Of a stretch of 64,000 bases of DNA, positions 1 to 64,000 are shown in pieces (position 1 is the first letter of the stretch; every line of letters begins with the position of its first letter). The position numbers and the translations under genes are program-made. Below the pieces are notes generated by a model. It was not told the DNA's origin, did not search any database, and worked only from the letters and a program-made list of their open reading frames with translations. This DNA comes from an uncultured Planctomycetia bacterium. GTDB lineage: Bacteria > Omnitrophota > Gorgyraeia > Duberdicusellales > 4484-171. Location: positions 5,789-69,788 of the forward strand of contig CAZJOV010000001.1 of assembly GCA_964547735.1 (NCBI GenBank), written 5' to 3'.

Positions 1-481
1 CCTCAACAATAACACCGTCAAGTTCATTTATCACCTTATGCACATTTTTCAATATTTTCTGATTTAATGCTAAGGAAAGAATTTCTCTTGATTCCCAATC
101 AACCCTTATCACCTGCTGGTGAGTAGCAACTACCCTTGTTTTTATTGTGGTAGGTCTTAACTTGTCTTTAATTACCAAATCGGTATTAATTTTCTTCCTT
201 TTAATTATCTCTATCAGTTTCTTTCCAAATTCATCATCACCTATTACCCCACATAAATATACTTTTGCTCCTAAAGAAACTAAATTATTGGCTACATTTA
301 CCGCTCCTCCCCCTAAAAAATTTTCTCTATTTGCCCACACAATCGGAACCGGTGCTTCAGGAGAAATTCTTTCTGCTTGTCCAAAAATATAATGGTCTAA
401 AATTAGGTCTCCAACAACAAGAACCTTTTTATCTTTAAATTTTTTAATCACCCTTTTTAGTTTTTCTTTTCTTACCTGCAT
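1..481 (-). CDS. hldE: D-beta-D-heptose 7-phosphate kinase (HldE/RfaE domain I, PfkB-family carbohydrate kinase). The N-terminal part is in the window. The C-terminus runs off the window start.
   Basis: Translating the reverse complement from 481 downwards gives MQVRKEKLKRVIKKFKDKKVLVVGDLILDHYIFGQAERISPEAPVPIVWANRENFLGGGAVNVANNLVSLGAKVYLCGVIGDDEFGKK... with no stop down to position 2. This is the typical RfaE kinase-domain N-terminus (VGD.ILD.Y..G...RISPEAPVPV, GGAANVA.N). Confidence 0.7.
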   Translation of the reverse strand, partial: MQVRKEKLKRVIKKFKDKKVLVVGDLILDHYIFGQAERISPEAPVPIVWANRENFLGGGAVNVANNLVSLGAKVYLCGVIGDDEFGKKLIEIIKRKKINTDLVIKDKLRPTTIKTRVVATHQQVIRVDWESREILSLALNQKILKNVHKVINELDGVIVE

Positions 482-578
482 TTAGGTTGTATTTTATCAC
501 AGAAAAAGGAAGGAGCAAATTAAAATTTATGTTGTAATTAACTTTAATAGATGTTAAAATTCTAACAGTAAAAGTCAA
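482..578. promoter_or_regulatory. AT-rich divergent intergenic region between hldE (-) and the tRNA-binding-protein gene (+). It probably carries both promoters.
   Basis: It is the only non-coding gap between two divergently oriented starts. It is AT-rich with TTGTAT/TATAAT-like hexamers. I could not pin down precise -35/-10 boxes. Confidence 0.3.
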
Positions 579-899
579 ATGATTAGCTTTGAGGAATTCT
601 CTAAATTGGATTTAAGAATTGGCAGGATTTTAGAGGTTCAAGATATTGAAGGAAAAGATAAATTATATCTTCTCAAAGTAGATATTGGTGAAGAAATAAT
701 CCAAGTTGTTGCCGGGATAAAAGCTTTTTATAAAAAGGAAGAGCTACTCAATAAATTAATTGTTGTCTTGGTCAATTTAGAACCTAAAAAAATCGCGGGG
801 ATAAACTCTTGCGGAATGCTTCTTGCAGCAGTAAAGAATGATAAATTAACTCTTATCGGCCCTTATCAAGAAATAGAGGCAGGAAGTAAGATTAGATAA
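579..899 (+). CDS. tRNA-binding domain protein (CsaA/EMAP-II/Myf-domain, YgjH-like)
   Basis: A 106-aa ORF. The motif LDLRIGRILEVQDIEGKDKLYLLKVDIGEE..IQVVAGI.......L....IVVLVNLEPKKIAGINSCGMLLA is characteristic of the OB-fold tRNA-binding domain of MetRS C-terminus and CsaA. Confidence 0.7.
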   Translation: MISFEEFSKLDLRIGRILEVQDIEGKDKLYLLKVDIGEEIIQVVAGIKAFYKKEELLNKLIVVLVNLEPKKIAGINSCGMLLAAVKNDKLTLIGPYQEIEAGSKIR

Positions 900-1235
900 T
901 AAATGAGGTATTTCTAAATTAAAATGTCCTGTCTGGGGATGGTTAAATAAGATGCTATCTAAAAAAATAAAATTATTTTCAAAATTAGCTCCCCGAATAG
1001 AAAGATCCTGCTGAATTCCAAAATCATTTCTTTTCTTTAAATCCAAGAAAGAAAAATATTCCAAGATCTCTTGAGGTTCCTGGAAAATAAAACTTTCTTT
1101 CTCTCTCTCAAAATAGAAACTTTTCTCTATCCTGATGGGAGGCAACTCAATCCATTGAGAAGAGTAAGCAGAGAAGAAGCAAGAAAATAATAAAACTCCT
1201 GCTGATACCCTTTTTAGAGGATTTATTCTCACCAA
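846..1235 (-). CDS. hypothetical secreted protein (N-terminal hydrophobic signal-like segment)
   Basis: A 129-aa ORF that continues the minus-strand operon downstream of birA with a 7-nt overlap. It overlaps the convergent CsaA 3' end by 54 nt. I recognise no similarity to known families. Confidence 0.35.
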   Translation of the reverse strand: MVRINPLKRVSAGVLLFSCFFSAYSSQWIELPPIRIEKSFYFEREKESFIFQEPQEILEYFSFLDLKKRNDFGIQQDLSIRGANFENNFIFLDSILFNHPQTGHFNLEIPHLLSNLTSCLYFLIRADKS

Positions 1236-2182
1236 AAAATTTTGAAATTCTGCTGAAAAATTTGTGGATGAGAAATCTTCTCTATCTTCCCATCATCTTT
1301 TTTAATAAGCAAGTATCCACACTTATCTAAAGCAAAAGCTTCTCCTTCAACTTTTTGATTACCAGAAATAGCCACTACTCTTCTGCCTAAGGTAACATTA
1401 AATCCTTTCCACTTCTCTAAAATAAGAAAACTTTCCTTTTTAAAAAGAACATAATTTCTCTCTGTGCTCTCAAGTATTTTTTTAAAAAAATCAACACGAT
1501 TTATCTTTCTTCCCAAAAACTCTTTTAAAGATATCCCACAGGAAGGTAGCTCTTTCCTCTCGTTATTTATATTAATCCCCGCACCGGCCACAATAAATAT
1601 AAATTCTCCTCTTTTATAACCTTCTATTAAAACTCCACCAACTTTTTTATCTGCTAACAATAAATCATTGGGCCATTTTATTCCCACTTTTATACCAAAA
1701 GCATCATCTATTGCCTCAGCTATACTTACCGATAAAAGCAAACTTATGAGGCTAAACTTATAAGAAACTTCTGGTTTAAGAATTAACGAAAAATAAATAC
1801 CTTTATAAGGAAAAGAAAGCCATCTTCTCCCCTCTCTCCCCCTCCCTTTGCTTTGACCTTCAGCAACTATTATTGTTCCCTCCCCTTCATAAAATTTTTC
1901 AAAGGCAATATCTTGAGTAGATTCTACATTTTCAAAATAATAAATTTTTCTTCCCAGAATCTGTGTACTTAAATTATATTTAATCTCCCAAGGAAACAAT
2001 CTATCCGGAGAAGATATCAAATAGTATCCTAAATAAGAATCTTCCTCAATTTGATAGCCTAAATTTTTTAGTTTTAATAAACACTCCTCTAATTGATTAA
2101 AAGAAATATTAAGTTGGGCGGTTAATCTTTGAGGGGGTATATATTTTTTTTCTTTTAATAACCTTAAGACTTCTCTCCACAT
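1229..2182 (-). CDS. birA: bifunctional biotin--[acetyl-CoA-carboxylase] ligase / biotin operon repressor
   Basis: N-terminal HTH followed by the BPL catalytic motif GRGRRGRRW, then a C-terminal domain. Length 317 aa. Confidence 0.85.
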   Translation of the reverse strand: MWREVLRLLKEKKYIPPQRLTAQLNISFNQLEECLLKLKNLGYQIEEDSYLGYYLISSPDRLFPWEIKYNLSTQILGRKIYYFENVESTQDIAFEKFYEGEGTIIVAEGQSKGRGREGRRWLSFPYKGIYFSLILKPEVSYKFSLISLLLSVSIAEAIDDAFGIKVGIKWPNDLLLADKKVGGVLIEGYKRGEFIFIVAGAGININNERKELPSCGISLKEFLGRKINRVDFFKKILESTERNYVLFKKESFLILEKWKGFNVTLGRRVVAISGNQKVEGEAFALDKCGYLLIKKDDGKIEKISHPQIFQQNFKIFW

Positions 2183-2901
2183 TATTGAGAGTTACAAAAT
2201 TTTTTTGCTTCCTCAAAATCTATCCTTCCTTCATATAGAGCTTTCCCCAAAATTACCCCTTTAATAAAAGAAGCTTCTTTTTTAATTAACTCTAAATCTC
2301 CTAAATCTTTAACCCCTCCTCCAATAACAAAAAAAATTTCTTTAAATGAAGATAATTTCTTTATTTTCTCAATATTTATCCCTTTAAGTGTGCCGTCTCT
2401 TAAAATATCTGTATAAATTACATGTTTTACGCCTTTCTCCTCCAAAAAATGAATAAATTCTAAATAATCAATCTCTGTTCTTTTCTTCCATCCCTCACAA
2501 CTTACTTTTTCTCCAGAAACATCAACGCTAACTGCTACTTTTTCTCCACATAAATTTATTACCTTCTTTAAAAACCTCTCCTCTAATGCTTTTGTCCCAA
2601 TCACCACTCTTTCTGCTCCCCAGGCAAGGAGCTTCTCAATCTTTCCTAAATCTCTTATGCCACCTGCCACCTGAGACTTAATTTTTAATTTAAGAATTTC
2701 CTCTATCACTTCTAAATTATTTCCTTCTCCCAAAGATGCATTTAAATCTACTATATGAATTAAGGAAGCTCCCCTCTCCTGCCACATTTTAGCAACCTCA
2801 CAAGGATTCTGGAAATATACTTTCTTTCTCTCCTTTCTCCCCTGATAGAGTCGCACTACTTTACCATCTAAAATATCAATTGCCGGAACAAGAAGCATCA
2901 A
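2182..2901 (-). CDS. hisA: 1-(5-phosphoribosyl)-5-[(5-phosphoribosylamino)methylideneamino]imidazole-4-carboxamide isomerase
   Basis: The N-terminus VPAIDILDGKVVRL.QG is the HisA/HisF TIM-barrel signature. It sits in a his gene context. Confidence 0.85.
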   Translation of the reverse strand: MMLLVPAIDILDGKVVRLYQGRKERKKVYFQNPCEVAKMWQERGASLIHIVDLNASLGEGNNLEVIEEILKLKIKSQVAGGIRDLGKIEKLLAWGAERVVIGTKALEERFLKKVINLCGEKVAVSVDVSGEKVSCEGWKKRTEIDYLEFIHFLEEKGVKHVIYTDILRDGTLKGINIEKIKKLSSFKEIFFVIGGGVKDLGDLELIKKEASFIKGVILGKALYEGRIDFEEAKKFCNSQ

Positions 2902-3479
2902 TCAAATTTTGCTTTTGTTGTGGGAAGGATAGAATCTTCTTTTTTAATTGCCTCCTTAAGAGCCAAAGCGATTGCTTTTGTTGATGCCTCCAGTATATGA
3001 TGCAAATCCTCTCCTTCCAGTATATCTAGATGAAGAGCAATCTTTGCGTTATCTGTAAATGCTTTCCAGAACTGTTTAAAGTGAAGAAATGAATAAGTAG
3101 CTTTATATACACGAATATTTTTTGGCTTAATTTTAAAAAAAGGCCTTCCTCCTAAATCTACTACACATCTGGTCAGTGTCTCATCCATACAAATGAAACT
3201 GTGAGAAAATCTCTTTATACCTCTTTTATCTCCCAAGGCTTCAAGGAATGCCCTGCCCAAACAAATCCCTATATCCTCATTAGTATGATGAACATCAACT
3301 TCAATATCTCCTCTTGCTTTCACTTCCAAATCAAACCTGCCATGTAAGGAAAAAGAGGAAAGTAGATGATTTAAGAAACCAACCCCTGTATCAATCTTAC
3401 AATTTCCTTTACCTTTTAAACTAAGAACTAACTTTATCTCTACCTCCTTGGTCTTTCTCTCTATTTTTACCTTTCTCAT
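2898..3479 (-). CDS. hisB: imidazoleglycerol-phosphate dehydratase
   Basis: ERKTKET.I...L.LDG.G...I.TGI.FLDHML and the HHT.ED.GI.LG motifs. Length 193 aa. Confidence 0.9.
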   Translation of the reverse strand: MRKVKIERKTKEVEIKLVLSLKGKGNCKIDTGVGFLNHLLSSFSLHGRFDLEVKARGDIEVDVHHTNEDIGICLGRAFLEALGDKRGIKRFSHSFICMDETLTRCVVDLGGRPFFKIKPKNIRVYKATYSFLHFKQFWKAFTDNAKIALHLDILEGEDLHHILEASTKAIALALKEAIKKEDSILPTTKAKFD

Positions 3480-4697
3480 TTAACTCAACCTCCTTTTAAC
3501 GCTCTCCATATGTTTCTTCATCCCTTCCAAAGAAGCTAATTTCAAAAGCGCTACTGATTCCTTTTGTAAGGCTTTTTTGGTATAACTTACAAAATGAATC
3601 TCTTTTAAAAAGTCCTCCACGCTTAATCCTGAAGAAAATCTGGCTGAACCTTGTGTGGGAAGAACGTGACTAGGCCCAGCAAGATAATCCCCCAAAGCGG
3701 TAGGAGTATTCTCCCCTAAAAATACCGCCCCTGCATTCTCGATTTTTTTAAGTAAAGACTTGGGATTTTTAGCAAAAATTTCAATGTGTTCAGGAGCAAT
3801 AATATTAGCCACCTTAACCGCCTCTTCCAAATTCCTTACTCTTACCACAAACCCATTCAATTTTTTCCTTCTCAGGCTATTGGCAATTTTTTTAGAAGTA
3901 GTCACCACCATAACTAAACCTTTATAATGCTCTGCCTGTGCTTCCAAATCAGAAAGGATATAATCTAAATTTGCGTTTTTAGAGGCAATAATTAAAACCT
4001 CAGATGGCCCCGCTAAAAGGTCTATATCCACCTCTCCAAAGACCTGTCTTTTCGCTTCTACTACATATTCGTTTCCTGGCCCAACAATTTTATCTACCTT
4101 TTTTATTGTCTTTGTCCCATAGGCCAAAACAGCAATAGCTTGTGCTCCTCCAATCTTATAAATCTCTTTTATCTTCAACATCGCCGCGGTAGCAAGAATA
4201 AAGGGATTAATTGATTTTTCTTTTGTTGGAGGAGAAACCAATACTATCTCTTTAACTCCGGCTACTTCTGCTGGAATTGCACACATATATACCGAAGAGA
4301 CTAAAGGAGCGCTTCCGGCAGGAACATATATCCCTATTCTTTTTAAAGGCACAAATTTTGTTCCCAAAACTTTCCCATCTTCTCTTTTTATTCTTATGGA
4401 TTTAGGAAGTAATGCCTTCTGAAACTTTGTAATATTTTCAATTGCTGTCTTTATGGCTGAGATTATTTCTGAATTCAACTCATTAAAAGCAGCACTAATC
4501 TCTGTCTCGCTCACTCTTAAATCTTTAATTTTCAGTTTCACCTTATCAAATCTTTGGGTGTATTCTATAACTGCCTCATCTCCCCTTTCTCTTACTTCTT
4601 TTAAAATTTTTGCTACCTGCTCTACTGTCTGTTTTCTTCTCTCACGTTTTTTGGCAATAATTCTTTCTAAGTTGGTTAAATTTTTTAAGATCTGCAT
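3480..4697 (-). CDS. hisD: histidinol dehydrogenase
   Basis: 405 aa. Conserved HisD blocks are present (GIYVPGG.APL.SSVLM, AGPSEVL, EHLE). Confidence 0.9.
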
Positions 4698-7303
4698 TTT
4701 TTAAGAAAATCCTTAAGAGATTCTTTTATCTCTGTTTTATAAAAGACAATATCCTCTATCTTTTTTATAATGACCCCTTGGGAAAGATGGGATTTGCCTC
4801 CCCCTCTTAGATTGAGTTTCTCCTTATATTGAGAGATAAATTTCTGGGCAGAAAATCCTTTTTCTACTAAATCGGGGGTTACAGAAAAAATAAAAACATT
4901 ACCTCGGGAAGTAGAATTTATCAAAAAGAATAAGGATTTTTTCTGCCGTTCCCTTAAAGTATCGCTTAAAAGAAAAAGATAATCGATATTCTTCCCCGCC
5001 AGCCATAGGTACAAAAAGCCAATCTCACCTTCTCCCAGAGGCTCAAGGTGCTTCTCCAAAAATTTATCTGCCTCATAAGAAACCAAAGTTTTTTCTAAAC
5101 TTTTCATTTTTTTCTTTGTTTCTTCCAAATCCTTACAAATTTCATTTATCTTGGAGAAAATATCTCTCTCTTTAATATTAAATAATTTGGCTATCTCTTT
5201 TAGGGTATATTTATAGGAAAATACTGACTCTTGAGCAAACCTCCCCACCACAGCTTCTATTCTTCTTACCCCACTGCTTACAGAAGATTCTGAAGTTATA
5301 GAAAATAAAGCTATCTTATTGGTATTATCTACATGTGTCCCACCACATAGCTCTTTACTGTAATCAGAAATACTTACTACTCTTACCTGATCTTCGTATT
5401 TCTCCTCAAAAAAAGCCAAAGCTTTTTCTTTTTTTGCTTCCTTAAAAGGAACAATTTTTGTCTCTACTTTATCGCCTCGTAAAATAAACTCATTAACTAA
5501 TTTTTCAACCTTTTCCAATTCATCTTCTTTTAATGCCTGAAAATGAGAAAAATCAAATCTTAATCTATCAGTATCTACTAAAGAACCCTGTTGAGTCACA
5601 TGAGTTCCTAATACTTTTCTTAATGCTGTCTGCAGAAGATGGGTTGCGGTATGTGCTCTTTTAAGGGCCTCTCTTCTATCTTTATTCACAACAAGAAAAG
5701 CTTTATCTTTGCTAATTTTCCCTTTCTTTACTTTCCCTTTATGAAGAATCGTCTCATTAATCTTTTCTACCTTCTCTACCTCAAATACTCCCTCCCTAGT
5801 TTTAATCTCCCCCCGATCGGAAAGCTGACCTCCTGATTCAGGATAGAATACTGTTCTCTCCAGAATAACTACTCCTTCCTCATTCTCCTCCAAAACATCT
5901 TTTTCCTGATTATCTTTTGCTAATTTGATAATCTCTGCCTCCAAGGTAAATTGATCGTATCCTACAAATTCTGTTTTTACCCCCCAAGAGGAGGAAAAAG
6001 AAAATATCTCCTTGGCGATTTTACTTTTTTCTTGAGAAAGAAGACGTCTTTCCTCCAGCTGCTTTTCAAATCCTTCCTCATCTATCTTCACATTTTCCAG
6101 AGATGCTAACTCTTTTATAATCTCTAAAGGAACACCATAAGTATCATAAAGTTTAAATACATCTTCTCCTTTTATTACTTTATCTTTATTTAGATTCTCT
6201 AACAGTACAGTAAATCTCGCCTTACCTTCCTCAAGAACAACCAAGAATCTTTCCTCTTCAGCTAAAATAACTGAAGCTATATCTTCTTTTTTATCTTCAA
6301 CCTCAGGATAAGCATCTTTCATTAAATCTGCATAAAGAGAAACTAATTTATAAAGAAAAGGCTTTCTTTTCCCTAATCTAAATCCATAATATAAAGCTTT
6401 GCGAATAAGCTTTCTTATTATGTAACCCCTTTCCTCATTAGAAGGAAAAACACCATCACAAATAGCAAAAGTAACTGCACGAACGTGATCTGCAATTGCA
6501 TAGATAAAAGATAAATTTTGTGAAGATAATAGTTCCTGAATAAACTCTACTACCGGATGAAAAATATCAATCTGGAAATTGTTTTCTTTATTTTGAAGAA
6601 CAGAGGCGATTCTCTCCAGTCCCATTCCTGTATCAATGTTCTTCTGAATTAAGGGAACCAGCCTACCCTTTTGATAATTAAATTGGGTAAAAACTAAATT
6701 CCAAACTTCAACAAAACGACCACAGGAACAGGCAGGTGAACAATTCTTCCTTCTGCATCCATAACTCTCTCCTTTATCAAAAAAAATCTCTGAGCAAGGA
6801 CCGCAGGGACCTTCAGGGCCTCTAAGGGGAGCATTTGCCGGCCAAAAGTTTTTATCCATCCCTAATTTAACTATTTTTTCTCTAGATACACCAATATAAT
6901 CTTTCCATAAAGAAAAAGCCTCCTCATCATCTTGGTATACAGAAATCCATAAACGCTCCTGAGGCAAATTTAAAACCTTTGTAAGAAATTCCCAGGCAAA
7001 TTCTATAGCCTCTTTTTTGAAATAATCACCAAAAGAAAAATTCCCCAACATCTCAAAAAAAGTATGATGGAAAGGGGTTCTGCCCACCTCTCTTAAATCA
7101 TCAGTGCGCAAACACTTCTGACAGCTGGCAGCTCTTTTTACCCCTTTCTTCTCTCCCAAAAAGTAAGGTTTAAACTGCTGCATTCCTGCAGAAGTAAAAA
7201 GAGAACTTTTCTCCTGAGGAACTAAAGAATCGGAAGGAAAAATTTTATGGTTTTTTTCTTTAAAAAAATTTAAAAAACTTTCTCTAATCCTGGCTGTCTT
7301 CAT
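4685..7303 (-). CDS. alaS: alanine--tRNA ligase
   Basis: 872 aa. It has the class II AlaRS N-terminal catalytic core (FTSAGM, PSDSLVP), the editing-domain HxxxH/CGGTH motif and a C-terminal DHHA1-like region. Confidence 0.95.
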   Translation of the reverse strand: MKTARIRESFLNFFKEKNHKIFPSDSLVPQEKSSLFTSAGMQQFKPYFLGEKKGVKRAASCQKCLRTDDLREVGRTPFHHTFFEMLGNFSFGDYFKKEAIEFAWEFLTKVLNLPQERLWISVYQDDEEAFSLWKDYIGVSREKIVKLGMDKNFWPANAPLRGPEGPCGPCSEIFFDKGESYGCRRKNCSPACSCGRFVEVWNLVFTQFNYQKGRLVPLIQKNIDTGMGLERIASVLQNKENNFQIDIFHPVVEFIQELLSSQNLSFIYAIADHVRAVTFAICDGVFPSNEERGYIIRKLIRKALYYGFRLGKRKPFLYKLVSLYADLMKDAYPEVEDKKEDIASVILAEEERFLVVLEEGKARFTVLLENLNKDKVIKGEDVFKLYDTYGVPLEIIKELASLENVKIDEEGFEKQLEERRLLSQEKSKIAKEIFSFSSSWGVKTEFVGYDQFTLEAEIIKLAKDNQEKDVLEENEEGVVILERTVFYPESGGQLSDRGEIKTREGVFEVEKVEKINETILHKGKVKKGKISKDKAFLVVNKDRREALKRAHTATHLLQTALRKVLGTHVTQQGSLVDTDRLRFDFSHFQALKEDELEKVEKLVNEFILRGDKVETKIVPFKEAKKEKALAFFEEKYEDQVRVVSISDYSKELCGGTHVDNTNKIALFSITSESSVSSGVRRIEAVVGRFAQESVFSYKYTLKEIAKLFNIKERDIFSKINEICKDLEETKKKMKSLEKTLVSYEADKFLEKHLEPLGEGEIGFLYLWLAGKNIDYLFLLSDTLRERQKKSLFFLINSTSRGNVFIFSVTPDLVEKGFSAQKFISQYKEKLNLRGGGKSHLSQGVIIKKIEDIVFYKTEIKESLKDFLKKCRS

Positions 7304-7724
7304 AGGCTTTCTCTATCTGAGAATAACTAAATCCATGCTCAAAAAGATAACGAAAAATTTTTTCTTTTGTTTTCTTCTTTTTAAGTCGAGCAATTAATTC
7401 TTTAAGAATCTTTTGTGTATCTATTTTCTCTTCCACTTGTGCAATTGCTTCTTCAATCAGTGAAGGCTCTATCCCTAATCTTCTTAATTGAAAAGAAATA
7501 ACTTTCTTTCCGAAACCATGAGAAAATTTCTCTTCTGCATATTTTAAAGCGAACCTTTTATCATCTATTAGACTGTTTTTTTTAAGATACTGAATAACTT
7601 CTTCAATTACAGAAGAAGAAAATTTTTTCCTTCTTAACCGTATCTCCATCTCCCTATTACTTCTTTCTCTATATTTTAAAAGTAGAAAAGAATAACGCAA
7701 AGCTTTATGGAATTCCTCTTTCAA
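7284..7724 (-). CDS. recX: recombination regulator RecX
   Basis: 146 aa with a three-repeat helical RecX pattern (ALRYL..RERS..EL..KL). It lies immediately downstream of recA and htrA. Confidence 0.7.
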   Translation of the reverse strand: MKEEFHKALRYSFLLLKYRERSNREMEIRLRRKKFSSSVIEEVIQYLKKNSLIDDKRFALKYAEEKFSHGFGKKVISFQLRRLGIEPSLIEEAIAQVEEKIDTQKILKELIARLKKKKTKEKIFRYLFEHGFSYSQIEKAYEDSQD

Positions 7725-9122
7725 TTATTTTTCTTTAATAACAAAATACCCTCTATTTGTCTTAATCAAACAATTCCCTTTCACCTTAGAAGTTATTCTC
7801 TTAAAATCTTCCTTATCTTTTACTCTTTCTCCTTCCACTTTTAAAATTACATCTCCTATCTCAAGACCACTCTTTTCTGCGGGGGAATCGGATTCAATAT
7901 CCACTATCACAACGCCTCCATTTTCTTCAATTTTATATTTTCTTTTAAGATAAGGAGTCAAATCTTCCACTTTTAACCCTCTAAATTCATATCCTTCCTC
8001 TTCATAATATGTTAATTTTTCTATATCTTCGGGTCTTTTTCCTACTTTTACTCTAATCTCTCGTTTTCTCCCCGAACGCAAGATAGTCAAAGTAATAACC
8101 TCTCCTACTGGAGTTGCCGTCACCATTCTTACCAGTTCCCGAGAAGCTTTAATTTTTTGATGGTTAAATTCTAAGATTAAATCACCCTCTTTTATTCCTG
8201 CTTTCTGAGCAGGAGATTTTTTAAAGACTTTAACCACAATCACCCCTTTTCTTTCTTTTATCCCAAAATAACTTCGTAAGTCCTCATTTAAATCTTGAAT
8301 GCTTATCCCCAACCATCCATAAAGAATCTTCTCTCCTCGAATAAGCCTTCCTAAAACTCTCTTTGCTTTATTTATAGGGATGGCAAATCCTATCCCCTCA
8401 TATCCTCCACTGGTAGTAATAATGGCTACATTTATTCCAATAATTTTACCATTCAAATCTACAAGAGGTCCGCCACTATTTCCCGGGTTTATCGCTGCAT
8501 CTGTTTGAATCAAATCATCATATGTGCGTTCTCTTCTTCTTAAGCGAGGAAGATATCTGTGTAAAGCACTAATTACTCCTACCGTAACTGTAGGCTCGGG
8601 GTTCTCAATAGCAAACCCGAAAGGATTCCCTATAGCTAAAACCCACTGACCGATCTTAAGATTATCGGAATCTCCCAGCTCCGCTACAGGAAGATTGTGA
8701 GCATCTATCTTTATCACTGCCAAATCAGTCCTTTTGTCTATCCCTTTAAGTTTAGCATTAAACTCTCTTCCATCAGATAACTTAACTTTAATCTGTGTTG
8801 CTCCTCTGACGACATGTTCATTAGTAAGAATGTATCCTTCTCTATCAATAATTACCCCGCTTCCTAAACCCACTCTTTTATATTCTCGCTCCGGAAACTC
8901 TCCAAAAAATTCCTCAAAAAAACGACGAAAGAACTCATCCTCAAAAGGAGATTCAAATCTCCACCCTCCAATTTTTTCTTTCACTACTGTACTTATAGAT
9001 ACCACTGCTTTCCCTACTTTCTCAGCAACATTAATAGTTGCTTTCTCCAAATTTTCTATCCCTTGAGCAGAAGCGGAAAAAATAAAAAAACAACTCAACC
9101 ACATAAAAATACACTTTTTCAT
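7725..9122 (-). CDS. htrA: periplasmic serine endoprotease DegP/HtrA (trypsin domain plus 2 PDZ domains)
   Basis: Signal peptide, catalytic GNSGGPL motif, His (TNEHVV) and Asp (DLAVIK) triad residues, and two PDZ repeats. Confidence 0.9.
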   Translation of the reverse strand: MKKCIFMWLSCFFIFSASAQGIENLEKATINVAEKVGKAVVSISTVVKEKIGGWRFESPFEDEFFRRFFEEFFGEFPEREYKRVGLGSGVIIDREGYILTNEHVVRGATQIKVKLSDGREFNAKLKGIDKRTDLAVIKIDAHNLPVAELGDSDNLKIGQWVLAIGNPFGFAIENPEPTVTVGVISALHRYLPRLRRRERTYDDLIQTDAAINPGNSGGPLVDLNGKIIGINVAIITTSGGYEGIGFAIPINKAKRVLGRLIRGEKILYGWLGISIQDLNEDLRSYFGIKERKGVIVVKVFKKSPAQKAGIKEGDLILEFNHQKIKASRELVRMVTATPVGEVITLTILRSGRKREIRVKVGKRPEDIEKLTYYEEEGYEFRGLKVEDLTPYLKRKYKIEENGGVVIVDIESDSPAEKSGLEIGDVILKVEGERVKDKEDFKRITSKVKGNCLIKTNRGYFVIKEK

Positions 9123-9131
9123 CTTTCCTCC

Positions 9132-10136
9132 TTACTTTATTAAGGAAAACACTTCTTTCTCTATCTCCTCCTTAAGTTTCATATCCTCTTTTAAGACTCT
9201 TCTTAAGGACTCCTTTCCTTGAGCCAAATTTTTATCTTTGTAGGAGAACCAACTCCCACTTTTTTTAATTATTCCGCTCTCCAATGCGGCATCAATTAAG
9301 GAAGTCTCATAAGAAATCCCTTCATCATATCTAATCTCAAAAACAGCTTCTTTAAAAGGAGGGGCGACTTTATTTTTTACTATCTTTGCTTTTATCCTTG
9401 CTCCTATTACTTTTCCTGAAGAATCTGTTATCGTAGCTATTTTACGCAAATCAATCCTTACCGAAGAATAAAATTTTAAAGCCCGACCTCCGGGAGTAAC
9501 CTCAGGAGAACCAAACATTACCCCAATCTTCTCCCTTATCTGGTTAATAAATATCACACAAGTCTTTGATTTACTTATTGCAGCAGTAAGTTTTCTTAAT
9601 GCCTGAGACATAAGACGCGCCTGAAGACCAATCTGAGCCTCCCCCATCTCTCCCTCAATCTCTGCACGCGGTGTCAATGCAGCAACTGAATCAATCACTA
9701 CTACATCCACAGCATTACTCCTTACCAGAGTTTCCACAATTTCTAAAGCCTGTTCTCCAGTATCCGGCTGAGAAACCAATAATTCATCTAAATTTATTCC
9801 TATAGTCTTTGCATAAGCAGGATCAAAGGCATGTTCGGCATCAACGAAAGCAGCTATCCCTTTATTTTTCTGCGCCTGGGCAATAATATTTAAAGTCAAA
9901 GTAGTCTTTCCACTCGACTCGGGGCCAAATACCTCAATTACTCTTCCACGAGGAAGCCCTCCTACTCCCAAAGCTTTATCCAGAAGAATAATCCCTGTAG
10001 AAATCGCCTCCACATCTAATCGTGTTGCTTCACCTAATCTCATTATTGCGCCCTTACCAAATTGTTTCTCTATCTGAGTAATCGCCAACTCTAAAGCTTT
10101 TTTCTTTGCTTCCCAATTATTCTTATTTTTCTCCAT
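9132..10136 (-). CDS. recA: recombinase RecA
   Basis: Walker [10 protein letters not shown]. The RecA signature [14 protein letters not shown] is present. Length 334 aa. Confidence 0.97.
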
Positions 10137-10199
10137 AATAATACCTCCCTTATTTTCCTTATTTTAAGTATTTTAATTATAATCTTAGCCGGAAAATTG

Positions 10200-10799
10200 T
10201 CAAAGCCTAAACTCTCTCCTTTTCATTAATCTTAAAATATTACTTCTATGCCTTAAAAGGATAAGGACAAAAATAAGAAAGGAAAAAGACTTAATCCCGT
10301 AAGGTAACCTGAAAAATAATGTAGAGACAAAAAAGGAAAAACTAGCCAGAAGAGAAGCTAAAGAGATAAAATGAAATCGAAAAAATACTACTCCCCAAAC
10401 CAGCAAGGCTATCAATAAAGGAAATAAAAGAAAAAAATACTTAAAAATTAACCCACAAATTGCTCCTAAGCTGGTAGAAACTCCTTTTCCTCCTTTAAAT
10501 TTTAAAAATATAGAGAAACTATGGCCACAAACAACCAAAATCGCACTAATCAGATAGATTCCTTCTTGAGAAGAGGGGTAAATAAGTAGAGTCAGATATA
10601 TCGCTAAAAATCCTTTTATAAAATCTAAAAAAAACACCAAAATTCCCCATTTTTTCCCTATTACTCTGGCGACATTGGTAGCTCCAATGTTTCCAGAACC
10701 AAATTTTCTTATATCTACATTTCTTACCACCTTTGCTATCCAGTAACCAAAAGGCAGACTTCCCAAAAGATAAGCAAGAAGAAAAACAAAAATAATCAT
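10200..10799 (-). CDS. plsY: glycerol-3-phosphate acyltransferase PlsY (acyl-phosphate dependent)
   Basis: LLGSLPFGYWIAK...D.RK.GSGNIGATNV.R..G matches the PlsY N-terminus. I trimmed the start to the internal Met (MIIFVF...) because the longer ORF would overlap pgsA by 80 nt. Confidence 0.85.
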   Translation of the reverse strand: MIIFVFLLAYLLGSLPFGYWIAKVVRNVDIRKFGSGNIGATNVARVIGKKWGILVFFLDFIKGFLAIYLTLLIYPSSQEGIYLISAILVVCGHSFSIFLKFKGGKGVSTSLGAICGLIFKYFFLLFPLLIALLVWGVVFFRFHFISLASLLASFSFFVSTLFFRLPYGIKSFSFLIFVLILLRHRSNILRLMKRREFRL

Positions 10800-11341
10800 T
10801 TTTGACTTAACTCTAAAATTCCTCTTCTTAAATATAATGCTCCTGAAACCAAAGTAAAGAAAGCCGTCAGAAGCCAAAAAATCTTCAAGTATAATAAAGG
10901 AAATAATTTAGAAAGCATAACTAAAATTGTAATCATCTGAAAAAAAGTAGTCAGTTTCCCCCATAATGAAGGAGAAATAGGAACTTCAATTTTTAAAAAG
11001 GTAAGAATAACAATCCCTAAAAGAATTATGAAATCTCTACTTACAACAATAATAACCAACCATAAAGGAGGATAAGGAAACACCTTTAAAAGATAAAGAG
11101 TAATAAAGGCAGTAATAAGAAGTAATTTATCTGCTAAGGGATCAAGAACTACACCAATAGAGCTTTTCTCTTTCTTTATCCGTGCTACTAACCCATCTAA
11201 GAAATCACTTAAAACAGCAAGAACAAATACTCCTATAGCTATCTTCTTAAGAAAAGGAAAAGACTTAGAATAAAGAAGTAAAGAGACAAAGATAGGAACA
11301 AAAATAATCCTTACCAGGGAAAGTTTATCCGCAAAACTCAT
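10796..11341 (-). CDS. pgsA: CDP-diacylglycerol--glycerol-3-phosphate 3-phosphatidyltransferase
   Basis: CDP-alcohol phosphatidyltransferase motif D.LDG..AR.......G...D...DK. Multi-TM protein, 181 aa. Confidence 0.8.
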   Translation of the reverse strand: MSFADKLSLVRIIFVPIFVSLLLYSKSFPFLKKIAIGVFVLAVLSDFLDGLVARIKKEKSSIGVVLDPLADKLLLITAFITLYLLKVFPYPPLWLVIIVVSRDFIILLGIVILTFLKIEVPISPSLWGKLTTFFQMITILVMLSKLFPLLYLKIFWLLTAFFTLVSGALYLRRGILELSQK

Positions 11342-11352
11342 TCTTTTACTAA

Positions 11353-11655
11353 TTACTCCTCTTCCTCCCCAATAGTCTTAAGTTTCGTCCCATCATAGGG
11401 ACAGTATTCTACATCGGAGGTAAACCGACGACCGCATTTAGGGCAGAATTTTGTCTCCATTTTTTCTGCAATTACAGAGCCGGCTACTGCTCCCACTGCC
11501 GCTCCAATTCCTGCTCCCTCGGCGGTGTGTCCTGATTGATGTCCAATAATTGCTCCTAATGTGCCTCCAGCAACCGCTCCGGTAGCTGCACCCCTCTGCA
11601 CGGTAGTACACCCACAAACTAAACCTAAAATAATAATTAAACTTAGGTAACGCAT
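11353..11655 (-). CDS. small lipoprotein with glycine-zipper region and C-terminal C4 zinc ribbon
   Basis: Signal peptide with a Cys-containing lipobox-like LVCGC. A GxxxG-rich segment (GAATGAVAGGTLGAIIGHQSGHTAEGAGIGAAVGAVAGSV) follows. The C-terminal CPKCG...17 aa...CPYDG forms a zinc ribbon. I chose the second ATG as start because AGGAAAGGAGG (a Shine-Dalgarno sequence) lies directly upstream of it. Confidence 0.55.
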   Translation of the reverse strand: MRYLSLIIILGLVCGCTTVQRGAATGAVAGGTLGAIIGHQSGHTAEGAGIGAAVGAVAGSVIAEKMETKFCPKCGRRFTSDVEYCPYDGTKLKTIGEEEE

Positions 11656-11668
11656 TCCGCCTCCTTTC

Positions 11669-12235
11669 CTATTCAATCATTCCTATTCTTTTAGGTGGCC
11701 ACCAAATAAATATAGCCTTTCCAATAATATCTTTCTCATCCACAAACCCCCAACAACGACTATCAAAACTGGAAATACTGTTATCCCCCAAAACAAAATA
11801 CTCTCCTTGAGGAACCACTACATCAGTGTACTTATACTCTCTTCCTTCACTATAATAATAGTGGTTGGCAATATTGGGTTGAGTAATAAGCTTTCCATTA
11901 ACATAAATATTACCATCCTTAATTACAATATGCTCTCCAGGCAATCCAACCAACCGTTTAACATAAGCTTTTCTCCTATCACAAGGAGGAACAAATACAA
12001 TTACCTCTCCTCTTTCTGGCTTTCTTATCCCTGGAATTCTTAAACTAGTAAAAGGAACTTTTGGCCCATAAACTAATTTACTTACAAATATCTTATCTCC
12101 AGGCTTAAGAGTGGGAACCATAGAATTAGTAGGAATTTTATAAATTTGGAAGAAAAAAGTCCTTAAAAATATCGCTAAAGAACCGGCAATAACAATTGAT
12201 TCTATCCATTCTCTTAAAGCACTTTTCTTCTTCAT
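11669..12235 (-). CDS. lepB: signal peptidase I
   Basis: SPase I boxes are present: IPT.SM.PTL..GD (catalytic Ser), K.RL.G.PGE (Lys) and GDN...S.DSR.WG. Confidence 0.9.
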   Translation of the reverse strand: MKKKSALREWIESIVIAGSLAIFLRTFFFQIYKIPTNSMVPTLKPGDKIFVSKLVYGPKVPFTSLRIPGIRKPERGEVIVFVPPCDRRKAYVKRLVGLPGEHIVIKDGNIYVNGKLITQPNIANHYYYSEGREYKYTDVVVPQGEYFVLGDNSISSFDSRCWGFVDEKDIIGKAIFIWWPPKRIGMIE

Positions 12236-14016
12236 TTCTCCATCCTCAATATTTCCAAGAATGCTTCCTTAGGAACGCTTACTTTTCCAATCTGCTTTAA
12301 CTTCTTCTTTCCTTCTTTCTGCTTCTCCCACAGTTTTCTTTTACGGGTGATGTCTCCTCCATAACATTTGGCAGTAACATTTTTTCTTAGAGGAGGAATG
12401 CGCTGGGAAGCAATAATTTTTGAACCAATAGCCGCCTGAATATTTACCTCAAATATCTGGCGAGGAATAATCTTTTTTAACTTTAAAACCGCTTCCTTAG
12501 CTTTCTCATAGGCTTTGTCTTTATGGGTTAAAAAAGAAAAAGCCTCCACAATATCACGGTTGAAAAGAATATCTACCTTCACTATCTCTGTCTTTTTATA
12601 ACCAATAAATTCATAATCTAAAGAGCCGTAACCGCGGGTTACCGACTTTATTTTATCATAAAAATCTACAATAATTTCTGAAAGAGGAAGTTCAAATATA
12701 ATATTCAATCTGTCCTTTCCCAAATAATCCATCTTAACAAAATCTCCTCTTCTTGACTTTGCCAGCTCACAAATCGACTCCATACTATCTAAAGGCGTAA
12801 GAATAGAAACCTTAACAAATGGCTCCTCTATTTCTTCAATAGAATGCGAAGGAGGAAGTCGATGGGGAGTCTCCACATCAAAAATTTTACCATCTTTTGC
12901 CTTTACTCTATATTTAACATTAGGTGAGGTGATAATCAAATTCAGCCCGAATTCGCGTTCTAAACGCTCCTCAGTTATCTCCATATGCAATAATCCTAAA
13001 AAACCACACCTAAATCCATAACCCAAGGAACCCAGGTTATCTGGTTCATAGGAAAAGGAAGGATCCTGAAGATGTAGTTTCTCCAAAGCTTGACGTAAAA
13101 GTTCATAATCCTTAGGAAAATTAGGAAATATCCCGCAAAAAACCATAGGAGGCATCCTTTTATATCCCAAAAGGGGAGTAACCAAGGAATTACAGGATGT
13201 AATCGTATCCGGTATATTTACTTCCTGTGGATGTTTAATATGGCAACATAAATATCCTACCTCTCCAGAAGAAAGAATTTCTTTTTTTACTGGTTGAGGG
13301 GTAAAAACTCCTAATTCTTCTACTTTATAATTTCTCTTGGATTGTAAAAGAACGATTTCATCTCCTGCTCTGATTTCCCCATCAAATACGCGCACAAAAA
13401 GAATAACGCCCTTATAAACATCATAAGTAGAATCAAAGACAAAGGCCTTAAGAGGCCCTTGAAAATTGCCGGAGGGAGAAGGAATCTCTTTTATCATTCT
13501 CTCCAAAAGTTCCTTTACGCCTCTTCCTTCTTTGGCAGACACCAAAGATATCTCCTCTTCTTTAAACCCAAAAATTTCTTTTAATTGAGAGGATGTTCTC
13601 TCAATATCTGCTTGAGGCAAATCAATCTTATTAATTACGGGAAGAATCCTTAAATCACCCTCTAAAGCCAGATAAAAGTTAGCTACCGTCTGCGCCTCTA
13701 CTCCTTGTGTGGCATCAACGAGTAAAATTGCTCCCTCAGTAGCTTTCAAAGATTTTGCCACCTCATAACTAAAATCTACATGCCCGGGAGTATCAATGAG
13801 ATTTAAGATATAATCACCAAAATTCAGCCTTACCGCCTTTGCTTTTATAGTTATCCCTCTTTCTCTTTCTAACTCCATACTGTCTAAAAATTGCTCCCGC
13901 ATCTTCTCTTTTCCTATAGCCTTGGTTAGCTCAAGAATTCTATCCGCTAACGTAGACTTTCCATGGTCAATATGAGCAATGATACAAAAATTTCTTATTC
14001 TTTCTCTTTCTTGCAT
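12232..14016 (-). CDS. lepA: elongation factor 4 (LepA)
   Basis: 594 aa. GTPase motifs (NFCIIAHIDHGKST, DTPGHVDF, NKID) plus the LepA-specific C-terminal domain. Confidence 0.97.
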   Translation of the reverse strand: MQERERIRNFCIIAHIDHGKSTLADRILELTKAIGKEKMREQFLDSMELERERGITIKAKAVRLNFGDYILNLIDTPGHVDFSYEVAKSLKATEGAILLVDATQGVEAQTVANFYLALEGDLRILPVINKIDLPQADIERTSSQLKEIFGFKEEEISLVSAKEGRGVKELLERMIKEIPSPSGNFQGPLKAFVFDSTYDVYKGVILFVRVFDGEIRAGDEIVLLQSKRNYKVEELGVFTPQPVKKEILSSGEVGYLCCHIKHPQEVNIPDTITSCNSLVTPLLGYKRMPPMVFCGIFPNFPKDYELLRQALEKLHLQDPSFSYEPDNLGSLGYGFRCGFLGLLHMEITEERLEREFGLNLIITSPNVKYRVKAKDGKIFDVETPHRLPPSHSIEEIEEPFVKVSILTPLDSMESICELAKSRRGDFVKMDYLGKDRLNIIFELPLSEIIVDFYDKIKSVTRGYGSLDYEFIGYKKTEIVKVDILFNRDIVEAFSFLTHKDKAYEKAKEAVLKLKKIIPRQIFEVNIQAAIGSKIIASQRIPPLRKNVTAKCYGGDITRKRKLWEKQKEGKKKLKQIGKVSVPKEAFLEILRMEK

Positions 14017-14654
14017 ATATAACCAAGAAGTTTTTCTACCACTTCCTCTATAGAAAGATCGGTGGTATCTATATAGATAGCATCCTCGCTCTTTTTAAGT
14101 GGACCTTCTTTTCTTTCTAAATCCGCCCTATCTCTTTTTTTTAAATCTTTTTCTACCTCCTCCAGAGAAATACTAATTTTTTTCTTCTCCAATTCCTTAA
14201 ATCTGCGCTTTAAGCGAACAGAAAACTCGGCATCCAGAAAAAATTTAAACTCTGCCTTAGGAAAAACTACGGTGGTGATATCTCTGCCCTCAACAACAAA
14301 GTCTTTGCCTTGAGCAATCTTTCTTTGCATCTTTACTAAAACCTCTCTTACCTTAGGCTTTTCTGCCACTTTAGAAACAGTTTTATCTATAATCGGCTCT
14401 CTTATCTTTTCAGTAATAACTTCCTCATCCAGAAATATTTTCCCTTTTGAAAAATCAAAATTTAAATTTAAAGTTCTTGCTAACTCCTCCAGACGCTCCT
14501 CATCATCCAAATCTACACTTTCTTTCAATGCCTTATAAGTTAATGCACGATAGGTAGCCCCCGTATCAAGATAAAGAATGCCCAACCTTTGCGCCAGAAG
14601 TTTTGCTACAGTAGTTTTTCCTGAACCTGCTGGTCCATCAATAGCAACAATCAT
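13995..14654 (-). CDS. cmk: cytidylate kinase
   Basis: P-loop IVAIDGPAGSGKTTVAK and the CMP-binding region LDTGA.YR. Length 219 aa. Confidence 0.9.
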   Translation of the reverse strand: MIVAIDGPAGSGKTTVAKLLAQRLGILYLDTGATYRALTYKALKESVDLDDEERLEELARTLNLNFDFSKGKIFLDEEVITEKIREPIIDKTVSKVAEKPKVREVLVKMQRKIAQGKDFVVEGRDITTVVFPKAEFKFFLDAEFSVRLKRRFKELEKKKISISLEEVEKDLKKRDRADLERKEGPLKKSEDAIYIDTTDLSIEEVVEKLLGYICKKEKE

Positions 14655-15478
14655 CTCGGCAAAAACACCTTTTTATTTACTTCCTTAAGCATCCTTATAA
14701 GAACTCTTGAATTATTTGCTTTAAGATTCTTTTTAAATTTTTCCAAAGTTATAACAAATTGATTTATCACTTTTACTAAATTCTTACGGTTAACAAGAAA
14801 AATTTCGCTCCACAAATATATGTTTGATTTTGCCATGCGAGTTAATGCTTTGAAACTTTTAAGATTAAAAGAGAAAAAATCAGAAGGAACCACTTTTACC
14901 AAAGAAAAAGAAAGCAGATGAGGAAAATGAGAAAGGTAAGCCAAAATTTCATCATGCAGATGAGGATTTACAAATACAGTTTTTACCCCCAGCAAATGCC
15001 ACATTCTTTTTATTTTACGAGTGGATTTTTTTTTAAATGAGGAAGTGATAATACACACTTTATCTTTATAAAGCTCAGAGGTGGCAAACTCTGCTCCACT
15101 TTTTTCACTTCCACATAAAGGATGGCAGCCAACAAAGTTTTTGGAATAATTTAATCCTTGTGCTACTTTCTCTATGTTTTCCTTGGTGCTTCCTAAATCA
15201 ACAACGATAGTCTTCTTTTGCACAAATGGCTCTATTTTTAAAAGATACTCTTCAATCTTTTTTACAGGAAGAGCCAAAACCACCAGTTCACTTTCTCTTA
15301 CCAATGTTTTTAAATCCTCGGTTGCCTCATCTACAATTTTAAGTCGTTTAAGTCTTTTATAAGAATTTTTATTTCTTGCAAAACCCACAACCCAAGAGGA
15401 AGGAAACCTTTTTTTATAAGCTAACGAAAAAGACCCCCCCATCAAACCCACACCAATTATTCCCAATCTCTTAAACAT
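14651..15478 (-). CDS. tyrA: prephenate (or arogenate) dehydrogenase
   Basis: Rossmann GIIG.GLMGGS and the catalytic region GCHPL.GSEKSG typical of TyrA. It sits in an aromatic biosynthesis cluster. Confidence 0.8.
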   Translation of the reverse strand: MFKRLGIIGVGLMGGSFSLAYKKRFPSSWVVGFARNKNSYKRLKRLKIVDEATEDLKTLVRESELVVLALPVKKIEEYLLKIEPFVQKKTIVVDLGSTKENIEKVAQGLNYSKNFVGCHPLCGSEKSGAEFATSELYKDKVCIITSSFKKKSTRKIKRMWHLLGVKTVFVNPHLHDEILAYLSHFPHLLSFSLVKVVPSDFFSFNLKSFKALTRMAKSNIYLWSEIFLVNRKNLVKVINQFVITLEKFKKNLKANNSRVLIRMLKEVNKKVFLPR

Positions 15479-16495
15479 CTATATTTTTCTCCCCACTACT
15501 TGAGCAATATCTTTCAAATCCTGCATCAGCAAAGAAAATCTTTCAGGAAGCAGCTGTTGAGGTCCATCACTTAAAGCCTCCTCAGGATTAGGGTGAACTT
15601 CGATTAAAAGACCATCACATCCACAGGCTATGGCTGCCTTAGCTAAAGGAGAAACTAAACCCCATTTTCCTGTAGCATGAGAAGGATCAACGATAATGGG
15701 AAGATGAGATAGTTCTTTTACTAAAGGCACGCAGCTTAAATCCAAAGTATTGCGTGTTGCTTCTTCAAAAGTTCGAATGCCTCTCTCACATAAAATTACA
15801 TTAAAATTTCCTCCCGAAAGAATATACTCTGCACTCATTAAAAACTCTTTAATCGTAGCGCTCAATCCTCGCTTTAAAAGTACAGGTTTCTGGGTTTGCC
15901 CTACTTCTTTAAGGAGATTGAAATTTTGCATATTTCTTGCTCCAATCTGTAAAATATCCGCATAATGAGCCACTAATTCCACATCACGGGGATCCATTAC
16001 TTCAGTAATAGTGGGAATATTCAATTTTGAAGATACTTCTTTCAAAATCTTAAGGCCCTCTTCACCCAATCCCTGAAAACTGTAAGGAGAAGTGCGAGGT
16101 TTAAATGCTCCGCCTCTTAAAATCTTTGCTCCTGCTTCTCTAATTTTTTCTGCTACATTAAAAAGTTGCTCTTCTGATTCTATAGAACAAGGACCGGCAA
16201 TCACTATAATCTCTTCCCCTCCAATCACTACATCTTCTCTTATCTTTATTATTGAATTTTCCTTTTTAAATTCACGAGAAACAAGTCGATAAGGTGCCAA
16301 AACAGGCATTACCTTCTCCACCCCAGGGAATACTTCAAAAGGTTGAATACGGGCAATATCTTCAGGCCCAATAATCCCTACAATCGTTCTTTCCACCCCT
16401 TGAGAAACCATTGGTTTCAGTCCTAATTTCTCAATTCTTTCTACCACGTGTTTAATTTCTTCCGCCGTAGCTTCTTTTTTAAATACGATAATCAT
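15479..16495 (-). CDS. 3-deoxy-7-phosphoheptulonate (DAHP) synthase, type I-beta, with N-terminal ferredoxin-like regulatory domain
   Basis: The core IIAGPCS.ES.EQ......K..GA..LRGGAFKPRTSPYSFQGLGE.GL is the KDO8PS/DAHPS I-beta family. A roughly 65-aa N-terminal extension resembles the feedback-regulatory domain of Thermotoga-type DAHPS. Confidence 0.85.
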   Translation of the reverse strand: MIIVFKKEATAEEIKHVVERIEKLGLKPMVSQGVERTIVGIIGPEDIARIQPFEVFPGVEKVMPVLAPYRLVSREFKKENSIIKIREDVVIGGEEIIVIAGPCSIESEEQLFNVAEKIREAGAKILRGGAFKPRTSPYSFQGLGEEGLKILKEVSSKLNIPTITEVMDPRDVELVAHYADILQIGARNMQNFNLLKEVGQTQKPVLLKRGLSATIKEFLMSAEYILSGGNFNVILCERGIRTFEEATRNTLDLSCVPLVKELSHLPIIVDPSHATGKWGLVSPLAKAAIACGCDGLLIEVHPNPEEALSDGPQQLLPERFSLLMQDLKDIAQVVGRKI

Positions 16496-17591
16496 AAATC
16501 TCCTCCTTCTTCAAATAATTACTTAATTCTCTTATAAACTTAACATTCTCTTTATGCTTTCCTACGGTTACACGAAAAAAATTTTTCAGTCCCCAACTGG
16601 TAAGGGGACGAATAATTATCCCTTTTTTTAAAAAATAACTATTCAATTTATCTACATCTCTTTTAAAATTAACCAAGATAAAATTAGTTACACTTTTGAT
16701 AAATTCCAAATTTAACCTTGCCAATTGTTGGTATAAATACTCTCTCTCTTTTTTTATATAATTACAAACCCTTTTTAAAACTTCTTTATTCTCCAACGCA
16801 ACTAAAGCGGCTCTCTGGGCAATCCTATTTACGTTAAAGGGTTCTCTTACTTTATTCAATATCTCTGCAATCGAAGAAGATGTAATTGCATAACCTATCC
16901 TTAATCCTGCCAATCCATAAGCTTTAGAGAATGTACGGGTAATTATTAAATTTTTTCTCTTTTTCAAAAATTCTAAACTCTTAGGAAAATCTTTTCTATC
17001 TACAAATTCATAATAAGCTTCATCGAAAAATATTAAAACCTGAGAGGGGACTCTATCCAGAAATTCTTCTATCTCTTTATGGGACAGATAGGTTCCACAA
17101 GGATTATCTGGATTAGCAATAAAAATAACCTTTGTATTTTTGGTAATTGCTTTAAGCATTCCCTCCAAATCATAACGGTAGTTTTTAAAAGGAACACGTA
17201 AAACTTTAGCCTGATGAATTTTGGACTGCAACTCATAGATAAGAAAAGTGGGAAACCCCACAATTACTTCCTCGTTTTTTTTTCTTATAAAGCTTCTTAA
17301 CGCCAAAACTACAATCTCATCCGAACCATTCCCAAAAACAATCTGGTCTTCTTTTACCCTAAACTTTTTAGCTATCTTTTTTCTCAAATAAAAACAATTT
17401 CCCTCAGGATAACGATTAATATTTTTAAGCTCTTCTTCTACTGCCTTCTTTATATAAAGAGGAGAAAAAGGAATTTCATTAGAGGCAAGTTTATAAACCT
17501 CTTTTAGTTTTAATTCTCTCTTTAGCTCTTCTGTCGGTTTTCCCGGAATATATCCTTTTATATTCCTTAATGTTTTATCTATCTTTATCAT
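16479..17591 (-). CDS. hisC: histidinol-phosphate / aromatic aminotransferase (HisC family, class II PLP aminotransferase)
   Basis: The N-terminus ....Y.PGKP.EEL.RE.GL...KLASNENP is the HisC signature, with the PLP-lysine region TFSKAYGLAGLR. It is embedded between DAHP synthase and pheA. Confidence 0.85.
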   Translation of the reverse strand: MIKIDKTLRNIKGYIPGKPTEELKRELKLKEVYKLASNEIPFSPLYIKKAVEEELKNINRYPEGNCFYLRKKIAKKFRVKEDQIVFGNGSDEIVVLALRSFIRKKNEEVIVGFPTFLIYELQSKIHQAKVLRVPFKNYRYDLEGMLKAITKNTKVIFIANPDNPCGTYLSHKEIEEFLDRVPSQVLIFFDEAYYEFVDRKDFPKSLEFLKKRKNLIITRTFSKAYGLAGLRIGYAITSSSIAEILNKVREPFNVNRIAQRAALVALENKEVLKRVCNYIKKEREYLYQQLARLNLEFIKSVTNFILVNFKRDVDKLNSYFLKKGIIIRPLTSWGLKNFFRVTVGKHKENVKFIRELSNYLKKEEIYDYRI

Positions 17592-17594
17592 CTA

Positions 17595-18662
17595 TTAACT
17601 CTCTTTAGGATAAGAACCTAAAATTTTGACAAAATTACACCTTTTCTCTAACTCTTTAAGACTTTTTTGGACATTCTCATCAAGTCTGTGCCCTTCAAAA
17701 TCTACAAAGAAATAATACTCCCAGGCTTTTCTTTTGGAAGGACGTGACTCAATTTTGGTAAGGTTTATCTTATATTTTTTAAAAGAATAGAGAGCATCAT
17801 GTAAGGCCCCTACTTTATCTTTTATGGAAAATAAAAGGGATGTCTTATCCTTTCCTGAAGGAGCACTGTCCTTCTTAGCGATTACTAAAAATCGAGTAAG
17901 ATTAAAGTTTACATCCTGAATATTTTTGGCTAAAATCTTCAAGTCATATAAAGAAGATAAAATCCTGCTTCCGATGCAGGCTCCTTCCCTATCCCTTTTT
18001 GCCTTAAGAGCAGCTAAAGCAGTAGAGGCACAAGAGATAAGTTCTATATTTTTCAAATTTCCGCTCAACCATTTTCTACACTGAGCAAAAACTTGAGGAT
18101 GAGAATAGATTCTTTTTACTTTTTTCAAAAAACAGTTGGCTAATAAATCATGGTGAATATCCAAAAGAATCTCCGCACATATCTTAAGAGAAGAATCCAA
18201 AAACATATCTAAAGTATAATTTACCACACCTTCAATGGAATTCTCAATAGGAACTACACCAAAATCAGCATTATCCTTATCCACCATCTCAAATACCTCA
18301 TTTATACTCTCACAGGAACAATATTCCATTTTTTTACCAAATTTTTTTATTGCCGCAAGATGAGTAAATGTTCCCTGCGGTCCAAAATAAACAACCTTAA
18401 GATTTGTCTCTAAGGAACGAAAAACAGAAAAAATCTCTTTAAAAATTAACTCTATATCTGATTCTTTGAGAACAGAAGTGCTAATTTTTTTTAACCTTTC
18501 TAAAATCTTTCTTTCTCTTTCTGGAGAGAATACATCAAGATTTTTTCTTTTCTTTATGACACTAATTCTCTTCACTATCTTTGCTCTCTCCAAAAGAAGC
18601 CTAACAATTTCGTTATCTATCTTATCAATTTTCTTACGTAAAGAGTCAATGGACATCTTCAA
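17595..18662 (-). CDS. pheA: bifunctional chorismate mutase / prephenate dehydratase (P-protein) with C-terminal ACT domain
   Basis: N-terminal AroQ chorismate mutase helix (LR..ID.ID.EIV.LL.ERA), then the PDT domain (GP.GTF), then an ESRP ACT signature (TKIESRPS). Confidence 0.9.
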   Translation of the reverse strand: MKMSIDSLRKKIDKIDNEIVRLLLERAKIVKRISVIKKRKNLDVFSPERERKILERLKKISTSVLKESDIELIFKEIFSVFRSLETNLKVVYFGPQGTFTHLAAIKKFGKKMEYCSCESINEVFEMVDKDNADFGVVPIENSIEGVVNYTLDMFLDSSLKICAEILLDIHHDLLANCFLKKVKRIYSHPQVFAQCRKWLSGNLKNIELISCASTALAALKAKRDREGACIGSRILSSLYDLKILAKNIQDVNFNLTRFLVIAKKDSAPSGKDKTSLLFSIKDKVGALHDALYSFKKYKINLTKIESRPSKRKAWEYYFFVDFEGHRLDENVQKSLKELEKRCNFVKILGSYPKES

Positions 18663-19374
18663 AGATTTTTTTTGCTTCTTTAAGAGAACTTTTTGTTCCT
18701 ATATCCACCCATAGCCCTTCAAAAAGATAACAGAAGACTTTAGTCTTTTTTGCCAGCCATCTAATATAGTCGCCAATCATATCTATATCCTTTTTTTCTT
18801 TAATATATTCATCAATAAACCCTAAACTTTCTTTAGGAAAAAAATAAATACAAGTAGCTACCAGATCCGATACAAACTCTTTTGGTTTTTCTATTAACTC
18901 CTTAACCAAATCTCCTTCTTTTTTTACCACTCCTAACTGCATAGTTTTCTCTTTATCTTTTACTCTATATATCCCAATTACAGGATATGGTCTCTTTCCT
19001 AAAGAAAAACGAATAAATCCATCTAACTCCCAGTTGAAGATATTATCCGAGCCAAGAATAAGCCAGTCATCTTTTACGTGAATAGCAAACTTTATATCTC
19101 CTATTGCTCCTCTTCTTTTTTTCGGTGATGTAGAACCATCATCTAAAATAACGAAGTTATTTCCTTTATTCCATTCTAAAAATTTCTCATAAAATCTATG
19201 ATTGGAAACAATTATTACTTCATCTATTTTAACTTTTTCTTTTAAATTATCAATCTTTTCTACTAAAAAATCCAAAAGACATCTCCCTCCTAAAGATAGT
19301 AATGCTTTGGGGGTAGCTAAAGTGAGAGGATAAAGACGTGTGCCATAACCTGCAGCTAAAATTAAAATTCTCAT
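18646..19374 (-). CDS. sugar-phosphate nucleotidyltransferase (short single-domain NTP_transferase, HddC/MurU/RmlA-like)
   Basis: The N-terminal M.ILILAAGYGTRLYPLT...PKAL is the canonical G-rich sugar-1-P nucleotidyltransferase loop. It is 242 aa with no LbH domain. I cannot tell the substrate. Confidence 0.7.
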   Translation of the reverse strand: MRILILAAGYGTRLYPLTLATPKALLSLGGRCLLDFLVEKIDNLKEKVKIDEVIIVSNHRFYEKFLEWNKGNNFVILDDGSTSPKKRRGAIGDIKFAIHVKDDWLILGSDNIFNWELDGFIRFSLGKRPYPVIGIYRVKDKEKTMQLGVVKKEGDLVKELIEKPKEFVSDLVATCIYFFPKESLGFIDEYIKEKKDIDMIGDYIRWLAKKTKVFCYLFEGLWVDIGTKSSLKEAKKIFEDVH

Positions 19375-21119
19375 CAGGTAAAAATCTTATAGAATTTATC
19401 TTTTAAAATCTCTTTAACTTTTTCTTGTAAAAATTTCTCTACTTCTTTAGGGGTAGAAAAATTCAAAGCATGTAAAGCAATCTCTTCCGCTTGCATAAAG
19501 GTTATCTCACAAATTAATTCCTTGACTTTAGGGATAGAAGGAGGAGGCATACTAAACTCATCCAATCCCATCCCCACAAGCAGAGGAGTAAACAAAGGAT
19601 CTCCAGCCATCTCCCCACACATCCCTACCCAGATTCCTTGAATATGGGCGTCTCGGATAACATTCCGGATAAGCCTTAAAACTGCCGGATGTGCTGGCTC
19701 ATAGAGATAAGCTACCTTCTCATCAGCTCTGTCTACCGCTAAGGAATACTGGATTAAATCATTAGTTCCAATGCTAAAAAAATCACATTCCTTAGCTAAA
19801 ATCTCAGCAATTAAGGCAGCAGAGGGCACCTCAATCATTACTCCTACCGCGATATTTTCGTCAAATCTTTTTCTTTCTTTTCTTAATTCCTCTTTACATT
19901 CCTCAAGAATCCTCTTTGCTTCCTTAAGCTCCTCTACTCCTGAAATCATAGGAAACATAATCTTCACATTACCTTCTCCGGAAGCACGCAGAATTGCTCT
20001 CAGTTGAGTTTTAAAAATATGAAGATTGGCCAAACAGAACCTAATTGCTCTCCATCCCAAAAAAGGTGTAAATTCATAAGGGACCTGGGGTTTGGATAAA
20101 AATTTATCCCCACCAATATCTATTGTACGGATAATTACAGAATGAGGCTCTACTTTCCTTGCTGCATTAACATAGGCTTTATACTGTTCATCTTCGGAAG
20201 GAAGCTCCTTCCTCCCTAAAAATATGTATTCGGTACGATAAAGTCCAATACCCTCTGCTCCATAAGTTACCACAGAGGAAAGCTCTTCCGGTAACTCTAT
20301 ATTTGCAGAAAGAATGATTTTTTTTCCGTCTTTAGTTTGAGAGAGGACAGTTTTAGCCAAAGGTATTTTTTTAACGATTATTGACCTTTTCTTTTCATAT
20401 TCTTTTATCCTCTTAGTTGTAGGATTTACATAGACTATTCCTTCAGTTCCATCTACAATGACTGTTTCTCCTCCTTTTATCTTAGAAGTAGCAATCTCTG
20501 TCCCTACTACCGCAGGGATCTCCAAACTTCTTGCAATAATTGCAGTATGGGAAGTTCTTCCTCCTACATCTGTAACAAACCCTAATACATTAGATTTAGG
20601 AAGAAGTGCGGTATCTGAGGGGGAAAGGTCATGAGCAACAATAATTACTTTCTCTTTTATCCCTTCCAAAGACAAAAAGTCTTTCTTAAGAAGTTTGCGC
20701 AACACTCTTTTTGCCACATCTTCAATATCGGTAGCTCTCTCTTTCAAATATTCATCGTCCAACTCTCTGAGGATTTGTGCATATTTTTTAATACTTTGAT
20801 AAAAAGCGAATTCTACATTCACTCTTTGATTTTTTATTTGTTTGATCACCTCCTCAATTAACACTCTGTCTTCTAAAACCAACATATGCGCCTCAAAAAT
20901 TTTTGCTTCTTTATACCCTAAGGAATCACTTATCTTTTTTTGTAAATTAGCAATCTCTCTTCTTGTCTTGATAAGTGCTTCTTCAAGACGATAAATCTCC
21001 CGGGAGATATCGGCATAATCTATCTTTCGGTGAGGAATAAAAAACTCCTCTTTACTAAAATAAAAAGCTTTCCCCTTCACAATTCCCGCAGAAGCCCCAA
21101 TCCCTTTAATCTTAATCAT
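19374..21119 (-). CDS. ptsI: phosphoenolpyruvate--protein phosphotransferase (PTS enzyme I)
   Basis: 581 aa. Phospho-His region GGRTSHTAIIARSLEIPAVVG and the PEP-utilising C-terminal TIM barrel (FSIGTNDLIQY). Confidence 0.95.
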   Translation of the reverse strand: MIKIKGIGASAGIVKGKAFYFSKEEFFIPHRKIDYADISREIYRLEEALIKTRREIANLQKKISDSLGYKEAKIFEAHMLVLEDRVLIEEVIKQIKNQRVNVEFAFYQSIKKYAQILRELDDEYLKERATDIEDVAKRVLRKLLKKDFLSLEGIKEKVIIVAHDLSPSDTALLPKSNVLGFVTDVGGRTSHTAIIARSLEIPAVVGTEIATSKIKGGETVIVDGTEGIVYVNPTTKRIKEYEKKRSIIVKKIPLAKTVLSQTKDGKKIILSANIELPEELSSVVTYGAEGIGLYRTEYIFLGRKELPSEDEQYKAYVNAARKVEPHSVIIRTIDIGGDKFLSKPQVPYEFTPFLGWRAIRFCLANLHIFKTQLRAILRASGEGNVKIMFPMISGVEELKEAKRILEECKEELRKERKRFDENIAVGVMIEVPSAALIAEILAKECDFFSIGTNDLIQYSLAVDRADEKVAYLYEPAHPAVLRLIRNVIRDAHIQGIWVGMCGEMAGDPLFTPLLVGMGLDEFSMPPPSIPKVKELICEITFMQAEEIALHALNFSTPKEVEKFLQEKVKEILKDKFYKIFT

Positions 21120-21375
21120 TCTTCTCCAAAAATCTTCTTAACTGATGAAATGCTAAGCTTGCTTCTTTACCTTCCACAGTTAACTTTATCCTGGCTCCTT
21201 TATTTATTCCCAGACTTAAAATGGCAATAATCGACTTCCCATCGACTACCTTTCCGTCTTTTTCTATTGCTACAGAAACATCATACTCGGAGGCTATTTG
21301 AACAAACAAAGCAGCAGGACGCGCATGTAAACCTTGGGGATTCCTTACAATTATCTCTTTTTCCACTCTTTCCAT
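21112..21375 (-). CDS. ptsH: phosphocarrier protein HPr
   Basis: 87 aa. The active-site His context is GLHARPAA. The Ser-46 region KS......LG is present. Confidence 0.9.
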   Translation of the reverse strand: MERVEKEIIVRNPQGLHARPAALFVQIASEYDVSVAIEKDGKVVDGKSIIAILSLGINKGARIKLTVEGKEASLAFHQLRRFLEKND

Positions 21376-22619
21376 CCTCTCCTATACCCATTATATAACT
21401 CAATAATACAACGTGCGGTCTTGTAAGGATCGTGTCTTAAATAATCATGATGGCTGATAATATCTTTCTCTATCACTAAAATCCCTTTTTCCTTTATACG
21501 ACGGATATCAGAAACAACAGGAAAAGACTTCTCTTGGGCATACTTTATAAGAAGTTCTTGGCTTAATCTTCCACAATTTACTAAACATACATTCATAATC
21601 CCCTCACCGGTATGAGAAATAATTGTCTCTATATGGTCAAAAGCGGTAAAATTATCTGTCTCTCCATGCTGGGTCATCACATTGCAAATATAAATTTTTA
21701 AAATATCTTTACGTTGACAAATGCTCTTTTTAATATCTTCAATTAAAAGATTAGGCAGGATACTGGTAAATAAACTGCCGGGACCCAGAATGATAATATC
21801 CGCCTCTTTTATTGCTTCTATCGTCTGAGGAAAAGCTTTTACATGAGGAGGGATGAGAAATATTCTTTTAATTGGCTTTTCTTCTTTAGGAATTTTATCT
21901 TCTCCTTCTTTGGTAGAACCATCAATGTATTCTGCTTTTAATCTTACCTTCTCTAAACTTGCGGGTAAAACCTTCCCTCTTATCGCTAATACTTTACTGG
22001 ATTCCTCTACCGCCCCCTGAAAACTTCCCGTAACATCCGCTAAAGCAGTAATTAAAAGATTTCCGAAACTATGTCCTTTTATACCATCGCCTTCTCTAAA
22101 TCGATATTGAAAAAGGTCGCGCATAAGTTGAGGGGCTTCTGCTAATGCTACCAAGCAATTTCTTATATCTCCTGGAGGAAGGATACCAAATTCCTCACGC
22201 AACCTTCCTGAAGAACCTCCTTCATCAGCTACAGTAACAATAGCGGTAATATTAGAGGTGAACTCTTTCAGTCCCTCAAGAATTGTTGAAAGGCCTGTCC
22301 CTCCTCCAATAGCAACAACTTTTGGCCCTCGGGATAAATATCTTTTTTCATAAATGATATCAATCAATTCTTTATTCTGATAAGGAACAATCGCTTTAAA
22401 AAAACTATGAATGAGTAAAGTGGTTCCCGTAATGAAAAAAAATACCCCCAGACTGAACAAAACAACATAAAAAGTTTTCCATAGTATAAAAGAACTGTAA
22501 GAGATATAAAAAGAAGAAATAAAAATTAAAATAATCCCCAAGCTTAAAAGGATTACCCATCTTTTTATTCGCAGGCCCGGATAGAACCACTTTATGAACT
22601 TAGCATACCTCCTCATCAC
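21351..22619 (-). CDS. YvcK/UPF0052 family gluconeogenesis-factor homolog (CofD-like) with N-terminal two-helix membrane anchor
   Basis: The core VVAIGGGTGLST.L.GLK......TAIVTVADDGGSSGRLR...G..PPGD.RNCL.AL is the YvcK/CofD signature. The first ~75 aa contain two hydrophobic helices that typical ~320-aa YvcK lacks. Confidence 0.8.
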   Translation of the reverse strand: MMRRYAKFIKWFYPGLRIKRWVILLSLGIILIFISSFYISYSSFILWKTFYVVLFSLGVFFFITGTTLLIHSFFKAIVPYQNKELIDIIYEKRYLSRGPKVVAIGGGTGLSTILEGLKEFTSNITAIVTVADEGGSSGRLREEFGILPPGDIRNCLVALAEAPQLMRDLFQYRFREGDGIKGHSFGNLLITALADVTGSFQGAVEESSKVLAIRGKVLPASLEKVRLKAEYIDGSTKEGEDKIPKEEKPIKRIFLIPPHVKAFPQTIEAIKEADIIILGPGSLFTSILPNLLIEDIKKSICQRKDILKIYICNVMTQHGETDNFTAFDHIETIISHTGEGIMNVCLVNCGRLSQELLIKYAQEKSFPVVSDIRRIKEKGILVIEKDIISHHDYLRHDPYKTARCIIELYNGYRRGWKEWKKR

Positions 22620-22631
22620 ACTTTTTATTTT

Positions 22632-23108
22632 CTATTCTACTAATGATTGTTGTCGACGAAGTAAGGAGATGATTTCTTCCTGTTGTGAGACTTCTTTTAG
22701 CCTCTGGATAAAATATTTATCTTTCAACATTCTCGCCAGCAAAGCTAAAATCTTCAGGTGGAGGCCAGCTTCTTTATGATGAGAAAGAAGAAGTGCGATA
22801 ATATATACAGGTTCTCCGTCTAAAGAGTCAAAATTTATCCCTTGAGAGGAAACACCTAAACACAAAATGACCTTTTTGATATTTTCTAAACGCGCATGAG
22901 GTAGTGCTACCCCTCCTCCAATAGCGGTAGAACCCATCTCTTCTCTTTGCAATAAAGTCTTTATTATCTCCTTCCTATATTTTTTATCTACTTTTTTTGT
23001 GGAAATAAGATGGTCAACAAGAAAGGTTATAATATTCTTCTTGCTTTTTCCTTTTATTTTAAAAAGAATATCCTTCTTATCTAGGTACTCCAAAATATCT
23101 ATATGCAT
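22632..23108 (-). CDS. ptsN: PTS EIIA (fructose/mannitol/Ntr type), PtsN-like regulatory IIA
   Basis: 158 aa. The phosphorylatable His context is GVALPHAR, which is the EIIA-Ntr/Fru family signature. Confidence 0.85.
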   Translation of the reverse strand: MHIDILEYLDKKDILFKIKGKSKKNIITFLVDHLISTKKVDKKYRKEIIKTLLQREEMGSTAIGGGVALPHARLENIKKVILCLGVSSQGINFDSLDGEPVYIIALLLSHHKEAGLHLKILALLARMLKDKYFIQRLKEVSQQEEIISLLRRQQSLVE

Positions 23109-23121
23109 TCTTCATCTTTTA

Positions 23122-23196
23122 AGCGGGCGAGGGGAATTGAACCCCCAACCTTCACGTTGGCAACGTGACGCTCTAGCCAGATTGAGCTACGCCCGC
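23122..23196 (-). tRNA. tRNA-Gly (anticodon GCC)
   Basis: The reverse complement reads GCGGGCGTAGCTCAATCTGGCTAGAGCGTCACGTTGCCAACGTGAAGGTTGGGGGTTCAATTCCCCTCGCCCGCT. The acceptor stem is 7 bp, the anticodon loop is TTGCCAA, and the T-loop is GGTTCAATTCC. No CCA is encoded. Confidence 0.9.
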
Positions 23197-23238
23197 ACTT
23201 CTCTAATCTGTAATTTGTAATCTATAATTACTCTCCTC

Positions 23239-23321
23239 TGCGGACGGGGAGATTTGAACTCCCACCCTCCTTAAGGACAGGATTCTAAGTCCTGCGCGTC
23301 TGCCAATTCCGCCACGTCCGC
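23239..23321 (-). tRNA. tRNA-Leu (anticodon TAG), long variable arm
   Basis: The reverse complement reads GCGGACGTGGCGGAATTGGCAGACGCGCAGGACTTAGAATCCTGTCCTTAAGGAGGGTGGGAGTTCAAATCTCCCCGTCCGCA. The anticodon loop is CTTAGAA. It has a class II variable arm and the acceptor ends pair. Confidence 0.9.
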
Positions 23322-23615
23322 AAAATAAAAAGTAAGCACTTTGATGAGTTTCTATCTTATAAGCCCCCAGACTCGAACTTGTCGCTTCGCTCCTCATAAA
23401 GGGAAACCCACAGTTTCCCTCTCTGACGTCCCGTCTTTTCCTTAAAAAGGACAGGGCGGCCACTCCCTTCCCCTACAAAGAAGCATAAATAATTTGAGGA
23501 GAAATACTTTTCCCTCAAACTCCCTTTGCGAGTTCTCATTTCTTATATTTTTTCTCATTATCAAATATATTTTTCAAACTTCTAAACTTTTGATTTTAAC
23601 CTTAAACTAACTTAT

Positions 23616-23688
23616 TGAGCCGCCCGAGACTCGAACTCGGCACTCCCGGCTTAAAAGGCCGGTGCTCTACCTGCTGAGCTAGCGGCTC
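23616..23688 (-). tRNA. tRNA-Lys (anticodon TTT)
   Basis: The reverse complement reads GAGCCGCTAGCTCAGCAGGTAGAGCACCGGCCTTTTAAGCCGGGAGTGCCGAGTTCGAGTCTCGGGCGGCTCA. The anticodon loop is CTTTTAA. It overlaps the frr stop codon by 2 nt. Confidence 0.9.
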
Positions 23689-24247
23689 AAAACTCTCTTA
23701 ACTCTTTCTCTTTTCCTTCTAAGACCCTACCTATCTCTTCAATATATTTATCGGTAAGTTTCTGTAATTCATCTTCTAAGCGATATCGTTCATCCTCAGA
23801 AATCTTTTTCTCTTTCTCCATCCTTCTTATATCTTCTTTTGCCTCTCTTCTTACTGTTCTTATCGAAATTCTTCCTTCCTCAGCAATTTTTTTGGTCAAT
23901 TTAATCAACTCCTCCCTTCTCTCTTCAGATAAGGCAGGAATTACCAGTTTCAAAATTTTACCATCTATAATAGGAGTTATTCCCAAGTTACTTTCTAAAA
24001 TTGCCTTCTCTATTGTCTTGAGTGAATTAGGATCCCAAGGATTAATAACCAAAAGTCTTGCCTCCGGAACAGTAATAGTAGCAATATTTTTAAGCAAGGT
24101 AGGTGTGCCATAGTAATCTACTCTTATCCCCTCCACTAATTTAGGATTAGCTCTTCCGGAACGTATCTCTCCAAATTCTCTTTTTATTACTTCTACTGTT
24201 TTTTGCATTTTTCCTTCTACTTCCTTCAAAAATTGTTTAACTACCAT
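23687..24247 (-). CDS. frr: ribosome recycling factor
   Basis: 186 aa. It has the typical RRF pattern (R.GRANP.L...I.V.YYG..TPL, LSEERRKEL.K). Confidence 0.9.
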   Translation of the reverse strand: MVVKQFLKEVEGKMQKTVEVIKREFGEIRSGRANPKLVEGIRVDYYGTPTLLKNIATITVPEARLLVINPWDPNSLKTIEKAILESNLGITPIIDGKILKLVIPALSEERREELIKLTKKIAEEGRISIRTVRREAKEDIRRMEKEKKISEDERYRLEDELQKLTDKYIEEIGRVLEGKEKELREF

Positions 24248-24249
24248 TT

Positions 24250-24960
24250 TTAATTAATAACTGTGCCTATTTTTTTCCCTAAAATTACTTTTTTAAGATT
24301 CCCCTTACAGGTAAAATTAAATACTACAATAGGAATGGAATTCTCTTTGCATAAAGCGATGGCTGTAGAATCCATTATTCCCAGACTCTTCTTAATCACC
24401 TCCACATAACTCAATTTTTTATAAAAGATTGCTTTTTTATTTTTTAAAGGATCGTCAGAATAAACTCCATCAACCTTCGTTCCTTTAAGAAGTACCTGAG
24501 CTTTTATCTCTACACTCCTTAAAGCAGCGGCTGTATCTGTGGTAAAGTAAGGGTTGCCGCTTCCAGCAACAAATATTACCACTCTCTTTTTCTCCAAGTG
24601 TCTAATTGCTCTTCTTCTTATGTAAGGCTCAGCTATCTGAGGCATAGGGATAGCAGTCATTACTCTTGTGGGAATACTTATATTCTCTAAAGCACTCTGC
24701 AGAGCCAAACCATTAAGCACTGTGGCTAACATCCCCATATAATCAGCTACCGTGCGCTCTATATGGAACTGCTTAGATTCTCTTCCTCGAAAGATATTTC
24801 CTCCTCCCACCACCAAAGCAACCTCCACCCCTAATTCCACTATCTCCTTAATTTCTCCTGCCAGATGCAAACATTCCTTACTATCAATTCCGTATCTTTC
24901 TTCTCCTAAAAAAGCTTCTCCACTTAATTTCAGAAGAACTCTTTTCAACTTAGGTTTCAT
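24250..24960 (-). CDS. pyrH: UMP kinase
   Basis: [10 protein letters not shown]......GID and VV.GGGN..RG are the amino-acid kinase family / PyrH signatures. Length 236 aa. Confidence 0.9.
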
Positions 24961-25472
24961 TCTCCTAAAGAGAACCTTACAAATCTTTTTATTACAATAT
25001 TCTCTTTAGTCTGAGAGATTACTTCCTTAAGATAATCTTCTACTGTCTTTGAGGTATCCTTAACGAAAATTTGGCTTAAAAGACAATTCTCTCTAACAAA
25101 TACATCTTTATCCTCAACTTTTTCTAAAACTTCTTGAGGTATCTCTTCTTTGGTTAAATATTTAGGGTTAGCCGCAGCAACCTGCATGGCAATATCTTTA
25201 GCAAAATTTCTGAAGACTTCTGTACGGGCAACAAAATCTGTCTCACAATTAATCTCTACCAAAGCCCCTAAATTTCTTCCAAAATGCACATAAGCATCAA
25301 TTACTCCTTCTTTAGTCTGTCTTCCTTTCTTCTTCTGGGAAATTTGGACGCCTCTTTCTTTGAGTATTTTCAATGCCTTATCTAAATCACCTTCTGCCTC
25401 CTCCAACGCCTTCTTGCATTCCTTAACTCCTGCCGAAGTCAACTCTCTTAATTCCTTTATCTTCTCAATCAT
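24957..25472 (-). CDS. tsf: elongation factor Ts (short form, 171 aa)
   Basis: The N-terminal UBA-like motif LR..T.AG...CKKAL.E..GD...A is the EF-Ts signature. It is in the conserved rpsB-tsf-pyrH-frr order. It is shorter than most EF-Ts and lacks part of the dimerisation/coiled-coil subdomain. Confidence 0.8.
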
Positions 25473-25503
25473 TGGCTACCCCTTTCTTTTTCTAAGCGAT
25501 TTC

Positions 25504-26295
25504 TTACTCAATTTCTTTTTCTTCTTCAATAATTTTTTCCTCCAACTCCTCAGGCTTTTCTACATCGGGCTCATCTCCTTCTTTCTTCTCTTCTTTACTC
25601 GCCAATGGAGATTCCCTCTTTCCCTCCAAGATTGCCTCCACAATTAATTGAGTAATAAATCCTACTGATCTTATAGCATCATCATTACCCGGAATAGGAT
25701 AATCAATAACTTCCGGATCTGAATCGGTATCTATCAATGCTACCACAGGGATAGACAACCGACTTGCCTCCCGGATACATGTATTTTCTCTTTTAGGGTC
25801 TACCACATAAATACACTCCGGCAAATCTTCTAAAGTTGTTACTCCCGAATAAAGCTTTTCCATTCTCTCTAATTCCCGATTTAACCTCACCACTTCTTTA
25901 TGAGGAAGTTTATCAAATTCACCCTTTTCTTTTTTTTCCTTAAGTTCCATATATTTTTTTATTCTCTCCTTAATAGTAACAAAATTCGTTAAGAATCCCC
26001 CCACCCATCGCTCAACAATGTAGGGCATCTGACAAGAAGAGGCTAATTCTTTTATTGTATCCTGAAGTTGCTTTTTTGTTCCCACAAATAGAATTTTTCC
26101 TCCCCGCTTGGCTATGTCTTTAACGAATTCTTTTGCCCTCTCCAAATTTTTCACTGTTTTCTCTAAATCAATAATATAGACGTTCTTCTTTTTTCCAAAA
26201 ATAAATTTCTTCATTTTAGGATTCCAGTGTTTGCTTAGATGTCCAAAATGGACCCCATGTTCCAGAAGCTTTTGAATAATTTCAGGTAAAGCCAT
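25504..26295 (-). CDS. rpsB: 30S ribosomal protein S2 with acidic C-terminal tail
   Basis: LLEAGVHFGH....WNPKM..FI and the GG.LTN motifs. The C-terminus is Glu/Lys-rich. Confidence 0.95.
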   Translation of the reverse strand: MALPEIIQKLLEHGVHFGHLSKHWNPKMKKFIFGKKKNVYIIDLEKTVKNLERAKEFVKDIAKRGGKILFVGTKKQLQDTIKELASSCQMPYIVERWVGGFLTNFVTIKERIKKYMELKEKKEKGEFDKLPHKEVVRLNRELERMEKLYSGVTTLEDLPECIYVVDPKRENTCIREASRLSIPVVALIDTDSDPEVIDYPIPGNDDAIRSVGFITQLIVEAILEGKRESPLASKEEKKEGDEPDVEKPEELEEKIIEEEKEIE

Positions 26296-26334
26296 AACTT
26301 CTATATTATATTATAAATTTTTCTATTATCAACA

Positions 26335-28125
26335 CTAAAAGTTCTGCCAATGGTAAAATTGACTGTATGTACCTTTTCTCTCCAAAAGAGCCGTATGTGT
26401 GCCTATTTCTATAATCTGGCCTTTTTCCATCACTACAATTTTAGTTGCTTTCTTTACTGTAGAAAGTCGGTGGGCAATAATAAATACTGTCTTATCCTTC
26501 AGAAGGTTGCCTAAAGCATACTGGATTAACCTTTCAGATTGAGAATCGAGTTGACTGGTTGCTTCATCGAGGATTAATATAGGTGCGTTTTTTAAAATAG
26601 CCCGGGCAATAGCAATACGCTGCCTTTCTCCTCCGGAAAGATTACATCCTCTCTCCCCAATTATGGTATCAAACCCTCGAGGAAGCCTCATTATAAACTC
26701 ATAGGCATAAGCTTTTTTTGCTGCTTCAACAATCTCATCAAAATGGACATCTTTTCTCCCATAAGTAATATTGTTTCTTACTGTATCATTAAAAAGCACC
26801 ATCTCCTGTGAAACTACTGCAAAAAGGTTTCTTAAGGATTTAATCTTTAAATCTTTAAGGTCATCTCCATCAATAATAATCCTTCCTTGGGTAGGATCGT
26901 ATAATCGGGGCAGAAGGCTTACCAGAGTCGATTTTCCTGCTCCCGAATGTCCTACAAGAGCAACTATCTCATTTTTTTCTACCTTAAGATTTATATCCCT
27001 TAAAGCATATTCAGAAGAATTAGGATAATGAAACCAGACATTCTCAAAAATTATCTCCTTTTTAAACTCTCTTATCTCTTTTGCTTTTGCGCTTTCTTTT
27101 ACTAAAGGTTTCTCTTCTAAAATTTCATATATTCTTTCTGAAGCAGCTAATGCTTTCTGGTTAATAGAATAAACTCCCGAGAGTTTCTTAAATGGTCTAA
27201 TCATACTCATCAAAGACCCCATAAAAAGGCCAAAAACTCCAAAAGATAACTTACCAGAAATAACCTCTTCTCCAGCGATTAGAAGAATAACTACTGCCCC
27301 TAATGCTCCCATAAATTCTGTAAAAGGAGAAAGGATAAGAGTTCTTTTTAAATTTTTTAAAACATACCTGTAATATTGAAAATTTATTTTCCTAAATTTC
27401 CTTATCTCCTCTTCCTCCCAATTAAAAACTTTCACAATATAGGCTCCCTGAATAGTTTCATTAAGGTGAGAATTTAAATCCGCCATCTTTTTTTGGATTT
27501 CTGAAGAGTATCTTTTTATTTTTTTGCCTATCTTTAATACAGAAAAAACAATTACAGGAAAAAGAACAAAGGAAATAAGTGCTAGTCGCCAGTGAATATA
27601 AAAAACAACAAAAGTAAAAAGAATAATTTGTAAAGAAGAATAAATCAAATCCGTCAATCCATAAGAAATAGCATGGGTGATAAAACCTACATCATTGGTA
27701 ATACGTGAGATTAACTCTCCTGTTCTTTTTCTTCCATAAAAGTCTAAAGATAACTGGTGTAACTTCTCATAAATTTTATTCCTTAATTCTTTTACACATC
27801 CTTCCCCTACCACCGTCATTAGATAATTTTGAAAAAAGAAAAAGATTCCTTTAAGAAAAAAAAGGATAACTATAACTATTACCATTCCTTTAAGAACAAC
27901 TAAAGGTGAAAGGGTATTAAGTCTTTCTATGAGATCCTCTAAAAACATAGGTACTTTTACAGGAAGAATTATTCGCTTGTTGGTAAGGACTCTGTCGGAT
28001 AAAGGAATAATCATCCCCAAAGATATTCCATTAAAAAGAGTGGAAATCAACATACATCCTATAGCTAAGACGAACCACCCTATATAAGGTCGGATAAATT
28101 TTAAAAGTTTAAAATATTCCTTCAT
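26335..28125 (-). CDS. msbA: ABC transporter, fused permease/ATPase, MsbA-like lipid A exporter
   Basis: A 6-TM N-terminal domain, then an NBD with Walker A GHSGAGKST, the signature LSGGERQRIAIAR and Walker B ILILDEATS. It lies among LPS genes. Confidence 0.8.
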   Translation of the reverse strand: MKEYFKLLKFIRPYIGWFVLAIGCMLISTLFNGISLGMIIPLSDRVLTNKRIILPVKVPMFLEDLIERLNTLSPLVVLKGMVIVIVILFFLKGIFFFFQNYLMTVVGEGCVKELRNKIYEKLHQLSLDFYGRKRTGELISRITNDVGFITHAISYGLTDLIYSSLQIILFTFVVFYIHWRLALISFVLFPVIVFSVLKIGKKIKRYSSEIQKKMADLNSHLNETIQGAYIVKVFNWEEEEIRKFRKINFQYYRYVLKNLKRTLILSPFTEFMGALGAVVILLIAGEEVISGKLSFGVFGLFMGSLMSMIRPFKKLSGVYSINQKALAASERIYEILEEKPLVKESAKAKEIREFKKEIIFENVWFHYPNSSEYALRDINLKVEKNEIVALVGHSGAGKSTLVSLLPRLYDPTQGRIIIDGDDLKDLKIKSLRNLFAVVSQEMVLFNDTVRNNITYGRKDVHFDEIVEAAKKAYAYEFIMRLPRGFDTIIGERGCNLSGGERQRIAIARAILKNAPILILDEATSQLDSQSERLIQYALGNLLKDKTVFIIAHRLSTVKKATKIVVMEKGQIIEIGTHTALLERKGTYSQFYHWQNF

Positions 28126-28187
28126 TCTCGCTAAATTCTATCATATCCGTTGACTTTTCTCAAGCTCTTTGATAAGATACACCCAAA
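28126..28187. promoter_or_regulatory. divergent promoter region between msbA (-) and oxidoreductase-lpxB (+)
   Basis: It is a 62-nt gap between two divergent starts. I did not resolve boxes. Confidence 0.3.
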
Positions 28188-29111
28188 ATGAGAGGGGCAA
28201 TTATTGGGGTGGGGAAAGTAGGTTCTTTGCATTTAAAGTTTCTAAAAAACTTTAAAGAAATAAAAAAAATTTATCTTGTTGATAAAAACCCAAAAAAAAT
28301 ATCTCCTTATCCTTTTGAAAGTTACCCTCATTATTCATCCTTGAAAAACAAGATTGATTTTGCAATTATCTCTGTTCCTACAATTTATCATTATGAAGTG
28401 GCTAAATTTTTTCTAAAAAATAAAATTCCTATTCTGGTAGAAAAACCTATTACCGCCACCCTTAGAGAGGCAAAACATCTTCTTACTCTTTCCCAAAAAA
28501 ACAAAACTCTTCTTTTTGTAGGCCACACAGAACGGTACAATATAGTATATCAGGAGGTTAAAAAAAATATAAAAAACCCTTGTTTTATCGAATGCCATCG
28601 CCTCAGTCCTTACCCTCATCGTTCTTTAGATATAAGTGTAGTGTCAGATTTGATGATTCATGATTTAGATATCCTTTTAGAACTAGTAAAAAGAAAGATA
28701 AAAAAAATTGAGGCGGTAGGGACAAAAGTTTTATCCTCCACTCCTGATATCGCCAATGCACGCATTGAATTTGAAGGAGGCTGTATCGCTAACCTAGTTG
28801 CCTCTCGTATTTCAAAGGAAAGAATAAGAAAATTCCGCATATTTTCTCCCAATTCTTATATTTCTTTAGATTTAGGAAATAGAAAGATAGAAACTTACAG
28901 AAAAATAAGAAGAAAGATTTATTACAAAAAAATAGAATATAAAAATATTCAGCCTCTTAAGAAAGAATTAGAAACATTTCTTTGGTGGGTAAAAGAAAAA
29001 AAAATTTCTATTTCCTTGATAAACAGAGCCTATCTTGCTTTAAAACTCGCCTTAAGAATTCAGAAAATAATAGAAAAAAATGAAAAAAATTATTTTTGTA
29101 GCAGGAGATAA
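28188..29111 (+). CDS. Gfo/Idh/MocA-family NAD(P)-dependent oxidoreductase, translationally coupled to lpxB
   Basis: N-terminal Rossmann segment R.AIIG.G..G..H. Conserved EKP (LVEKPIT) and the GH.ERYN region are typical of Gfo/Idh/MocA. Its 3' end overlaps the lpxB start by 32 nt. Confidence 0.75.
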   Translation: MRGAIIGVGKVGSLHLKFLKNFKEIKKIYLVDKNPKKISPYPFESYPHYSSLKNKIDFAIISVPTIYHYEVAKFFLKNKIPILVEKPITATLREAKHLLTLSQKNKTLLFVGHTERYNIVYQEVKKNIKNPCFIECHRLSPYPHRSLDISVVSDLMIHDLDILLELVKRKIKKIEAVGTKVLSSTPDIANARIEFEGGCIANLVASRISKERIRKFRIFSPNSYISLDLGNRKIETYRKIRRKIYYKKIEYKNIQPLKKELETFLWWVKEKKISISLINRAYLALKLALRIQKIIEKNEKNYFCSRR

Positions 29112-30153
29112 ATCCGGTGATCTTCTGGCAGGAAAGTTATGTGAAAAATTAGAAAACCTTTACAGAGGAAAAGTCAATATTTTTTCTTTTGCGGGTTCTG
29201 TTTTAGGAAAACACTCATTACTTTTATTTAATCTGGTAAACCATTCTGTCTCAGGATTATGGGAAGCAACCTCTCAATTTTTTAAATTCTTTCATATTTT
29301 CAATTATGTTCTTTCTAAAATAAGAAAAATTAAACCCGATTTAATTATTCTTGTCGACTTTCCTGAATTCAACCTTCACTTAGCGAAAGCATTAAATCAT
29401 CAATTTAAGATCTTCTATTACATCAGTCCACAAATATGGGCATGGCGAAAAAAAAGAATAAAGGCAATAAAACGATATATTGATAAAATGATTGTTATCT
29501 TTGAATTCGAAAAAGATATTTACCTTAAGAATAACATAGAAGTTTACTATTTTGGCCATCCCCTTTTAGATATTATCCCTCAAACACCCACATCTTCCAA
29601 AAATAGAATTATTTTTCTTCCTGGCTCAAGAAAAAATGAGATAAGAATCCATCTTCCTTTAGTATTATCTGCAAAAAAAAGATTGGAGAAGGAATTAAAA
29701 GATTATGAGTTTATAGCTGTACGCCCCCCTCATATTCCTCCAGCATTTTACCCTTCTCAGATAAAAACACACCTACACAACTACCAAATCCTAAGGGAAT
29801 CTAAATTTATCCTTACCTCCTCCGGAAGTGCTACGCTGGAAGCCACTATAATGGAGATACCTTTTCTTATTTTTTACAAGTTAAATCGATTAAGTTATTT
29901 TCTCCTTAGAAAAATGATTAATATAAATTTCATAGGTATGCCTAATATAATCGCTAACAAAAAAGTTGTGGAAGAATTCATCCAGAGAAAAGCTACTCCT
30001 TCTAACTTAGCTAAATATACATTAGAAGTTATCAGGAATCCTTCAAAATATAAAGAAATAAAAGAAAACTTAAAAAAAATAAAAGAAAGGCTTAAACCCT
30101 ACCATAGCCTAGAAAATACTGCTCTTTTTATTGGAAGAGAGCTCGGCTTATAG
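29080..30153 (+). CDS. lpxB: lipid-A-disaccharide synthase
   Basis: N-terminal IIFVAGD.SGDLLAGKL aligns with the LpxB GT-B N-terminus (ALVAGETSGDILGA). Length 357 aa. Confidence 0.85.
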   Translation: MKKIIFVAGDKSGDLLAGKLCEKLENLYRGKVNIFSFAGSVLGKHSLLLFNLVNHSVSGLWEATSQFFKFFHIFNYVLSKIRKIKPDLIILVDFPEFNLHLAKALNHQFKIFYYISPQIWAWRKKRIKAIKRYIDKMIVIFEFEKDIYLKNNIEVYYFGHPLLDIIPQTPTSSKNRIIFLPGSRKNEIRIHLPLVLSAKKRLEKELKDYEFIAVRPPHIPPAFYPSQIKTHLHNYQILRESKFILTSSGSATLEATIMEIPFLIFYKLNRLSYFLLRKMININFIGMPNIIANKKVVEEFIQRKATPSNLAKYTLEVIRNPSKYKEIKENLKKIKERLKPYHSLENTALFIGRELGL

Positions 30154-31965
30154 ATACTTTCTGGTTTTCAAATAATTATAGATATTGACTATTGCTGCGG
30201 GAGTAATTCCGCTAATTCTTAATGCATCCCCTAAAGTTTTAGGTTTAAGCTTGCTTAATTTTTCTCTTATTTCTTTAGAAAGGGAAGGAATGGAAAAGTA
30301 ATCAAGAAAGGGAGGAATTTTTACCTTATCCATTTCCTTTAACTGCCGAGCATAGCTGGCTTCTCTTTTAATGAATCCTTCGTACTTAACATTAATCTCT
30401 ACCTCTCTTTTGACCAAAGAATTAGCTATATCCTTTTTAAGGTAAGAAAGAATGTCTTCAAAGTTAATTTGTGGTCTTTTTAACACCTTAAAAAGAGATT
30501 CTTTCTTCCCATCAAATACTATTTTAGTTTTTTTTAAATTCTCTATCTCTTTCTTGATTTTTCTCTGTTTTTCTCTAATTCTTTCATATTCTTTTTCTCC
30601 TATCAGCCCCAAACTATATGCTTTATTAGAAAGACGAATATCAGCATTACTCTCTCTTAAAGAAAGACGAAACTCAGCACGTGAAGTAAACATTCTATAA
30701 GGCTCATCTACCCCTTTAGCTGTCAAATCATCAATCAGAACCCCGATAAATGCCTCTTCTCTTCTTAGGATGAAAGGATCTTTTCTTTTGACTTTTAAGG
30801 CAGCGTTTATTCCTGCAATCAGCCCCTGTGCTGCTGCCTCTTCATACCCAGTAGTACCATTAACCTGTCCGGCAAAAAATAATCCTGAGATTAACTTTGT
30901 TTCCAAAGTAGGATAGAGCTGAGTAGGCATAATTAAACCATGTTCAATTCCATAACCAGGACGCAAAACTTTCGCATTTTCTAATCCCTCAATAGTGTGA
31001 ATAAAATCCAACTGTACATCAAAAGGTAAGGAGGTAGAAATGCCATTAGGATAGACCTCAACAGAATCCCACCCTTCCGGTTCAATGAATATTTGATGTT
31101 TTTCTTTTTCGGGAAACTTTACTATCTTATCTTCTAAAGAAGGGCAATACCTTACTCCTTTTGACTTTATCTTTCCGGTATAGAGAGGAGAACGATTCAA
31201 ATTTTTCAAGATTATCTTATGCGTCTTTTTATTTGTATAGGTAAGATAACAACTTAGCTGTGGAGAAGGAACAGCAGTATTAGAAAACGAAAAAGGTTCT
31301 ACATCATAATGAGGTTTTTGCTCAACCATCCTGGAAAAATCTATCGTTCTTTTATCCAATCGTGCACACGTTCCCGTCTTAAAGTGAAGAGTTTCAAACC
31401 CTAACCTTTTTATATCTTCAAACAACTCATCACAGGATAACTCATAAAGACGGCCTCCACAAAAACTATCCAGACCAATATGAATCTTACTTTTAAGAAA
31501 AGTTCCTGCACAGATTATTACTGTTGAAGAATAAAACTCTTCTCCAAAATTAGTCTTAACTCCTATTACTTTTTTATTCTTTACTAAAATTTTATCCACC
31601 TTAGCCTCAAGAAGTTTTATATTTTCGTTATTCTCTAAAAAGGAACGGGCTATCTTAGGGTATAAAAATCTATCCACTTGAGCCCTTGTGGACCAGACAG
31701 CTTTCCCTTTGCTTTTGTTAAGCCGACGAAAACTCACCGCACATTTATCTGCAATCTTCCCAATTACTCCCCCTAATACATCTATCTCCTTTACCAGTTG
31801 TCCTTTAGAAACTCCTCCTACAGCAGGGTTGCAAGAAAGTTTTCCAACGGTATCCAAGCTTAAAGTAAGAACTAATACTGAAACTCCCAACCTGGCAGAA
31901 ATATTGGCAGCCTCAACTCCGGCATGCCCTGCTCCCACAACAATCACATCCCACTTCTTACTCAT
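30148..31965 (-). CDS. mnmG: tRNA uridine 5-carboxymethylaminomethyl modification enzyme MnmG (GidA)
   Basis: FAD-binding motif DVIVVGAGHAGVEAA, and overall a long GidA pattern with a C-terminal tRNA-binding region. I trimmed the start to the Met directly preceding the FAD motif. The ORF track extends 21 codons further upstream. Confidence 0.93.
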   Translation of the reverse strand: MSKKWDVIVVGAGHAGVEAANISARLGVSVLVLTLSLDTVGKLSCNPAVGGVSKGQLVKEIDVLGGVIGKIADKCAVSFRRLNKSKGKAVWSTRAQVDRFLYPKIARSFLENNENIKLLEAKVDKILVKNKKVIGVKTNFGEEFYSSTVIICAGTFLKSKIHIGLDSFCGGRLYELSCDELFEDIKRLGFETLHFKTGTCARLDKRTIDFSRMVEQKPHYDVEPFSFSNTAVPSPQLSCYLTYTNKKTHKIILKNLNRSPLYTGKIKSKGVRYCPSLEDKIVKFPEKEKHQIFIEPEGWDSVEVYPNGISTSLPFDVQLDFIHTIEGLENAKVLRPGYGIEHGLIMPTQLYPTLETKLISGLFFAGQVNGTTGYEEAAAQGLIAGINAALKVKRKDPFILRREEAFIGVLIDDLTAKGVDEPYRMFTSRAEFRLSLRESNADIRLSNKAYSLGLIGEKEYERIREKQRKIKKEIENLKKTKIVFDGKKESLFKVLKRPQINFEDILSYLKKDIANSLVKREVEINVKYEGFIKREASYARQLKEMDKVKIPPFLDYFSIPSLSKEIREKLSKLKPKTLGDALRISGITPAAIVNIYNYLKTRKYL

Positions 31966-33100
31966 AGACACCAGCCAATTTTTCTCCGCAGAATTTACAC
32001 CTTCCCTGAATAAGATTGTTTTCTTCAACAGAAAACCCCATTCTTTTTATAACCATCTTTCCGCAGTGAGGACAATAAGTATTTTCTCCATAATCGGTAA
32101 AAATATTACCAATATAGATGTATCTTAAACCTTTTCTCTTCCCAATTTTGTAAGCTTTCTCTAATACGGACAAAGGAGTAGTTTTGCTTTCATAAAACCG
32201 GTAATCAGGATGAAAACGATTAACATGCCAAGGGATATCATGAGAAAGAGAAGCAATAAAAGAAGCTATTTCTTCCAACTCTTCATCAGAATCGTTTAAT
32301 CCGGGAATAAGCAAAGTGGTTATCTCAACCCAGATTCCCAACTTTTTCATCAATTCTATATTCTTCAAAACCGGACTTAGAGAGGCTCCACAATATTTTT
32401 TATAGAAATCCTCAGAGAAAGCTTTCAAATCAATATTTGCCGCATCCAGATAAGGAGAAATCAACCTTATTGCCTCCTCACTCATAAATCCATTAGTGAC
32501 AAAATTGTTATAAAGCCCTCTTTTTTTAGCTAATTTTGCACACTCATAAGCTAACTCAAAAAATACTGTGGGCTCAGTATAAGTATAAGAGATACTTTTA
32601 CACCTATGATAGAAAGCCTCCTCTATAATCCCCTGAGGAGAAAAAAATCTACCTCTAATCCCTAACCTGTCTGCTTCTTTTTTCTGAGAGATTTCCCAAT
32701 TCTGACAAAACAGACACCTAAAATTACATCCTATACAAGCAATAGAATAAGCTAATGAGCCAGGAAGAAAATGAAAAAAAGGTTTTTTTTCGATAGGGTC
32801 AATATTTTTAGCTACTACTTCTCCATAATTTAAAGTATAAAGAAAACCTCCCTGGTTTATTCTTACTCCACAACGTCCTTTACTTCCTTCTTTAATTATA
32901 CAAAAATGGCTACAAAGATTACATCTTACCTCTTTATTTCTCCCTTTAATATATAGTAATGCTTCTTTCACAGAATCAATTATATAATTGATTTTCTCCC
33001 AATTCAATGTTAATATATAGCAGAATGAAAATAAAGGGAGAAAAAGCGATTGATCGGGATATAAAAAAAATTGAAGAGATTTTTTTTTCAAAACCTCCAA
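31958..33100 (-). CDS. radical SAM enzyme, AmmeMemoRadiSam-system type (PFL-activase-like)
   Basis: N-terminal Cys cluster VRCNLCSHFC...GRCGVR, and the radical SAM CxxxCxxC motif CIGCNFRCLFCQNWEIS. The true start is probably a non-ATG codon near 32993 (TTG in LNWEKINY), because the ATG at 33100 would overlap the divergent gene starting at 33007. Confidence 0.8.
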   Translation of the reverse strand: MEVLKKKSLQFFLYPDQSLFLPLFSFCYILTLNWEKINYIIDSVKEALLYIKGRNKEVRCNLCSHFCIIKEGSKGRCGVRINQGGFLYTLNYGEVVAKNIDPIEKKPFFHFLPGSLAYSIACIGCNFRCLFCQNWEISQKKEADRLGIRGRFFSPQGIIEEAFYHRCKSISYTYTEPTVFFELAYECAKLAKKRGLYNNFVTNGFMSEEAIRLISPYLDAANIDLKAFSEDFYKKYCGASLSPVLKNIELMKKLGIWVEITTLLIPGLNDSDEELEEIASFIASLSHDIPWHVNRFHPDYRFYESKTTPLSVLEKAYKIGKRKGLRYIYIGNIFTDYGENTYCPHCGKMVIKRMGFSVEENNLIQGRCKFCGEKLAGVYE

Positions 33101-33675
33101 AAAAAAAGAAAAAACATATATTTTTTATCCTTACTGGTTGCTTAATACTCTTAGGCAGTGCATTCCTCTTTTTTCAACATTATAGAATACTTCTTCTTCC
33201 CTATCTTAAAAAACCTAAATTGAGCTTACTTACTAACAAATTTCTAAAATCAATAAAATTCTCTACCTCTCAAGAAAAAATAAGATTCTCCCAAGGAACA
33301 ATATACCTTCCTCTTTCTTATAACAGGCCGCAAGAATTAATCCTCAATACAAAGAAACCGATAGATTTAGAAAATAATTTTCTCTGTCTTCATCTTAAAT
33401 TTTTAACACATTCCTCACCTAAATTAGAACTAATATGTGTGGTAAGAGACGAAAAATATTATTCCAATGTCCTTACTCCTTATAAAAAAAAGATTGCCTA
33501 TCATTCTAAGGAAGCCCCAAACTCAGCAGTTGTTCTTGTTAACCTTGAAAGTCGTTCTTCCCTAACAAATTTTTCTAAGATAAAACAAATAAGATTAACT
33601 TTTTATAATCTGAGGAGAAACCCTGTCTCTTTACTGATTGAAGATATAAAACTTAAAGAAAAGGAGGTAGAATGA
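33007..33675 (+). CDS. hypothetical single-pass membrane protein (N-in TM helix plus ~160-aa extracytoplasmic or cytoplasmic domain), partner of the ParA-like ATPase
   Basis: A Lys-rich N-terminus (KPPKKKKKH), then the hydrophobic helix IFFILTGCLILLGSAFLFF. I recognise no family. Its stop overlaps the downstream ATPase start (ATGA). Confidence 0.5.
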   Translation: MLIYSRMKIKGEKAIDRDIKKIEEIFFSKPPKKKKKHIFFILTGCLILLGSAFLFFQHYRILLLPYLKKPKLSLLTNKFLKSIKFSTSQEKIRFSQGTIYLPLSYNRPQELILNTKKPIDLENNFLCLHLKFLTHSSPKLELICVVRDEKYYSNVLTPYKKKIAYHSKEAPNSAVVLVNLESRSSLTNFSKIKQIRLTFYNLRRNPVSLLIEDIKLKEKEVE

Positions 33676-34694
33676 ATGTCATTACTGTAGTTAACCAGAA
33701 GGGAGGCTGCGGGAAAACTACCACCAGCGCGAACCTCTCCTTTGCTTTAAGTAAGAAATACAAAACTCTTTTAATTGATTTGGACCCTCAGGCTCATTCT
33801 ACTTTTTATCTGGGAATTAAGAATAATGATGATAAAGGTATCGTAAAGTTGTTTGAAGCCTCATTAGCGGGAAATTGCAGGATAGAAGAGTTTGCCCAAA
33901 GAAGAAACGATAATCTTTTTATTCTATCTTCCCGACTCAGCTTAAGTGTGTGGGAACACAAAATAAATCAATTTCCTGATCGTCTATTTTTCCTTTATAA
34001 GATTCTCTCCCAAAATTCCTTTTCTTACGATTATGTTATTATTGATTGTCCTCCCAACTTGGGCCTTCTCTCTCTTAATGCCATTGTGGCCAGTTCACAC
34101 CTTCTTATCCCCCTTTTGGTGTGTCCTTTTTCTCTGAAAGCACTAAAAAGCCTTCTGCAAGTGCTAAATTTAGTTGAAGAAAAGATGGGTAAAAAAATTA
34201 CTCCTTATTATCTTATAACTCAGCTTGATAAACGTGCTAAATTTTCTCTGTATTTCGTAGAAAAGATGAAAAAAGAACTAAAAGGGAACATTCTTAATAC
34301 AGTAATTAGAACGAATATAAGTTTAAGAGAAGCCTCCTTTAAAGGATTAAGCATTTTTGAATACAAGCCTTTATCTCGTGGGGCAAAAGATTATAAAACT
34401 CTTTCTGAAGAGATTATAAATCTTACTCAAGATAAAGGATGGGCTTATTTTTTCTTTAAAGGAAAGGATATTAATAATGTCTATATAGTAGGCGACTTTA
34501 ATCGTTGGCAGAAAGATGAAGAGTATAAAATGAAAAAAGCAGACGAGGAAAGTTGGTTCTTAAATTTTCCTCTTAAAAAGGGAAAGTATCACTATAAATT
34601 TCTGGCTGCTAACCGATGGATTGCTGATCCCCTCAATCCCTTTCAGGAAGATGACCCCTATGGAGGGAAAAACTCAGTATTAGTTATAAGTTAG
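33672..34694 (+). CDS. ParA/MinD-family deviant-Walker-A ATPase fused to a C-terminal AMPK-beta/CBM48-like glycogen-binding module
   Basis: Deviant Walker A VVNQKGGCGKTTTSANL, Walker A' DLDPQ, and Walker B IIDCPP. The C-terminal ~85 aa, VYIVGDFNRWQ...EESWFLNFPLKKGKYHYKFLAANRWIADPLNP, match the AMPK-beta GBD/CBM48 consensus (V.L.GSFNNW....F...L.LP.G.H.YKF.VDG.W..DP..P). Confidence 0.7.
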   Translation: MNVITVVNQKGGCGKTTTSANLSFALSKKYKTLLIDLDPQAHSTFYLGIKNNDDKGIVKLFEASLAGNCRIEEFAQRRNDNLFILSSRLSLSVWEHKINQFPDRLFFLYKILSQNSFSYDYVIIDCPPNLGLLSLNAIVASSHLLIPLLVCPFSLKALKSLLQVLNLVEEKMGKKITPYYLITQLDKRAKFSLYFVEKMKKELKGNILNTVIRTNISLREASFKGLSIFEYKPLSRGAKDYKTLSEEIINLTQDKGWAYFFFKGKDINNVYIVGDFNRWQKDEEYKMKKADEESWFLNFPLKKGKYHYKFLAANRWIADPLNPFQEDDPYGGKNSVLVIS

Positions 34695-35085
34695 ACAAGA
34701 TTTTAAGTGCTTTCTCATTATCATTAGAAGAAAAAATCAAAGTAGCTACCTGAGAAGAAGATGTTGTGCCGTAGATATATTCTAAATCAATACCTTCTTC
34801 TTTGAGTTTCCCTCCCAACTTATGAAGCTGACCTATCTCATCAGGAAGCTCAACTAAAACTACTTCTTTAAGCTCTACATTATGGTCTTGAGAGAGAACT
34901 TCTTTTGCTCTTAAATTATCTGAAGTAATTATCCTAAATATGGCTTGATTGTCTCTAACGTAAGCACAGATTGTGCGAATATTTATATTTTTTTGCGCAA
35001 TAACCCCTGTTATCTGAGCCAATTTCCCTACTTCATTTGAAGTAACCAAAAAAATTTCTTCTGTTTTTACCACCTTCATTTTCAC
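34684..35085 (-). CDS. tandem ACT-domain protein
   Basis: 133 aa with two beta-alpha-beta-beta-alpha-beta-like repeats (VGKLAQITGVIA...NI and VELPDEIGQLHKLGGKL...ID). Confidence 0.6.
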   Translation of the reverse strand: MKMKVVKTEEIFLVTSNEVGKLAQITGVIAQKNINIRTICAYVRDNQAIFRIITSDNLRAKEVLSQDHNVELKEVVLVELPDEIGQLHKLGGKLKEEGIDLEYIYGTTSSSQVATLIFSSNDNEKALKILSNL

Positions 35086-35089
35086 CTCC

Positions 35090-35668
35090 TTAATTTAGAG
35101 AATGGGAGAAGGAAAACAAATTTACTGAAGGTATACTAACTTCCGGATTCTTCGCAGAAACATCCTCATCAGGTAGATATCTTCCTTTTAAAGCTTCAAT
35201 TTTAAATACTCCTTGCGAGGTATCAAAAGAAAATTTACAATCCACAATTCGAGAAGATAGGTCAGTATAATGATTAAGGTTGGATGCATCCGGATAGAAC
35301 CTTACGGTATGCAGAGAATAATTATATGCATACCTTCTTATAGTATCATCACTATAATCTGAAGGAGTTTTACTTAAATCATTTCTTATATCCACATAAC
35401 AATTATTGAAGTTACAAGCTGATATATCTGCCTGCCAGTTTACACTTATTCCTACATTATCTGTATCTGCTACATCTCCTATCGCTTCCCTTAAACGCTT
35501 GTCAAGATGATGAATAATAGAAGAAATATCAGCTAAAACCTCACCACGATAATCCTGTCTTTTATACATCTTCAAAGCCGCCACCTCAAACGTTCCCACT
35601 GCCAGAACTACCAACCCCAACAAAGAAACGGCAATAATCAACTCCACCAAAGTCATTATCTTTCTCAT
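35090..35668 (-). CDS. type IV pilin-like / pseudopilin-like protein with non-canonical N-terminal processing site
   Basis: N-terminus MRKI-MTLVELIIAVSLLGLVVLAV has the hydrophobic alpha1 helix and Glu at +5 of a class III signal, but Ile rather than Gly at -1. The first ATG (the ORF track's GTG start is 3 nt upstream) overlaps the upstream gene's stop by 1 nt. Confidence 0.6.
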   Translation of the reverse strand: MRKIMTLVELIIAVSLLGLVVLAVGTFEVAALKMYKRQDYRGEVLADISSIIHHLDKRLREAIGDVADTDNVGISVNWQADISACNFNNCYVDIRNDLSKTPSDYSDDTIRRYAYNYSLHTVRFYPDASNLNHYTDLSSRIVDCKFSFDTSQGVFKIEALKGRYLPDEDVSAKNPEVSIPSVNLFSFSHSLN

Positions 35669-35991
35669 CACCAGCTTATGTTAAAAGTCACTTTGCGACA
35701 CTCCTGACCGGTTACAGTTACAGGTTCTACGTTATAGCTTAAGCTATATTTTCCTAAGGAACCCAAATCATACGAACCTAAGGAGAGTGCTCCGCTATCC
35801 CAGGTATCTTCTCTTACCTCAGAAAAAAGAGCATTTAGATTACTCTCTGCTAAAAGAGCACCCTCAAAAACATCTTCTGCAAAACGGACTGTACCTCTTA
35901 TATTTGCAAATACTGCTATTATCGCGGCAAAAATAACCATCACAATAAAGGTAGCAACAAGTATCTCTAAGAGAGTGAAGAAGTTTCTCAT
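35668..35991 (-). CDS. type IV pilin-like protein (minor pilin-like) with non-canonical N-terminus
   Basis: N-terminus MRNF-FTLLEILVATFIVMVIFAAI has an FTLLE motif with Glu+5, a 3-4 residue leader, and no Gly at -1. A stop lies immediately upstream of the ATG, so no alternative start can supply a Gly. Confidence 0.6.
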   Translation of the reverse strand: MRNFFTLLEILVATFIVMVIFAAIIAVFANIRGTVRFAEDVFEGALLAESNLNALFSEVREDTWDSGALSLGSYDLGSLGKYSLSYNVEPVTVTGQECRKVTFNISW

Positions 35992-36291
35992 CTAAAAATT
36001 TAAAATCCTTTTTACTTCTTTTTTTGAAAACGCTTTCTTGAAATCTCCAAAATCAATAAACTCTGCCTCAGAATACAATTTTTTAAACTTTCTTACTAAA
36101 AAAGCATCCGCTTTTCGACGAAATCCTATATATTTAAACTCCTTCTTACACTGAGGACATTTTTTCTCTCCAATCTTTATCCCTACTTTATGACAGGAAA
36201 AACACTCTCCAGAAAGTTCTCCTACTACCAAAAGATGATTTTTTATCTCTTCCAAATCTAATTTCATCCATATCCTTAAAAAATCTTCCAT
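35992..36291 (-). CDS. small zinc-ribbon protein (CxxC-x13-CxxC)
   Basis: ECFSCHKVGIKIGEKKCPQCKKEF makes a four-Cys ribbon. I trimmed the start to MEDF... because the longer ORF would overlap lpxC-fabZ by 40 nt. Confidence 0.45.
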   Translation of the reverse strand: MEDFLRIWMKLDLEEIKNHLLVVGELSGECFSCHKVGIKIGEKKCPQCKKEFKYIGFRRKADAFLVRKFKKLYSEAEFIDFGDFKKAFSKKEVKRILNF

Positions 36292-36292
36292 C

Positions 36293-37606
36293 TCAAGAAT
36301 CAACAAGGGAAAAAATAAGCTCAGCTTCCGCAACTATTTTCCCTCTCACAAATGCTTTTGTATAAACCACACCTGTCCTCGTTTTTATTTTACCACAAAT
36401 CACCTCAATTACAAGTTGATCTCCTGGGATAACTGTCTTTCTAAATTTTACCTTATCAGCAGCCATAAAATAAGCAAGTTTTCCTCGGTTTTTCTGATCC
36501 GCAAGCATAAGAACTCCCCCTACCTGTGCCATCGCCTCAATAATTAACACCCCCGGCATAACGGGACGCGAGGGAAAATGCCCTTTAAAAAAATAATCAT
36601 TAATAGTCACATTCTTTACTCCCACCGCTTTTTTGCCCGGCTCTAAACAAAGAATCTTATCTACCAACAAGAAAGGATAACGATGAGGCAATATCTTCAT
36701 TATCTCTTCCACAGAAATCTCCTCTTTCTGGGGGAAAAAATCGCCAAAAGAACTAACTCCTCCTGAAGTGATATTTCTGTAATATTCTTTAATCCTTTTG
36801 ACTAATTTAATATTGAGATTATGGCCACTTCTTATCGCAATCACATATCCTTTAAGGGGACCAGCCAAATACAAATCTCCCAGAAGATCCAAAACTTTAT
36901 GTTTCACGAATTCATTGGGAACTCTTAACTGGTTATTAACTACCTTATCTGAGGAAACCACTAAAGTATTTTCATAGTTAGAACCCTTTCCCAAGCCCAT
37001 CTCCAAAAGAGATTTTACTTCCTCCTCAAGACAAAATGTTCGCGCTTGATGAATATCTGTTTCATACTTTCCATCTAAATTTATGTCTAAGTAATCCGTA
37101 TTAATTAAAGGATTATTATACTTTAAAGTATAAGCGATTCTTAAAGAGGGATAAGGCAATACACAAAGAGAAGCATCTTCCTCCTGAACCCACAAGGGTT
37201 CTTTTATAGATAGGTATCTACGAGACAAGGACTGCTCCACAATCCCTGCTTTTTTTAAACATTCAACAAAATCCTTAGCACTTCCATCCATTCCGGGAAT
37301 TTCCTCTCCCCAGATATCAATTCTTAAATTATCAATTCCCAAAATATGTAAAGCAGCCATAAGATGCTCAATTGTATGGATATAGACAGAATTCTCTCCG
37401 ACAGAAGTGCGTCGAGGAAATATTTCAGGGTCCACTACTGAATAATAATCTGCCTTGATTATAGGATGAGAACTTAAGTCTCGACGGACAAAAAAAATTC
37501 CACTGTTAACAGAAGCAGGTAAAAACTCTATCTTTACTTTTTTCCCTGTATGAAGCCCTACTCCCTCAAGAGTAATTTTATCCTGAATTGTCTTTTGCTT
37601 TTCCAT
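36293..37606 (-). CDS. lpxC: bifunctional UDP-3-O-acyl-N-acetylglucosamine deacetylase / 3-hydroxyacyl-ACP dehydratase (LpxC-FabZ fusion)
   Basis: The N-terminal ~280 aa carry LpxC motifs (TL...V...GVGLHTG, HTIEHL..AL...GIDN, the zinc-binding HKVLDL.GDL). The C-terminal ~145 aa form a FabZ hotdog ([11 protein letters not shown]....E, catalytic H in GHFP). Confidence 0.9.
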
Positions 37607-38636
37607 CTTTTACATATCTTTTTAATCTCTCTATTTCCTCTTCTAACTCTTTTATCTTTTTATAAAGCTGAGGCAACCTCTGAATACAAGCATTGACGCG
37701 TCGGGCTATATTATGAGGCTTTGCCGGATATCCAGAAACTTTCGTATGAGGAGGAACAGACTTTGTTACTCCTGCCTGAGCAGCAACCACTGCTCCCTCT
37801 CCTATATGAATATGCCCTACCACTCCTGCCTGACCAGCCAAAATTGTACCTTCTCCTATAGTCGTGCTTCCGGAAATACCTGCCTGAGCAACAATAATAC
37901 AGTTTTCTCCTATCACTACATTATGAGCAATCTGCACCAGATTATCTATCTTCGTCCCTTTCCCTATAACCGTTTTATCAAAACGAGCACGATCAATGGT
38001 TACATTTGCCCCAATTTCTACATCATCACCAATAACTACAATCCCAATCTGAGGTATCTTCTCTCTTACCCCTTTAACCGTAGCAAATCCAAAGCCGTCA
38101 CTGCCAATAACGGCTCCGGAATGGATAATTACACGATTGCCTATCTCGATTCTTTCTCTTATAGAAACACAAGGATAGATTAAACACTTCTTACCAATTT
38201 TAGTCTTATACCCAATGTAACAATTTCCATAAATTATAGAATCATCACCAATCTCTACATCTTCTTCAATAATCGTATAAGCTCCTACCGCTACATTTTC
38301 CCCTAACTTTGCACTTTGTGCAATTATTGCTGTAGGATGAATTCCTTTAGGATGATGAGTATCTGGAGGAGCAACTAAACTTACAACTTTAGTAAAAGCT
38401 AAAGAAGGGTTATCCGTACGAATAATCGGCTTGTTGGCATATTCAATCTCTTTTGAAGTTATAACTGCAGAAGCTTTTGTTGTCTTCATCAAAGAGAAAT
38501 ACTTAGGGTTAGCCAAAAATGTAATATCCCCCTCTTTTGCCTCTTTTATTCCCGAGATGCCGGTAATTACTATCTCTGGATTTCCGACCAATTCTCCATT
38601 AATTATTTCAGCTATCTTTTTTAAGGTAATTTTCAT
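37578..38636 (-). CDS. lpxD: UDP-3-O-acylglucosamine N-acyltransferase
   Basis: The N-terminal LpxD-specific domain (L.EIA..I.GEL.G) is followed by left-handed beta-helix hexapeptide repeats, then a C-terminal helical extension. Length 352 aa. Confidence 0.9.
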
Positions 38637-39139
38637 CTCTTATAATTTTGATTCACTATTTTTAAAATGGTCATTGTCAAATCCGCTCCCTCTTCTCCAT
38701 AAAGAATAGCCCCTTTATTAAAGATAAACTTATAACCATTCTTCTTTCCATATTCTTTAACCACACGATTTATATCCTCTACAATCTCTCTCATTTTCTC
38801 ATCTCTTTCCTTCTTTAAATCCAAGAAAAATTGTCTTTCCATCTTACGATATTCATCCGCTTTTTTAGTAATCTGGGTACGTTGTTTTTCTTGTTCTTTT
38901 TTACTTAAAAGGCTCAATTTTTCCTGCATTTTCTTTATTTCTTCTTTCTTTTCTTCCAGGAGTTTCTCTTTTTCATTTCTCTCATTCTCTAACATCCTGT
39001 CATAATCTTGAGTTTTTTTGTATTGATTGAAGATTTTAAAAATATCTACATATCCAATCTTCAAATTTTGGGAATAAACTACAGCTGAATTCGTAAATAG
39101 AAAAATCAATAACAAAATTCCCTTTTTTATTCTCTTCAT
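38633..39139 (-). CDS. skp: periplasmic chaperone Skp (OmpH)
   Basis: Signal peptide, then a Lys/Glu-rich coiled-coil of ~150 aa. It sits between bamA and lpxD, the conserved position. Confidence 0.8.
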
Positions 39140-39158
39140 CAGAGCTCCTTTCTTTAGA

Positions 39159-41429
39159 TTAAAACCCTCTACTTATACTGAAGTGAAACCTTCCTGCTTT
39201 TTTCTCCTCTCCTGGCTCTTTATTAAGAGGCCATCCATAATCCAAACTTATCGGTCCAATAGGCGTCTTAAGCCTTAAACCTGCCCCTATACTGGATTTA
39301 ACTCCTCCACTTAAAAAATCACTTCTCTCTCTCCACACATTTCCACTATCAAAGAAAGCTGCTACTCTTAAAAATTTATTTAAAGCATAAACATACTCCA
39401 GATTAACAATAAAAAGCGCCTCTCCTCCCACAGGATCTTCTGTTACCGAATCAATAGGACCTACTTTTCTCTCATGATACCCCCGAATAGTACTTGCTCC
39501 TCCGGCAAAGAATCTCTCATAGATAGGAACCTTCTCAGTATCCGAAAAAGGATAGGCTATTCCTGCCCTTAATTTAAATTCTAAAACTGAACGCTTCTTT
39601 ACAGAGATGTATTTACTGAAACGAAACAAACTCTTTAAGAAATCTTTATCTCCTCCCAAGAACCCTCCTGTAATTTGAAAAGATAAGGAGGTATAAAAAC
39701 CCTGAGAAGGGTCAAAGACATTATCTCTCTTATCCCAGCCAAGACTCATCTCTACACTACTTAAATCCGCTTTTCCTTCTTCCTCCTTTAAATCTGACGT
39801 TGCCTCAGAAGGCACATCTTTAATCTCCACATTCTCCAATCGATAAGAAATCCCTCCTTTTAAATAATCATTAAATTCTTTCCCCAATCTTAATCTTCCT
39901 CCTTTTGCCTCCACCTCATAGCCATACCCTACATCTCCTTCTCTCTCATGACCTTTTTTATATCCATCAAAGCCGAAAGAAACAGGATAGTCAAATATCC
40001 AAGGCTCTGTAAAACTTAACTCATAAGTCTCTGTAAGAGTTCCGCTGCTTATATACAAACTCAAATCTTGACCAGCCCCGGTAAAAGTCTTCCAGTTACG
40101 GTAGTCAAAATTACGCTGTCTTAGCTCAACAAAGCCAACCAATTTATCCACCGAGGAATAACCTCCCCCAAAACTTAAATAACCTGTCTTTTTCTCTTTA
40201 ACTTCCACAATCAACTTTTGCCAGTTAGGACGGGAAGTAGGATGGGTATCAAAACCTATCTCTTCAAAAAAACCTAAATTCTCCAGGCGTCTTTTTGACT
40301 TTCTTATTTTTTCTCCACTAAATCTATCTCCCGGATAAATTCTTAATTCTCTTCTAATCACTTTATCTTTTGTTTTCTCGTTTCCTTGAATAATTATTTC
40401 CTCTACATAATTAACTTCATTTTCGACAATTTTAAATGCAACATCCACTTTTTCTGTCTGAGGATTAAAATAAGTTAAAGGAGTTACCTGGGCAAATATA
40501 TAACCTTTATCGAAATATAAAGATTGGATTTTTCCTACTTGCTCTTTAATCCTTTCTTCGGTATAGACATCCTCCTTTTCAAGAGAAATTGACTTATAAA
40601 TCTGGGAAGAAGATATTTCTTTATTCCCTTCAATCTTTATCTCTCCTATAAGATACTGCGGACCCTCCTCAATATTAATAGTAACAAAAACTCCTCCTGC
40701 CAGATAATCCCAGGCATAATTTACCTTTATATCGGCAAAACCATTCTTTCTATAGAAATCTTTAATTCGCTCAACATCATCCTCCAAAGTCTCTTTTTTA
40801 AATATTCCTCTCCCCAGCAGCCACGCTTTTTTGGTACGCATAAGTTTTTTTATTCTTTTTGCAGAAAAGCTCTTATTTCCTTTTATGATTATCTTTCTTA
40901 CTTTAAGAATTTTTCCTTCTTTTATCATTATTTTTAGAAAAGCCTGATTATTCTTTTTATCTATGTCTAAAGAATACTCCACATCTATCCGGGAAAAACC
41001 TTTCTGAGAATAAAACTCCTTTATCTTCTTCAGTGCCTCTTTTACTTTAAGCTCGTCTAAAAAAGTTCCCTCTTTTATCCCCATAATCTCCAGTATCCTT
41101 CTTCTTCTTACATAACGGGTTCCTTCAATAATAATTTTTTTAACTACAGGCATCTCCTTTACTTTAAATTTAACTATGACTCCTTCAGGAGTATCTATCC
41201 TCTCTGCTTCTACTTTCTCAAAATATCCTAAATCCATTAGTGATTTCACATCTTGATTCATAACTGTTTCTCTATAGAGTTGACCTACTTTTGTTTTAAG
41301 GGAAGAAACTATTTTGGAACGGCTAATGATCTTGTTGCCTTCGATTTCTATGCGAACAATAAGATTATTTTGAGAAAAAGCAATGGGGAAAAATACAAAA
41401 GAAAAAATAAAAAAAAATAATTTTCTCAT
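39159..41429 (-). CDS. bamA: outer membrane protein assembly factor BamA
   Basis: Signal peptide, five POTRA-like repeats, and a C-terminal 16-strand beta-barrel ending in an aromatic residue (SISRGF). I trimmed the start to MRKLFFFIFSF to avoid overlap with dnaB. Confidence 0.9.
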   Translation of the reverse strand: MRKLFFFIFSFVFFPIAFSQNNLIVRIEIEGNKIISRSKIVSSLKTKVGQLYRETVMNQDVKSLMDLGYFEKVEAERIDTPEGVIVKFKVKEMPVVKKIIIEGTRYVRRRRILEIMGIKEGTFLDELKVKEALKKIKEFYSQKGFSRIDVEYSLDIDKKNNQAFLKIMIKEGKILKVRKIIIKGNKSFSAKRIKKLMRTKKAWLLGRGIFKKETLEDDVERIKDFYRKNGFADIKVNYAWDYLAGGVFVTINIEEGPQYLIGEIKIEGNKEISSSQIYKSISLEKEDVYTEERIKEQVGKIQSLYFDKGYIFAQVTPLTYFNPQTEKVDVAFKIVENEVNYVEEIIIQGNEKTKDKVIRRELRIYPGDRFSGEKIRKSKRRLENLGFFEEIGFDTHPTSRPNWQKLIVEVKEKKTGYLSFGGGYSSVDKLVGFVELRQRNFDYRNWKTFTGAGQDLSLYISSGTLTETYELSFTEPWIFDYPVSFGFDGYKKGHEREGDVGYGYEVEAKGGRLRLGKEFNDYLKGGISYRLENVEIKDVPSEATSDLKEEEGKADLSSVEMSLGWDKRDNVFDPSQGFYTSLSFQITGGFLGGDKDFLKSLFRFSKYISVKKRSVLEFKLRAGIAYPFSDTEKVPIYERFFAGGASTIRGYHERKVGPIDSVTEDPVGGEALFIVNLEYVYALNKFLRVAAFFDSGNVWRERSDFLSGGVKSSIGAGLRLKTPIGPISLDYGWPLNKEPGEEKKAGRFHFSISRGF

Positions 41430-41461
41430 TTGTTTAATTATACCTTCCTCAAAACACAAAG

Positions 41462-42823
41462 TCAATCTTCTCTTACCTTGGAAAGATTAACAAACTTCAT
41501 ATATTCTTTTATAAATCCCAAGAAAACGCTTCCTACCGGACCGTTTCTTTGTTTAGCAATAATAACTTCAGCAATTCCTTTATTCTCCGGGGTAGGATTA
41601 TAGTACTCTTCCCGCAGAAGTAACACTACCACATCCGCATCCTGCTCAATTGCCCCTGATTCTCTCAAATCAGAAAGCTGAGGGCGATGATCCGCGCGTG
41701 TTTCTACCGCTCGTGACAATTGACTTACAGCAATCAAAGGAATATCTAATTCTTTGGCTAATGCTTTTAAGGCTCGAGAGACTTCAGAAATTTCCTGTTG
41801 TCTTGATTCCTTTCTTCCTAGTGTACGCATCATCTGAAGATAATCAATAACCAAAAGTTTTATATCATGATGAGCCTTTAATCTTCTTGCTTTTGCTCTC
41901 ACTTCAAATATATTCATCAAGGGTGTATCATCGATATAAATGGGAGCGCCCGACAACTTTCCGGCAGCAGAGGTAAGAAGAGGCCATTCACTGGGAGAGA
42001 GAAACCCCGTTCTTAGTTTATGGATATCCACTTTAGCCTGAGAACATAACATTCTCTGAATAAGCTGCTGGCGGGACATCTCCAGACTAAAAAAAGCTAC
42101 CGGTAAACCCTCCTCAACCCCTGCATATTCAATAATATTACTTACAAATGCGCTTTTACCCATACTGGGGCGTCCAGCAACAACAATAAAATCGCCTTTT
42201 TGTAAACCTGCTGTTTTTATATCAAAATCGACAAAGCCGGTAGGGATTCCTGTAATATGAGATTTCTTATAGTAAAGAGATTCAATCACCTCAATACTTT
42301 CTTTAAGAATCTCTTTAATATGAGTATATCCCCCCTCAACTCGTGCATCACTTATCTCAAAGATTAATTTTTCTGCTTTGTCAAGAATAGAATTTACCTC
42401 TTCCTCTTCTTTATAAGCTAAGGATAAAATCTTATGGGCATTATTTATTAAAGACCGCAGGATCCCTTTTTCTCTAACAATACGCGCATAATATCCTACA
42501 TTAATGGAAGAAGGGACAAAATCAGCCAGAGTAGTTAAATAAGTAGCTCCTCCTACTTTCTCTAAAAGTTTTTTCCTGCTTAATTCTTCTGAAACAGTAA
42601 GAATATCTGCTTTTTTCCTTGCATCAAACAAAGAGACTATAGAAGAGAAAATAATTCTGTGTTCCTCTTTATAAAAATCCTCCTCCCCAACTATCTCTAT
42701 TACCTCCAAGATAGCTTCCTCATTAATAAGCATTGCTCCTAAAACCGCCATCTCTGCCTCAATATTTTGAGGAGGGATTTTTTCTAATTCCGAAGATAGA
42801 GAGGTTACTTTTTGACTACCCAT
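41462..42823 (-). CDS. dnaB: replicative DNA helicase DnaB
   Basis: N-terminal PPQNIEAE..VLG..L, Walker A GRPSMGKSAF, and the SQLSR arginine finger region. Length 453 aa, with no intein. Confidence 0.95.
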   Translation of the reverse strand: MGSQKVTSLSSELEKIPPQNIEAEMAVLGAMLINEEAILEVIEIVGEEDFYKEEHRIIFSSIVSLFDARKKADILTVSEELSRKKLLEKVGGATYLTTLADFVPSSINVGYYARIVREKGILRSLINNAHKILSLAYKEEEEVNSILDKAEKLIFEISDARVEGGYTHIKEILKESIEVIESLYYKKSHITGIPTGFVDFDIKTAGLQKGDFIVVAGRPSMGKSAFVSNIIEYAGVEEGLPVAFFSLEMSRQQLIQRMLCSQAKVDIHKLRTGFLSPSEWPLLTSAAGKLSGAPIYIDDTPLMNIFEVRAKARRLKAHHDIKLLVIDYLQMMRTLGRKESRQQEISEVSRALKALAKELDIPLIAVSQLSRAVETRADHRPQLSDLRESGAIEQDADVVVLLLREEYYNPTPENKGIAEVIIAKQRNGPVGSVFLGFIKEYMKFVNLSKVRED

Positions 42824-43248
42824 ACACGAACAAAAGCATTAATATCTTTCTCCAGTGCTATCTCTACTTTATAGACACCTAATTTTTTTATTGGCTCCTC
42901 CAGTTTAATCTTATCTTTCTCTATCTCTATTCCTTCTTCTTTAAGAGCTTCCCTAATTTGAACTTCCCCGATAGAACCATAGAGAACCTCGTCTTCCTTC
43001 GCCTCTACTTGAAGAGTTAAGGAAACTTTCTCCAATCTCTCTTTAAGTTTTAAAGCAAGTTTTCTTTTTCTCTCTAAAATCTTTTCTTTTCTCTTTTTTA
43101 GCTCTTCAAATTTCTTTAAACTTTCTTTATTGGCTCGCCAGGCAAATCCATAAGGAATAAGATAATTACGTGCATAACCATCTTTTACTTCCACAATATC
43201 ACCTTCTCTTCCCAAACGTTTTACTTCTTTAAGAAGAATTATTTTCAT
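42805..43248 (-). CDS. rplI: 50S ribosomal protein L9
   Basis: MK.ILL..V..LG..GD.V.V..GYARN.L.P.G.A has the typical L9 N-domain. Length 147 aa. Confidence 0.9.
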   Translation of the reverse strand: MKIILLKEVKRLGREGDIVEVKDGYARNYLIPYGFAWRANKESLKKFEELKKRKEKILERKRKLALKLKERLEKVSLTLQVEAKEDEVLYGSIGEVQIREALKEEGIEIEKDKIKLEEPIKKLGVYKVEIALEKDINAFVRVWVVKK

Positions 43249-43250
43249 CT

Positions 43251-43481
43251 CTACTTCGCCAGGTAAGGTAAAAGCGCCAAAAAGCGAGCTCTTTTAATTT
43301 CTCGAGCTAGTTTCCGTTGGTGCTTGGCACAATTTCCCGAAATCCTGCGAGAAATTATCTTCCCTTTAGAGGAAAGATAACGGGAGAGTAGTTCAATTTC
43401 CTTATAATCAATCTCTAATCCTTTCTTGCAAAATACACATCTCTTTTTAAATTTAATCTGTCTGATCTTTTTTTTAGCCAT
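43251..43481 (-). CDS. rpsR: 30S ribosomal protein S18
   Basis: C.FC.......IDYK....L..Y.S..GKI..RR.SG.CAKHQR.L...IKRAR..ALLPY. Confidence 0.93.
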
Positions 43482-43891
43482 TATAAAGCTCCCTCCTCAT
43501 CCAATTTCGGCATCTCTTCCTCTAAATTATCTAAATCCAGTGAAGTTACCTCTCCCCTATGTAAAGGAGGCATAAATTGCACTCTTTGTGCTCTTACATC
43601 AATCGTTGTTCTTTTTTTCCCCTCACTATCTTGCCAACTTCTTGACTGAAGCCTCCCTTCAACAAATACTGCTCTTCCCTTCTGAAGATATTGATTGCAT
43701 ATCTCAGCGGACTTCCCCCATACTACTACATTTATAAAACAGGTATCTCTTTTTGCCTCTCCATTTTTATCCTTAAAAGGAGTGTTTACCGCAATCCTTA
43801 AAGTAATTACCGCAGTACCTGACGGAGTATAACGCAGCTGGGGATCAGCGGTTAAGTTTCCCACTAAAAATACTTTATTCAAATTAACCAT
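43481..43891 (-). CDS. ssb: single-stranded DNA-binding protein
   Basis: N-terminal OB fold MVN.N.V.LVGNLT.DP.LRYTP.G.AV. The acidic C-terminal tail ([17 protein letters not shown]) ends with a hydrophobic residue. Confidence 0.93.
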
Positions 43892-44201
43892 CTCTTCTTA
43901 TAATAAGATTGCGTAAAATATTTTCTTCTAAACGAATCGTCTCCTTAAAATCAGGCATTTTTTCCACATCTAAAGAAAACCTAAGAAGATAATAAACTCC
44001 CCTATTAAATTTCTTCTTCTCTGCTCCTCGCAAACGTAAAGGATACATAAAATTTCTTTCCGCCCAAATCTTTGCCTCAAAAATTTTCCCTCCCAAATCA
44101 GATATTTTTCTTTTTAACTTTTCAAAAACTTTTTCTTTTTCTTCTTGAGAAAGATCAGGCCTTATAATCAGCATAGTTTCGTAACTTCTTTCCATATTCA
44201 A
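43884..44201 (-). CDS. rpsF: 30S ribosomal protein S6
   Basis: YE...I.RPDL......K..E.....I...GG.I....W..R...YP. It is in the conserved rpsF-ssb-rpsR-rplI order. Confidence 0.9.
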   Translation of the reverse strand: MNMERSYETMLIIRPDLSQEEKEKVFEKLKRKISDLGGKIFEAKIWAERNFMYPLRLRGAEKKKFNRGVYYLLRFSLDVEKMPDFKETIRLEENILRNLIIRRDG

Positions 44202-44758
44202 TTCCTCCGATTATATCTCTGCATAACGTAACTTAAACCGAACTTTGCCCAATCTAAACAAGCCTGTGCACTTAATTCCAAAACATCTTCCAAATCTTCT
44301 TTCTCCTCTTCAGAAAACTCTGAGAGAACATACCCCACAACATCATCATCTTCCGGATGAGAAATTCCTATTCTTAACCGGATAATATCTTTTCTTTCTA
44401 AAAAATCGATAATTGAACCTATTCCTTTATGCCCTGCGGAAGAACCTCTACAAGAAAATTTTATCCTTCCCAAAGGAATATCCATATCGTCATAAACCAC
44501 CAAAAGACTATCCAAAGGAGTTTTATAATAAGAAAGCAATCTTTCCACAGTAAGATAAGATTCATTCATAAATACTAAAGGCTTGGCTAAAATTAAATCA
44601 TTATCTTGAAAGCTAGCTATCTCTGCTTTCATTTTTTTCTGTTTTTTAAACTTTAATCTCTTTTTATAAGCTATCCTTCCCACCACCATTGCTCCTATAT
44701 TATGACGGGTTTTACTGTAAGAGAGTGTGGGATTACCTAAGCCTAAAATAATTTTCAA
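44198..44758 (-). CDS. pth: peptidyl-tRNA hydrolase
   Basis: N-terminal KII.GLGNP...Y..TRHN.G and the catalytic His region. The HKGI motif is present (AGHKGIGSI). Confidence 0.9.
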   Translation of the reverse strand: MKIILGLGNPTLSYSKTRHNIGAMVVGRIAYKKRLKFKKQKKMKAEIASFQDNDLILAKPLVFMNESYLTVERLLSYYKTPLDSLLVVYDDMDIPLGRIKFSCRGSSAGHKGIGSIIDFLERKDIIRLRIGISHPEDDDVVGYVLSEFSEEEKEDLEDVLELSAQACLDWAKFGLSYVMQRYNRRN

Positions 44759-45396
44759 CTCTCCTCTTCAGATTCTGCCTTTTTCTTCTCTTTAATTACT
44801 TCTGGTTCTTTTTCTTCCTCGCTTACCTCTTCAGAAACTTCCTCAGCTTGCTCCTCTTTACTCAGAATAGTAACTATCGTACCCTCAGGATCACTTACTA
44901 TTTTAATTTTTTCCAATTTTAAATCCTTTACATGGAAAGAATCACCTATCTTTAAAGAGGAAATATCTACTGTTATCTTCTCAGGAATCTCTAAAGGTAA
45001 GGCCTCTATCTCTATCTCCCACATCATCTGTTCTACTACCGCTTCTTTAATATTTTCTTCTCCTTTTATCTCTAAAGGGACTCTAACTCTTACCTTTTCC
45101 TTAAGGAAAACTCTCATAAGGTCCAAATGAATTACTTCCTCATCCAAAGGATGATACTGAACATCTTTAATAATACATTCTATCTTGGAAGAATCATCCA
45201 TAACAATCTCTACAAGCATAGCCTCACTAAAATGATGCTTTTTAAGAAGTTTCAATTCTGATTGAGGAATCTTAATGGGTAAATTAATATCTCTTCCGTA
45301 AATAATTGCTGGCAGAAATTTTTCCCTTCTTAATCTTTTTGTAGCTTGTTTGCCTGTCTTTTCTCTTCTAAATCCTTTAACCGTAACCTTTTCCAT
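44755..45396 (-). CDS. rplY: 50S ribosomal protein L25 / general stress protein Ctc (long form with acidic tail)
   Basis: L...R...GK...R.LR..G..PA.IYG and the two-domain Ctc architecture. The C-terminus is Glu-rich. Confidence 0.85.
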   Translation of the reverse strand: MEKVTVKGFRREKTGKQATKRLRREKFLPAIIYGRDINLPIKIPQSELKLLKKHHFSEAMLVEIVMDDSSKIECIIKDVQYHPLDEEVIHLDLMRVFLKEKVRVRVPLEIKGEENIKEAVVEQMMWEIEIEALPLEIPEKITVDISSLKIGDSFHVKDLKLEKIKIVSDPEGTIVTILSKEEQAEEVSEEVSEEEKEPEVIKEKKKAESEEES

Positions 45397-45402
45397 ATTC
45401 TG

Positions 45403-46350
45403 CTAACTTTTTATAAAATCAAAAAGAATACTAATAGACTCCTCCAAGTGTATTCTTTTTATCGCCTCAGCAAATAAAGAAGCAACTGAAACCACCTTAA
45501 TCCTTTTGTTTTTTTTCTGAGGAGCCAGCTCAATGGAATCGGTAATCACCAAAAAATCTATGGGAGAATTCTCCAGTTTCTCCACAGCATTTGCCGATAA
45601 TACCCCGTGGGTAACACAGGCATAAATTTTCTTTGCTCCCTTCTCTTTCAATACTTTTGCTGCTTCAACTAAAGAACCACCCGTAGCAATAAGGTCGTCA
45701 ACCAAAACCGCATTTTTACCTTTCACTTCTCCCAAAATATGCATCACCTCTGTAGAATCCGGAGAATTTCTTCTTTTATCCACAATCGCCAGAGCTGCTT
45801 TAAATCTTTTGGCATAAGCACGTGCCATCTTTATCCCTCCCACATCAGGAGAAACCACCACAAGGTTATTATTTATCTTTATTCTTTTAAAATACTCAAT
45901 AAATACATTCACGGCATACAGATGATCCAAGGGAATATCAAAAAATCCCTGAATTTGTCCCGCATGAAGGTCTAAGGTAAGAATACGATCTGCTCCAGCA
46001 ATAGTCAAAAGATTGGCTACCAACTTTGCAGTAATAGGAACACGGGGTTGGTCTTTTCTATCTTGGCGAGCATAGCCAAAATAAGGAATTACAGCAGTAA
46101 TTCTTCTTGCCGAGGCTCTTTTTAAGGCATCAAGCATAATAAGAAGCTCCATAAGGTTCTCATTTACGGGAGGAGAAGTGGGCTGAACTACAAAAACATC
46201 TTTACCTCTTACGTTATCTTCTATCTTTACCCTCACCTCTCCGTCGCTAAATCGAGAGACCAATGCTCTTCCTAATTTTATCTTAAGATAGGTGCAAATT
46301 TTTTTTGCCAGTTTGGGATTTGCATTCCCGCTAAAAACTAACATTCTCAC
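45403..46350 (-). CDS. prs: ribose-phosphate pyrophosphokinase
   Basis: PRPP-binding site DLHA.QIQGFF and the PRPP motif VLVDDLIATGGSL. Length 315 aa. Confidence 0.95.
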   Translation of the reverse strand: MRMLVFSGNANPKLAKKICTYLKIKLGRALVSRFSDGEVRVKIEDNVRGKDVFVVQPTSPPVNENLMELLIMLDALKRASARRITAVIPYFGYARQDRKDQPRVPITAKLVANLLTIAGADRILTLDLHAGQIQGFFDIPLDHLYAVNVFIEYFKRIKINNNLVVVSPDVGGIKMARAYAKRFKAALAIVDKRRNSPDSTEVMHILGEVKGKNAVLVDDLIATGGSLVEAAKVLKEKGAKKIYACVTHGVLSANAVEKLENSPIDFLVITDSIELAPQKKNKRIKVVSVASLFAEAIKRIHLEESISILFDFIKS

Positions 46351-47600
46351 CTCTTCTTCCTAAGAACCCTTGCAGGAACTCCCACTACAATTGTATTGCT
46401 CTTCACATTTTTGGTAACTACTGCCCCTGCTCCGGTTAAAGCTTTTTTCCCTATCTTTAAAGGAGCGACCAAAATTGTATCTGAACCAATAAAAGCTTCT
46501 TTTCCAATATAAGTTTTATTCTTTCTCTCCCCATCATAATTAGCGGTAACTGTTCCTGCACCGATATTTACTTTCTTCTCCAAGTATGCATCTCCCAGGT
46601 AACTGAAATGTTTAACTTTACTCTCTTCTCCTATATAAGAACGATTAATCTCTGCAAAATTACCAATTTGGGCTCCTTTTTTAATTATTGTATTCTCTCT
46701 TATATGAGCAAAGGGTCCAACTACACAATTGTCGCCAATTATAACATTTTTTTCAATAAAGGTAAAGGGGTAAATTATTGAATTCTTTCCAATTTTTGCA
46801 TCGTAACTTAAAAAGGTAGTATCCGGGTCAATAATTTTTACACCTTTCTTTAATGCATTCTGAATAAATCTTTGATTAAGTATTTTATATACTTGAGAAA
46901 AATCCTCCAATGTATTTACTCCTAAAATTTCTCTATTATCTTTTAAAGAATAGGTAGAAATTTTTGCTCCTTTTTTATAAAGAATCTCTATTACCTGAGT
47001 CAAAAAATACTCCTTTTTTCTTTTATCCATATTTATCTGAGAAAGAGCTTCCTTAAGTACTCCTTTCTTAAAACAATAGATACCGCTGTTGACTTCTCTC
47101 GATTTTTTCCTTAAGTTAATTTTTTCTATAATTTTTTCAACCTTTCCTTCTCCGTCTCTTAAGACTCTCCCTAAATCATTTTCTTCCTCCAAAAAGGCAG
47201 TAATAAAAGAACAATCACTATCGTTTTTAAAATGAAGAGCTATAAGTTTTTTTAAAGAAAAGGCTTTTACCAAAGGCACGTCACCACATAGAATTAAAAC
47301 ACTTCCTCCTTTATTGCATTTACTTAAACCTATCTCTACTGCTTTGGCAGTTCCGTTCAATACCTTCTGTTCAGCAAATCTTAAAGAAGGATAATTTTTT
47401 CTTACTATCTTCTTTACCATCTCCTTCCTGAACCCTACCACAAAAACAACCTGGTTGATGACATTTTTCAAAGAAAAAATAGTATCTAAAAGATAAAAAA
47501 CCAGAGGCCTTCCCCCTAATTCCACAACTACTTTTGGTTGATTAAGCCCTAACCGCTTGCTTCTTCCTGCTCCCAGAATTATCACATCTACTTTTTTCAT
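46347..47600 (-). CDS. glmU: bifunctional UDP-N-acetylglucosamine pyrophosphorylase / glucosamine-1-phosphate N-acetyltransferase
   Basis: The N-terminal nucleotidyltransferase loop ILGAGRSKRL...PKV is followed by C-terminal LbH hexapeptide repeats. Length 417 aa. Confidence 0.85.
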   Translation of the reverse strand: MKKVDVIILGAGRSKRLGLNQPKVVVELGGRPLVFYLLDTIFSLKNVINQVVFVVGFRKEMVKKIVRKNYPSLRFAEQKVLNGTAKAVEIGLSKCNKGGSVLILCGDVPLVKAFSLKKLIALHFKNDSDCSFITAFLEEENDLGRVLRDGEGKVEKIIEKINLRKKSREVNSGIYCFKKGVLKEALSQINMDKRKKEYFLTQVIEILYKKGAKISTYSLKDNREILGVNTLEDFSQVYKILNQRFIQNALKKGVKIIDPDTTFLSYDAKIGKNSIIYPFTFIEKNVIIGDNCVVGPFAHIRENTIIKKGAQIGNFAEINRSYIGEESKVKHFSYLGDAYLEKKVNIGAGTVTANYDGERKNKTYIGKEAFIGSDTILVAPLKIGKKALTGAGAVVTKNVKSNTIVVGVPARVLRKKR

Positions 47601-47637
47601 AAAATAGCACTACTAAAAAATAAAAATATATCCATTC

Positions 47638-47707
47638 TGCCCGGCTAGGACTCGAACCTAGATACCCAGACCCAAATTCTGGTGTGTTACCAGCTACACC
47701 ACCGGGC
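47638..47707 (-). tRNA. tRNA-Gln (anticodon TTG)
   Basis: The reverse complement reads GCCCGGTGGTGTAGCTGGTAACACACCAGAATTTGGGTCTGGGTATCTAGGTTCGAGTCCTAGCCGGGCA. The acceptor is 7 bp with one G-U pair, the anticodon loop is ATTTGGG, and the T-loop is GGTTCGAGTCC. Confidence 0.85.
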
Positions 47708-47723
47708 AAAAGAGGAATTTCCT

Positions 47724-48125
47724 TTAGGAAGAGGAAGTTTTTATCTCGGAATCGCTTTTTTTAGTCTCTTTTTCCCGATAATAAGCATCTAAAATCTTGC
47801 TTTGCAAATAATCACGAAATTCTTGATTAATTGGATGAGCCAGATCTTGATGAATTATTCCTCGGTTAGCTAAATCCTTGGGTGGAGAAGGAAGTTGCAC
47901 CCCACACCAGTTGCAGTACTTTGAGCCTATATCAACTTTTTTCCCACAACGCGCACAGAACTGTTTCATCTTTCTTGCCGGCATAGCCACAAAAAGACCC
48001 TGGTTCCCCTCTACTACTTTGATGTTTCTTACAACAAACGAGTTGTCAAAAGTTACGGTAGCATAAGCCTTGAGCCTTTTTGACTCTTGAGGACGTAACG
48101 AAATTCTTACCTCTGTAATCTCCAT
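47724..48125 (-). CDS. spoVG: SpoVG-family nucleic-acid-binding protein with a ~40-aa C4 zinc-ribbon insertion
   Basis: The core MEITEVRI.L......LKAYATVTFDN.FVV..IKVV.G..GLFVAMP and the later AHPIN.E.R..L reproduce the SpoVG fold signature. Between them lies the insertion KMKQFCARCGKKVDIGSKYCNWCGVQLPSPPKDL. I chose the start at the second Met (SpoVG proteins begin ME[IV]T[DE]VR). Confidence 0.75.
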   Translation of the reverse strand: MEITEVRISLRPQESKRLKAYATVTFDNSFVVRNIKVVEGNQGLFVAMPARKMKQFCARCGKKVDIGSKYCNWCGVQLPSPPKDLANRGIIHQDLAHPINQEFRDYLQSKILDAYYREKETKKSDSEIKTSSS

Positions 48126-48141
48126 ACATCTACCTCCTTTG

Positions 48142-49017
48142 TTAGAAAACTCTCGCCTCAAAGATTAACCAATTCTTAAAAAATTCTCTCAGGTTTAGGC
48201 CTTCTTTCTCTCTCAGTATAAAAAAAGAACTTCCACTTCCTGTCATAACAAACCCTAACTTTTTTAACAACTCTTTCTTCTTCTTTAACTTAGGATATAT
48301 TTTAAATGCTACTTCCTCTAAAATATTAAACAAACCCTCTTTTAAAAGAACATTATCTTCATTTTTTAACGCATAGAAAATTATATTAACATTACTAAAC
48401 GATTTTGTCAATTTTCCTTTTACTTCTAGATTATTGAAAACCAAAGCTGTAGAACTCCTGAAATTAGGATACACAATAAAAAATTTTAAAGAAGGATGGA
48501 ATCTCCAACAACTGACTTTTTCTCCTCTTCCTCTTACCAAAGCTAGGGGGGCACCAGCCAAAAAAAAGTTTACATCACTACCTAATTCTTTTCCCAGATT
48601 AAATAACTCTTTTTTTGACAGTCTCAGTTTCAAAATTTCATTTATCCCCAAAAGAGTAAAAGCCGCATTTGAGGAAGCTCCGCCTAAACCCGCACCCTGA
48701 GGAATTCTTTTATTAAGAATCAAGAGGAAATTCTCTTTTATTCTTAGTCTTTTCTTTAAGAGAAATGCTGCTTTAAGAGAAAGATTTCTATCGTTCTCTA
48801 AAGACTTGTCATTACAGACGATCTTCGTTTTTTTATCTTTTCTTATAGTTAACTCATCACATAGAGTAATCCTTGCCATTATACTCTCTACCCGGTGAAA
48901 TCCACCAGAATATTTTCCTATCACATTAAGATAAAGATTAAGCTTGGCGGGCGAGAGGAGACTAATCTCGTAAGAGTTTCTCCACCGTATTAACGATATC
49001 CCCTGTGGAAAGTCCAT
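48142..49017 (-). CDS. ispE: 4-diphosphocytidyl-2-C-methyl-D-erythritol kinase
   Basis: SPAKLNLYL.V.G....G.H...S and the GHMP-kinase glycine-rich loop PQGAGLGGASSNAA. The ATG at 49017 overlaps the transketolase C-terminal gene by 56 nt. The true start may lie downstream at a non-ATG codon. Confidence 0.8.
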   Translation of the reverse strand: MDFPQGISLIRWRNSYEISLLSPAKLNLYLNVIGKYSGGFHRVESIMARITLCDELTIRKDKKTKIVCNDKSLENDRNLSLKAAFLLKKRLRIKENFLLILNKRIPQGAGLGGASSNAAFTLLGINEILKLRLSKKELFNLGKELGSDVNFFLAGAPLALVRGRGEKVSCWRFHPSLKFFIVYPNFRSSTALVFNNLEVKGKLTKSFSNVNIIFYALKNEDNVLLKEGLFNILEEVAFKIYPKLKKKKELLKKLGFVMTGSGSSFFILREKEGLNLREFFKNWLIFEARVF

Positions 49018-49900
49018 ACTCTTTTAATAACTCTTGAGAAGGTCCTGACTGTCCAAACCTATCTTTAACCGCAATACTTACAACCCTTGCCGGATAATTT
49101 TCAGCAAGAAGTTCACACACTGCAGAAAAAAGCCCCCCTATCATCTGATGTTCTTCACAAACAAGAAGAAATTTATATCTTTGAGCTAAATCAATTATTA
49201 ACTCTTTATCTAATGGCTTTATGGTATGAATATTAACTACCGTTACTTTTATTCCTTTCTCTTCCAAAATCTTTGCCGCCTCTAGGGAAAAATAAACCAT
49301 TATTCCACAGGCAAGAATAGCAATTTCCTCTCCTTCTTTAAGAATATATCCTTTACCAAAAACAAATTCTTTTTTTTCTTTAACGGTAGAAACTTTTGCT
49401 CTTCCTAAACGAATATAAAAAGGACCCGGAATTCTATATGCAGATAATACTGCGGATTTAGTCTCATAAGCATCACAGGGAACAATTATCTTCATATTAG
49501 GAATACAACGTAAAAATCCAATATCCTCTAATGCCTGATGAGAGGCACCATCTTCTCCTACCGTTATTCCTCCATGAGTAGCTACAATTTTTACATTAAA
49601 ATCGTTATAACAGATAGTATTCCTTATCTGGTCCAATGCTCTTGCCGTGGCAAACATAGCGAAAGTGGAAACAAATGCTATCTTTCCACAACTGGCTAAA
49701 CCGGCAGCAACCGCAAACATATTCTGTTCCGCTACCCCAAAATTGAAAAATCTTTCTGGAAAAACTTTACCGAATTTTGCAGTACGTGTTGAGGAAGATA
49801 AATCCGCATCTAAAACTACTACATTGGGATCTTTTCCCCCTAATTCTACCAACGTCTCTCCATAAATATCGCGAGCATAAATATACTCAGAATTATTCAT
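48962..49900 (-). CDS. transketolase, C-terminal subunit (pyrimidine-binding and C-terminal domains)
   Basis: RDIYGETLVELG..DP.VVVLDADL..ST....F...FP.RFFN.GVAEQNM...AAGLA is the split-transketolase B subunit. I trimmed the start to MNNSEY.., which overlaps the A subunit stop by 8 nt. Confidence 0.85.
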   Translation of the reverse strand: MNNSEYIYARDIYGETLVELGGKDPNVVVLDADLSSSTRTAKFGKVFPERFFNFGVAEQNMFAVAAGLASCGKIAFVSTFAMFATARALDQIRNTICYNDFNVKIVATHGGITVGEDGASHQALEDIGFLRCIPNMKIIVPCDAYETKSAVLSAYRIPGPFYIRLGRAKVSTVKEKKEFVFGKGYILKEGEEIAILACGIMVYFSLEAAKILEEKGIKVTVVNIHTIKPLDKELIIDLAQRYKFLLVCEEHQMIGGLFSAVCELLAENYPARVVSIAVKDRFGQSGPSQELLKEYGLSTGDIVNTVEKLLRD

Positions 49901-50738
49901 CTGCTTCCTCCAAAAATTTTTCAATTCTTTCCAACTCCTCCAAAGCAATTTTTGTCTCTTTCTCATTAGGAGCTCTTCCATGAAAATCAACAACATGTTC
50001 CATAAAAGAGACCCCTTTCCCCTTAACAGTGTGAGCAATAATCACGGTGGGTTTCTCCTTTACTGAGCTTGCTTCAGAAAAAGCATCCAAAAGCTCTTCA
50101 ATACTATGTCCATCACATTGAATTGCGTGCCAACCAAAAGCCTTCCATTTATCCACCAAAGGTTCTAAATTCATTATATCCTCCACCCTTCCGTCAATCT
50201 GGAAACGATTGTAGTCTACTATTCCACACAGGTTATCCAACTTAAAATGAGCCGCTGACATAGCTGCTTCCCAGATATTTCCTTCCTGTATCTCACCATC
50301 TCCCATAAGGCAGTATACACGATAATCTTTTTTATCTAAACGTGCGGCTAAAGCCATCCCTATCGCTACACTCAAACCTTGTCCTAAAGAGCCACTGGCT
50401 ACATCTACTCCAGGAGTGCATCGATCAGGATGTCCTTGCAGAATAGAACCTAATTTTCTTAAATTCCACAATTCTGATTCAGAAAAATAACCACATAAAG
50501 CTAAAGCAGCATATAAAGCAGGACAGGTATGCCCTTTGGAAAGATGAAAACGGTCCCTATCTGGCCAAGTAGGGTTTTTGGGATTATGACGCATTATTTC
50601 AAAAAAAAGACAGGTAATAATCTCTACACTGGATAACGATCCTCCCGGATGTCCACTTCCTGCTAAAGAAATCATTTCAATAATTAACTTTCTTATCTTA
50701 TTTGCCTTTTTTCTTAATTCCTTTAATCTTTTCTTCAT
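49893..50738 (-). CDS. transketolase, N-terminal subunit (TPP-binding PP domain)
   Basis: IR..II.M...AGSGHPGGSLS..EI...L.F..M..NP.NP.W.DRDRF.LSKGH and the GDGE..EG TPP motif (LMGDGEIQEG). Confidence 0.88.
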   Translation of the reverse strand: MKKRLKELRKKANKIRKLIIEMISLAGSGHPGGSLSSVEIITCLFFEIMRHNPKNPTWPDRDRFHLSKGHTCPALYAALALCGYFSESELWNLRKLGSILQGHPDRCTPGVDVASGSLGQGLSVAIGMALAARLDKKDYRVYCLMGDGEIQEGNIWEAAMSAAHFKLDNLCGIVDYNRFQIDGRVEDIMNLEPLVDKWKAFGWHAIQCDGHSIEELLDAFSEASSVKEKPTVIIAHTVKGKGVSFMEHVVDFHGRAPNEKETKIALEELERIEKFLEEADE

Positions 50739-51669
50739 TTTTTTCTATCTTCTCCTTTAATCGTTTCTGAGAAGAAGGTCTCAGAGAAGAAATTCCCAAT
50801 CCTTTTTTATAGAAATCTACAGCTTCCTCCCATCTCTTCAAAACTACATAAAGATCCCCCAAGTGTTCATAAATTACCGGATCCTCTATGATTTTGGCTG
50901 CTTTAAGAAGATATTCCTCTGCTTTTTTATACTTCTTTTTTTTAAAATATACCCATCCCAGACTATCTAAGTAAGCACCATTTTGAGGGTCTTTTTCTAA
51001 TGCTCTCTTTATCAATCCTTCTGCCTCATCTAATTTTATCCCTTCTTCAGCATAAATATATCCTAAGGAGTTTAAAGTATCTGCATGGTTGGGGTCTAAC
51101 TTCAGGGTCTTTTTCCACATCTTTATCGCTTTCTTTCTCTCTCCTATCTCCTCATATAGATATCCCAACCAATAATAACCTTCCGGATAATCTGGTTTCT
51201 GATTTATAATTGTCTTATATATTTTTATTGCCTGCCGGGGCATCTTTTTATAAAAATAAAATTGTCCCAAATACTCAGAGATTCTGATGTTCTGGGGTTG
51301 AGCTCTATGGGCTTTTTCCAAAAAATACTGATATTCTTCTTCCAACTTTTTCTGTTCTTTAGTAGCGGCATAAAAAAGCATTAAGGTAGCAGAGATATCT
51401 AAATTGTCGGGATCTAACTCCTTTGCTTTCTTAAACTCTTTCTCTGCCTCGGGAAATTTTTTAAGATGAAAAAGGATAAGCCCTAATCTGAGATGGAGGT
51501 AGCTTGAGGAAGAATCCAGCCTTTCTACTTTCTTAAGTTCTTTATAAGCATTCTCAAAATCTTTCTTTTGAAGATAGAAAAAGGCTCTTAGATAATCTCC
51601 TACAATATTTGTAGCCTCTAAAGATGTGCTCCATAAGAAGAAAAAAAGAAATATTAATACCCTTCTCAT
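50698..51669 (-). CDS. tetratricopeptide-repeat (TPR) protein with signal peptide
   Basis: The N-terminal hydrophobic signal is followed by at least 7 recognisable 34-residue TPR units (W..LG..Y...G.Y..A...Y..AL.L.P.N). Confidence 0.7.
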   Translation of the reverse strand: MRRVLIFLFFFLWSTSLEATNIVGDYLRAFFYLQKKDFENAYKELKKVERLDSSSSYLHLRLGLILFHLKKFPEAEKEFKKAKELDPDNLDISATLMLFYAATKEQKKLEEEYQYFLEKAHRAQPQNIRISEYLGQFYFYKKMPRQAIKIYKTIINQKPDYPEGYYWLGYLYEEIGERKKAIKMWKKTLKLDPNHADTLNSLGYIYAEEGIKLDEAEGLIKRALEKDPQNGAYLDSLGWVYFKKKKYKKAEEYLLKAAKIIEDPVIYEHLGDLYVVLKRWEEAVDFYKKGLGISSLRPSSQKRLKEKIEKNEEKIKGIKKKGK

Positions 51670-51776
51670 TAACCCTACTTTTTCTTATGTCTCTGCATCT
51701 TTCTTCTTTTTTTGTACCAATGACGCTTAACTTTTTTTAATTTTCTTTTTCTCCCACAAGGCATATTCTCCTCCCT

Positions 51777-52655
51777 TCAGTATATTAATTTATTGAGAGG
51801 ATATTCAATTATATCACATGCTCCTGCTTCTTTCAGCTTGGGAATTAACTCCTTGACTTTTTCCTCATCAATTACTACCTCACAAGCTACCCAATTTTCT
51901 ATCGCTAAATTAGAAATTGTGGGGTTTTTGAGAGCAGGAAGAATTTTTAATATCTTCCTCAAATTTCTCTTCTCTACATTAAGTTTCAATCCCACTTTAT
52001 TTTTTGCTTCTAATGCTCCTTTAAGAAGCATTAAAACGCTCTCCATTTTTTTTCTTTTCTCTTTATCTTTATAAGAGAATTTGTTAGCAATGAATTTTGT
52101 CGTAGAAACACAAACGCAGGCAATCTCTCTCAATCTATTAGCTTTAAGGGAAGCGCCTGTCTCTGTTAACTCAACAATAGCATCAACAAGGCCTGATTTT
52201 ACCTTTGCTTCTGTTGCCCCCCAACTGAATTCTACCTCTACCTTAATCTTTCTCTTCTTGAAAAATTTACGCGTAAAGTTAACCAGTTCTGTGGCAATTC
52301 TTTTCCCTTCCAATTGGGCAAGATTTCTTATAGAAGAATCTTCCCTTACCGCTACTACCCAACGCACAGGTTGCGTAGTTTTTTTTGCATAAAGAAGCTC
52401 GCCTATTGTGACTACCTTTGCCTCATTCTCCAATATCCAATCCTCACCGGTAATTCCACAATCCAATACTCCCTCCTCCACATAACGGGGAATCTCCTGG
52501 GGTCGCAAAAGTACCGGTTTAATCTGGGGATCATCGATAGAGGGGAAATAAGACCGTCCCTCTTTAAAGATTTTAAATCCCGCCATACGAAAAAGTTCAA
52601 AAGTAAATTGCTCCAAGCTTCCCTTAGGTAATCCCAAAGTTATTTTTTTTATCAT
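51777..52655 (-). CDS. hisG: ATP phosphoribosyltransferase, long form with C-terminal regulatory domain
   Basis: N-terminal ITLGLPKGSL.E.T..L...AG. PRPP-binding region and a C-terminal ~80-aa HisG_C domain. I trimmed the start to MIKKITLGLPKG. Confidence 0.85.
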   Translation of the reverse strand: MIKKITLGLPKGSLEQFTFELFRMAGFKIFKEGRSYFPSIDDPQIKPVLLRPQEIPRYVEEGVLDCGITGEDWILENEAKVVTIGELLYAKKTTQPVRWVVAVREDSSIRNLAQLEGKRIATELVNFTRKFFKKRKIKVEVEFSWGATEAKVKSGLVDAIVELTETGASLKANRLREIACVCVSTTKFIANKFSYKDKEKRKKMESVLMLLKGALEAKNKVGLKLNVEKRNLRKILKILPALKNPTISNLAIENWVACEVVIDEEKVKELIPKLKEAGACDIIEYPLNKLIY

Positions 52656-52734
52656 CATAAGGAGTAAATTATACAATCGCTATCTTCCTCTGTAAAGAAA
52701 AAATTGTTTATGGAGAAATCTAAAAGAATAATTT

Positions 52735-53094
52735 TCAATCGCTAAAAAAAATAGAGATGAATTCTTTTAAAAATTCTCCTCCCGCCTTAACACTACCAAC
52801 TACCCCCTCTACTATAGCTTTAGCCTCCTCGCCAAATGCACGCCAGATAGCAAAAAGTTTATAGCGAAGAAGCCCTCTTTTATGAGGCTTTTCTCTACCC
52901 CATACTTCATACTGATAAGCATCTTTTATGTTTTTTGGGCCCTTAATAAAAGCTCCGTAAAGAGGAGATGTGCTTGCCTCAACTAATCTTTTTCCCATAT
53001 TTATTAGATGGTGCCTTGCTGAATAGGGATAGGCGGACAAAAAATAGGCGGTTAAAATAATTAATACTGTTATCAATTTAATTATTCTTCTCAT
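52735..53094 (-). CDS. hypothetical small exported/membrane-anchored protein
   Basis: 119 aa. The N-terminal hydrophobic helix IIKLITVLIILTAYFLSAY is followed by a basic, aromatic-rich domain. It ends 4 nt upstream of the phosphatase gene. Confidence 0.4.
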   Translation of the reverse strand: MRRIIKLITVLIILTAYFLSAYPYSARHHLINMGKRLVEASTSPLYGAFIKGPKNIKDAYQYEVWGREKPHKRGLLRYKLFAIWRAFGEEAKAIVEGVVGSVKAGGEFLKEFISIFFSD

Positions 53095-53097
53095 GAT

Positions 53098-53637
53098 TTA
53101 TTTTGAAATTTCAAAATACTCTTTTTTATCTTTCAGCTGAAGGATAAATTTTTTAAGAGCCTCCTCTCCTCTATAAGGCCAAAAACCATATTTTTTTGCC
53201 TCCTTATAAGCCTGTTTTGGCGTCCATCCACATACAACAACTCTATATAGGGCAACAAAAGCACCAACTCTATCTCTTCCACTTTCGCAATGAAGAAATA
53301 CAGGCTGATTGTCTTTATCCAAAACTATCTTTAAAAATTTAAAGACTTGCTCATCAGTAGGTTTTTTATAAACACTTAAGGGAATGTTAAAAAAGCGCAT
53401 ACCTAAGCTTGTAACCAACCTTTTTTCTTCAATGATTTTATCTTCCCCTCTTAAACTGATAACTGTTTTTACCCCCAAAGACTTCAACCTTTCTATACCT
53501 TCTTTATTAGGCTGACCGCCTCTGTAAAGAATATCATCTACTTGATGGAAATTAGGAATATCTAAAAAGGGGTCTCTGAAATAACTTAAATAAACACATC
53601 CACAAAGAAGAAATAAAATTAAAAATAACTTTCTCAT
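53098..53637 (-). CDS. protein-tyrosine/dual-specificity phosphatase-fold lipoprotein (CX5R active site)
   Basis: Signal peptide with the lipobox-like LLCGC. The P-loop VFLHCESGRDRVG (HCxxGxxR) of the PTP/DSP superfamily sits about 30 residues from the C-terminus. Confidence 0.7.
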   Translation of the reverse strand: MRKLFLILFLLCGCVYLSYFRDPFLDIPNFHQVDDILYRGGQPNKEGIERLKSLGVKTVISLRGEDKIIEEKRLVTSLGMRFFNIPLSVYKKPTDEQVFKFLKIVLDKDNQPVFLHCESGRDRVGAFVALYRVVVCGWTPKQAYKEAKKYGFWPYRGEEALKKFILQLKDKKEYFEISK

Positions 53638-53682
53638 TTAATTTAAGATTTTAATTTAGAGAAAATAGCAATCATTCTTTCT

Positions 53683-54624
53683 TCAATCTTTTTGGACTTT
53701 AAATTTTGAACGCAAAATACTCTCAGAGGGACGAGACTTCCAGCGGCGATGATTCCAGCTCCAAAGAGTAGGGTTTTCTCTAATCCAGGATTCAATTATC
53801 TGAGTGAACTTAGCTGTATTTTTAAGAATTGTTTCTCCTTGAGAAGAAAAATAGTCTAAAGGCTGCTCAGGAAAAAATTTAATCAAATGTCTATCCTCTT
53901 CTTTCTTTATATAACCGGGAACAATTGCTGCTTTGGCTCTTAAAGCAAAAACAATTGGGCCGGTAGGAGTTGCCGCTAATCTATTAAAGAATTTCACCCA
54001 TACACCCCCTGTGCCAAAATTTTGGTCCATCTGAATCATTACAATCTCATTAGCTCTTAAAGCACGCAAAATACTCTCCACACACGCTTGGCGAGGATAG
54101 GAAAGAATTGTCTTAACACCTGCTTTATTCCTTAAATGATTCACAAAGATATCTATTTTCTCATCCCGCATCGGTCGGGCAACAACATTGATTTTATAAC
54201 CCTTTCTTGCTAAGAATAAACTTATTAAAGGAAAGTTTCCCAAATGAGCCGTTAAAAGAATCACTCCTTTATTTTTATTTAAAGCTCTCTTTAAAAAATT
54301 CTCTCCTTCAACTTCTATCTTCCCCTCCAAAAGATGAGGTCTTTTTAAAAAATAGATAAGCTCTAAAAAACTGTGGGTCATAAAGATAAAAAATTTTTTT
54401 GCAATCTCTTTTCTTTTTTTAAAAGAAATTTCAGGAAAAGCAACACTTAAAGAATCTAAAGCCACTTTTTTATGAGGGGAAATAAGTTGATAAGAAAGCC
54501 TTCCCAAAAAAGTTCCTATTTTATGTAATAAAGAAAGAGGAAATTTATCGGCAAAAAAGAAAAAAATCCTGAAAAAAATCCAGGAGAGTTCTTTTCTTAA
54601 AAATTTTCTCTTTTTTTTCTCCAT
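53683..54624 (-). CDS. lipid A biosynthesis late acyltransferase (LpxL/HtrB/MsbB family)
   Basis: N-terminal TM helix, and the HLGN (H-x4-D-type acyltransferase) motif in LLTAHLGNFPL. Family length 313 aa. It lies in an operon with lnt. Confidence 0.7.
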   Translation of the reverse strand: MEKKKRKFLRKELSWIFFRIFFFFADKFPLSLLHKIGTFLGRLSYQLISPHKKVALDSLSVAFPEISFKKRKEIAKKFFIFMTHSFLELIYFLKRPHLLEGKIEVEGENFLKRALNKNKGVILLTAHLGNFPLISLFLARKGYKINVVARPMRDEKIDIFVNHLRNKAGVKTILSYPRQACVESILRALRANEIVMIQMDQNFGTGGVWVKFFNRLAATPTGPIVFALRAKAAIVPGYIKKEEDRHLIKFFPEQPLDYFSSQGETILKNTAKFTQIIESWIRENPTLWSWNHRRWKSRPSESILRSKFKVQKD

Positions 54625-55113
54625 TTATCTTTTATATCCAATTTTCCTTAAAAATTCTTTTCTTTCCTTAATGTCTTCATCCCTTTCCACCCCTTGAGGT
54701 TTTATCCCATCAACTACTCCCAGAAACGCTCTCCCTTCAGATAAGGAAGCAACAATAACCCGTAGAGGATTTGCTGTAGCACAAAAAACTGTGCAAACTT
54801 CAGATATTTTTTTTATACGATTTAACACATTTACAGGATAAGCACCTTTTAGAACAACTACGAACATATGTCCACAACCAATCTTTAAAGCATTTTTTAA
54901 AGCAACTTCTTTTAACCCCTCATCATTTCCCTCAACCCTTACCAGAGCTTTTCCTGAAGATTCGCAGAAAGCAATACCAAATTTTATTGTGGGTGAAGCC
55001 TCAGCTAATGTTTCATATAAATCTTCTACTGTTTTTATAAAGTGAGCCTGCCCTAAAATAATGTTTAAATCTTGAGGCTTCTCCACCTCTACTACTTCTA
55101 AATTTACCTGCAT
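54625..55113 (-). CDS. small conserved protein, possibly of the 'adenosine-specific kinase' (PF04008-like) family. The assignment is uncertain.
   Basis: A 162-aa soluble protein. I recall a similar size and G-rich pattern for that family, but I cannot verify this without an HMM search. Confidence 0.3.
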   Translation of the reverse strand: MQVNLEVVEVEKPQDLNIILGQAHFIKTVEDLYETLAEASPTIKFGIAFCESSGKALVRVEGNDEGLKEVALKNALKIGCGHMFVVVLKGAYPVNVLNRIKKISEVCTVFCATANPLRVIVASLSEGRAFLGVVDGIKPQGVERDEDIKERKEFLRKIGYKR

Positions 55114-56543
55114 TCCCCCTCCTCCTTTTTAATTAAAATAAAAAGAGTAAAAATCGCCCCAACAAAAACAAAAAGTTCAGGATATTTATTATAAAAGCTT
55201 CTTTCTTTTTTTAAAGGCAAAAAAAAAGTCTTTATCCCTTCAACAAAAACTTCTTTATTTGCTCTCTTTAAAGTAAAAATTCTACCACAAGGCGTAATCA
55301 TCGCACTTATTCCTGTATTAGCACAGCGAACAGAAGAAATCCTATTCTCAATCGACCTTAAAGTTAATATAGCCAAATGCTGATGTGCCTCAGGCTCCCC
55401 CCCAAACCAGGCATCATTGGTAATATTCACCAAGAAATCTACATTTTTTGAAACTTTAGCTACATAAAGAGGAAAAATATCCTCAAAACAGATGAGGACA
55501 GAAAATTTTTTATCTTTGTATTTAAATACCACTTCCCTCTTACCACAAGAAAAATCACCAATAGTATTTATCACCGGGATAAAGAAAAGAAACTTTCTTA
55601 AAGGGATATATTCTCCAAAAGGAACCAATTTAACTTTTTTATATTCTTCTTTAATCTTCCCTCCTTTATCCACCAATACTGCTTCGTTAAAAAAGTTTCC
55701 CTCTTCTTCCTCTACCACTCCCCACAAACTGTCTCTTTTTATCTCTTTTAAAAATTTTTTAAATTTATCAAAATTTGTCTTATTTAAAATAAAAGGGAAA
55801 CTAGCTTCAGGATAAATTACTAAGGAGTCTGAGGGGGTATTTTCTGCCAATTTCTTTAATTTTTCTAAAATAAATTCTCTCTTTTGAGGATTCCATTTTT
55901 CTTCTTGGGAAATATTTGGCTGAATCAGAGTCAATTTTATTTTTTCTGTTTTTTTAAAAGTAAGTGCATTAACTCTCCAGTAAGAGTAAATTAAGCAAAA
56001 AACAATGATAGTTAGGAAAACAAAAAATTCCTTTACCATTTTTTTCTCTCTTAACATCTTTTTTATTACAAGATTGCAAAAAATTATTAACCAGGAGATG
56101 AATTTTACCCCCAGTATATCTGCAGGTTGAATAATAAAAGAATTTAAATATTGAGAATAACCTAAATTTGTCCAGCTAAATCCCCATTTTATACTTTCCT
56201 GCAAAAACTCAAAAATAATCCATAGAAAAGCGATGCTATACACTTCACAAAATTTTTTAGAAATAAAAAATTTAGCTATGAAAGCAAATAAAACCCACCA
56301 GAAAGAAAGATAAATAACAAGAAAAAATAAGCCTAACTTAGTAACATAACCTATCCAGAACAAACAAAAGAAAAAAAAGAGAAAAGCAGCAAGGAAAGAA
56401 TAAAAAAAAAGATAAACCCCCCTTAAATTCTCCAAAAGAAAGAAAAAAGGAACGAATGAAAACCAAATAAGGAAGGAAAGGGAAGGAAAATTAAAACTTA
56501 AAGCAGCAAGTATTCCTGTCGAAGTCGCACAAAGAAAATTCAT
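55104..56543 (-). CDS. lnt: apolipoprotein N-acyltransferase
   Basis: A multi-TM N-terminal half, then a C-terminal CN-hydrolase domain with Glu (YPEASFP), Lys (KVKLVPFGEYIP) and Cys (LICFEDIF) catalytic residues. Confidence 0.85.
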   Translation of the reverse strand: MNFLCATSTGILAALSFNFPSLSFLIWFSFVPFFFLLENLRGVYLFFYSFLAAFLFFFFCLFWIGYVTKLGLFFLVIYLSFWWVLFAFIAKFFISKKFCEVYSIAFLWIIFEFLQESIKWGFSWTNLGYSQYLNSFIIQPADILGVKFISWLIIFCNLVIKKMLREKKMVKEFFVFLTIIVFCLIYSYWRVNALTFKKTEKIKLTLIQPNISQEEKWNPQKREFILEKLKKLAENTPSDSLVIYPEASFPFILNKTNFDKFKKFLKEIKRDSLWGVVEEEEGNFFNEAVLVDKGGKIKEEYKKVKLVPFGEYIPLRKFLFFIPVINTIGDFSCGKREVVFKYKDKKFSVLICFEDIFPLYVAKVSKNVDFLVNITNDAWFGGEPEAHQHLAILTLRSIENRISSVRCANTGISAMITPCGRIFTLKRANKEVFVEGIKTFFLPLKKERSFYNKYPELFVFVGAIFTLFILIKKEEGECR

Positions 56544-59404
56544 AAATTACGCCCGCAACATTTTTTATATTTTTTCCCACTTCCACAAGGACAGGGGTCA
56601 TTTCTCCCAACTTTTTTCCCTCTCACACGCATATGTTTAGAAGACTCCTTACTTAAATCTGAAACATCCTTACTTAAAGATGAATATTCGGAATGCACAT
56701 AATTTTTAGGAAGCTCTTCGAAAACAGGTTTAACCTCCTGAGGAACAATCTCTGTCCGGAAAAGAAATTTCACAATTTCTTCTTTCGTTGAGGAAATCAT
56801 CTTCTCAAAAAGAGAAAAAGCCTCTCTCTGGTACTCTATTAAGGGATCGCTACTTGCATAGCCACGTAGATATATCCCTTCTTTAAGATAATCCATCATC
56901 AGAAGATGTTCCTTCCAATGAAGATCAATCATCCACAAGGCCAATGATTTCTCCATCGCTTTTAGAACTTCCTTCCCAATTTTCTCTTCCAGATTTTGAT
57001 AGTAAGCATAAACTTTTCTTTTTACTTCTTTCTCAAGTTCTTCTCTTTCTCTATAAAGGTTAGCCGCTCTATCCAACTCAATGTTAAAGTCCCTCTTCAA
57101 CCAACTACTCAATCCTTCAAAATCGGAAAGTGAATAGAAATAACTTACCTTATCTTTAACCGTCTCCTCAATCATCTCTTTTACCTCTCTGCTTACATCT
57201 TCCCTCTCGAGAAAAACTCTTCTTTGCCTGTAGATAACTTCTCTTTGCTTATTCATCACATCATCATATTTAAGAAGTTCTTTTCTTATCTCAAAATTAT
57301 GCGCCTCAACTCTTTTTTGGGCAATCTCTATAGAACGACTAACTAAAAGATGCTCAATCGGCTCATCTTCAGGAAATTTAAATCTTTCCATCAAAAAATA
57401 GATTCTTTCTGAACCAAAAAGTCTCATTAAATCATCTTCCAATGAGATATAAAAACGAGATGAGCCCGGGTCTCCTTGACGGCCTGCTCTTCCCCGTAGC
57501 TGATTATCAATACGCCTTGCCTCATGACGCTGCGCTCCAATTACATGAAGCCCTCCCAGCCCCACTACCTTTCTATGTTCTTCTTCAAACTGGGGTTTAT
57601 ATTTTTTATAAATCCTTTCACAATGTTCCTTATATCTGGAATCTGAGGGAAGAATATTGTTTTTTCTTAAAATATCTTTCACAAAATAATCAATGTTGCC
57701 TCCCAGAATTATATCTGTCCCTCTTCCTGCCATATTGGTAGCAATCGTTACCTGCCCTAACCTTCCTGCCTGGGCAACAATATAGGCTTCCTGTTCATGA
57801 TACTTAGCGTTTAAGACGTTGTGAGGAATTCCTTTCCTTTTAAGCATTGAAGATAACTCCTCAGAATCATCGATAGATGTAGTTCCCACAAGCACCGGTC
57901 TTCCTTTCCTATACAATTCCTCAATTTCAGAAATTATCGCTTTAAATTTGGCTCTTTTTGTCTTATAGATTCTATCTGGATAATGAGTTCTAACCAAAGG
58001 TCTATTTGTAGGAATAACCACTACATCTAAATTATAAATATGCTTAAATTCATTAGCCTCTGTATAAGCAGTCCCTGTCATTCCTGCCAATTTTCTATAC
58101 ATCCGAAAATAATTCTGTAAAGTTATTGTGGCCAAAGTTTGAGTCTCTTCTTGAATCTTCAATCCTTCTTTTGCCTCAATCGCTTGATGGAGTCCTTCTG
58201 ACCAGCGTCTTCCCGGCATAAGACGCCCCGTAAACTCATCAACAATAATAACTTTACCATCTTTTACAATATAATCTCTATCTTTTTTAAATAAGTAATG
58301 TGCCCTTAAAGCTTGCTGAATATAATGAAGCCAGGTATAAGAAAGTCTATCCGGTAAATCCTCGGAAACATTTTTTATCTTGAGAAGAGCCTCTGTTTTT
58401 TCTTCTCCTCTTTTGGTAAGAAATACGGTATGTGTCTTTTCTTCTACTATCGCATCGAATCTCTCCTCAAGCTCTTGAGGTTCCATCTGAATTTCTTTTC
58501 CATCTATCTCCTTCAATACCACAAATCCTTCTTTAGTATCAAAACGAGAGATAACTTTTTTTACCTTAAGAGCCTTCACTGCTCGATTGACAAGATAATA
58601 CTTCTCAGTAGAGACTTCTGAAGGTCCAGAAATAATTAAAGGAGTCCTTGCCTCATCGATAAGAATGGAATCAACCTCATCTACAATCGCATAAAAATGA
58701 CCCCTCTGAACACACTCCTCTAAGGAAGTCGCCATATTGTCTCTTAAATAGTCAAAACCAAATTCATTGTTTGTGCCATAGGTAATATCACAAGCATAGG
58801 CCTTTCTTCTTTCCTTTTTATCCATATCCTGCTGGACCACTCCACAACTCAATCCTAAATACTCATAAACTGGTCCCATCCACTCCCAATCTCTTTTAGC
58901 TAAGTAATCATTCACTGTAACAATATGCACTCCTCGTCCTGCTAATGCATTCAGGGAAGCCGCCAAAGTCGCTACCAATGTCTTTCCTTCTCCTGTAGCC
59001 ATTTCGGCAATTTTATTTTTATGCAAGACTATTCCTCCCACAATTTGAACATCAAAATGCCTCAAGCCTATCGTCCTTAAGGCTGCCTCTCTCACCAGAG
59101 CAAAATGGAAAGGTAAAATTTCATCAAAAATACTCTCCAAAACTTGAAAGTACTCCTCCCCTTCTAAGTTTTTCGTCTCCTTCTCTATCTTTCTTCTGAA
59201 TTCAACTATCTTTTCCTTAAAAAAGGCAGCCGGCTTTTCTTTCAATTGAGACTCATAAGAATTTACTTTACTCACCAAAGAAGATAAAGAGGCAACTTCC
59301 CCGGCTGAAGGAAGAGGTATCTCGGAATGAAAGGAAATATTTACTTTGGGTTTCAACTTCTTTATCTTTCTCTCATATAGTTTAAGAAGAGTTCTTTTAA
59401 TCAT
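56540..59404 (-). CDS. secA: preprotein translocase ATPase SecA
   Basis: 954 aa. DEAD-motor motifs (MATGEGKTLVATL, DEVDSILIDEARTPLIISG), PPXD, HSD, and the C-terminal zinc finger CPCGSGKKYKKCCG. Confidence 0.97.
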   Translation of the reverse strand: MIKRTLLKLYERKIKKLKPKVNISFHSEIPLPSAGEVASLSSLVSKVNSYESQLKEKPAAFFKEKIVEFRRKIEKETKNLEGEEYFQVLESIFDEILPFHFALVREAALRTIGLRHFDVQIVGGIVLHKNKIAEMATGEGKTLVATLAASLNALAGRGVHIVTVNDYLAKRDWEWMGPVYEYLGLSCGVVQQDMDKKERRKAYACDITYGTNNEFGFDYLRDNMATSLEECVQRGHFYAIVDEVDSILIDEARTPLIISGPSEVSTEKYYLVNRAVKALKVKKVISRFDTKEGFVVLKEIDGKEIQMEPQELEERFDAIVEEKTHTVFLTKRGEEKTEALLKIKNVSEDLPDRLSYTWLHYIQQALRAHYLFKKDRDYIVKDGKVIIVDEFTGRLMPGRRWSEGLHQAIEAKEGLKIQEETQTLATITLQNYFRMYRKLAGMTGTAYTEANEFKHIYNLDVVVIPTNRPLVRTHYPDRIYKTKRAKFKAIISEIEELYRKGRPVLVGTTSIDDSEELSSMLKRKGIPHNVLNAKYHEQEAYIVAQAGRLGQVTIATNMAGRGTDIILGGNIDYFVKDILRKNNILPSDSRYKEHCERIYKKYKPQFEEEHRKVVGLGGLHVIGAQRHEARRIDNQLRGRAGRQGDPGSSRFYISLEDDLMRLFGSERIYFLMERFKFPEDEPIEHLLVSRSIEIAQKRVEAHNFEIRKELLKYDDVMNKQREVIYRQRRVFLEREDVSREVKEMIEETVKDKVSYFYSLSDFEGLSSWLKRDFNIELDRAANLYREREELEKEVKRKVYAYYQNLEEKIGKEVLKAMEKSLALWMIDLHWKEHLLMMDYLKEGIYLRGYASSDPLIEYQREAFSLFEKMISSTKEEIVKFLFRTEIVPQEVKPVFEELPKNYVHSEYSSLSKDVSDLSKESSKHMRVRGKKVGRNDPCPCGSGKKYKKCCGRNL

Positions 59405-60485
59405 TTTTTATATTTTGTCTCAAGAAGTGATAGATGAAATCATCTATTTTCCCATCTAAAACTTCATAAGCCGAGGAGGTTTCAAACTGAGTACGGTGGT
59501 CTTTTACTAAAAGATACGGATGGAGAATATAAGAACGGATTTGGTTTCCCCATTCTATTTTTTTCTTCTCTCCACAAATTTTTTCCATCCTTTCTCTTTT
59601 TTTCTCCTTCTCTAAGGCATATAGTTTTGCCTTTAAAATCCTTAAAGCCGTCTGCCGGTTCTGGTATTGAGAGCGTTCATTTTGACAGGAAACTACAACT
59701 CTGGTGGGAAGATGAGTAATTCTTACTGCTGAATCAGTACGATTAACATGTTGGCCTCCGTGCCCAGAAGCACGAAATGTCTCAATCTTTAAATCCGCAG
59801 GATTAATTTTGACCTCTTCCTCACCAATCTCAGGAATTATACTTACCGACGCAAAAGAAGTATGCCTTCGGCGATTAGCATCAAAGGGAGAGATTCTCAC
59901 CAACCGATGTACGCCTTTTTCTGACTTAAGAAGGCCGTAGGCAAATTTTCCTTCTACAAGAAAAGTTATATTTTTTATCCCTGCCTCCTCTCCTTTCAAT
60001 TCATCAAGAACTTTTATCCTAAATTTTTTATCCTCTGCCCATCGAAAGTACATCCTAAAAAGCATACTCACCCAGTCACAAGCCTCTGTCCCTCCGGCTC
60101 CGGCATTTATCTCCACAATTGCATTACTGTTATCAAACTCCTCAAAGAAAAGAAAAGAAAGCTCAATCTCATTTAACCTTCTTTCTATTCTTTTAAGCTC
60201 CTCTTCTAACTCTTTCTCTAAGGAAGAATCATTTAAGCTTGCCAGCTCCTCTAATCCCTTCAATTTCTCTCCTATTTTTTCCATATCTTCTACATCTTTT
60301 TTTAAACTCTTGAATTCCTCCGTTATCTTACTTGTTGATTTTATATCTTTCCAAAAGGAAGCTGAAGACATTTTCTGTTCTAATTCTTTTATCTTCTTTT
60401 TCTTCTCCTCTATTTTTAAATTTTTGTAGAGAGAGCTCCACTTCTTCCTCAATTTATCAATTGTGTTTAAAATTTCCAAAATCAA
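59397..60485 (-). CDS. prfB: peptide chain release factor 2 (single ORF, no programmed frameshift)
   Basis: It carries the SPF tripeptide (RISPFDANRRRHTSF) that is diagnostic of RF2 and the GGQ motif (SGHGGQHVNRTDSAVRITHLPT). It has a continuous 362-aa frame from the N-terminus. Confidence 0.9.
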   Translation of the reverse strand: MILEILNTIDKLRKKWSSLYKNLKIEEKKKKIKELEQKMSSASFWKDIKSTSKITEEFKSLKKDVEDMEKIGEKLKGLEELASLNDSSLEKELEEELKRIERRLNEIELSFLFFEEFDNSNAIVEINAGAGGTEACDWVSMLFRMYFRWAEDKKFRIKVLDELKGEEAGIKNITFLVEGKFAYGLLKSEKGVHRLVRISPFDANRRRHTSFASVSIIPEIGEEEVKINPADLKIETFRASGHGGQHVNRTDSAVRITHLPTRVVVSCQNERSQYQNRQTALRILKAKLYALEKEKKRERMEKICGEKKKIEWGNQIRSYILHPYLLVKDHRTQFETSSAYEVLDGKIDDFIYHFLRQNIKND

Positions 60486-61552
60486 ATTAGATCCCTTCTT
60501 TTCAAATTAAGATGAAACTCTTCTTTTTTATCTGCATATCCTAAAGCCAACTGAGGAGAGATGATCCTTCTCTCTACCAGCTCCAGCAAAGACTGATCAA
60601 AGCTTTTCATTCCATAAATTTCTCCTGAGGCAATATATTTGGGTATCTCCCATAATTTATTTTCTCTTAAAAGACGAGAAATGGTAGGAGATAAAGTCAT
60701 TATCTCATAAGCAGGAATTAATCCTTTCTTGTCTACCCGAGGAAGAAGTCTCAGGCAAATTACTCCTTTAAGAAGAACGGATAATTGCATTAAGATAAAA
60801 GAATGCTGATAGGGGGGGAAAAAGTTTATTATCCTCTCGATTGTGGTAGAAGCATTTACGGTGTGGAGGGTGGAGAAAACCAAAATTCCTGTCTCCGCAG
60901 CAGTTAAGGCGGCATAACAGGTATCTTGGTCACGAATGTTACCAATAAAAAGAACGTCAGGAGAATGCAAAGCAAACTGTCTTAATGCTTCCTGATAAGA
61001 AGAAACATCTTTCCCGATCTCTCGTTGATTGATTATTGACTTTTTATCGAAAAAAGTAAACTCAATCGGTTCTTCAACCGTAAGGATGTGCCTTCCGAAG
61101 TTACAATTAATGTATTCTATCATACTGGCAATAGTTGTAGATTTACCACTTCCGGTAATTCCTGTAAGAAGAATTAATCCTCTCTTCTCCTGACAGAATC
61201 TTTCTAAAACTGTTGAGGGAAGATTCAATTCGGTGAAAGTGGGAACTCTCAAATCGATCTTTCTTATCACCAAAGCTACAGTATTTCTCTGATAAAATAT
61301 ACTCATACGAAAACGCCAATGCTCTTTAAACCATATCGCAAACTCACAGCTTTTTCTTTTTAGAAAATTATCTTTCAACTCTTGAGGCAAAATTTCAGCA
61401 ATTATTTTGTCTAAATCTTGAGATAAAAATTCATAATCATCAATTGGTCTTACCTCACCTAAAACCCTCCCCTTAAGTACACTGCCAGCTCTTACAAAAG
61501 CATCAGAAGCATTCTCCTCAATCATTCTCTCAGCAATATAAGAAAAATCCAT
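60482..61552 (-). CDS. pilT: type IV pilus retraction ATPase PilT/PilU family
   Basis: Walker A GITGSGKSTT, Asp box and Walker B (ILTVEEPIEF, LFIGNIRD), His box AAETGILVFSTLHT, and the PilT-specific ISRLLRE-like motif. Confidence 0.85.
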   Translation of the reverse strand: MDFSYIAERMIEENASDAFVRAGSVLKGRVLGEVRPIDDYEFLSQDLDKIIAEILPQELKDNFLKRKSCEFAIWFKEHWRFRMSIFYQRNTVALVIRKIDLRVPTFTELNLPSTVLERFCQEKRGLILLTGITGSGKSTTIASMIEYINCNFGRHILTVEEPIEFTFFDKKSIINQREIGKDVSSYQEALRQFALHSPDVLFIGNIRDQDTCYAALTAAETGILVFSTLHTVNASTTIERIINFFPPYQHSFILMQLSVLLKGVICLRLLPRVDKKGLIPAYEIMTLSPTISRLLRENKLWEIPKYIASGEIYGMKSFDQSLLELVERRIISPQLALGYADKKEEFHLNLKRRDLI

Positions 61553-61560
61553 ACTCCCTC

Positions 61561-61842
61561 CTATCTTTCCAATTCTTCTCTAATCTTCTCCTCTAATTCT
61601 AACAACTTTTTTTTTAATTCTCTACCTAAAGAATACCCCCCAAAACCTTTTTTATGGGAATAGATAACACGATGACAGGGAATAAAAAAAGGATAAGGAT
61701 TGTTCTTTAAAACTTTTGCTACGGCCCTAAAAGAAGAAGGCTTTCCGATACTTTGGGCGATCTCCTTATAGGTACGTGTTTCACCTAAAGGAATCTTTAT
61801 TACCTCTCTTAATACTTTTTTTTCAAATTCTGTCATCTTCAA
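61561..61842 (-). CDS. ogt: methylated-DNA--protein-cysteine methyltransferase, DNA-binding/active-site domain only
   Basis: 93 aa. PCHRVI is the active-site Cys motif. Preceding it is the helix-turn-helix T.TY.EIA..IG.P...RAV. Confidence 0.85.
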   Translation of the reverse strand: MKMTEFEKKVLREVIKIPLGETRTYKEIAQSIGKPSSFRAVAKVLKNNPYPFFIPCHRVIYSHKKGFGGYSLGRELKKKLLELEEKIREELER

Positions 61843-63034
61843 ATATCTTCCTCTTTCTTAAAATCTGATGATACCGATAAGCAAAGCGATGGGCTTCATC
61901 TCTTACCCTCTGAAGAAGCTGAAGGCCTAAATTATCTGAAGGAAGTCTTAATGGTTCTTTCTTAGAAGGAATCCAGATTTCTTCCTTCCTCTTGGCAAGA
62001 GAAATTACAGGAATCTGCACCCCTAAGCTATCCAAAGTTTTTTTTGCCACAGATAGATGTCCTTTTCCTCCATCAATTACAACCAAATCAGGAAGTTTTT
62101 TTCTCTCTTCCTTAAGATGTCGATATCTCCTTTCCACAATCTCAGCAATCATCCTATAATCATCAACCCCTTCCACTTCCTTTATCCGATAACGTCGATA
62201 ACTACTTTTGTCCGGATATCCATCTTTAAACACAACCACCGACCCACAAGCTTCTTTGCCTTGTATGCAGGAGATATCTATCCCTTCAATTATAAAAGGA
62301 ATTCTTTTTAAATGCAAAATTTCTTTTAAAATAATTGCCTCATTCCCCTCTGACCTTCCTGTATAAAGCTTAGAAAGAGCTTCCAGCCTATCTCGATAAA
62401 GACCGGCCTCTTCAAATTTTTTTTCTTTAGCTAACTTCTCCATTTTTCTCTGTAATTTTTTAAGTAATATTTTCCTTTCTCCTTTAAGAATTCTAATAAT
62501 ATTATCCACAATGTCTTGATAATCCTCTTCTTTTATCTTCTCCTCACATACTCCTGGGCATAAACGAAGATGATAATATAAACATACTTTCTTAGGTAGA
62601 TTCTTGCAAGAACGAAAAGGGAAAATTTTCCTTATCAAGTTAAGAGCAGACTTTAAAAGCTTGACATTAGGATAAGGACCGAAAAGGATTAAGTTTTTTG
62701 TTTTTTTAGGTCGAGCCACATAAATTGCCGGATATTTTTCTTGAGTGATTACTACATAAGGATAGCTTTTATCGTCCTTGAGAACAACATTATACTTGGG
62801 CTTTTCCTCCTTTATGAGAGAAGCCTCAAGCAATAAGGCCTGTTCTTCGGTAGCGCATAGAATATAATCTATATCTTCAACTTTTTTAATGAAACCTTTT
62901 GCTTCCCTAAAATGAGAAAGGATTCTTTTTCTAAGGGAAGTGGTTTTCCCTATATAAAGAGCTTTGCTGCTTTTCCCCCTAAAGATATACACACCACACA
63001 AATCCGGTAATTCTTTTATCTTCTGCGAATCCAT
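61823..63034 (-). CDS. UvrC-family excinuclease (GIY-YIG plus UvrBC-interaction plus RNase-H-like endonuclease region) lacking the C-terminal (HhH)2 domain
   Basis: N-terminal GIY-YIG (LCGVYIF.....LYIGKT..L..R..SHF), a Cys-rich segment (C.NLPKKVCLYYHLRLCPGVC), and near the C-terminus the motif DEAHRFA typical of the UvrC endonuclease domain. It is 403 aa against ~600 for UvrC. Confidence 0.7.
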   Translation of the reverse strand: MDSQKIKELPDLCGVYIFRGKSSKALYIGKTTSLRKRILSHFREAKGFIKKVEDIDYILCATEEQALLLEASLIKEEKPKYNVVLKDDKSYPYVVITQEKYPAIYVARPKKTKNLILFGPYPNVKLLKSALNLIRKIFPFRSCKNLPKKVCLYYHLRLCPGVCEEKIKEEDYQDIVDNIIRILKGERKILLKKLQRKMEKLAKEKKFEEAGLYRDRLEALSKLYTGRSEGNEAIILKEILHLKRIPFIIEGIDISCIQGKEACGSVVVFKDGYPDKSSYRRYRIKEVEGVDDYRMIAEIVERRYRHLKEERKKLPDLVVIDGGKGHLSVAKKTLDSLGVQIPVISLAKRKEEIWIPSKKEPLRLPSDNLGLQLLQRVRDEAHRFAYRYHQILRKRKIFEDDRI

Positions 63035-64000
63035 CCTCTCAAGTAATTTATCTGCTCTATCTTAAGTAAATTTCCTAAAAAAAGAAAAAGAGCTCCTCCT
63101 CCCATTACTGCCAAAAAGGCTTTTACATATTTATTATACTCCCCTAAGGAAAATATTAACTTAAAAAAAAGGGAAGAAAGGAATCCTAAAAGTAGTAACT
63201 TTAGTATATATCCTTTTAAATCCTCCCAAGAGATTAAATCTTTTATACGCTGATTTAGTTTGGAAAAAAGAGAGAAAAAATTAAACGCTGCCGCCAAACT
63301 ACTTGCTAAAGCCACCCCTGCTATCTTTAAAGGGAAAATCAAAATCGCACTTAAGATAACATTTATTACCAAAGCAATGGTAGCATTTTTTGCCGGGGTA
63401 AGAGTATCCTTTAAGGCATAAAACGAATTAACCAGAAGTTTTATTCCACAAAAAAAGAAAAGACCAAATGAATAAAAGAACAAAACAGATGAGGTTAAAT
63501 TCAAAGAATAGAGAGAAAATGCACCACGCATAAATAATACCTCAAGGATATCTCTGCCGGAGATAATAAGAACTAAACTGAAAGGAATTATAAAGAACAA
63601 TATATTTTGAAAAGAAAAAAGAAAAAGCTTTTTAAAATCAACATAATTTTCATTTTTATAAAAATAAGAGAAATCAACAATAGCTACACGGGAAATAGAG
63701 ATGGCCACCAAAGCAAGAGGAAACTGTATAATACGATTGGCATAATAGACAGCAGCCAGGGCCCCTTCCCCCACAATCCAGCTTAAAGAAGAAAAAATTG
63801 TATCCACAAAAACAGAAAGTTGATAAACAAGTGTTGACCATATCCGAGGAAAGAATAACTTCATCATTCTTATAACATCTTTATCTTTGAAAATTCCTCT
63901 TATTTCTGTCAATTTTACTCCTATCTTTTTTCTCCATCCTAAAAAAAGAAAAGAAAGCAAAAATTGCAAAAATCCAGCCACTAAAACACTTAAGATGAGG
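63016..64000 (-). CDS. murJ: MurJ/MviN-like MOP-superfamily lipid II flippase, partial (C-terminal ~2/3). The N-terminus lies beyond the window end.
   Basis: A polytopic membrane protein with an Arg/aromatic pattern typical of MurJ. The reading frame remains open upstream of the in-window GTG through position 64000. Confidence 0.55.
   Translation of the reverse strand, partial: LILSVLVAGFLQFLLSFLFLGWRKKIGVKLTEIRGIFKDKDVIRMMKLFFPRIWSTLVYQLSVFVDTIFSSLSWIVGEGALAAVYYANRIIQFPLALVAISISRVAIVDFSYFYKNENYVDFKKLFLFSFQNILFFIIPFSLVLIISGRDILEVLFMRGAFSLYSLNLTSSVLFFYSFGLFFFCGIKLLVNSFYALKDTLTPAKNATIALVINVILSAILIFPLKIAGVALASSLAAAFNFFSLFSKLNQRIKDLISWEDLKGYILKLLLLGFLSSLFFKLIFSLGEYNKYVKAFLAVMGGGALFLFLGNLLKIEQINYLRGWIRRR

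Follow-up and report, generated by a model that had tools for sequence, protein, structure and literature searches.

Positioning ATPases of the ParA/MinD family act on cargos listed in a 2024 review as chromosomes, plasmids, the divisome, microcompartments, flagella, chemoreceptor arrays and conjugation/secretion machines, and use nucleoid and membrane as their two recognised matrices; glycogen, carbohydrate and granules are not mentioned there (PMC11407121). The matrix is normally chosen by a determinant at the C-terminus of the ATPase, as in MinD/MinE, where an ATP-dependent dimer bears a C-terminal appendage that sets its surface and a peptide of the partner stimulates hydrolysis and release (PMC11407121). 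Partners of the A/D ATPases, for their part, typically have a positively charged N-terminus and are linked to the cargo through the remainder of the protein (PMC10241942). Alpha-glucan stores are handled elsewhere by STBD1, whose transmembrane anchor and CBM20 module cluster glycogen at ER membranes (PMC5358331, PMC7648618), and, in the context of starch granule initiation, by plant PTST2/MFP1 (PMC11772324, 10.64898/2026.04.21.719982). BcsQ is a ParA/MinD-family ATPase in polysaccharide biology with, as here, a small partner encoded upstream, but it has no carbohydrate-binding module (CBM). To our knowledge, the placement and inheritance of bacterial glycogen granules remain essentially unexplained.

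The locus that we compare with these systems lies within a 64-kb window (the whole stretch of DNA analysed, 64,000 nucleotides) and comprises a gene for a predicted membrane protein, the ‘partner’, followed by one for an ATPase with a glycogen-binding-type module at its C-terminus (Table 1). We read the pair, with moderate confidence and in the absence of any experiment on its function, as a system of ParA/MinD type, switched by ATP, whose target is cytoplasmic alpha-glucan (glycogen); a reading that rests on an intact Soj-like ATPase, a CBM48 module, an adjacent partner and the adjacency of alpha-glucan genes. The pair may be the first candidate for a system that places or tethers sugar-storage granules in the bacterial cell, no description of such a system having been found in the open-access papers and preprints searched.

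Table 1. Features of the gene pair (positions in the window) and alpha-glucan genes beside the ATPase gene in related loci
Feature	Position or locus	Strand	Basis or content
Partner gene, predicted single-pass inner-membrane protein	33025..33675	+	216 aa from likely start M7
Cytoplasmic (predicted) N-terminal peptide of partner	33025..33114	+	alignment of 46 N-termini, AF2
Predicted transmembrane helix of partner, IFFILTGCLILLGSAFLFF	33118..33174	+	hydropathy, AF2
C-terminal beta-jelly-roll of partner, carbohydrate-binding-module-like fold	33244..33660	+	periplasmic predicted from N-in topology
Shine-Dalgarno AAGGAGG (33661-33667) and ATGA stop/start overlap	33661..33675	+	direct sequence reading
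ATPase gene	33672-34694	+	340 aa ORF
ParA/Soj-type ATPase domain, residues 1-252	33672..34427	+	AAA_31, AF2, Foldseek, phmmer
Deviant Walker A NQKGGCGKT, residues 8-16	33693-33719	+	motif in ATPase domain
CBM48 / AMPK-beta-type alpha-glucan-binding module (predicted), residues 255-339	34434..34688	+	AMPK1_CBM, 1z0n, AF2
ACT-pair ORF, convergent	34684-35085	-	ACT E 1e-10, ACT_8 E 3e-8
GH57 at -2 of ATPase gene	about 20 loci		
Alpha-glucan genes beside ATPase gene	L004		GH77, GH57/DUF3536, GlgP
Alpha-glucan arrangement beside ATPase gene	L007		
Alpha-glucan arrangement beside ATPase gene	L025		
Alpha-glucan genes beside ATPase gene	L081		three GH57
Alpha-glucan genes beside ATPase gene	L085		GH57, GH77, free CBM48 protein, GlgA-type synthase, GH57 branching enzyme
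Alpha-glucan arrangement beside ATPase gene	L086		

An initial annotation of this DNA had called the product of the downstream gene a ParA/MinD-type ATPase, and with this we agree: Pfam returns AAA_31 over residues 1–176 (E 2.1e-42) together with CbiA (E 5e-19), and Walker A, A′ and B are all present, with every ATPase motif intact. The domain is modelled by AF2 at a pLDDT of about 90 and its best Foldseek matches are ParA 8ray, Soj 9a6n, 2bek and 6iub (TM 0.84–0.94, 28–34% identity); McdA (6non) is also among the structural matches, and phmmer aligns the ATPase with 8ray at E 1.4e-33. Residues K10, G11, G12, C13, K15, T16, D36, D38, D125 and R188 are kept in 79–80 of 80 relatives, with the signature lysines K10 and K15 found in all 79 that could be aligned and the aspartates of Walker A′ (D36, D38) and Walker B (D125) in all 80. 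Judged by its sequence the product is a Soj-like ParA ATPase, resembling the chromosomal type-Ib ParA/Soj proteins named above in fold, size, deviant Walker A with signature lysine, A′ and B boxes and the absence of an N-terminal extension, but departing from them in the invariant cysteine of its Walker A (KGGCGKT), its C-terminal CBM48, the loss of the IPRNVRL arginines and the lack of ParB/parS nearby.

Two further identities were tried and rejected. A BY-kinase of the Wzc/CapAB type is not supported by TIGR01007 (35 bits; cut-off 108), and the protein ends in CBM48 with no Tyr-rich tail; BcsQ is not supported by TIGR03371 (92 bits against 158), and no bcs genes occur in any neighbourhood examined. 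The MinD model, TIGR01968, gives 46 bits, its cut-off being 213.

Neither of the determinants sought for a conventional matrix—an arginine that binds DNA as in Soj, or a membrane helix at the C-terminus—is present. The Soj segment IPRNVRLAEA aligns to IRTNISLREA, with both arginines replaced at the aligned positions (the DNA contact of Soj presumably lying among these), and neither Pfam nor AF2 reveals a C-terminal amphipathic membrane-targeting helix, the C-terminus of the ATPase being the CBM itself. Since the Soj arginines are not kept and such a helix is missing, we take the CBM to be the probable matrix determinant; non-specific DNA binding through other basic residues is not excluded.

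Turning to that module, AMPK1_CBM (PF16561) matches residues 267–337 at E 8.8e-11 (42.3 bits; gathering score 26.8), whilst CBM_48 (PF02922), at 20.7, falls slightly under its cut-off of 22.4. The final 102 residues match the glycogen-binding domain of rat AMPK-beta1 (PDB 1z0n, E 3e-4) as well as GH13 enzymes and LSF1, and a T9SS plug protein gives a weak match. In the AF2 model residues 255–339 are all-beta (block pLDDT 78–93) and no ParA helix is seen; the full-length Foldseek search listed only ATPase matches. The identification of this segment in the initial annotation, which would have fallen with a missing profile match or a ParA-like helical fold, is thus upheld, and by homology the module is an AMPK-beta-type CBM48, here fused to a ParA ATPase rather than forming part of a kinase-scaffolding subunit, and at low identity to its AMPK counterpart. 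That it binds glycogen is our inference, there being no binding data.

In the alignment with 1z0n, residues W100, K126, W133, L146 and N150 of rat beta1—which, after the 1Z0M work, we take to be its carbohydrate contacts—fall upon W279, K309, W316, Y330 and N334. Across 80 species-level relatives W279 and W316 are invariant, together with W295, Y308, D319, G331 and S335, and position 330 is aromatic in 61. Position 309 is lysine or arginine in 73 of the 80 and glutamine in the other 7; position 334 is asparagine or aspartate in 78, with aspartate alone accounting for 31; these glutamines and aspartates count against a glycogen-directed reading. Tandem copies of this CBM subtype are found in secreted proteins as well, and the module is therefore not specific to intracellular glycogen.

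The initial annotation described the partner as a Lys-rich, single-TM protein of no recognisable family. This much stands, as no Pfam or NCBIfam family is found and its own family evolves fast; featureless, on the other hand, it is not, for its N-terminus is a conserved basic peptide and it also contains a beta-jelly-roll of CBM-like fold. The peptide consists of a short helix, DIKKIEEIFF (AF2 helix at residues 6–21), followed by the Lys-rich run KPPKKKKK; the family motif of the helix is [DE]-h-x-x-x-L-A-x-h-Y-[LF] and the consensus of 46 aligned N-termini reads M.K..IYEHLA+I YL..S.K KKKK. Its basic character fits the rule for partners of A/D ATPases (PMC10241942), and we regard the peptide as a putative ParA-docking or ATPase-stimulating tag, for which no interaction data exist.

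Beyond the peptide the partner has a single strongly hydrophobic segment (residues 38–56; Kyte-Doolittle mean 2.55 over 19 residues), overlapped by an AF2 helix at residues 30–52 and present in every member of the family (minimum 1.79). Lysines and arginines average 5.7 on its N-terminal flank versus 2.5 on the C-terminal, with N exceeding C in 42 of 47 sequences, from which an N-in topology with a periplasmic C-terminal domain is predicted. What a periplasmic CBM-like domain would do in a cytoplasmic glycogen system is unexplained, and we count this against our best reading.

The longest partner ORF spans 33007–33675 (+; 222 aa) but, because the five closest homologues begin at M7, its true start probably lies at 33025, for a protein of 216 aa. 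As initially annotated, the upstream stop overlaps the ATPase start: the two codons, TGA (33673–33675) and ATG (33672–33674), form the sequence ATGA, from which we infer co-translation. The same 4-nt overlap is found at four other loci (L002, L003, L028, L063), with a gap of 0–40 nt in most of the remaining partner-bearing loci. At the other end, the tandem-ACT gene does converge upon the ATPase gene and overlap its 3′ end, by 11 nt, as the annotation stated, but the sensor role suggested for its product is unsupported; in relatives the gene lies 4–5 kb away on the strand opposite to the pair, two genes upstream of a GH57 gene or GH57 remnant.

At least 590 relatives were found in species-representative genomes, and 80 GTDB loci were kept. 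All 80 encode the fusion, 79 near full length and one (L065) cut by a contig end, and the best 120 database matches are without exception 332–368 aa long and carry PF16561. Full-length fusions are found in Omnitrophota, Myxococcota, Desulfobacterota and other phyla; an assembly chimera, initially allowed for, is ruled out by this recurrence in hundreds of genomes. A partner-like gene adjoins that of the ATPase in 46 of the 80 loci and in the window, so satisfying one criterion for membership of the A/D ATPase family—an adjacent partner with a positively charged N-terminal peptide—and the same HMM detects one in L081–L083, which settles in the affirmative whether the pair is conserved; in L084–L087 a family-less upstream gene is matched by size only. 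The three BLAST clusters into which the partners fall are linked by hhalign (96.8%, E 3e-10; 94.8%, E 5e-8). Outside Omnitrophota (Myxococcota, Desulfobacterota and others) neither a partner nor glycogen genes were found near the fusion, its neighbours there being MerR, ATP-cone, BFN and PilZ proteins; this, too, counts against our best reading.

Seven or more arrangements have alpha-glucan genes (GH57, GH77, GlgP, GlgA) beside the ATPase gene, and five of these include the partner or a partner-sized upstream gene. This repeated adjacency and the retention of the positions that we take to contact sugar constitute two independent lines in support of an alpha-glucan role; glycogen synthesis genes are reported in most of the Omnitrophota MAGs that PMC8542988 covers. 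In the window itself no alpha-glucan gene was found, with 30 ORFs scanned using Pfam or NCBIfam and all ORFs using the GH57 neighbour profile; the scan for GlgA, GlgB, GlgC and GlgP leaves out about 30 ORFs of at least 120 aa. This absence counts against the glycogen-directed reading.

How might such a system operate? ATP binding would generate a sandwich dimer bearing two CBM48 modules which, being paired, would bind the polyvalent surface of glycogen avidly. The module takes the C-terminal place of the membrane helix of MinD, and the avidity would parallel that of MinD itself, in which dimerisation pairs two C-terminal amphipathic helices and so confers membrane affinity; unlike MinD/MinE, however, the appendage is an 85-residue CBM and the partner an integral membrane protein (predicted) unrelated to MinE. 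The partner would display its N-terminal peptide at the cytoplasmic face of the inner membrane, where it could dock the ATPase and stimulate hydrolysis, as ParB, MinE and McdB do, with its periplasmic jelly-roll fixing or regulating the envelope site. Turnover of ATP might in turn anchor glycogen particles, let them go or arrange them with respect to the membrane, affording control over glycogen placement, inheritance or accessibility in very small cells. Sugar binding and positioning are inferences, as are dimerisation, stimulation of the ATPase and the topology in the membrane. A more specific version, in which glycogen is the positioning matrix itself and would constitute a third kind of surface for ParA/MinD proteins besides nucleoid and membrane—the ATP-driven CBM48 dimer binding it bivalently, the membrane activator stripping the ATPase away and the resulting self-organising gradient placing granules, or envelope sites relative to them, and partitioning the granules at division—is one that we consider doubtful.

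As a two-gene, ParB-less ParA system for a metabolic inclusion, with a fast-evolving partner of charged N-terminus, the pair invites comparison with McdA/McdB; there, in contrast, McdB binds the cargo and McdA the nucleoid, whereas here the ATPase bears the cargo/matrix module and the partner is membrane-anchored. The likeness to STBD1 is a functional analogy only (membrane anchor plus starch/glycogen-binding module), that protein being eukaryotic, a single polypeptide with CBM20, devoid of an ATPase switch and unrelated in sequence. PTST2 and the thylakoid-associated MFP1 likewise show a CBM48 protein and a partner influencing where alpha-glucan granules form, but these are coiled-coil proteins of the plastid, unrelated in sequence and without a P-loop ATPase.

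An arrangement closer to McdAB, with the ATPase dimer on nucleoid DNA, CBM48 holding the granule as cargo and the partner only modulating turnover, would suit the closest sequences and structures (chromosomal ParA/Soj, then McdA), the basic residues near the Soj motif (K or R at position 219 in 78/80; R188 invariant) and the Lys-rich histone-H1-like protein encoded at +1/+2 in 27 loci. We nevertheless think it unlikely, as both IPRNVRL arginines are replaced (position 213 being His in 41/80) and known systems have the partner, not the ATPase, on the cargo (PMC10241942), the partner here being an integral membrane protein. If the body of the partner marks the cargo, as is usual, then its membrane-embedded form and periplasmic CBM-like domain point instead to an ATPase that, like BcsQ, FlhG or TadZ, positions or controls a glycan-handling complex of the envelope; the partner, an AlgE-like porin and a lipoprotein would be the cargo and CBM48 would sense cytoplasmic glycogen/maltodextrin as in AMPK. 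An Alginate_exp porin (E 4e-25) and a lipoprotein do lie upstream in the same strand-run as GH57, partner and ParA in many Omnitrophota, the porin cluster being found in 23 loci and that of the lipoprotein in 10, and the ATPase has weak similarity to BcsQ, with BcsRQ structures among its fold matches. Against this, the window and most other arrangements lack both the porin and the lipoprotein whilst cytoplasmic alpha-glucan enzymes recur, the BcsQ score misses its cut-off and no synthase or secretion genes flank the pair; we rate this explanation as quite improbable.

The two remaining proposals fare worse. The CBM48 fold could be a protein–protein interaction scaffold that binds no sugar: the beta-CBM of AMPK is packed against the kinase domain in the holoenzyme as well, domains of the E-set and Ig-like kinds commonly mediate interactions, and the weak T9SS plug match is in keeping with this. 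We give the idea very little credence, given that the conserved residues are exactly those that we take to be the carbohydrate contacts (W279 and W316 in 80/80; K/R309; N/D334) and that the gene neighbourhood is one of alpha-glucan metabolism. Hardly credible, finally, is a plain chromosome-partition Soj of the phylum with an accessory domain, to which the best PDB matches (chromosomal ParA/Soj) and the presence in the window of MnmG/GidA (30148–32028, about 1.6 kb upstream of the pair) and DnaB (41462–42823) might be thought to point. A regex search for the ParB box II motif (GERRxRA) yielded no real match in any of the 80 GTDB loci or anywhere in the window, its only two hits lying in low-complexity Arg/Ala-rich frames of high-GC loci, and none of the neighbours called in L081–L087 belongs to a ParB family in Pfam; the Soj DNA-binding arginines are not kept; and the fusion occurs also in MAGs of Myxococcota and Desulfobacterota, phyla whose cultured members are known to have canonical ParABS.

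The ParA–CBM48 family is widespread and joins a glycogen-binding module on the ATPase to a membrane partner with a typical tag, making the pair a directly testable candidate for the active organisation of a polysaccharide store, and a compact module of ATPase and peptide tag would serve synthetic biology. Independently of function, the analysis assigns a predicted fold and topology to a fast-evolving family of ‘hypothetical’ Omnitrophota membrane proteins.

The window contains the two ORFs proposed in the initial annotation, and the stop codon of the partner (the single-pass membrane protein encoded upstream) does overlap the start codon of the ATPase, the junction reading ATGA with an AAGGAGG 5 nt 5' of the ATG. 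Of the domains expected in the 340-aa ATPase, those of the N-terminus were found by Pfam as AAA_31 (E 2e-42) and CbiA, and that of the C-terminus as AMPK1_CBM at residues 267–337 (E 8.8e-11; 42.3 bits against a gathering score of 26.8), CBM_48 itself scoring slightly below its cut-off. NCBIfam offers no specific model, its ParA, BcsQ, RepA and MinD models all falling far under their cut-offs. An AlphaFold2 model (43-sequence input; mean pLDDT 90.4) consists of a MinD/Soj-type alpha/beta domain (residues 1–252) and then an all-beta domain (residues 255–339), in line with the claim that the C-terminus is not a ParA helix. In sequence and fold the protein qualifies as a ParA/MinD-family member, and by profile score and contact positions it qualifies as AMPK1_CBM; it does not qualify as ParABS, BY-kinase or BcsQ, with profile scores far under the cut-offs for the latter two.

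A search of the PDB with the last 102 residues returned the glycogen-binding domain of rat AMPK-beta1 (1z0n, 1z0m) and GH13 enzymes, as well as the starch phosphatase LSF1. In the alignment with 1z0n, beta1 residues W100, K126, W133, L146 and N150, which we take to be its carbohydrate contacts, correspond to W279, K309, W316, Y330 and N334 of the ATPase. A CBM-only query against 1.84 billion representatives gave 4423 at E <= 1e-3 (examples P0134–P0282); as tandem-repeat CBM proteins outrank the fusions, this is no count of the fusion family. The same CBM subtype is present as 2–18 tandem copies in many other proteins. Families of ~480 aa, for instance, have signal peptides and four copies, an 1812-aa protein has 18, and giants of 5025 and 6207 aa have 9 and 14, respectively.

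The exact protein is held by NCBI as a 'ParA family protein' from a Candidatus Omnitrophota MAG; the best 120 clusters (42–100% identity, 332–368 aa) all contain PF16561. Scanning GTDB with one genome per species gave at least 590 relatives, of which 80 were kept (loci L001–L080). All 80 have the fusion, at near-full query length in 79 (L065 ends at a contig edge), and recurrence of the architecture in these genomes and in the top clusters excludes an assembly chimera or frameshift at ~34430, leaving the fusion genuine. Taking MAG labels as deposited, the 80 loci cover Omnitrophota, Planctomycetia, Myxococcota, Desulfobacterota/Deltaproteobacteria, Eisenbacteria, Margulisiibacteriota, Gemmatimonadales, Acidobacteriota, Auribacter and Phycisphaerae, with one MAG each labelled Methanobacteriota, Spirochaetaceae and Bacteriovoracaceae. 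Within the ATPase domain K10, G11, G12, C13, K15 and T16 are kept in 79/79 alignable relatives and D36, D38, D125 and R188 in 80/80; within the CBM, W279, W295, W316, Y308, D319, G331 and S335 are kept in all 80, position 309 is K/R in 73 and position 334 N/D in 78. The linker between the domains is highly variable, the spanning segment being 21 residues in the window and 21–76 in the 80 relatives. The Walker A Cys (NQKGGCGKT), found in 79/79 across phyla where Soj and MinD have Val, could serve as a signature of the fusion family.

For the partner, described initially as having no recognisable family, neither Pfam nor NCBIfam gave a match. Word-indexed searches returned only 5 matches, and 13 with a profile, a scarcity we ascribe to fast divergence; conservation was therefore established through neighbourhoods, hhalign and HMMs. 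Most Omnitrophota loci have, directly 5' of the ATPase, a same-strand gene of ~155–300 aa whose product has a single hydrophobic segment (apart from L081–L087, which are further loci, genes were called by simple ORF calling, less reliable at high GC). These genes form three main BLAST clusters (32, 7 and 4 loci), linked by profile–profile comparison: the window's partner cluster with cluster 12 (96.8%, E 3e-10) and cluster 1 with cluster 12 (94.8%, E 5e-8). With a combined HMM, a partner-like gene adjoins the ATPase in 46 of the 80 loci (three divergently oriented) and in the window; the upstream genes of L081–L083 also match, including that of the complete genome CP070807.1, so that the pair is conserved in relatives, a point on which the initial annotation had sought evidence. 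All partners share an N-terminal motif, [DE]-h-x-x-x-L-A-x-h-Y-[LF], then a Lys/Arg run and a TM segment flanked N-terminally by 5.7 K+R and C-terminally by 2.5; the N-flank excess, seen in 42/47 partners, predicts an N-in, C-out topology, and the partner is predicted to carry a periplasmic, CBM-like ectodomain. As the five closest homologues begin at M7, translation in the window likely starts at 33025. As a general rule, partners of A/D (ParA/MinD-family) ATPases contact the ATPase through a charged N-terminal peptide, the remainder being tied to cargo (PMC10241942).

Across the relatives the ATPase gene repeatedly adjoins alpha-glucan genes in clearly different arrangements, and it is on the number of independent arrangements that the case for linkage rests, there being no background rate for such adjacency. 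In ~20 loci one strand carries, in order, genes for a lipoprotein, an AlgE-like porin, GH57, the partner, the ATPase, a 3-TM protein and a Lys-rich protein. Most Omnitrophota MAGs described in PMC8542988 are reported to have glycogen synthesis genes.

Alpha-glucan genes near the ATPase gene in relatives
Locus	Genes	Placement	Upstream gene
~20 loci	GH57 (E 7e-67)	directly 5' of partner	partner present
L004	GH77 4-alpha-glucanotransferase, GH57+DUF3536, glycogen phosphorylase	convergent, abutting ATPase	partner HMM negative
L007	GH57	two genes upstream of ATPase	partner HMM negative
L025	GH57, branching-enzyme type	4.7 kb downstream	no partner; pilin-like
L081 (CP070807.1)	three GH57 (AmyA type, plain, BE_C type)	within 1.2-7 kb	partner present
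L084	GH57 remnant only		partner-sized, by length alone
L085	GH57+DUF3536, GH77, two-component pair, free 92-aa CBM48 protein, GlgA-type synthase, DUF4912, GH57+BE_C	divergent, abutting	partner-sized, by length alone
L086	three GH57	within 5-10 kb	partner-sized, by length alone

The 64-kb window itself yielded no alpha-glucan gene. The 30 of its ORFs that were scanned with Pfam or NCBIfam have housekeeping identities, and HMMs built from the BLAST clusters of genes beside the ATPase in relatives (neighbour clusters), GH57 included, found no GH57 or other homologue there, their sole match being a PRPP synthase ORF. GlgA, GlgB, GlgC and GlgP are not entirely ruled out, since ~30 ORFs of at least 120 aa lay outside the family-library scan; one GlgC candidate was rejected as GlmU. 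The convergent ACT-pair gene, which touches the ATPase gene in the window and was once suggested to add ligand sensing, we read as a mere neighbour and have left out of the system: in L084 and L086 it lies 4–5 kb away on the strand opposite to the pair, two genes upstream of the GH57 gene or its remnant.

We propose that the pair forms an ATP-switched, glycogen-directed system of the ParA/MinD type at the inner membrane, its binding, docking and stimulation all being inferred, and we hold this with about as much confidence as reservation. The proposal rests on these observations: the Soj-type ATPase is intact, the sugar-contact positions of its C-terminal CBM48 are kept, the adjacent membrane partner is conserved, with the typical basic N-terminal tag and a predicted CBM-like ectodomain, and linkage to glycogen genes recurs. 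An ATP-bound dimer would carry two CBM48 modules and so, we infer, bind polyvalent glycogen with high avidity, the module standing in for the C-terminal membrane helix of MinD; the partner's cytoplasmic tag would dock the ATPase at the inner membrane and stimulate it, and ATP turnover might then tether, release or pattern glycogen relative to the envelope. That the CBM binds only protein is very improbable given those contact positions. The fold alone is no proof of an intracellular ligand, since this subtype also occurs in tandem in exported proteins. We consider it unlikely that the target of the ATPase is an envelope glycan machine, to be placed or regulated while the CBM serves as sensor. 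The purpose of the partner's periplasmic CBM-like domain remains unexplained under this and every other reading, our own included.

Two further readings turn on the ATPase's relatives and its matrix. Foldseek against the PDB ranks chromosomal ParA/Soj structures at the top (8ray, 9a6n, 2bek, 6iub; target TM 0.84–0.94, 28–34% identity), in agreement with phmmer (8ray, E 1e-33), and McdA, plasmid ParAs, BcsQ, MinD and FleN/FlhG lower down. That the ATPase is simply the chromosomal Soj of the phylum is nevertheless scarcely tenable, no ParB being nearby in any locus examined: a genuine ParB box II motif is absent from the 80 GTDB loci and from the whole window, and of the genes called around the ATPase in L081–L087 none is listed under a ParB family. 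The window has no second ParA. Nucleoid-based positioning of the McdAB kind, with cargo held by the CBM, is a doubtful alternative. Where Soj has IPRNVRLAEA the ATPase has IRTNISLREA, both Soj arginines being replaced at the aligned positions (which of them binds DNA being our assumption); nearby R213 is invariant in the close clade and His in 41/80 across the wider family. With these arginines not kept and no C-terminal amphipathic helix found in the ATPase, neither usual A/D matrix determinant is evident; it is the CBM that occupies the C-terminal position.

As the initial annotation had supposed, we found no description of a ParA-type ATPase joined to CBM48 or glycogen in open-access papers and preprints, although prior description is not excluded. 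Functionally analogous are STBD1, in which a TM anchor and CBM20 cluster glycogen at ER membranes (PMC5358331, PMC7648618), and, in plants, PTST2 (CBM48) together with MFP1 at the initiation of starch granules (for context, PMC11772324 and 10.64898/2026.04.21.719982). A 2024 review of ParA/MinD ATPases names neither carbohydrates nor storage granules among the cargos and recognises just two matrices (PMC11407121); glycogen as a third is a tentative idea that we think possible.

Outside Omnitrophota the fusion stands alone, with MerR, ATP-cone, AAA, BFN-nuclease or PilZ genes as neighbours. In several lineages its recurrent neighbours include BFN-domain genes and genes for PilZ or STAS-PilZ proteins, the PilZ neighbours hinting at c-di-GMP input. 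In 27 Omnitrophota loci a ~135-aa protein (cluster 2), with a Lys/Ala/Pro-rich histone-H1-like tail, a small beta-barrel and weak Pfam matches to HC2 and EF-Tu domain 2, is encoded at +1/+2 of the ATPase (+3 in one). Of the 21 loci with a gene for a 108-aa, 3-TM DUF4870-like protein, 20 have it at +1; neighbour-cluster HMMs found neither protein in the window.

Coordinates of features in the window and in relatives
Feature	Coordinates	Strand	Remark
Plus-strand island	28188-30153	+	
AmmeMemoRadiSam radical-SAM ORF	31958-33100	-	as listed, overlaps partner start
Promoter-like site	33007..32979	-	
Partner, longest ORF	33007-33675	+	
ATPase	33672-34694	+	
Walker A	33693-33719	+	
CBM-only query	34407-34691		
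ACT-pair gene	34684-35085	-	
Two small ORFs	35090-35991	-	prepilin-like hydrophobic N-termini MRNFFTLLEILVATFIV and MTLVELIIAVSLLG
Cys-rich zinc-ribbon-like ORF	35992-36333		just past ACT-pair gene
Apparent LpxC-FabZ fusion	36293-37606	-	by eye, no profile; LpxC-like N-terminus, FabZ-like C-terminus
LpxD-like ORF	37578-38636		by eye; follows LpxC-FabZ-like ORF
PRPP synthase ORF	45403-46350		
GlmU	46347-47600		
Cluster 2 protein	L023:11000-12000		and 26 other loci
Free-standing 92-aa CBM48/AMPK1_CBM protein	L085:4176-4454		in glycogen cluster abutting partner-sized gene and ATPase gene
BFN-domain and PilZ or STAS-PilZ genes	L075:9408-9911, L048:4100-4693, L056:89-466, L036:8294-9070		

On one flank of the small plus-strand island formed by the pair are the AmmeMemoRadiSam radical-SAM gene and MnmG, and on its other flank is the ACT-pair gene. 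The AmmeMemoRadiSam family match begins only at residue 55, and translation of that ORF probably starts close to 32970, in which case a short intergenic region would separate the two divergent genes. Throughout the window GC skew stays negative (-0.11 to -0.39) and nearly all long ORFs are minus-strand; apart from the pair, the only gene island on the plus strand is the one listed first in the table.

Follow-up and report, generated by a model that had tools for sequence, protein, structure and literature searches.

Two adjacent genes of the window (the whole 64,000-nucleotide stretch of DNA that was analyzed, from a Candidatus Omnitrophota bacterium), pil1 and pil2, encode a putative minor-pilin pair in which the predicted -1 position is occupied by Phe and Ile, respectively. 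Sequence comparisons suggest that in both families this position is constrained to small residues (Ala, Ser, Gly, and Thr, rarely Cys) and not to Gly, and the Phe and Ile of the window fall outside even this relaxed small-residue rule. Either the processing enzyme is unusually permissive, or the pilins work uncleaved. We consider it reasonably probable that the pair is a former component of a pilus operon, follows a relaxed -1 rule, and is still processed by a permissive peptidase.

Gene arrangement, integrity, and selection

Table 1. Features of the pil1-pil2 locus and the PilT gene in the window (1-based window positions).
Feature	Coordinates	Strand	Description	Basis
pil1	35668-35991	minus	107 aa, predicted GspI/PilV-like minor pilin	starts MRNF↓FTLLE (MRNFFTLLEILVATF…)
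pil2	35090-35668	minus	192 aa, predicted PpdB/PilV-like minor pilin	starts MRKI↓MTLVE (MRKIMTLVELIIAV…)
ZnR	35992-36291	minus	99 aa, CxxC-x12-CxxC zinc-ribbon	CFSC…CPQC
pil1 codon 4	35980-35982	minus	Phe at predicted -1	direct sequence reading
pil2 codon 4	35657-35659	minus	Ile at predicted -1	direct sequence reading
lpxC/fabZ fusion	36293-37606	minus		Pfam and NCBIfam matches, syntenic-locus gene tables
lpxD	37578-38636	minus		Pfam and NCBIfam matches, syntenic-locus gene tables
skp	38633-39139	minus		Pfam and NCBIfam matches, syntenic-locus gene tables
bamA	39159-41465	minus		Pfam and NCBIfam matches, syntenic-locus gene tables
ACT-domain protein	34684-35085	minus		Pfam ACT (E 1.1e-10) and synteny
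PilT	60482-61552	minus	retraction ATPase of type IVa pili (PilT/PilU family), orphan	TIGR01420, T2SSE

The pair lies in a tight, co-directional string of genes, with lpxC/fabZ, lpxD, skp, and bamA all located upstream of ZnR-pil1-pil2, and the ACT gene, which begins 4 nt past the pil2 end, closing the string (Table 1). As originally predicted from the sequence, both open reading frames (107 and 192 aa) are present with a short leader, Glu at +5, and a hydrophobic helix, and direct reading confirmed Phe (pil1) and Ile (pil2), neither Gly nor Ala, at position -1. The 99-aa CxxC…CxxC gene is co-directional and tightly packed, as had been described, but it precedes both pilin genes in transcription order rather than following them. 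ZnR is co-transcribed with pil1 and located immediately upstream of it, its stop codon TAG (35994-35992) abutting the pil1 ATG (35991-35989) with no gap, and translation of pil1 and pil2 is coupled, the stop codon TGA of pil1 sharing 1 base with the ATG of pil2 (TGATG). A read-through fusion of ZnR and pil1 was rejected, because the two genes are in different frames in relatives. Promoter and terminator scans returned signals not above shuffle expectation.

The original argument, made for the first gene, that no start-codon error lies behind the missing Gly holds for both genes. A stop codon is located directly upstream of pil1 and 5 codons upstream of pil2, the in-frame upstream residues of both genes lack Gly (stop-HKLV-MRKI for pil2, for which an alternative GTG start one codon upstream is possible), and no other start codon in frame upstream of pil1 or pil2 would place Gly at -1. 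A leaderless pil2 starting from Met5, the pick of some gene callers, was likewise rejected: Met5 is not conserved and is replaced by Ile, Val, or Leu in relatives.

The 1202-nt region is identical across 8 independent metagenome assemblies, which excludes sequencing error, and the N-terminus of pil1 is identical across 10. The dN/dS values (0.17 for pil1, 0.30 for pil2, and 0.18 for ZnR) place the pair on a par with the adjoining ACT and ZnR genes, 49 positions in pil1 and 74 in pil2 are invariant across the clade, and Phe(-1) of pil1 has been kept in 3 lineages that are ~0.4 apart in dS. Given the identity across the 8 assemblies and the dN/dS values of the pair, the 2 genes are neither errors nor pseudogenes. 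Furthermore, the N-terminal motif (M + 2-8 residues + [TSA][LIVMF]xE + 10 hydrophobic residues) has 2 matches in the six-frame translation, compared with 0.01 expected from 100 first-order Markov simulations.

Pilin features, families, and genomic context

Both proteins carry short, hydrophilic, positively charged leaders at the extreme N-terminus (MRN(F) in pil1 and MRK(I) in pil2), followed by a hydrophobic stretch of ~20 residues that is broken by Glu+5 (FTLLE-ILVATFIVMVIFAAIIAVF and MTLVE-LIIAVSLLGLVVLAV, with top 19-residue Kyte–Doolittle means of 3.15 and 2.71, respectively). An invariant VREDTWD motif marks the end of alpha1 in pil1, and C-terminal NPE and …FSHSLN motifs are conserved in pil2. 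The window proteins score below threshold against PF07963 (11.4 and 11.8 bits versus a cutoff of 21.2) and TIGR02532 (11.2 bits versus 16.3), in alignments that span profile positions 7-26 and miss the Gly column.

At the sequence level, pil1 resembles GspI, and pil2 resembles PpdB/PilV. The GspI model TIGR01707 matched pil1 with an E value of 5.5e-4 (20.4 bits, under the equivalog cutoff of 44.35), and hhalign against E. coli GspI gave a probability of 67% (E 5e-5) over 86 columns including strands. The pil2 family aligned with PpdB of E. coli across 88 of 187 residues, comprising the helix and first strands (95% probability, E 2.4e-8), whereas the hhalign match of pil2 to GspJ (51%) covered the helix only. 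These labels should be considered soft, because the named-family matches mostly comprise the N-terminal helix. For both proteins, AF2 predicted a long helix at the N-terminus together with a beta-sheet: the pil1 model (pLDDT 90.4) contains a helix at residues 7-57 and 3 strands, and the pil2 model (pLDDT 74.3) contains 9 strands along with helices at 4-35 and 40-63. Foldseek searches of the PDB with both models returned nothing significant, XcpW/XcpGHIJK entries appearing only at E ~2, and the only matches from profile searches of PDB sequences were weak ones to the N-terminal helix.

Within the families, PF07963 was matched by 9/27 pil1-family and 56/80 pil2-family members (E ≤ 0.01), GspI (TIGR01707) by 8/27 pil1-family members, and PilV by 5/27 and 19/80 members, respectively. 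PRK10557/NF007848 (PpdB) was matched by 30/80 pil2-family members (best E 6.7e-11), the NF007848 matches being confined to residues 1 to ~70 in the ten members that were scanned one by one. The family searches reach distant members with G↓FTLLE and precomputed PF07963 matches, and distant members of both families pass PF07963/TIGR02532 and have Gly(-1). Because some of the distant operon homologues carry Gly(-1) and pass PF07963, we assign pil1 and pil2 to the minor pilins. The type IV pilin-like identity proposed in the original prediction is thus upheld, these distant members being located at the 3' end of complete type IV pilus-like operons. The prediction also considered that relatives might have a canonical Gly(-1) and that the 2 window genes might be degenerate or pseudogenised: the former is the case for distant homologues, whereas the latter is contradicted by the dN/dS values. 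The homologues include P0011, a protein from a Candidatus Omnitrophota metagenome-assembled genome, and P0004, from Omnitrophica 4484_70.1. Only one pil1 locus was found in a GTDB-representative genome of the lpxC-locus clade; scans of genome contigs and metagenome contigs seeded on VREDTWD yielded 2 and 5 confirmed loci, respectively, and the taxonomic breadth given here derives from protein searches and not from these contig scans.

In other Omnitrophota, the homologous pair forms the last 2 genes of type IVa-pilus-like operons, with the order HTH, pilM/N, pilO, a small gene, secretin, pilB (with an MshEN domain), pilC, 2 to 3 major-like pilins, pil1, and pil2. This context was found in 4 independent loci (L017/L021/L026; L018; L019; L022), and tblastn ties pil1 and pil2 to the last 2 genes of the pilus-operon loci. 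Homologues fill the minor-pilin slots in five pilus operons. In the clade of the window, the pair is instead found in the housekeeping string bamA-skp-lpxD-lpxC/fabZ-ZnR-pil1-pil2-ACT, a synteny that persists down to ~50% pilin identity, and the wider surroundings are also generic housekeeping genes (ribosomal proteins, dnaB, bamA, lpx). ZnR is conserved at 73-81% identity within the lpxC-locus clade but missing from the pilus-operon loci, and it is not associated with pilus operons elsewhere. Its C-terminal half is basic, and its zinc-finger and rubredoxin-like matches are all sub-threshold.

The closest known counterparts are the minor (pseudo)pilin complexes for priming and the tip, GspH-I-J-K of the T2SS and FimU-PilV-W-X of type IVa pili (PpdA-PpdB-YgdB-PpdC in E. 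coli), which likewise are encoded by small, adjacent, coupled genes ending the pilin block of the operon and share the xTLxE N-terminus, the hydrophobic helix, and Glu+5; pil1 is also similar to GspI in size and predicted architecture (a helix and a 3-stranded sheet). In contrast to these complexes, there are only 2 members here, neither a GspK/PilX-like nor a PilY1-like partner was seen, the -1 residue is Ala, Ser, Thr, or Gly family-wide and Phe or Ile in the window, the window pair falls under every curated family cutoff, and in its clade it lies apart from the pilus operon.

The PilT gene pointed out in the original prediction is genuine (TIGR01420, 363.8 bits versus a cutoff of 319.1; Pfam T2SSE, E 8.5e-33), as is the lack of pilB, pilC, pilM, secretin, and peptidase genes in the window, where Omnitrophota queries (PilM, secretin, PilB, and PilC) and E. 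coli GspO had no tblastn match. The same queries detected no pilus genes or peptidase in the ~10 kb past each window end, and the GspO query detected no A24 peptidase in any of the fetched Omnitrophota DNA. Since PilT is retained, genes for a pilus machine are likely to lie in another part of the genome; nearly all Omnitrophota genomes are reported to have type IVa pilus clusters (PMC10066038).

Residues at the -1 position

Among 146 scorable cluster representatives of the pil2 family, the -1 residue is Ala in 50, Ser in 45, Gly in 32, Thr in 16, and Cys, Asn, and Val in 1 each, so that Ala, Ser, Gly, and Thr account for 143/146 and Gly for just 22%. In the pil1 family, the position is occupied by Ser (16), Gly (4), Ala (3), Phe (2), and Asn (1). 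The identity of the residue switches readily: nearest-neighbor pairs differ at -1 in 58% of cases, with E+5 invariant and T+2 and L+3 at least 90% conserved, and residues are mixed within single operons (G,G,S,T; S,G,G,S; G,A,S,S,A; and G,C,G,A,G). Among the alternatives offered in the original prediction, namely, no processing, a different mechanism, and an atypical recognition rule, the last is therefore the best supported of the 3, provided that it is limited to small residues.

Very few family members have a bulky residue at -1 (2/146 pil2-family representatives, ~1-2%), which hints at normal selection against such residues. In pil1, Phe is found in close relatives, Ser in the rest of the lpxC-locus clade, and Asn, Ala, or Gly more distantly; in pil2, the sister sequences have Val (P0002) or Ala (P0003 and P0004), and the A→V→I change occurred within sequences at least 78% identical, the bulky residues being shallow and recent. 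Phe and Ile are rare, recent extremes of a relaxed position, which pil1 reached from Ser (S→F) and pil2 from Ala by way of Val (A→V→I). Most members of the lpxC-locus clade keep Ser and Ala at -1, and relocation to the lpxC locus is therefore older than the bulky residues.

These distributions conflict with the textbook view. Reviews state that bacterial prepilin leaders end 'invariably' in Gly, or in Gly/Ala (PMC4471445; PMC10191384), and here a large bacterial minor-pilin family has Gly(-1) in ~1/5 of its members and switches among Ala, Ser, Thr, and Gly, with natural Phe, Ile, Val, and Asn variants persisting under purifying selection. The 'Gly or Ala' rule of PilFind and Pelicic 2023 accepts Ala(-1) in bacteria (PMC10191384; PMC3244431), and Ala is also the commonest pil2-family state (50/146), but Ser (45), Thr (16), Cys, Phe, Ile, Val, and Asn fall outside this rule. 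The leader likewise need not end in Gly in archaeal class III signal peptides (PibD/EppA-type), with PibD being more tolerant of substitutions around the site than FlaK (PMC4307647); the window pair differs from these in being bacterial, with Thr-Leu-x-Glu5, and in having homologues in operons with secretin, PilM/N/O, and PilT. Motif-based pilin finders and PF07963/TIGR02532 miss most such proteins, which have no precomputed Pfam domain, and pilin inventories of Omnitrophota are consequently underestimates. Pili of Omnitrophota are thought to be relevant to a predatory or symbiotic lifestyle. We found no paper commenting on pilin cleavage sites in this phylum.

Processing of the pair and alternative readings

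In the reading we favor, an ancestral pilus-operon pair has moved into the bamA-lpxC housekeeping string in the clade of the window. The 2 proteins would sit in the inner membrane through the hydrophobic N-terminal helix and, by analogy with GspI-J-K and FimU-PilVWX, may belong to the low-abundance priming complex of pilus assembly, which comes to lie at the tip. One operon is presumably served by one prepilin peptidase despite its mixed -1 residues, and because single operons mix these residues, we infer that the Omnitrophota peptidase takes any small residue at -1, with a specificity that may be like that of archaeal PibD-type enzymes. In model systems, Gly at -1 was 'absolutely critical' by mutagenesis (review PMC4471445), and Phe or Ile would accordingly be expected to block the canonical enzyme. 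Our best guess is that the window pair is still processed by the permissive enzyme, perhaps inefficiently, since the -1 position often holds Thr, with which Val is isosteric, since Thr+2, Leu+3, and Glu+5 are invariant, and since both proteins are under purifying selection. If the peptidase accepts such substrates, the substrate rule of bacterial A24 enzymes would be wider than assumed, and the S1 pocket of the Omnitrophota enzyme would provide an accessible natural experiment.

A less likely reading, to which we nonetheless give some weight, is that pil1 and pil2 are functional but uncleaved, remaining in the inner membrane as bitopic proteins with a stub of 4 residues in the cytoplasm. In this form they might serve to nucleate the base of the pilus or to anchor it, or they might have been exapted for an envelope function tied to the bamA-lpxC operon. 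The critical role of Gly(-1) for cleavage, described for every bacterial system tested (PMC4471445; PMC10191384), is consistent with this possibility, as is the purifying selection that continues on both genes. The occurrence of bulky residues in both genes of one genome, compared with their family-wide rarity, suggests that the requirement for cleavage has relaxed across the lineage, and the pair has left the pilus operon and is co-transcribed with genes for the outer membrane and LPS, in a synteny that holds down to ~50% pilin identity. However, the move to the lpxC locus preceded the bulky residues, most of the clade having Ser or Ala, and the neighbors are generic housekeeping genes, so that co-location constitutes weak functional evidence. 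Glu+5 and the Thr-Leu motif are also still invariant, and in known systems these residues are important for processed pilins to be assembled and methylated. We know of no functional uncleaved pilin. Improbable in our judgment is a more specific scenario in which the pair was cut from the pilus operon, wired into the outer-membrane/LPS operon, and lost cleavage in the subclade of the window to become a periplasmic module that is anchored uncleaved in the inner membrane and has an envelope-related role instead of serving as pilus subunits; if true, it would provide the first natural pilin-fold proteins working without leader removal.

Decay of the pair into relics, with the processing site lost and pseudogenisation under way, is very improbable and largely refuted by the selection analysis. 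The shallow, recent bulky changes and the scores of both window proteins under the family HMM thresholds would fit such decay, but the frames are intact and translationally coupled, the dN/dS values match those of the ACT and ZnR neighbors, Phe(-1) of pil1 persists in 3 lineages, and many positions are invariant across the clade.

Least credible of all is that the proteins are not pilins but signal-anchored or Sec-cleaved periplasmic proteins resembling class III substrates by chance, for although solved pilins gave no significant fold match, the PDB-sequence profile matches are weak and N-terminal, and a possible signal-peptidase-I-like site (A-V-F-A↓N) follows the pil1 helix, graded homology reaches G↓FTLLE members that pass PF07963, homologues fill minor-pilin slots in pilus operons, and the motif count is far over chance. 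The signal-peptidase-I site was rejected as a candidate, because it is not conserved (…VFV↓N in relatives), and the AF2 model places one continuous 50-residue pil1 helix through the A-x-A-like site with pLDDT >90.

Reading frames of the pilin-like genes

The genes pil1 and pil2 are transcribed from the minus strand behind a gene for a small zinc-ribbon protein, ZnR, which had been placed after the pilin genes in the original prediction and in fact precedes both. The spacing is tight throughout: lpxC/fabZ and ZnR are 1 nt apart, the pil1 ATG adjoins the ZnR TAG (0 nt), the pil1 TGA overlaps the pil2 ATG in TGATG, and pil2 is separated from the ACT-domain gene by 4 nt. In-frame stops lie directly 5' of pil1 and 5 codons 5' of pil2 (*HKLV-M), so that no Gly can be recruited by an earlier start, and the predicted absence of Gly(-1) is confirmed for both proteins. 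The 1202-nt region shows no differences among 8 independent assemblies from different samples; therefore, Phe(-1) of pil1 and Ile(-1) of pil2 are not sequencing artefacts. The pil2 start varies by gene caller (window 35654-35671, minus strand, and the loci L002, L008, and L009), and a leaderless 188-aa product from Met5 (MTLVELII…) is unlikely, Met at +1 not being conserved in relatives. Given the low dN/dS values and the 49 (pil1) and 74 (pil2) positions invariant across the relatives carrying the pair beside lpxC/fabZ (hereafter the lpxC-locus clade), pil1 and pil2 are, as judged from sequence comparison, real genes under selection, and pseudogenisation is ruled out.

Genes of the window, with dN/dS from comparison with the relative Candidatus Omnitrophica bacterium 4484_70.1
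Gene	Product or feature	Position	Strand	dN/dS
	222 aa, conserved, without family match	33007-33675		
ParA/MinD-like fusion	ATPase with C-terminal AMPK1_CBM / T9SS-plug-like beta domain	33672-34694	plus	
ACT	ACT-domain protein	34684-35085	minus	0.13
pil2	192 aa, MRKIMTLVELIIAV…	35090-35668	minus	0.30
pil1	107 aa, MRNFFTLLEILVATF…	35668-35991	minus	0.17
ZnR	99 aa, CFSC-x12-CPQC, C-terminal half basic	35992-36291	minus	0.18
lpxC/fabZ	LpxC/FabZ bifunctional fusion	36293-37606	minus	0.08
pilT	orphan PilT	60482-61552	minus	

Minor pilin identity and pilus machinery

Six-frame translation of the window gives exactly two occurrences of the pilin-like N-terminal motif, against 0.01 expected from Markov-1 simulations. 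The two window proteins reach only E ~0.2 with N_methyl models, in alignments that begin past the Gly column. Profile searches provide the bridge: the pil1 family (27 proteins, in which the motif VREDTWD is invariant) grades into PF07963-bearing members with …G↓FTLLE or …G↓LTLLE starts (arrow, predicted cleavage site), and the pil2 profile retrieved 528 cluster representatives at E <= 1e-3 from 1.8 billion proteins, with PF07963 matched by 56 of 80 sampled family members. Moreover, tblastn connects pil1 and pil2 with the final two genes of pilus operons, a place held by their distant homologues, pil1h and pil2h, in the loci L017/L021/L026, L018, L019, and L022. These operons run from HTH through PilM(-PilN), PilO, a small gene, secretin, an MshEN-domain PilB, PilC, and 2-3 major-like pilins to pil1h and pil2h; this arrangement is the type IVa pilus cluster described as nearly universal in Omnitrophota (PMC10066038). 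This profile bridge and the operon positions of the homologues bear out the predicted pilin-like nature of the pair, and pil1 and pil2 are type IV minor pilins. Similarities to individual minor pilins, which span mainly the N-terminal helix and first strands, comprise weak matches of the pil1 family to GspI (8/27; E. coli GspI alignment probability 67% over 86 columns) and PilV (5/27), and matches of the pil2 family to PRK10557 (30/80), PilV (19/80), and E. coli PpdB (alignment probability 95%, E 2.4e-8). AlphaFold2 models consist of a 50-residue helix with a three-stranded sheet for pil1 (pLDDT 90) and a 60-residue kinked helix with nine strands for pil2 (pLDDT 74).

PilM, secretin, PilB, PilC, and a GspO-like peptidase are absent from the window and from ~10 kb past either end. 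The PilT of the window is bona fide (TIGR01420, 363.8 bits versus a cut-off of 319.1); its gene has uvrC and a small DNA_binding_1 gene as neighbours to one side, prfB and secA to the other, and no other pilus genes within ~30 kb.

Residues preceding the cleavage site

Among the best 150 pil2-family representatives, 146 sites could be scored at -1, with Ala in 50, Ser in 45, Gly in 32, Thr in 16, and Cys, Asn, and Val in 1 each; position +1 is Val, Leu, or Ile, more rarely Phe. The pil1 family yielded Ser 16, Gly 4, Ala 3, Phe 2, and Asn 1. Nearest neighbours differ in the -1 residue in 58% of pairs, against an invariant Glu+5 and conservation of Thr+2 and Leu+3 at >=90%. Judging by these alignments, the pil1/pil2 family obeys a "small residue" rather than a "Gly" rule at -1, and the same apparently holds for Omnitrophota pilus operons in general. 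Successive pilins of single operons carry G, G, S, T (L017); S, G, G, S (L018); G, A, S, S, A (L019); G, C, G, A, G (L022); and G, S, A, G (L025). If each genome has one peptidase for one pilus, such mixtures imply an enzyme accepting G, A, S, T, and C. The pattern is at odds with the generalisations published for bacteria, which call for Gly or, in another version, for "Gly or Ala" (PMC10191384; PMC3244431), and resembles the looser archaeal situation (PMC4307647). Non-Gly residues extend beyond the minor pilin pair: the first, major-like pilin of L018 (9025-9513) reads …IRS↓FTLLE, a second pilin of L022 (9258-9569) has Cys(-1) in …SESC↓FSLSE, and Ala and Ser occur in L019 (9212-9975) and Ser in L025 (773).

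The original interpretation, which allowed for an atypical recognition rule, stands in part: the two proteins are minor pilins, and the rule of their family is one of small residues, of which Phe and Ile in the window are rare extremes; bulky or large polar residues are otherwise near-absent from the family, as the single Val and Asn illustrate. Of the pil1 sequences in the lpxC-locus clade, 11 have Ser(-1), and Phe(-1) is confined to the subclade of the window (the window itself, 4484_70.1, and the homologue P0012); the -1 residue of pil2 is Ala in 8 sequences, Val in 1 (P0002), and Ile in the window. This distribution implies relocation to the lpxC locus, followed by S->F and then A->V->I. 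Bulky residues in both genes of one genome suggest a lineage-level cause: the peptidase might be more permissive still, or cleavage might be less important in this lineage. We favour continued, possibly inefficient, processing of both proteins, because Thr, itself β-branched, often occupies -1, Val is its isostere, and Ile exceeds Val by one methyl; because the assembly-related Thr-Leu-x-Glu5 signature is unchanged; and because low-abundance priming pilins could bear slow maturation. The -1 variation offers a clear experimental handle on peptidase specificity.

Housekeeping neighborhood and ZnR

The pair belongs to a long co-directional string (prs, rplY, pth, rpsF, ssb, rpsR, rplI, dnaB, bamA, skp, lpxD, lpxC/fabZ, ZnR, pil1, pil2, ACT) that is kept, pilin pair included, in every relative, down to ~50% pilin identity. 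The window has a G+C content of 35%; its pil1 is identical to DRP76_01540, a MAG protein of "Candidatus Omnitrophota bacterium" (NCBI), and its pil2 is 78% identical to the 4484_70.1 homologue.

ZnR is more conserved across the clade than the pilins (73-81% versus 47-54% identity), and its zinc-finger and rubredoxin-like family matches are all sub-threshold. Depending on the gene caller, it has 91, 99, or 113 aa, the 99-aa start being favoured by the conserved FLR[IV]W-KLDLEE. Every ZnR found lies in an lpxC-type locus, and the pilus-operon loci examined all lack it; its only link to the pilins is co-transcription, and a link to the upstream lpxC/fabZ is equally possible.

The LpxC/FabZ fusion scores 464.8 bits against the NF009667 cut-off of 465. 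The slot after fabZ that lpxA usually takes is filled in the window by ZnR-pil1-pil2-ACT. In L004 (543-2735; JGI 3300028891 metagenome contig), lpxD and lpxC/fabZ are called as one 730-aa product, which could stem from a frameshift variant, or from an indel in the assembly where the two genes overlap by 29 nt. The ParA/MinD-like fusion gene, preceded by that for the conserved 222-aa protein, converges on the ACT gene, with an 11-nt overlap at the 3' end of the latter. Finally, the pil1 homologue P0022, labelled Candidatus Aenigmatarchaeota archaeon, and L020, a GTDB contig with a syntenic bamA-lpxC-pil locus labelled "uncultured Planctomycetia," are probably both of Omnitrophota origin, mis-binned or mislabelled.
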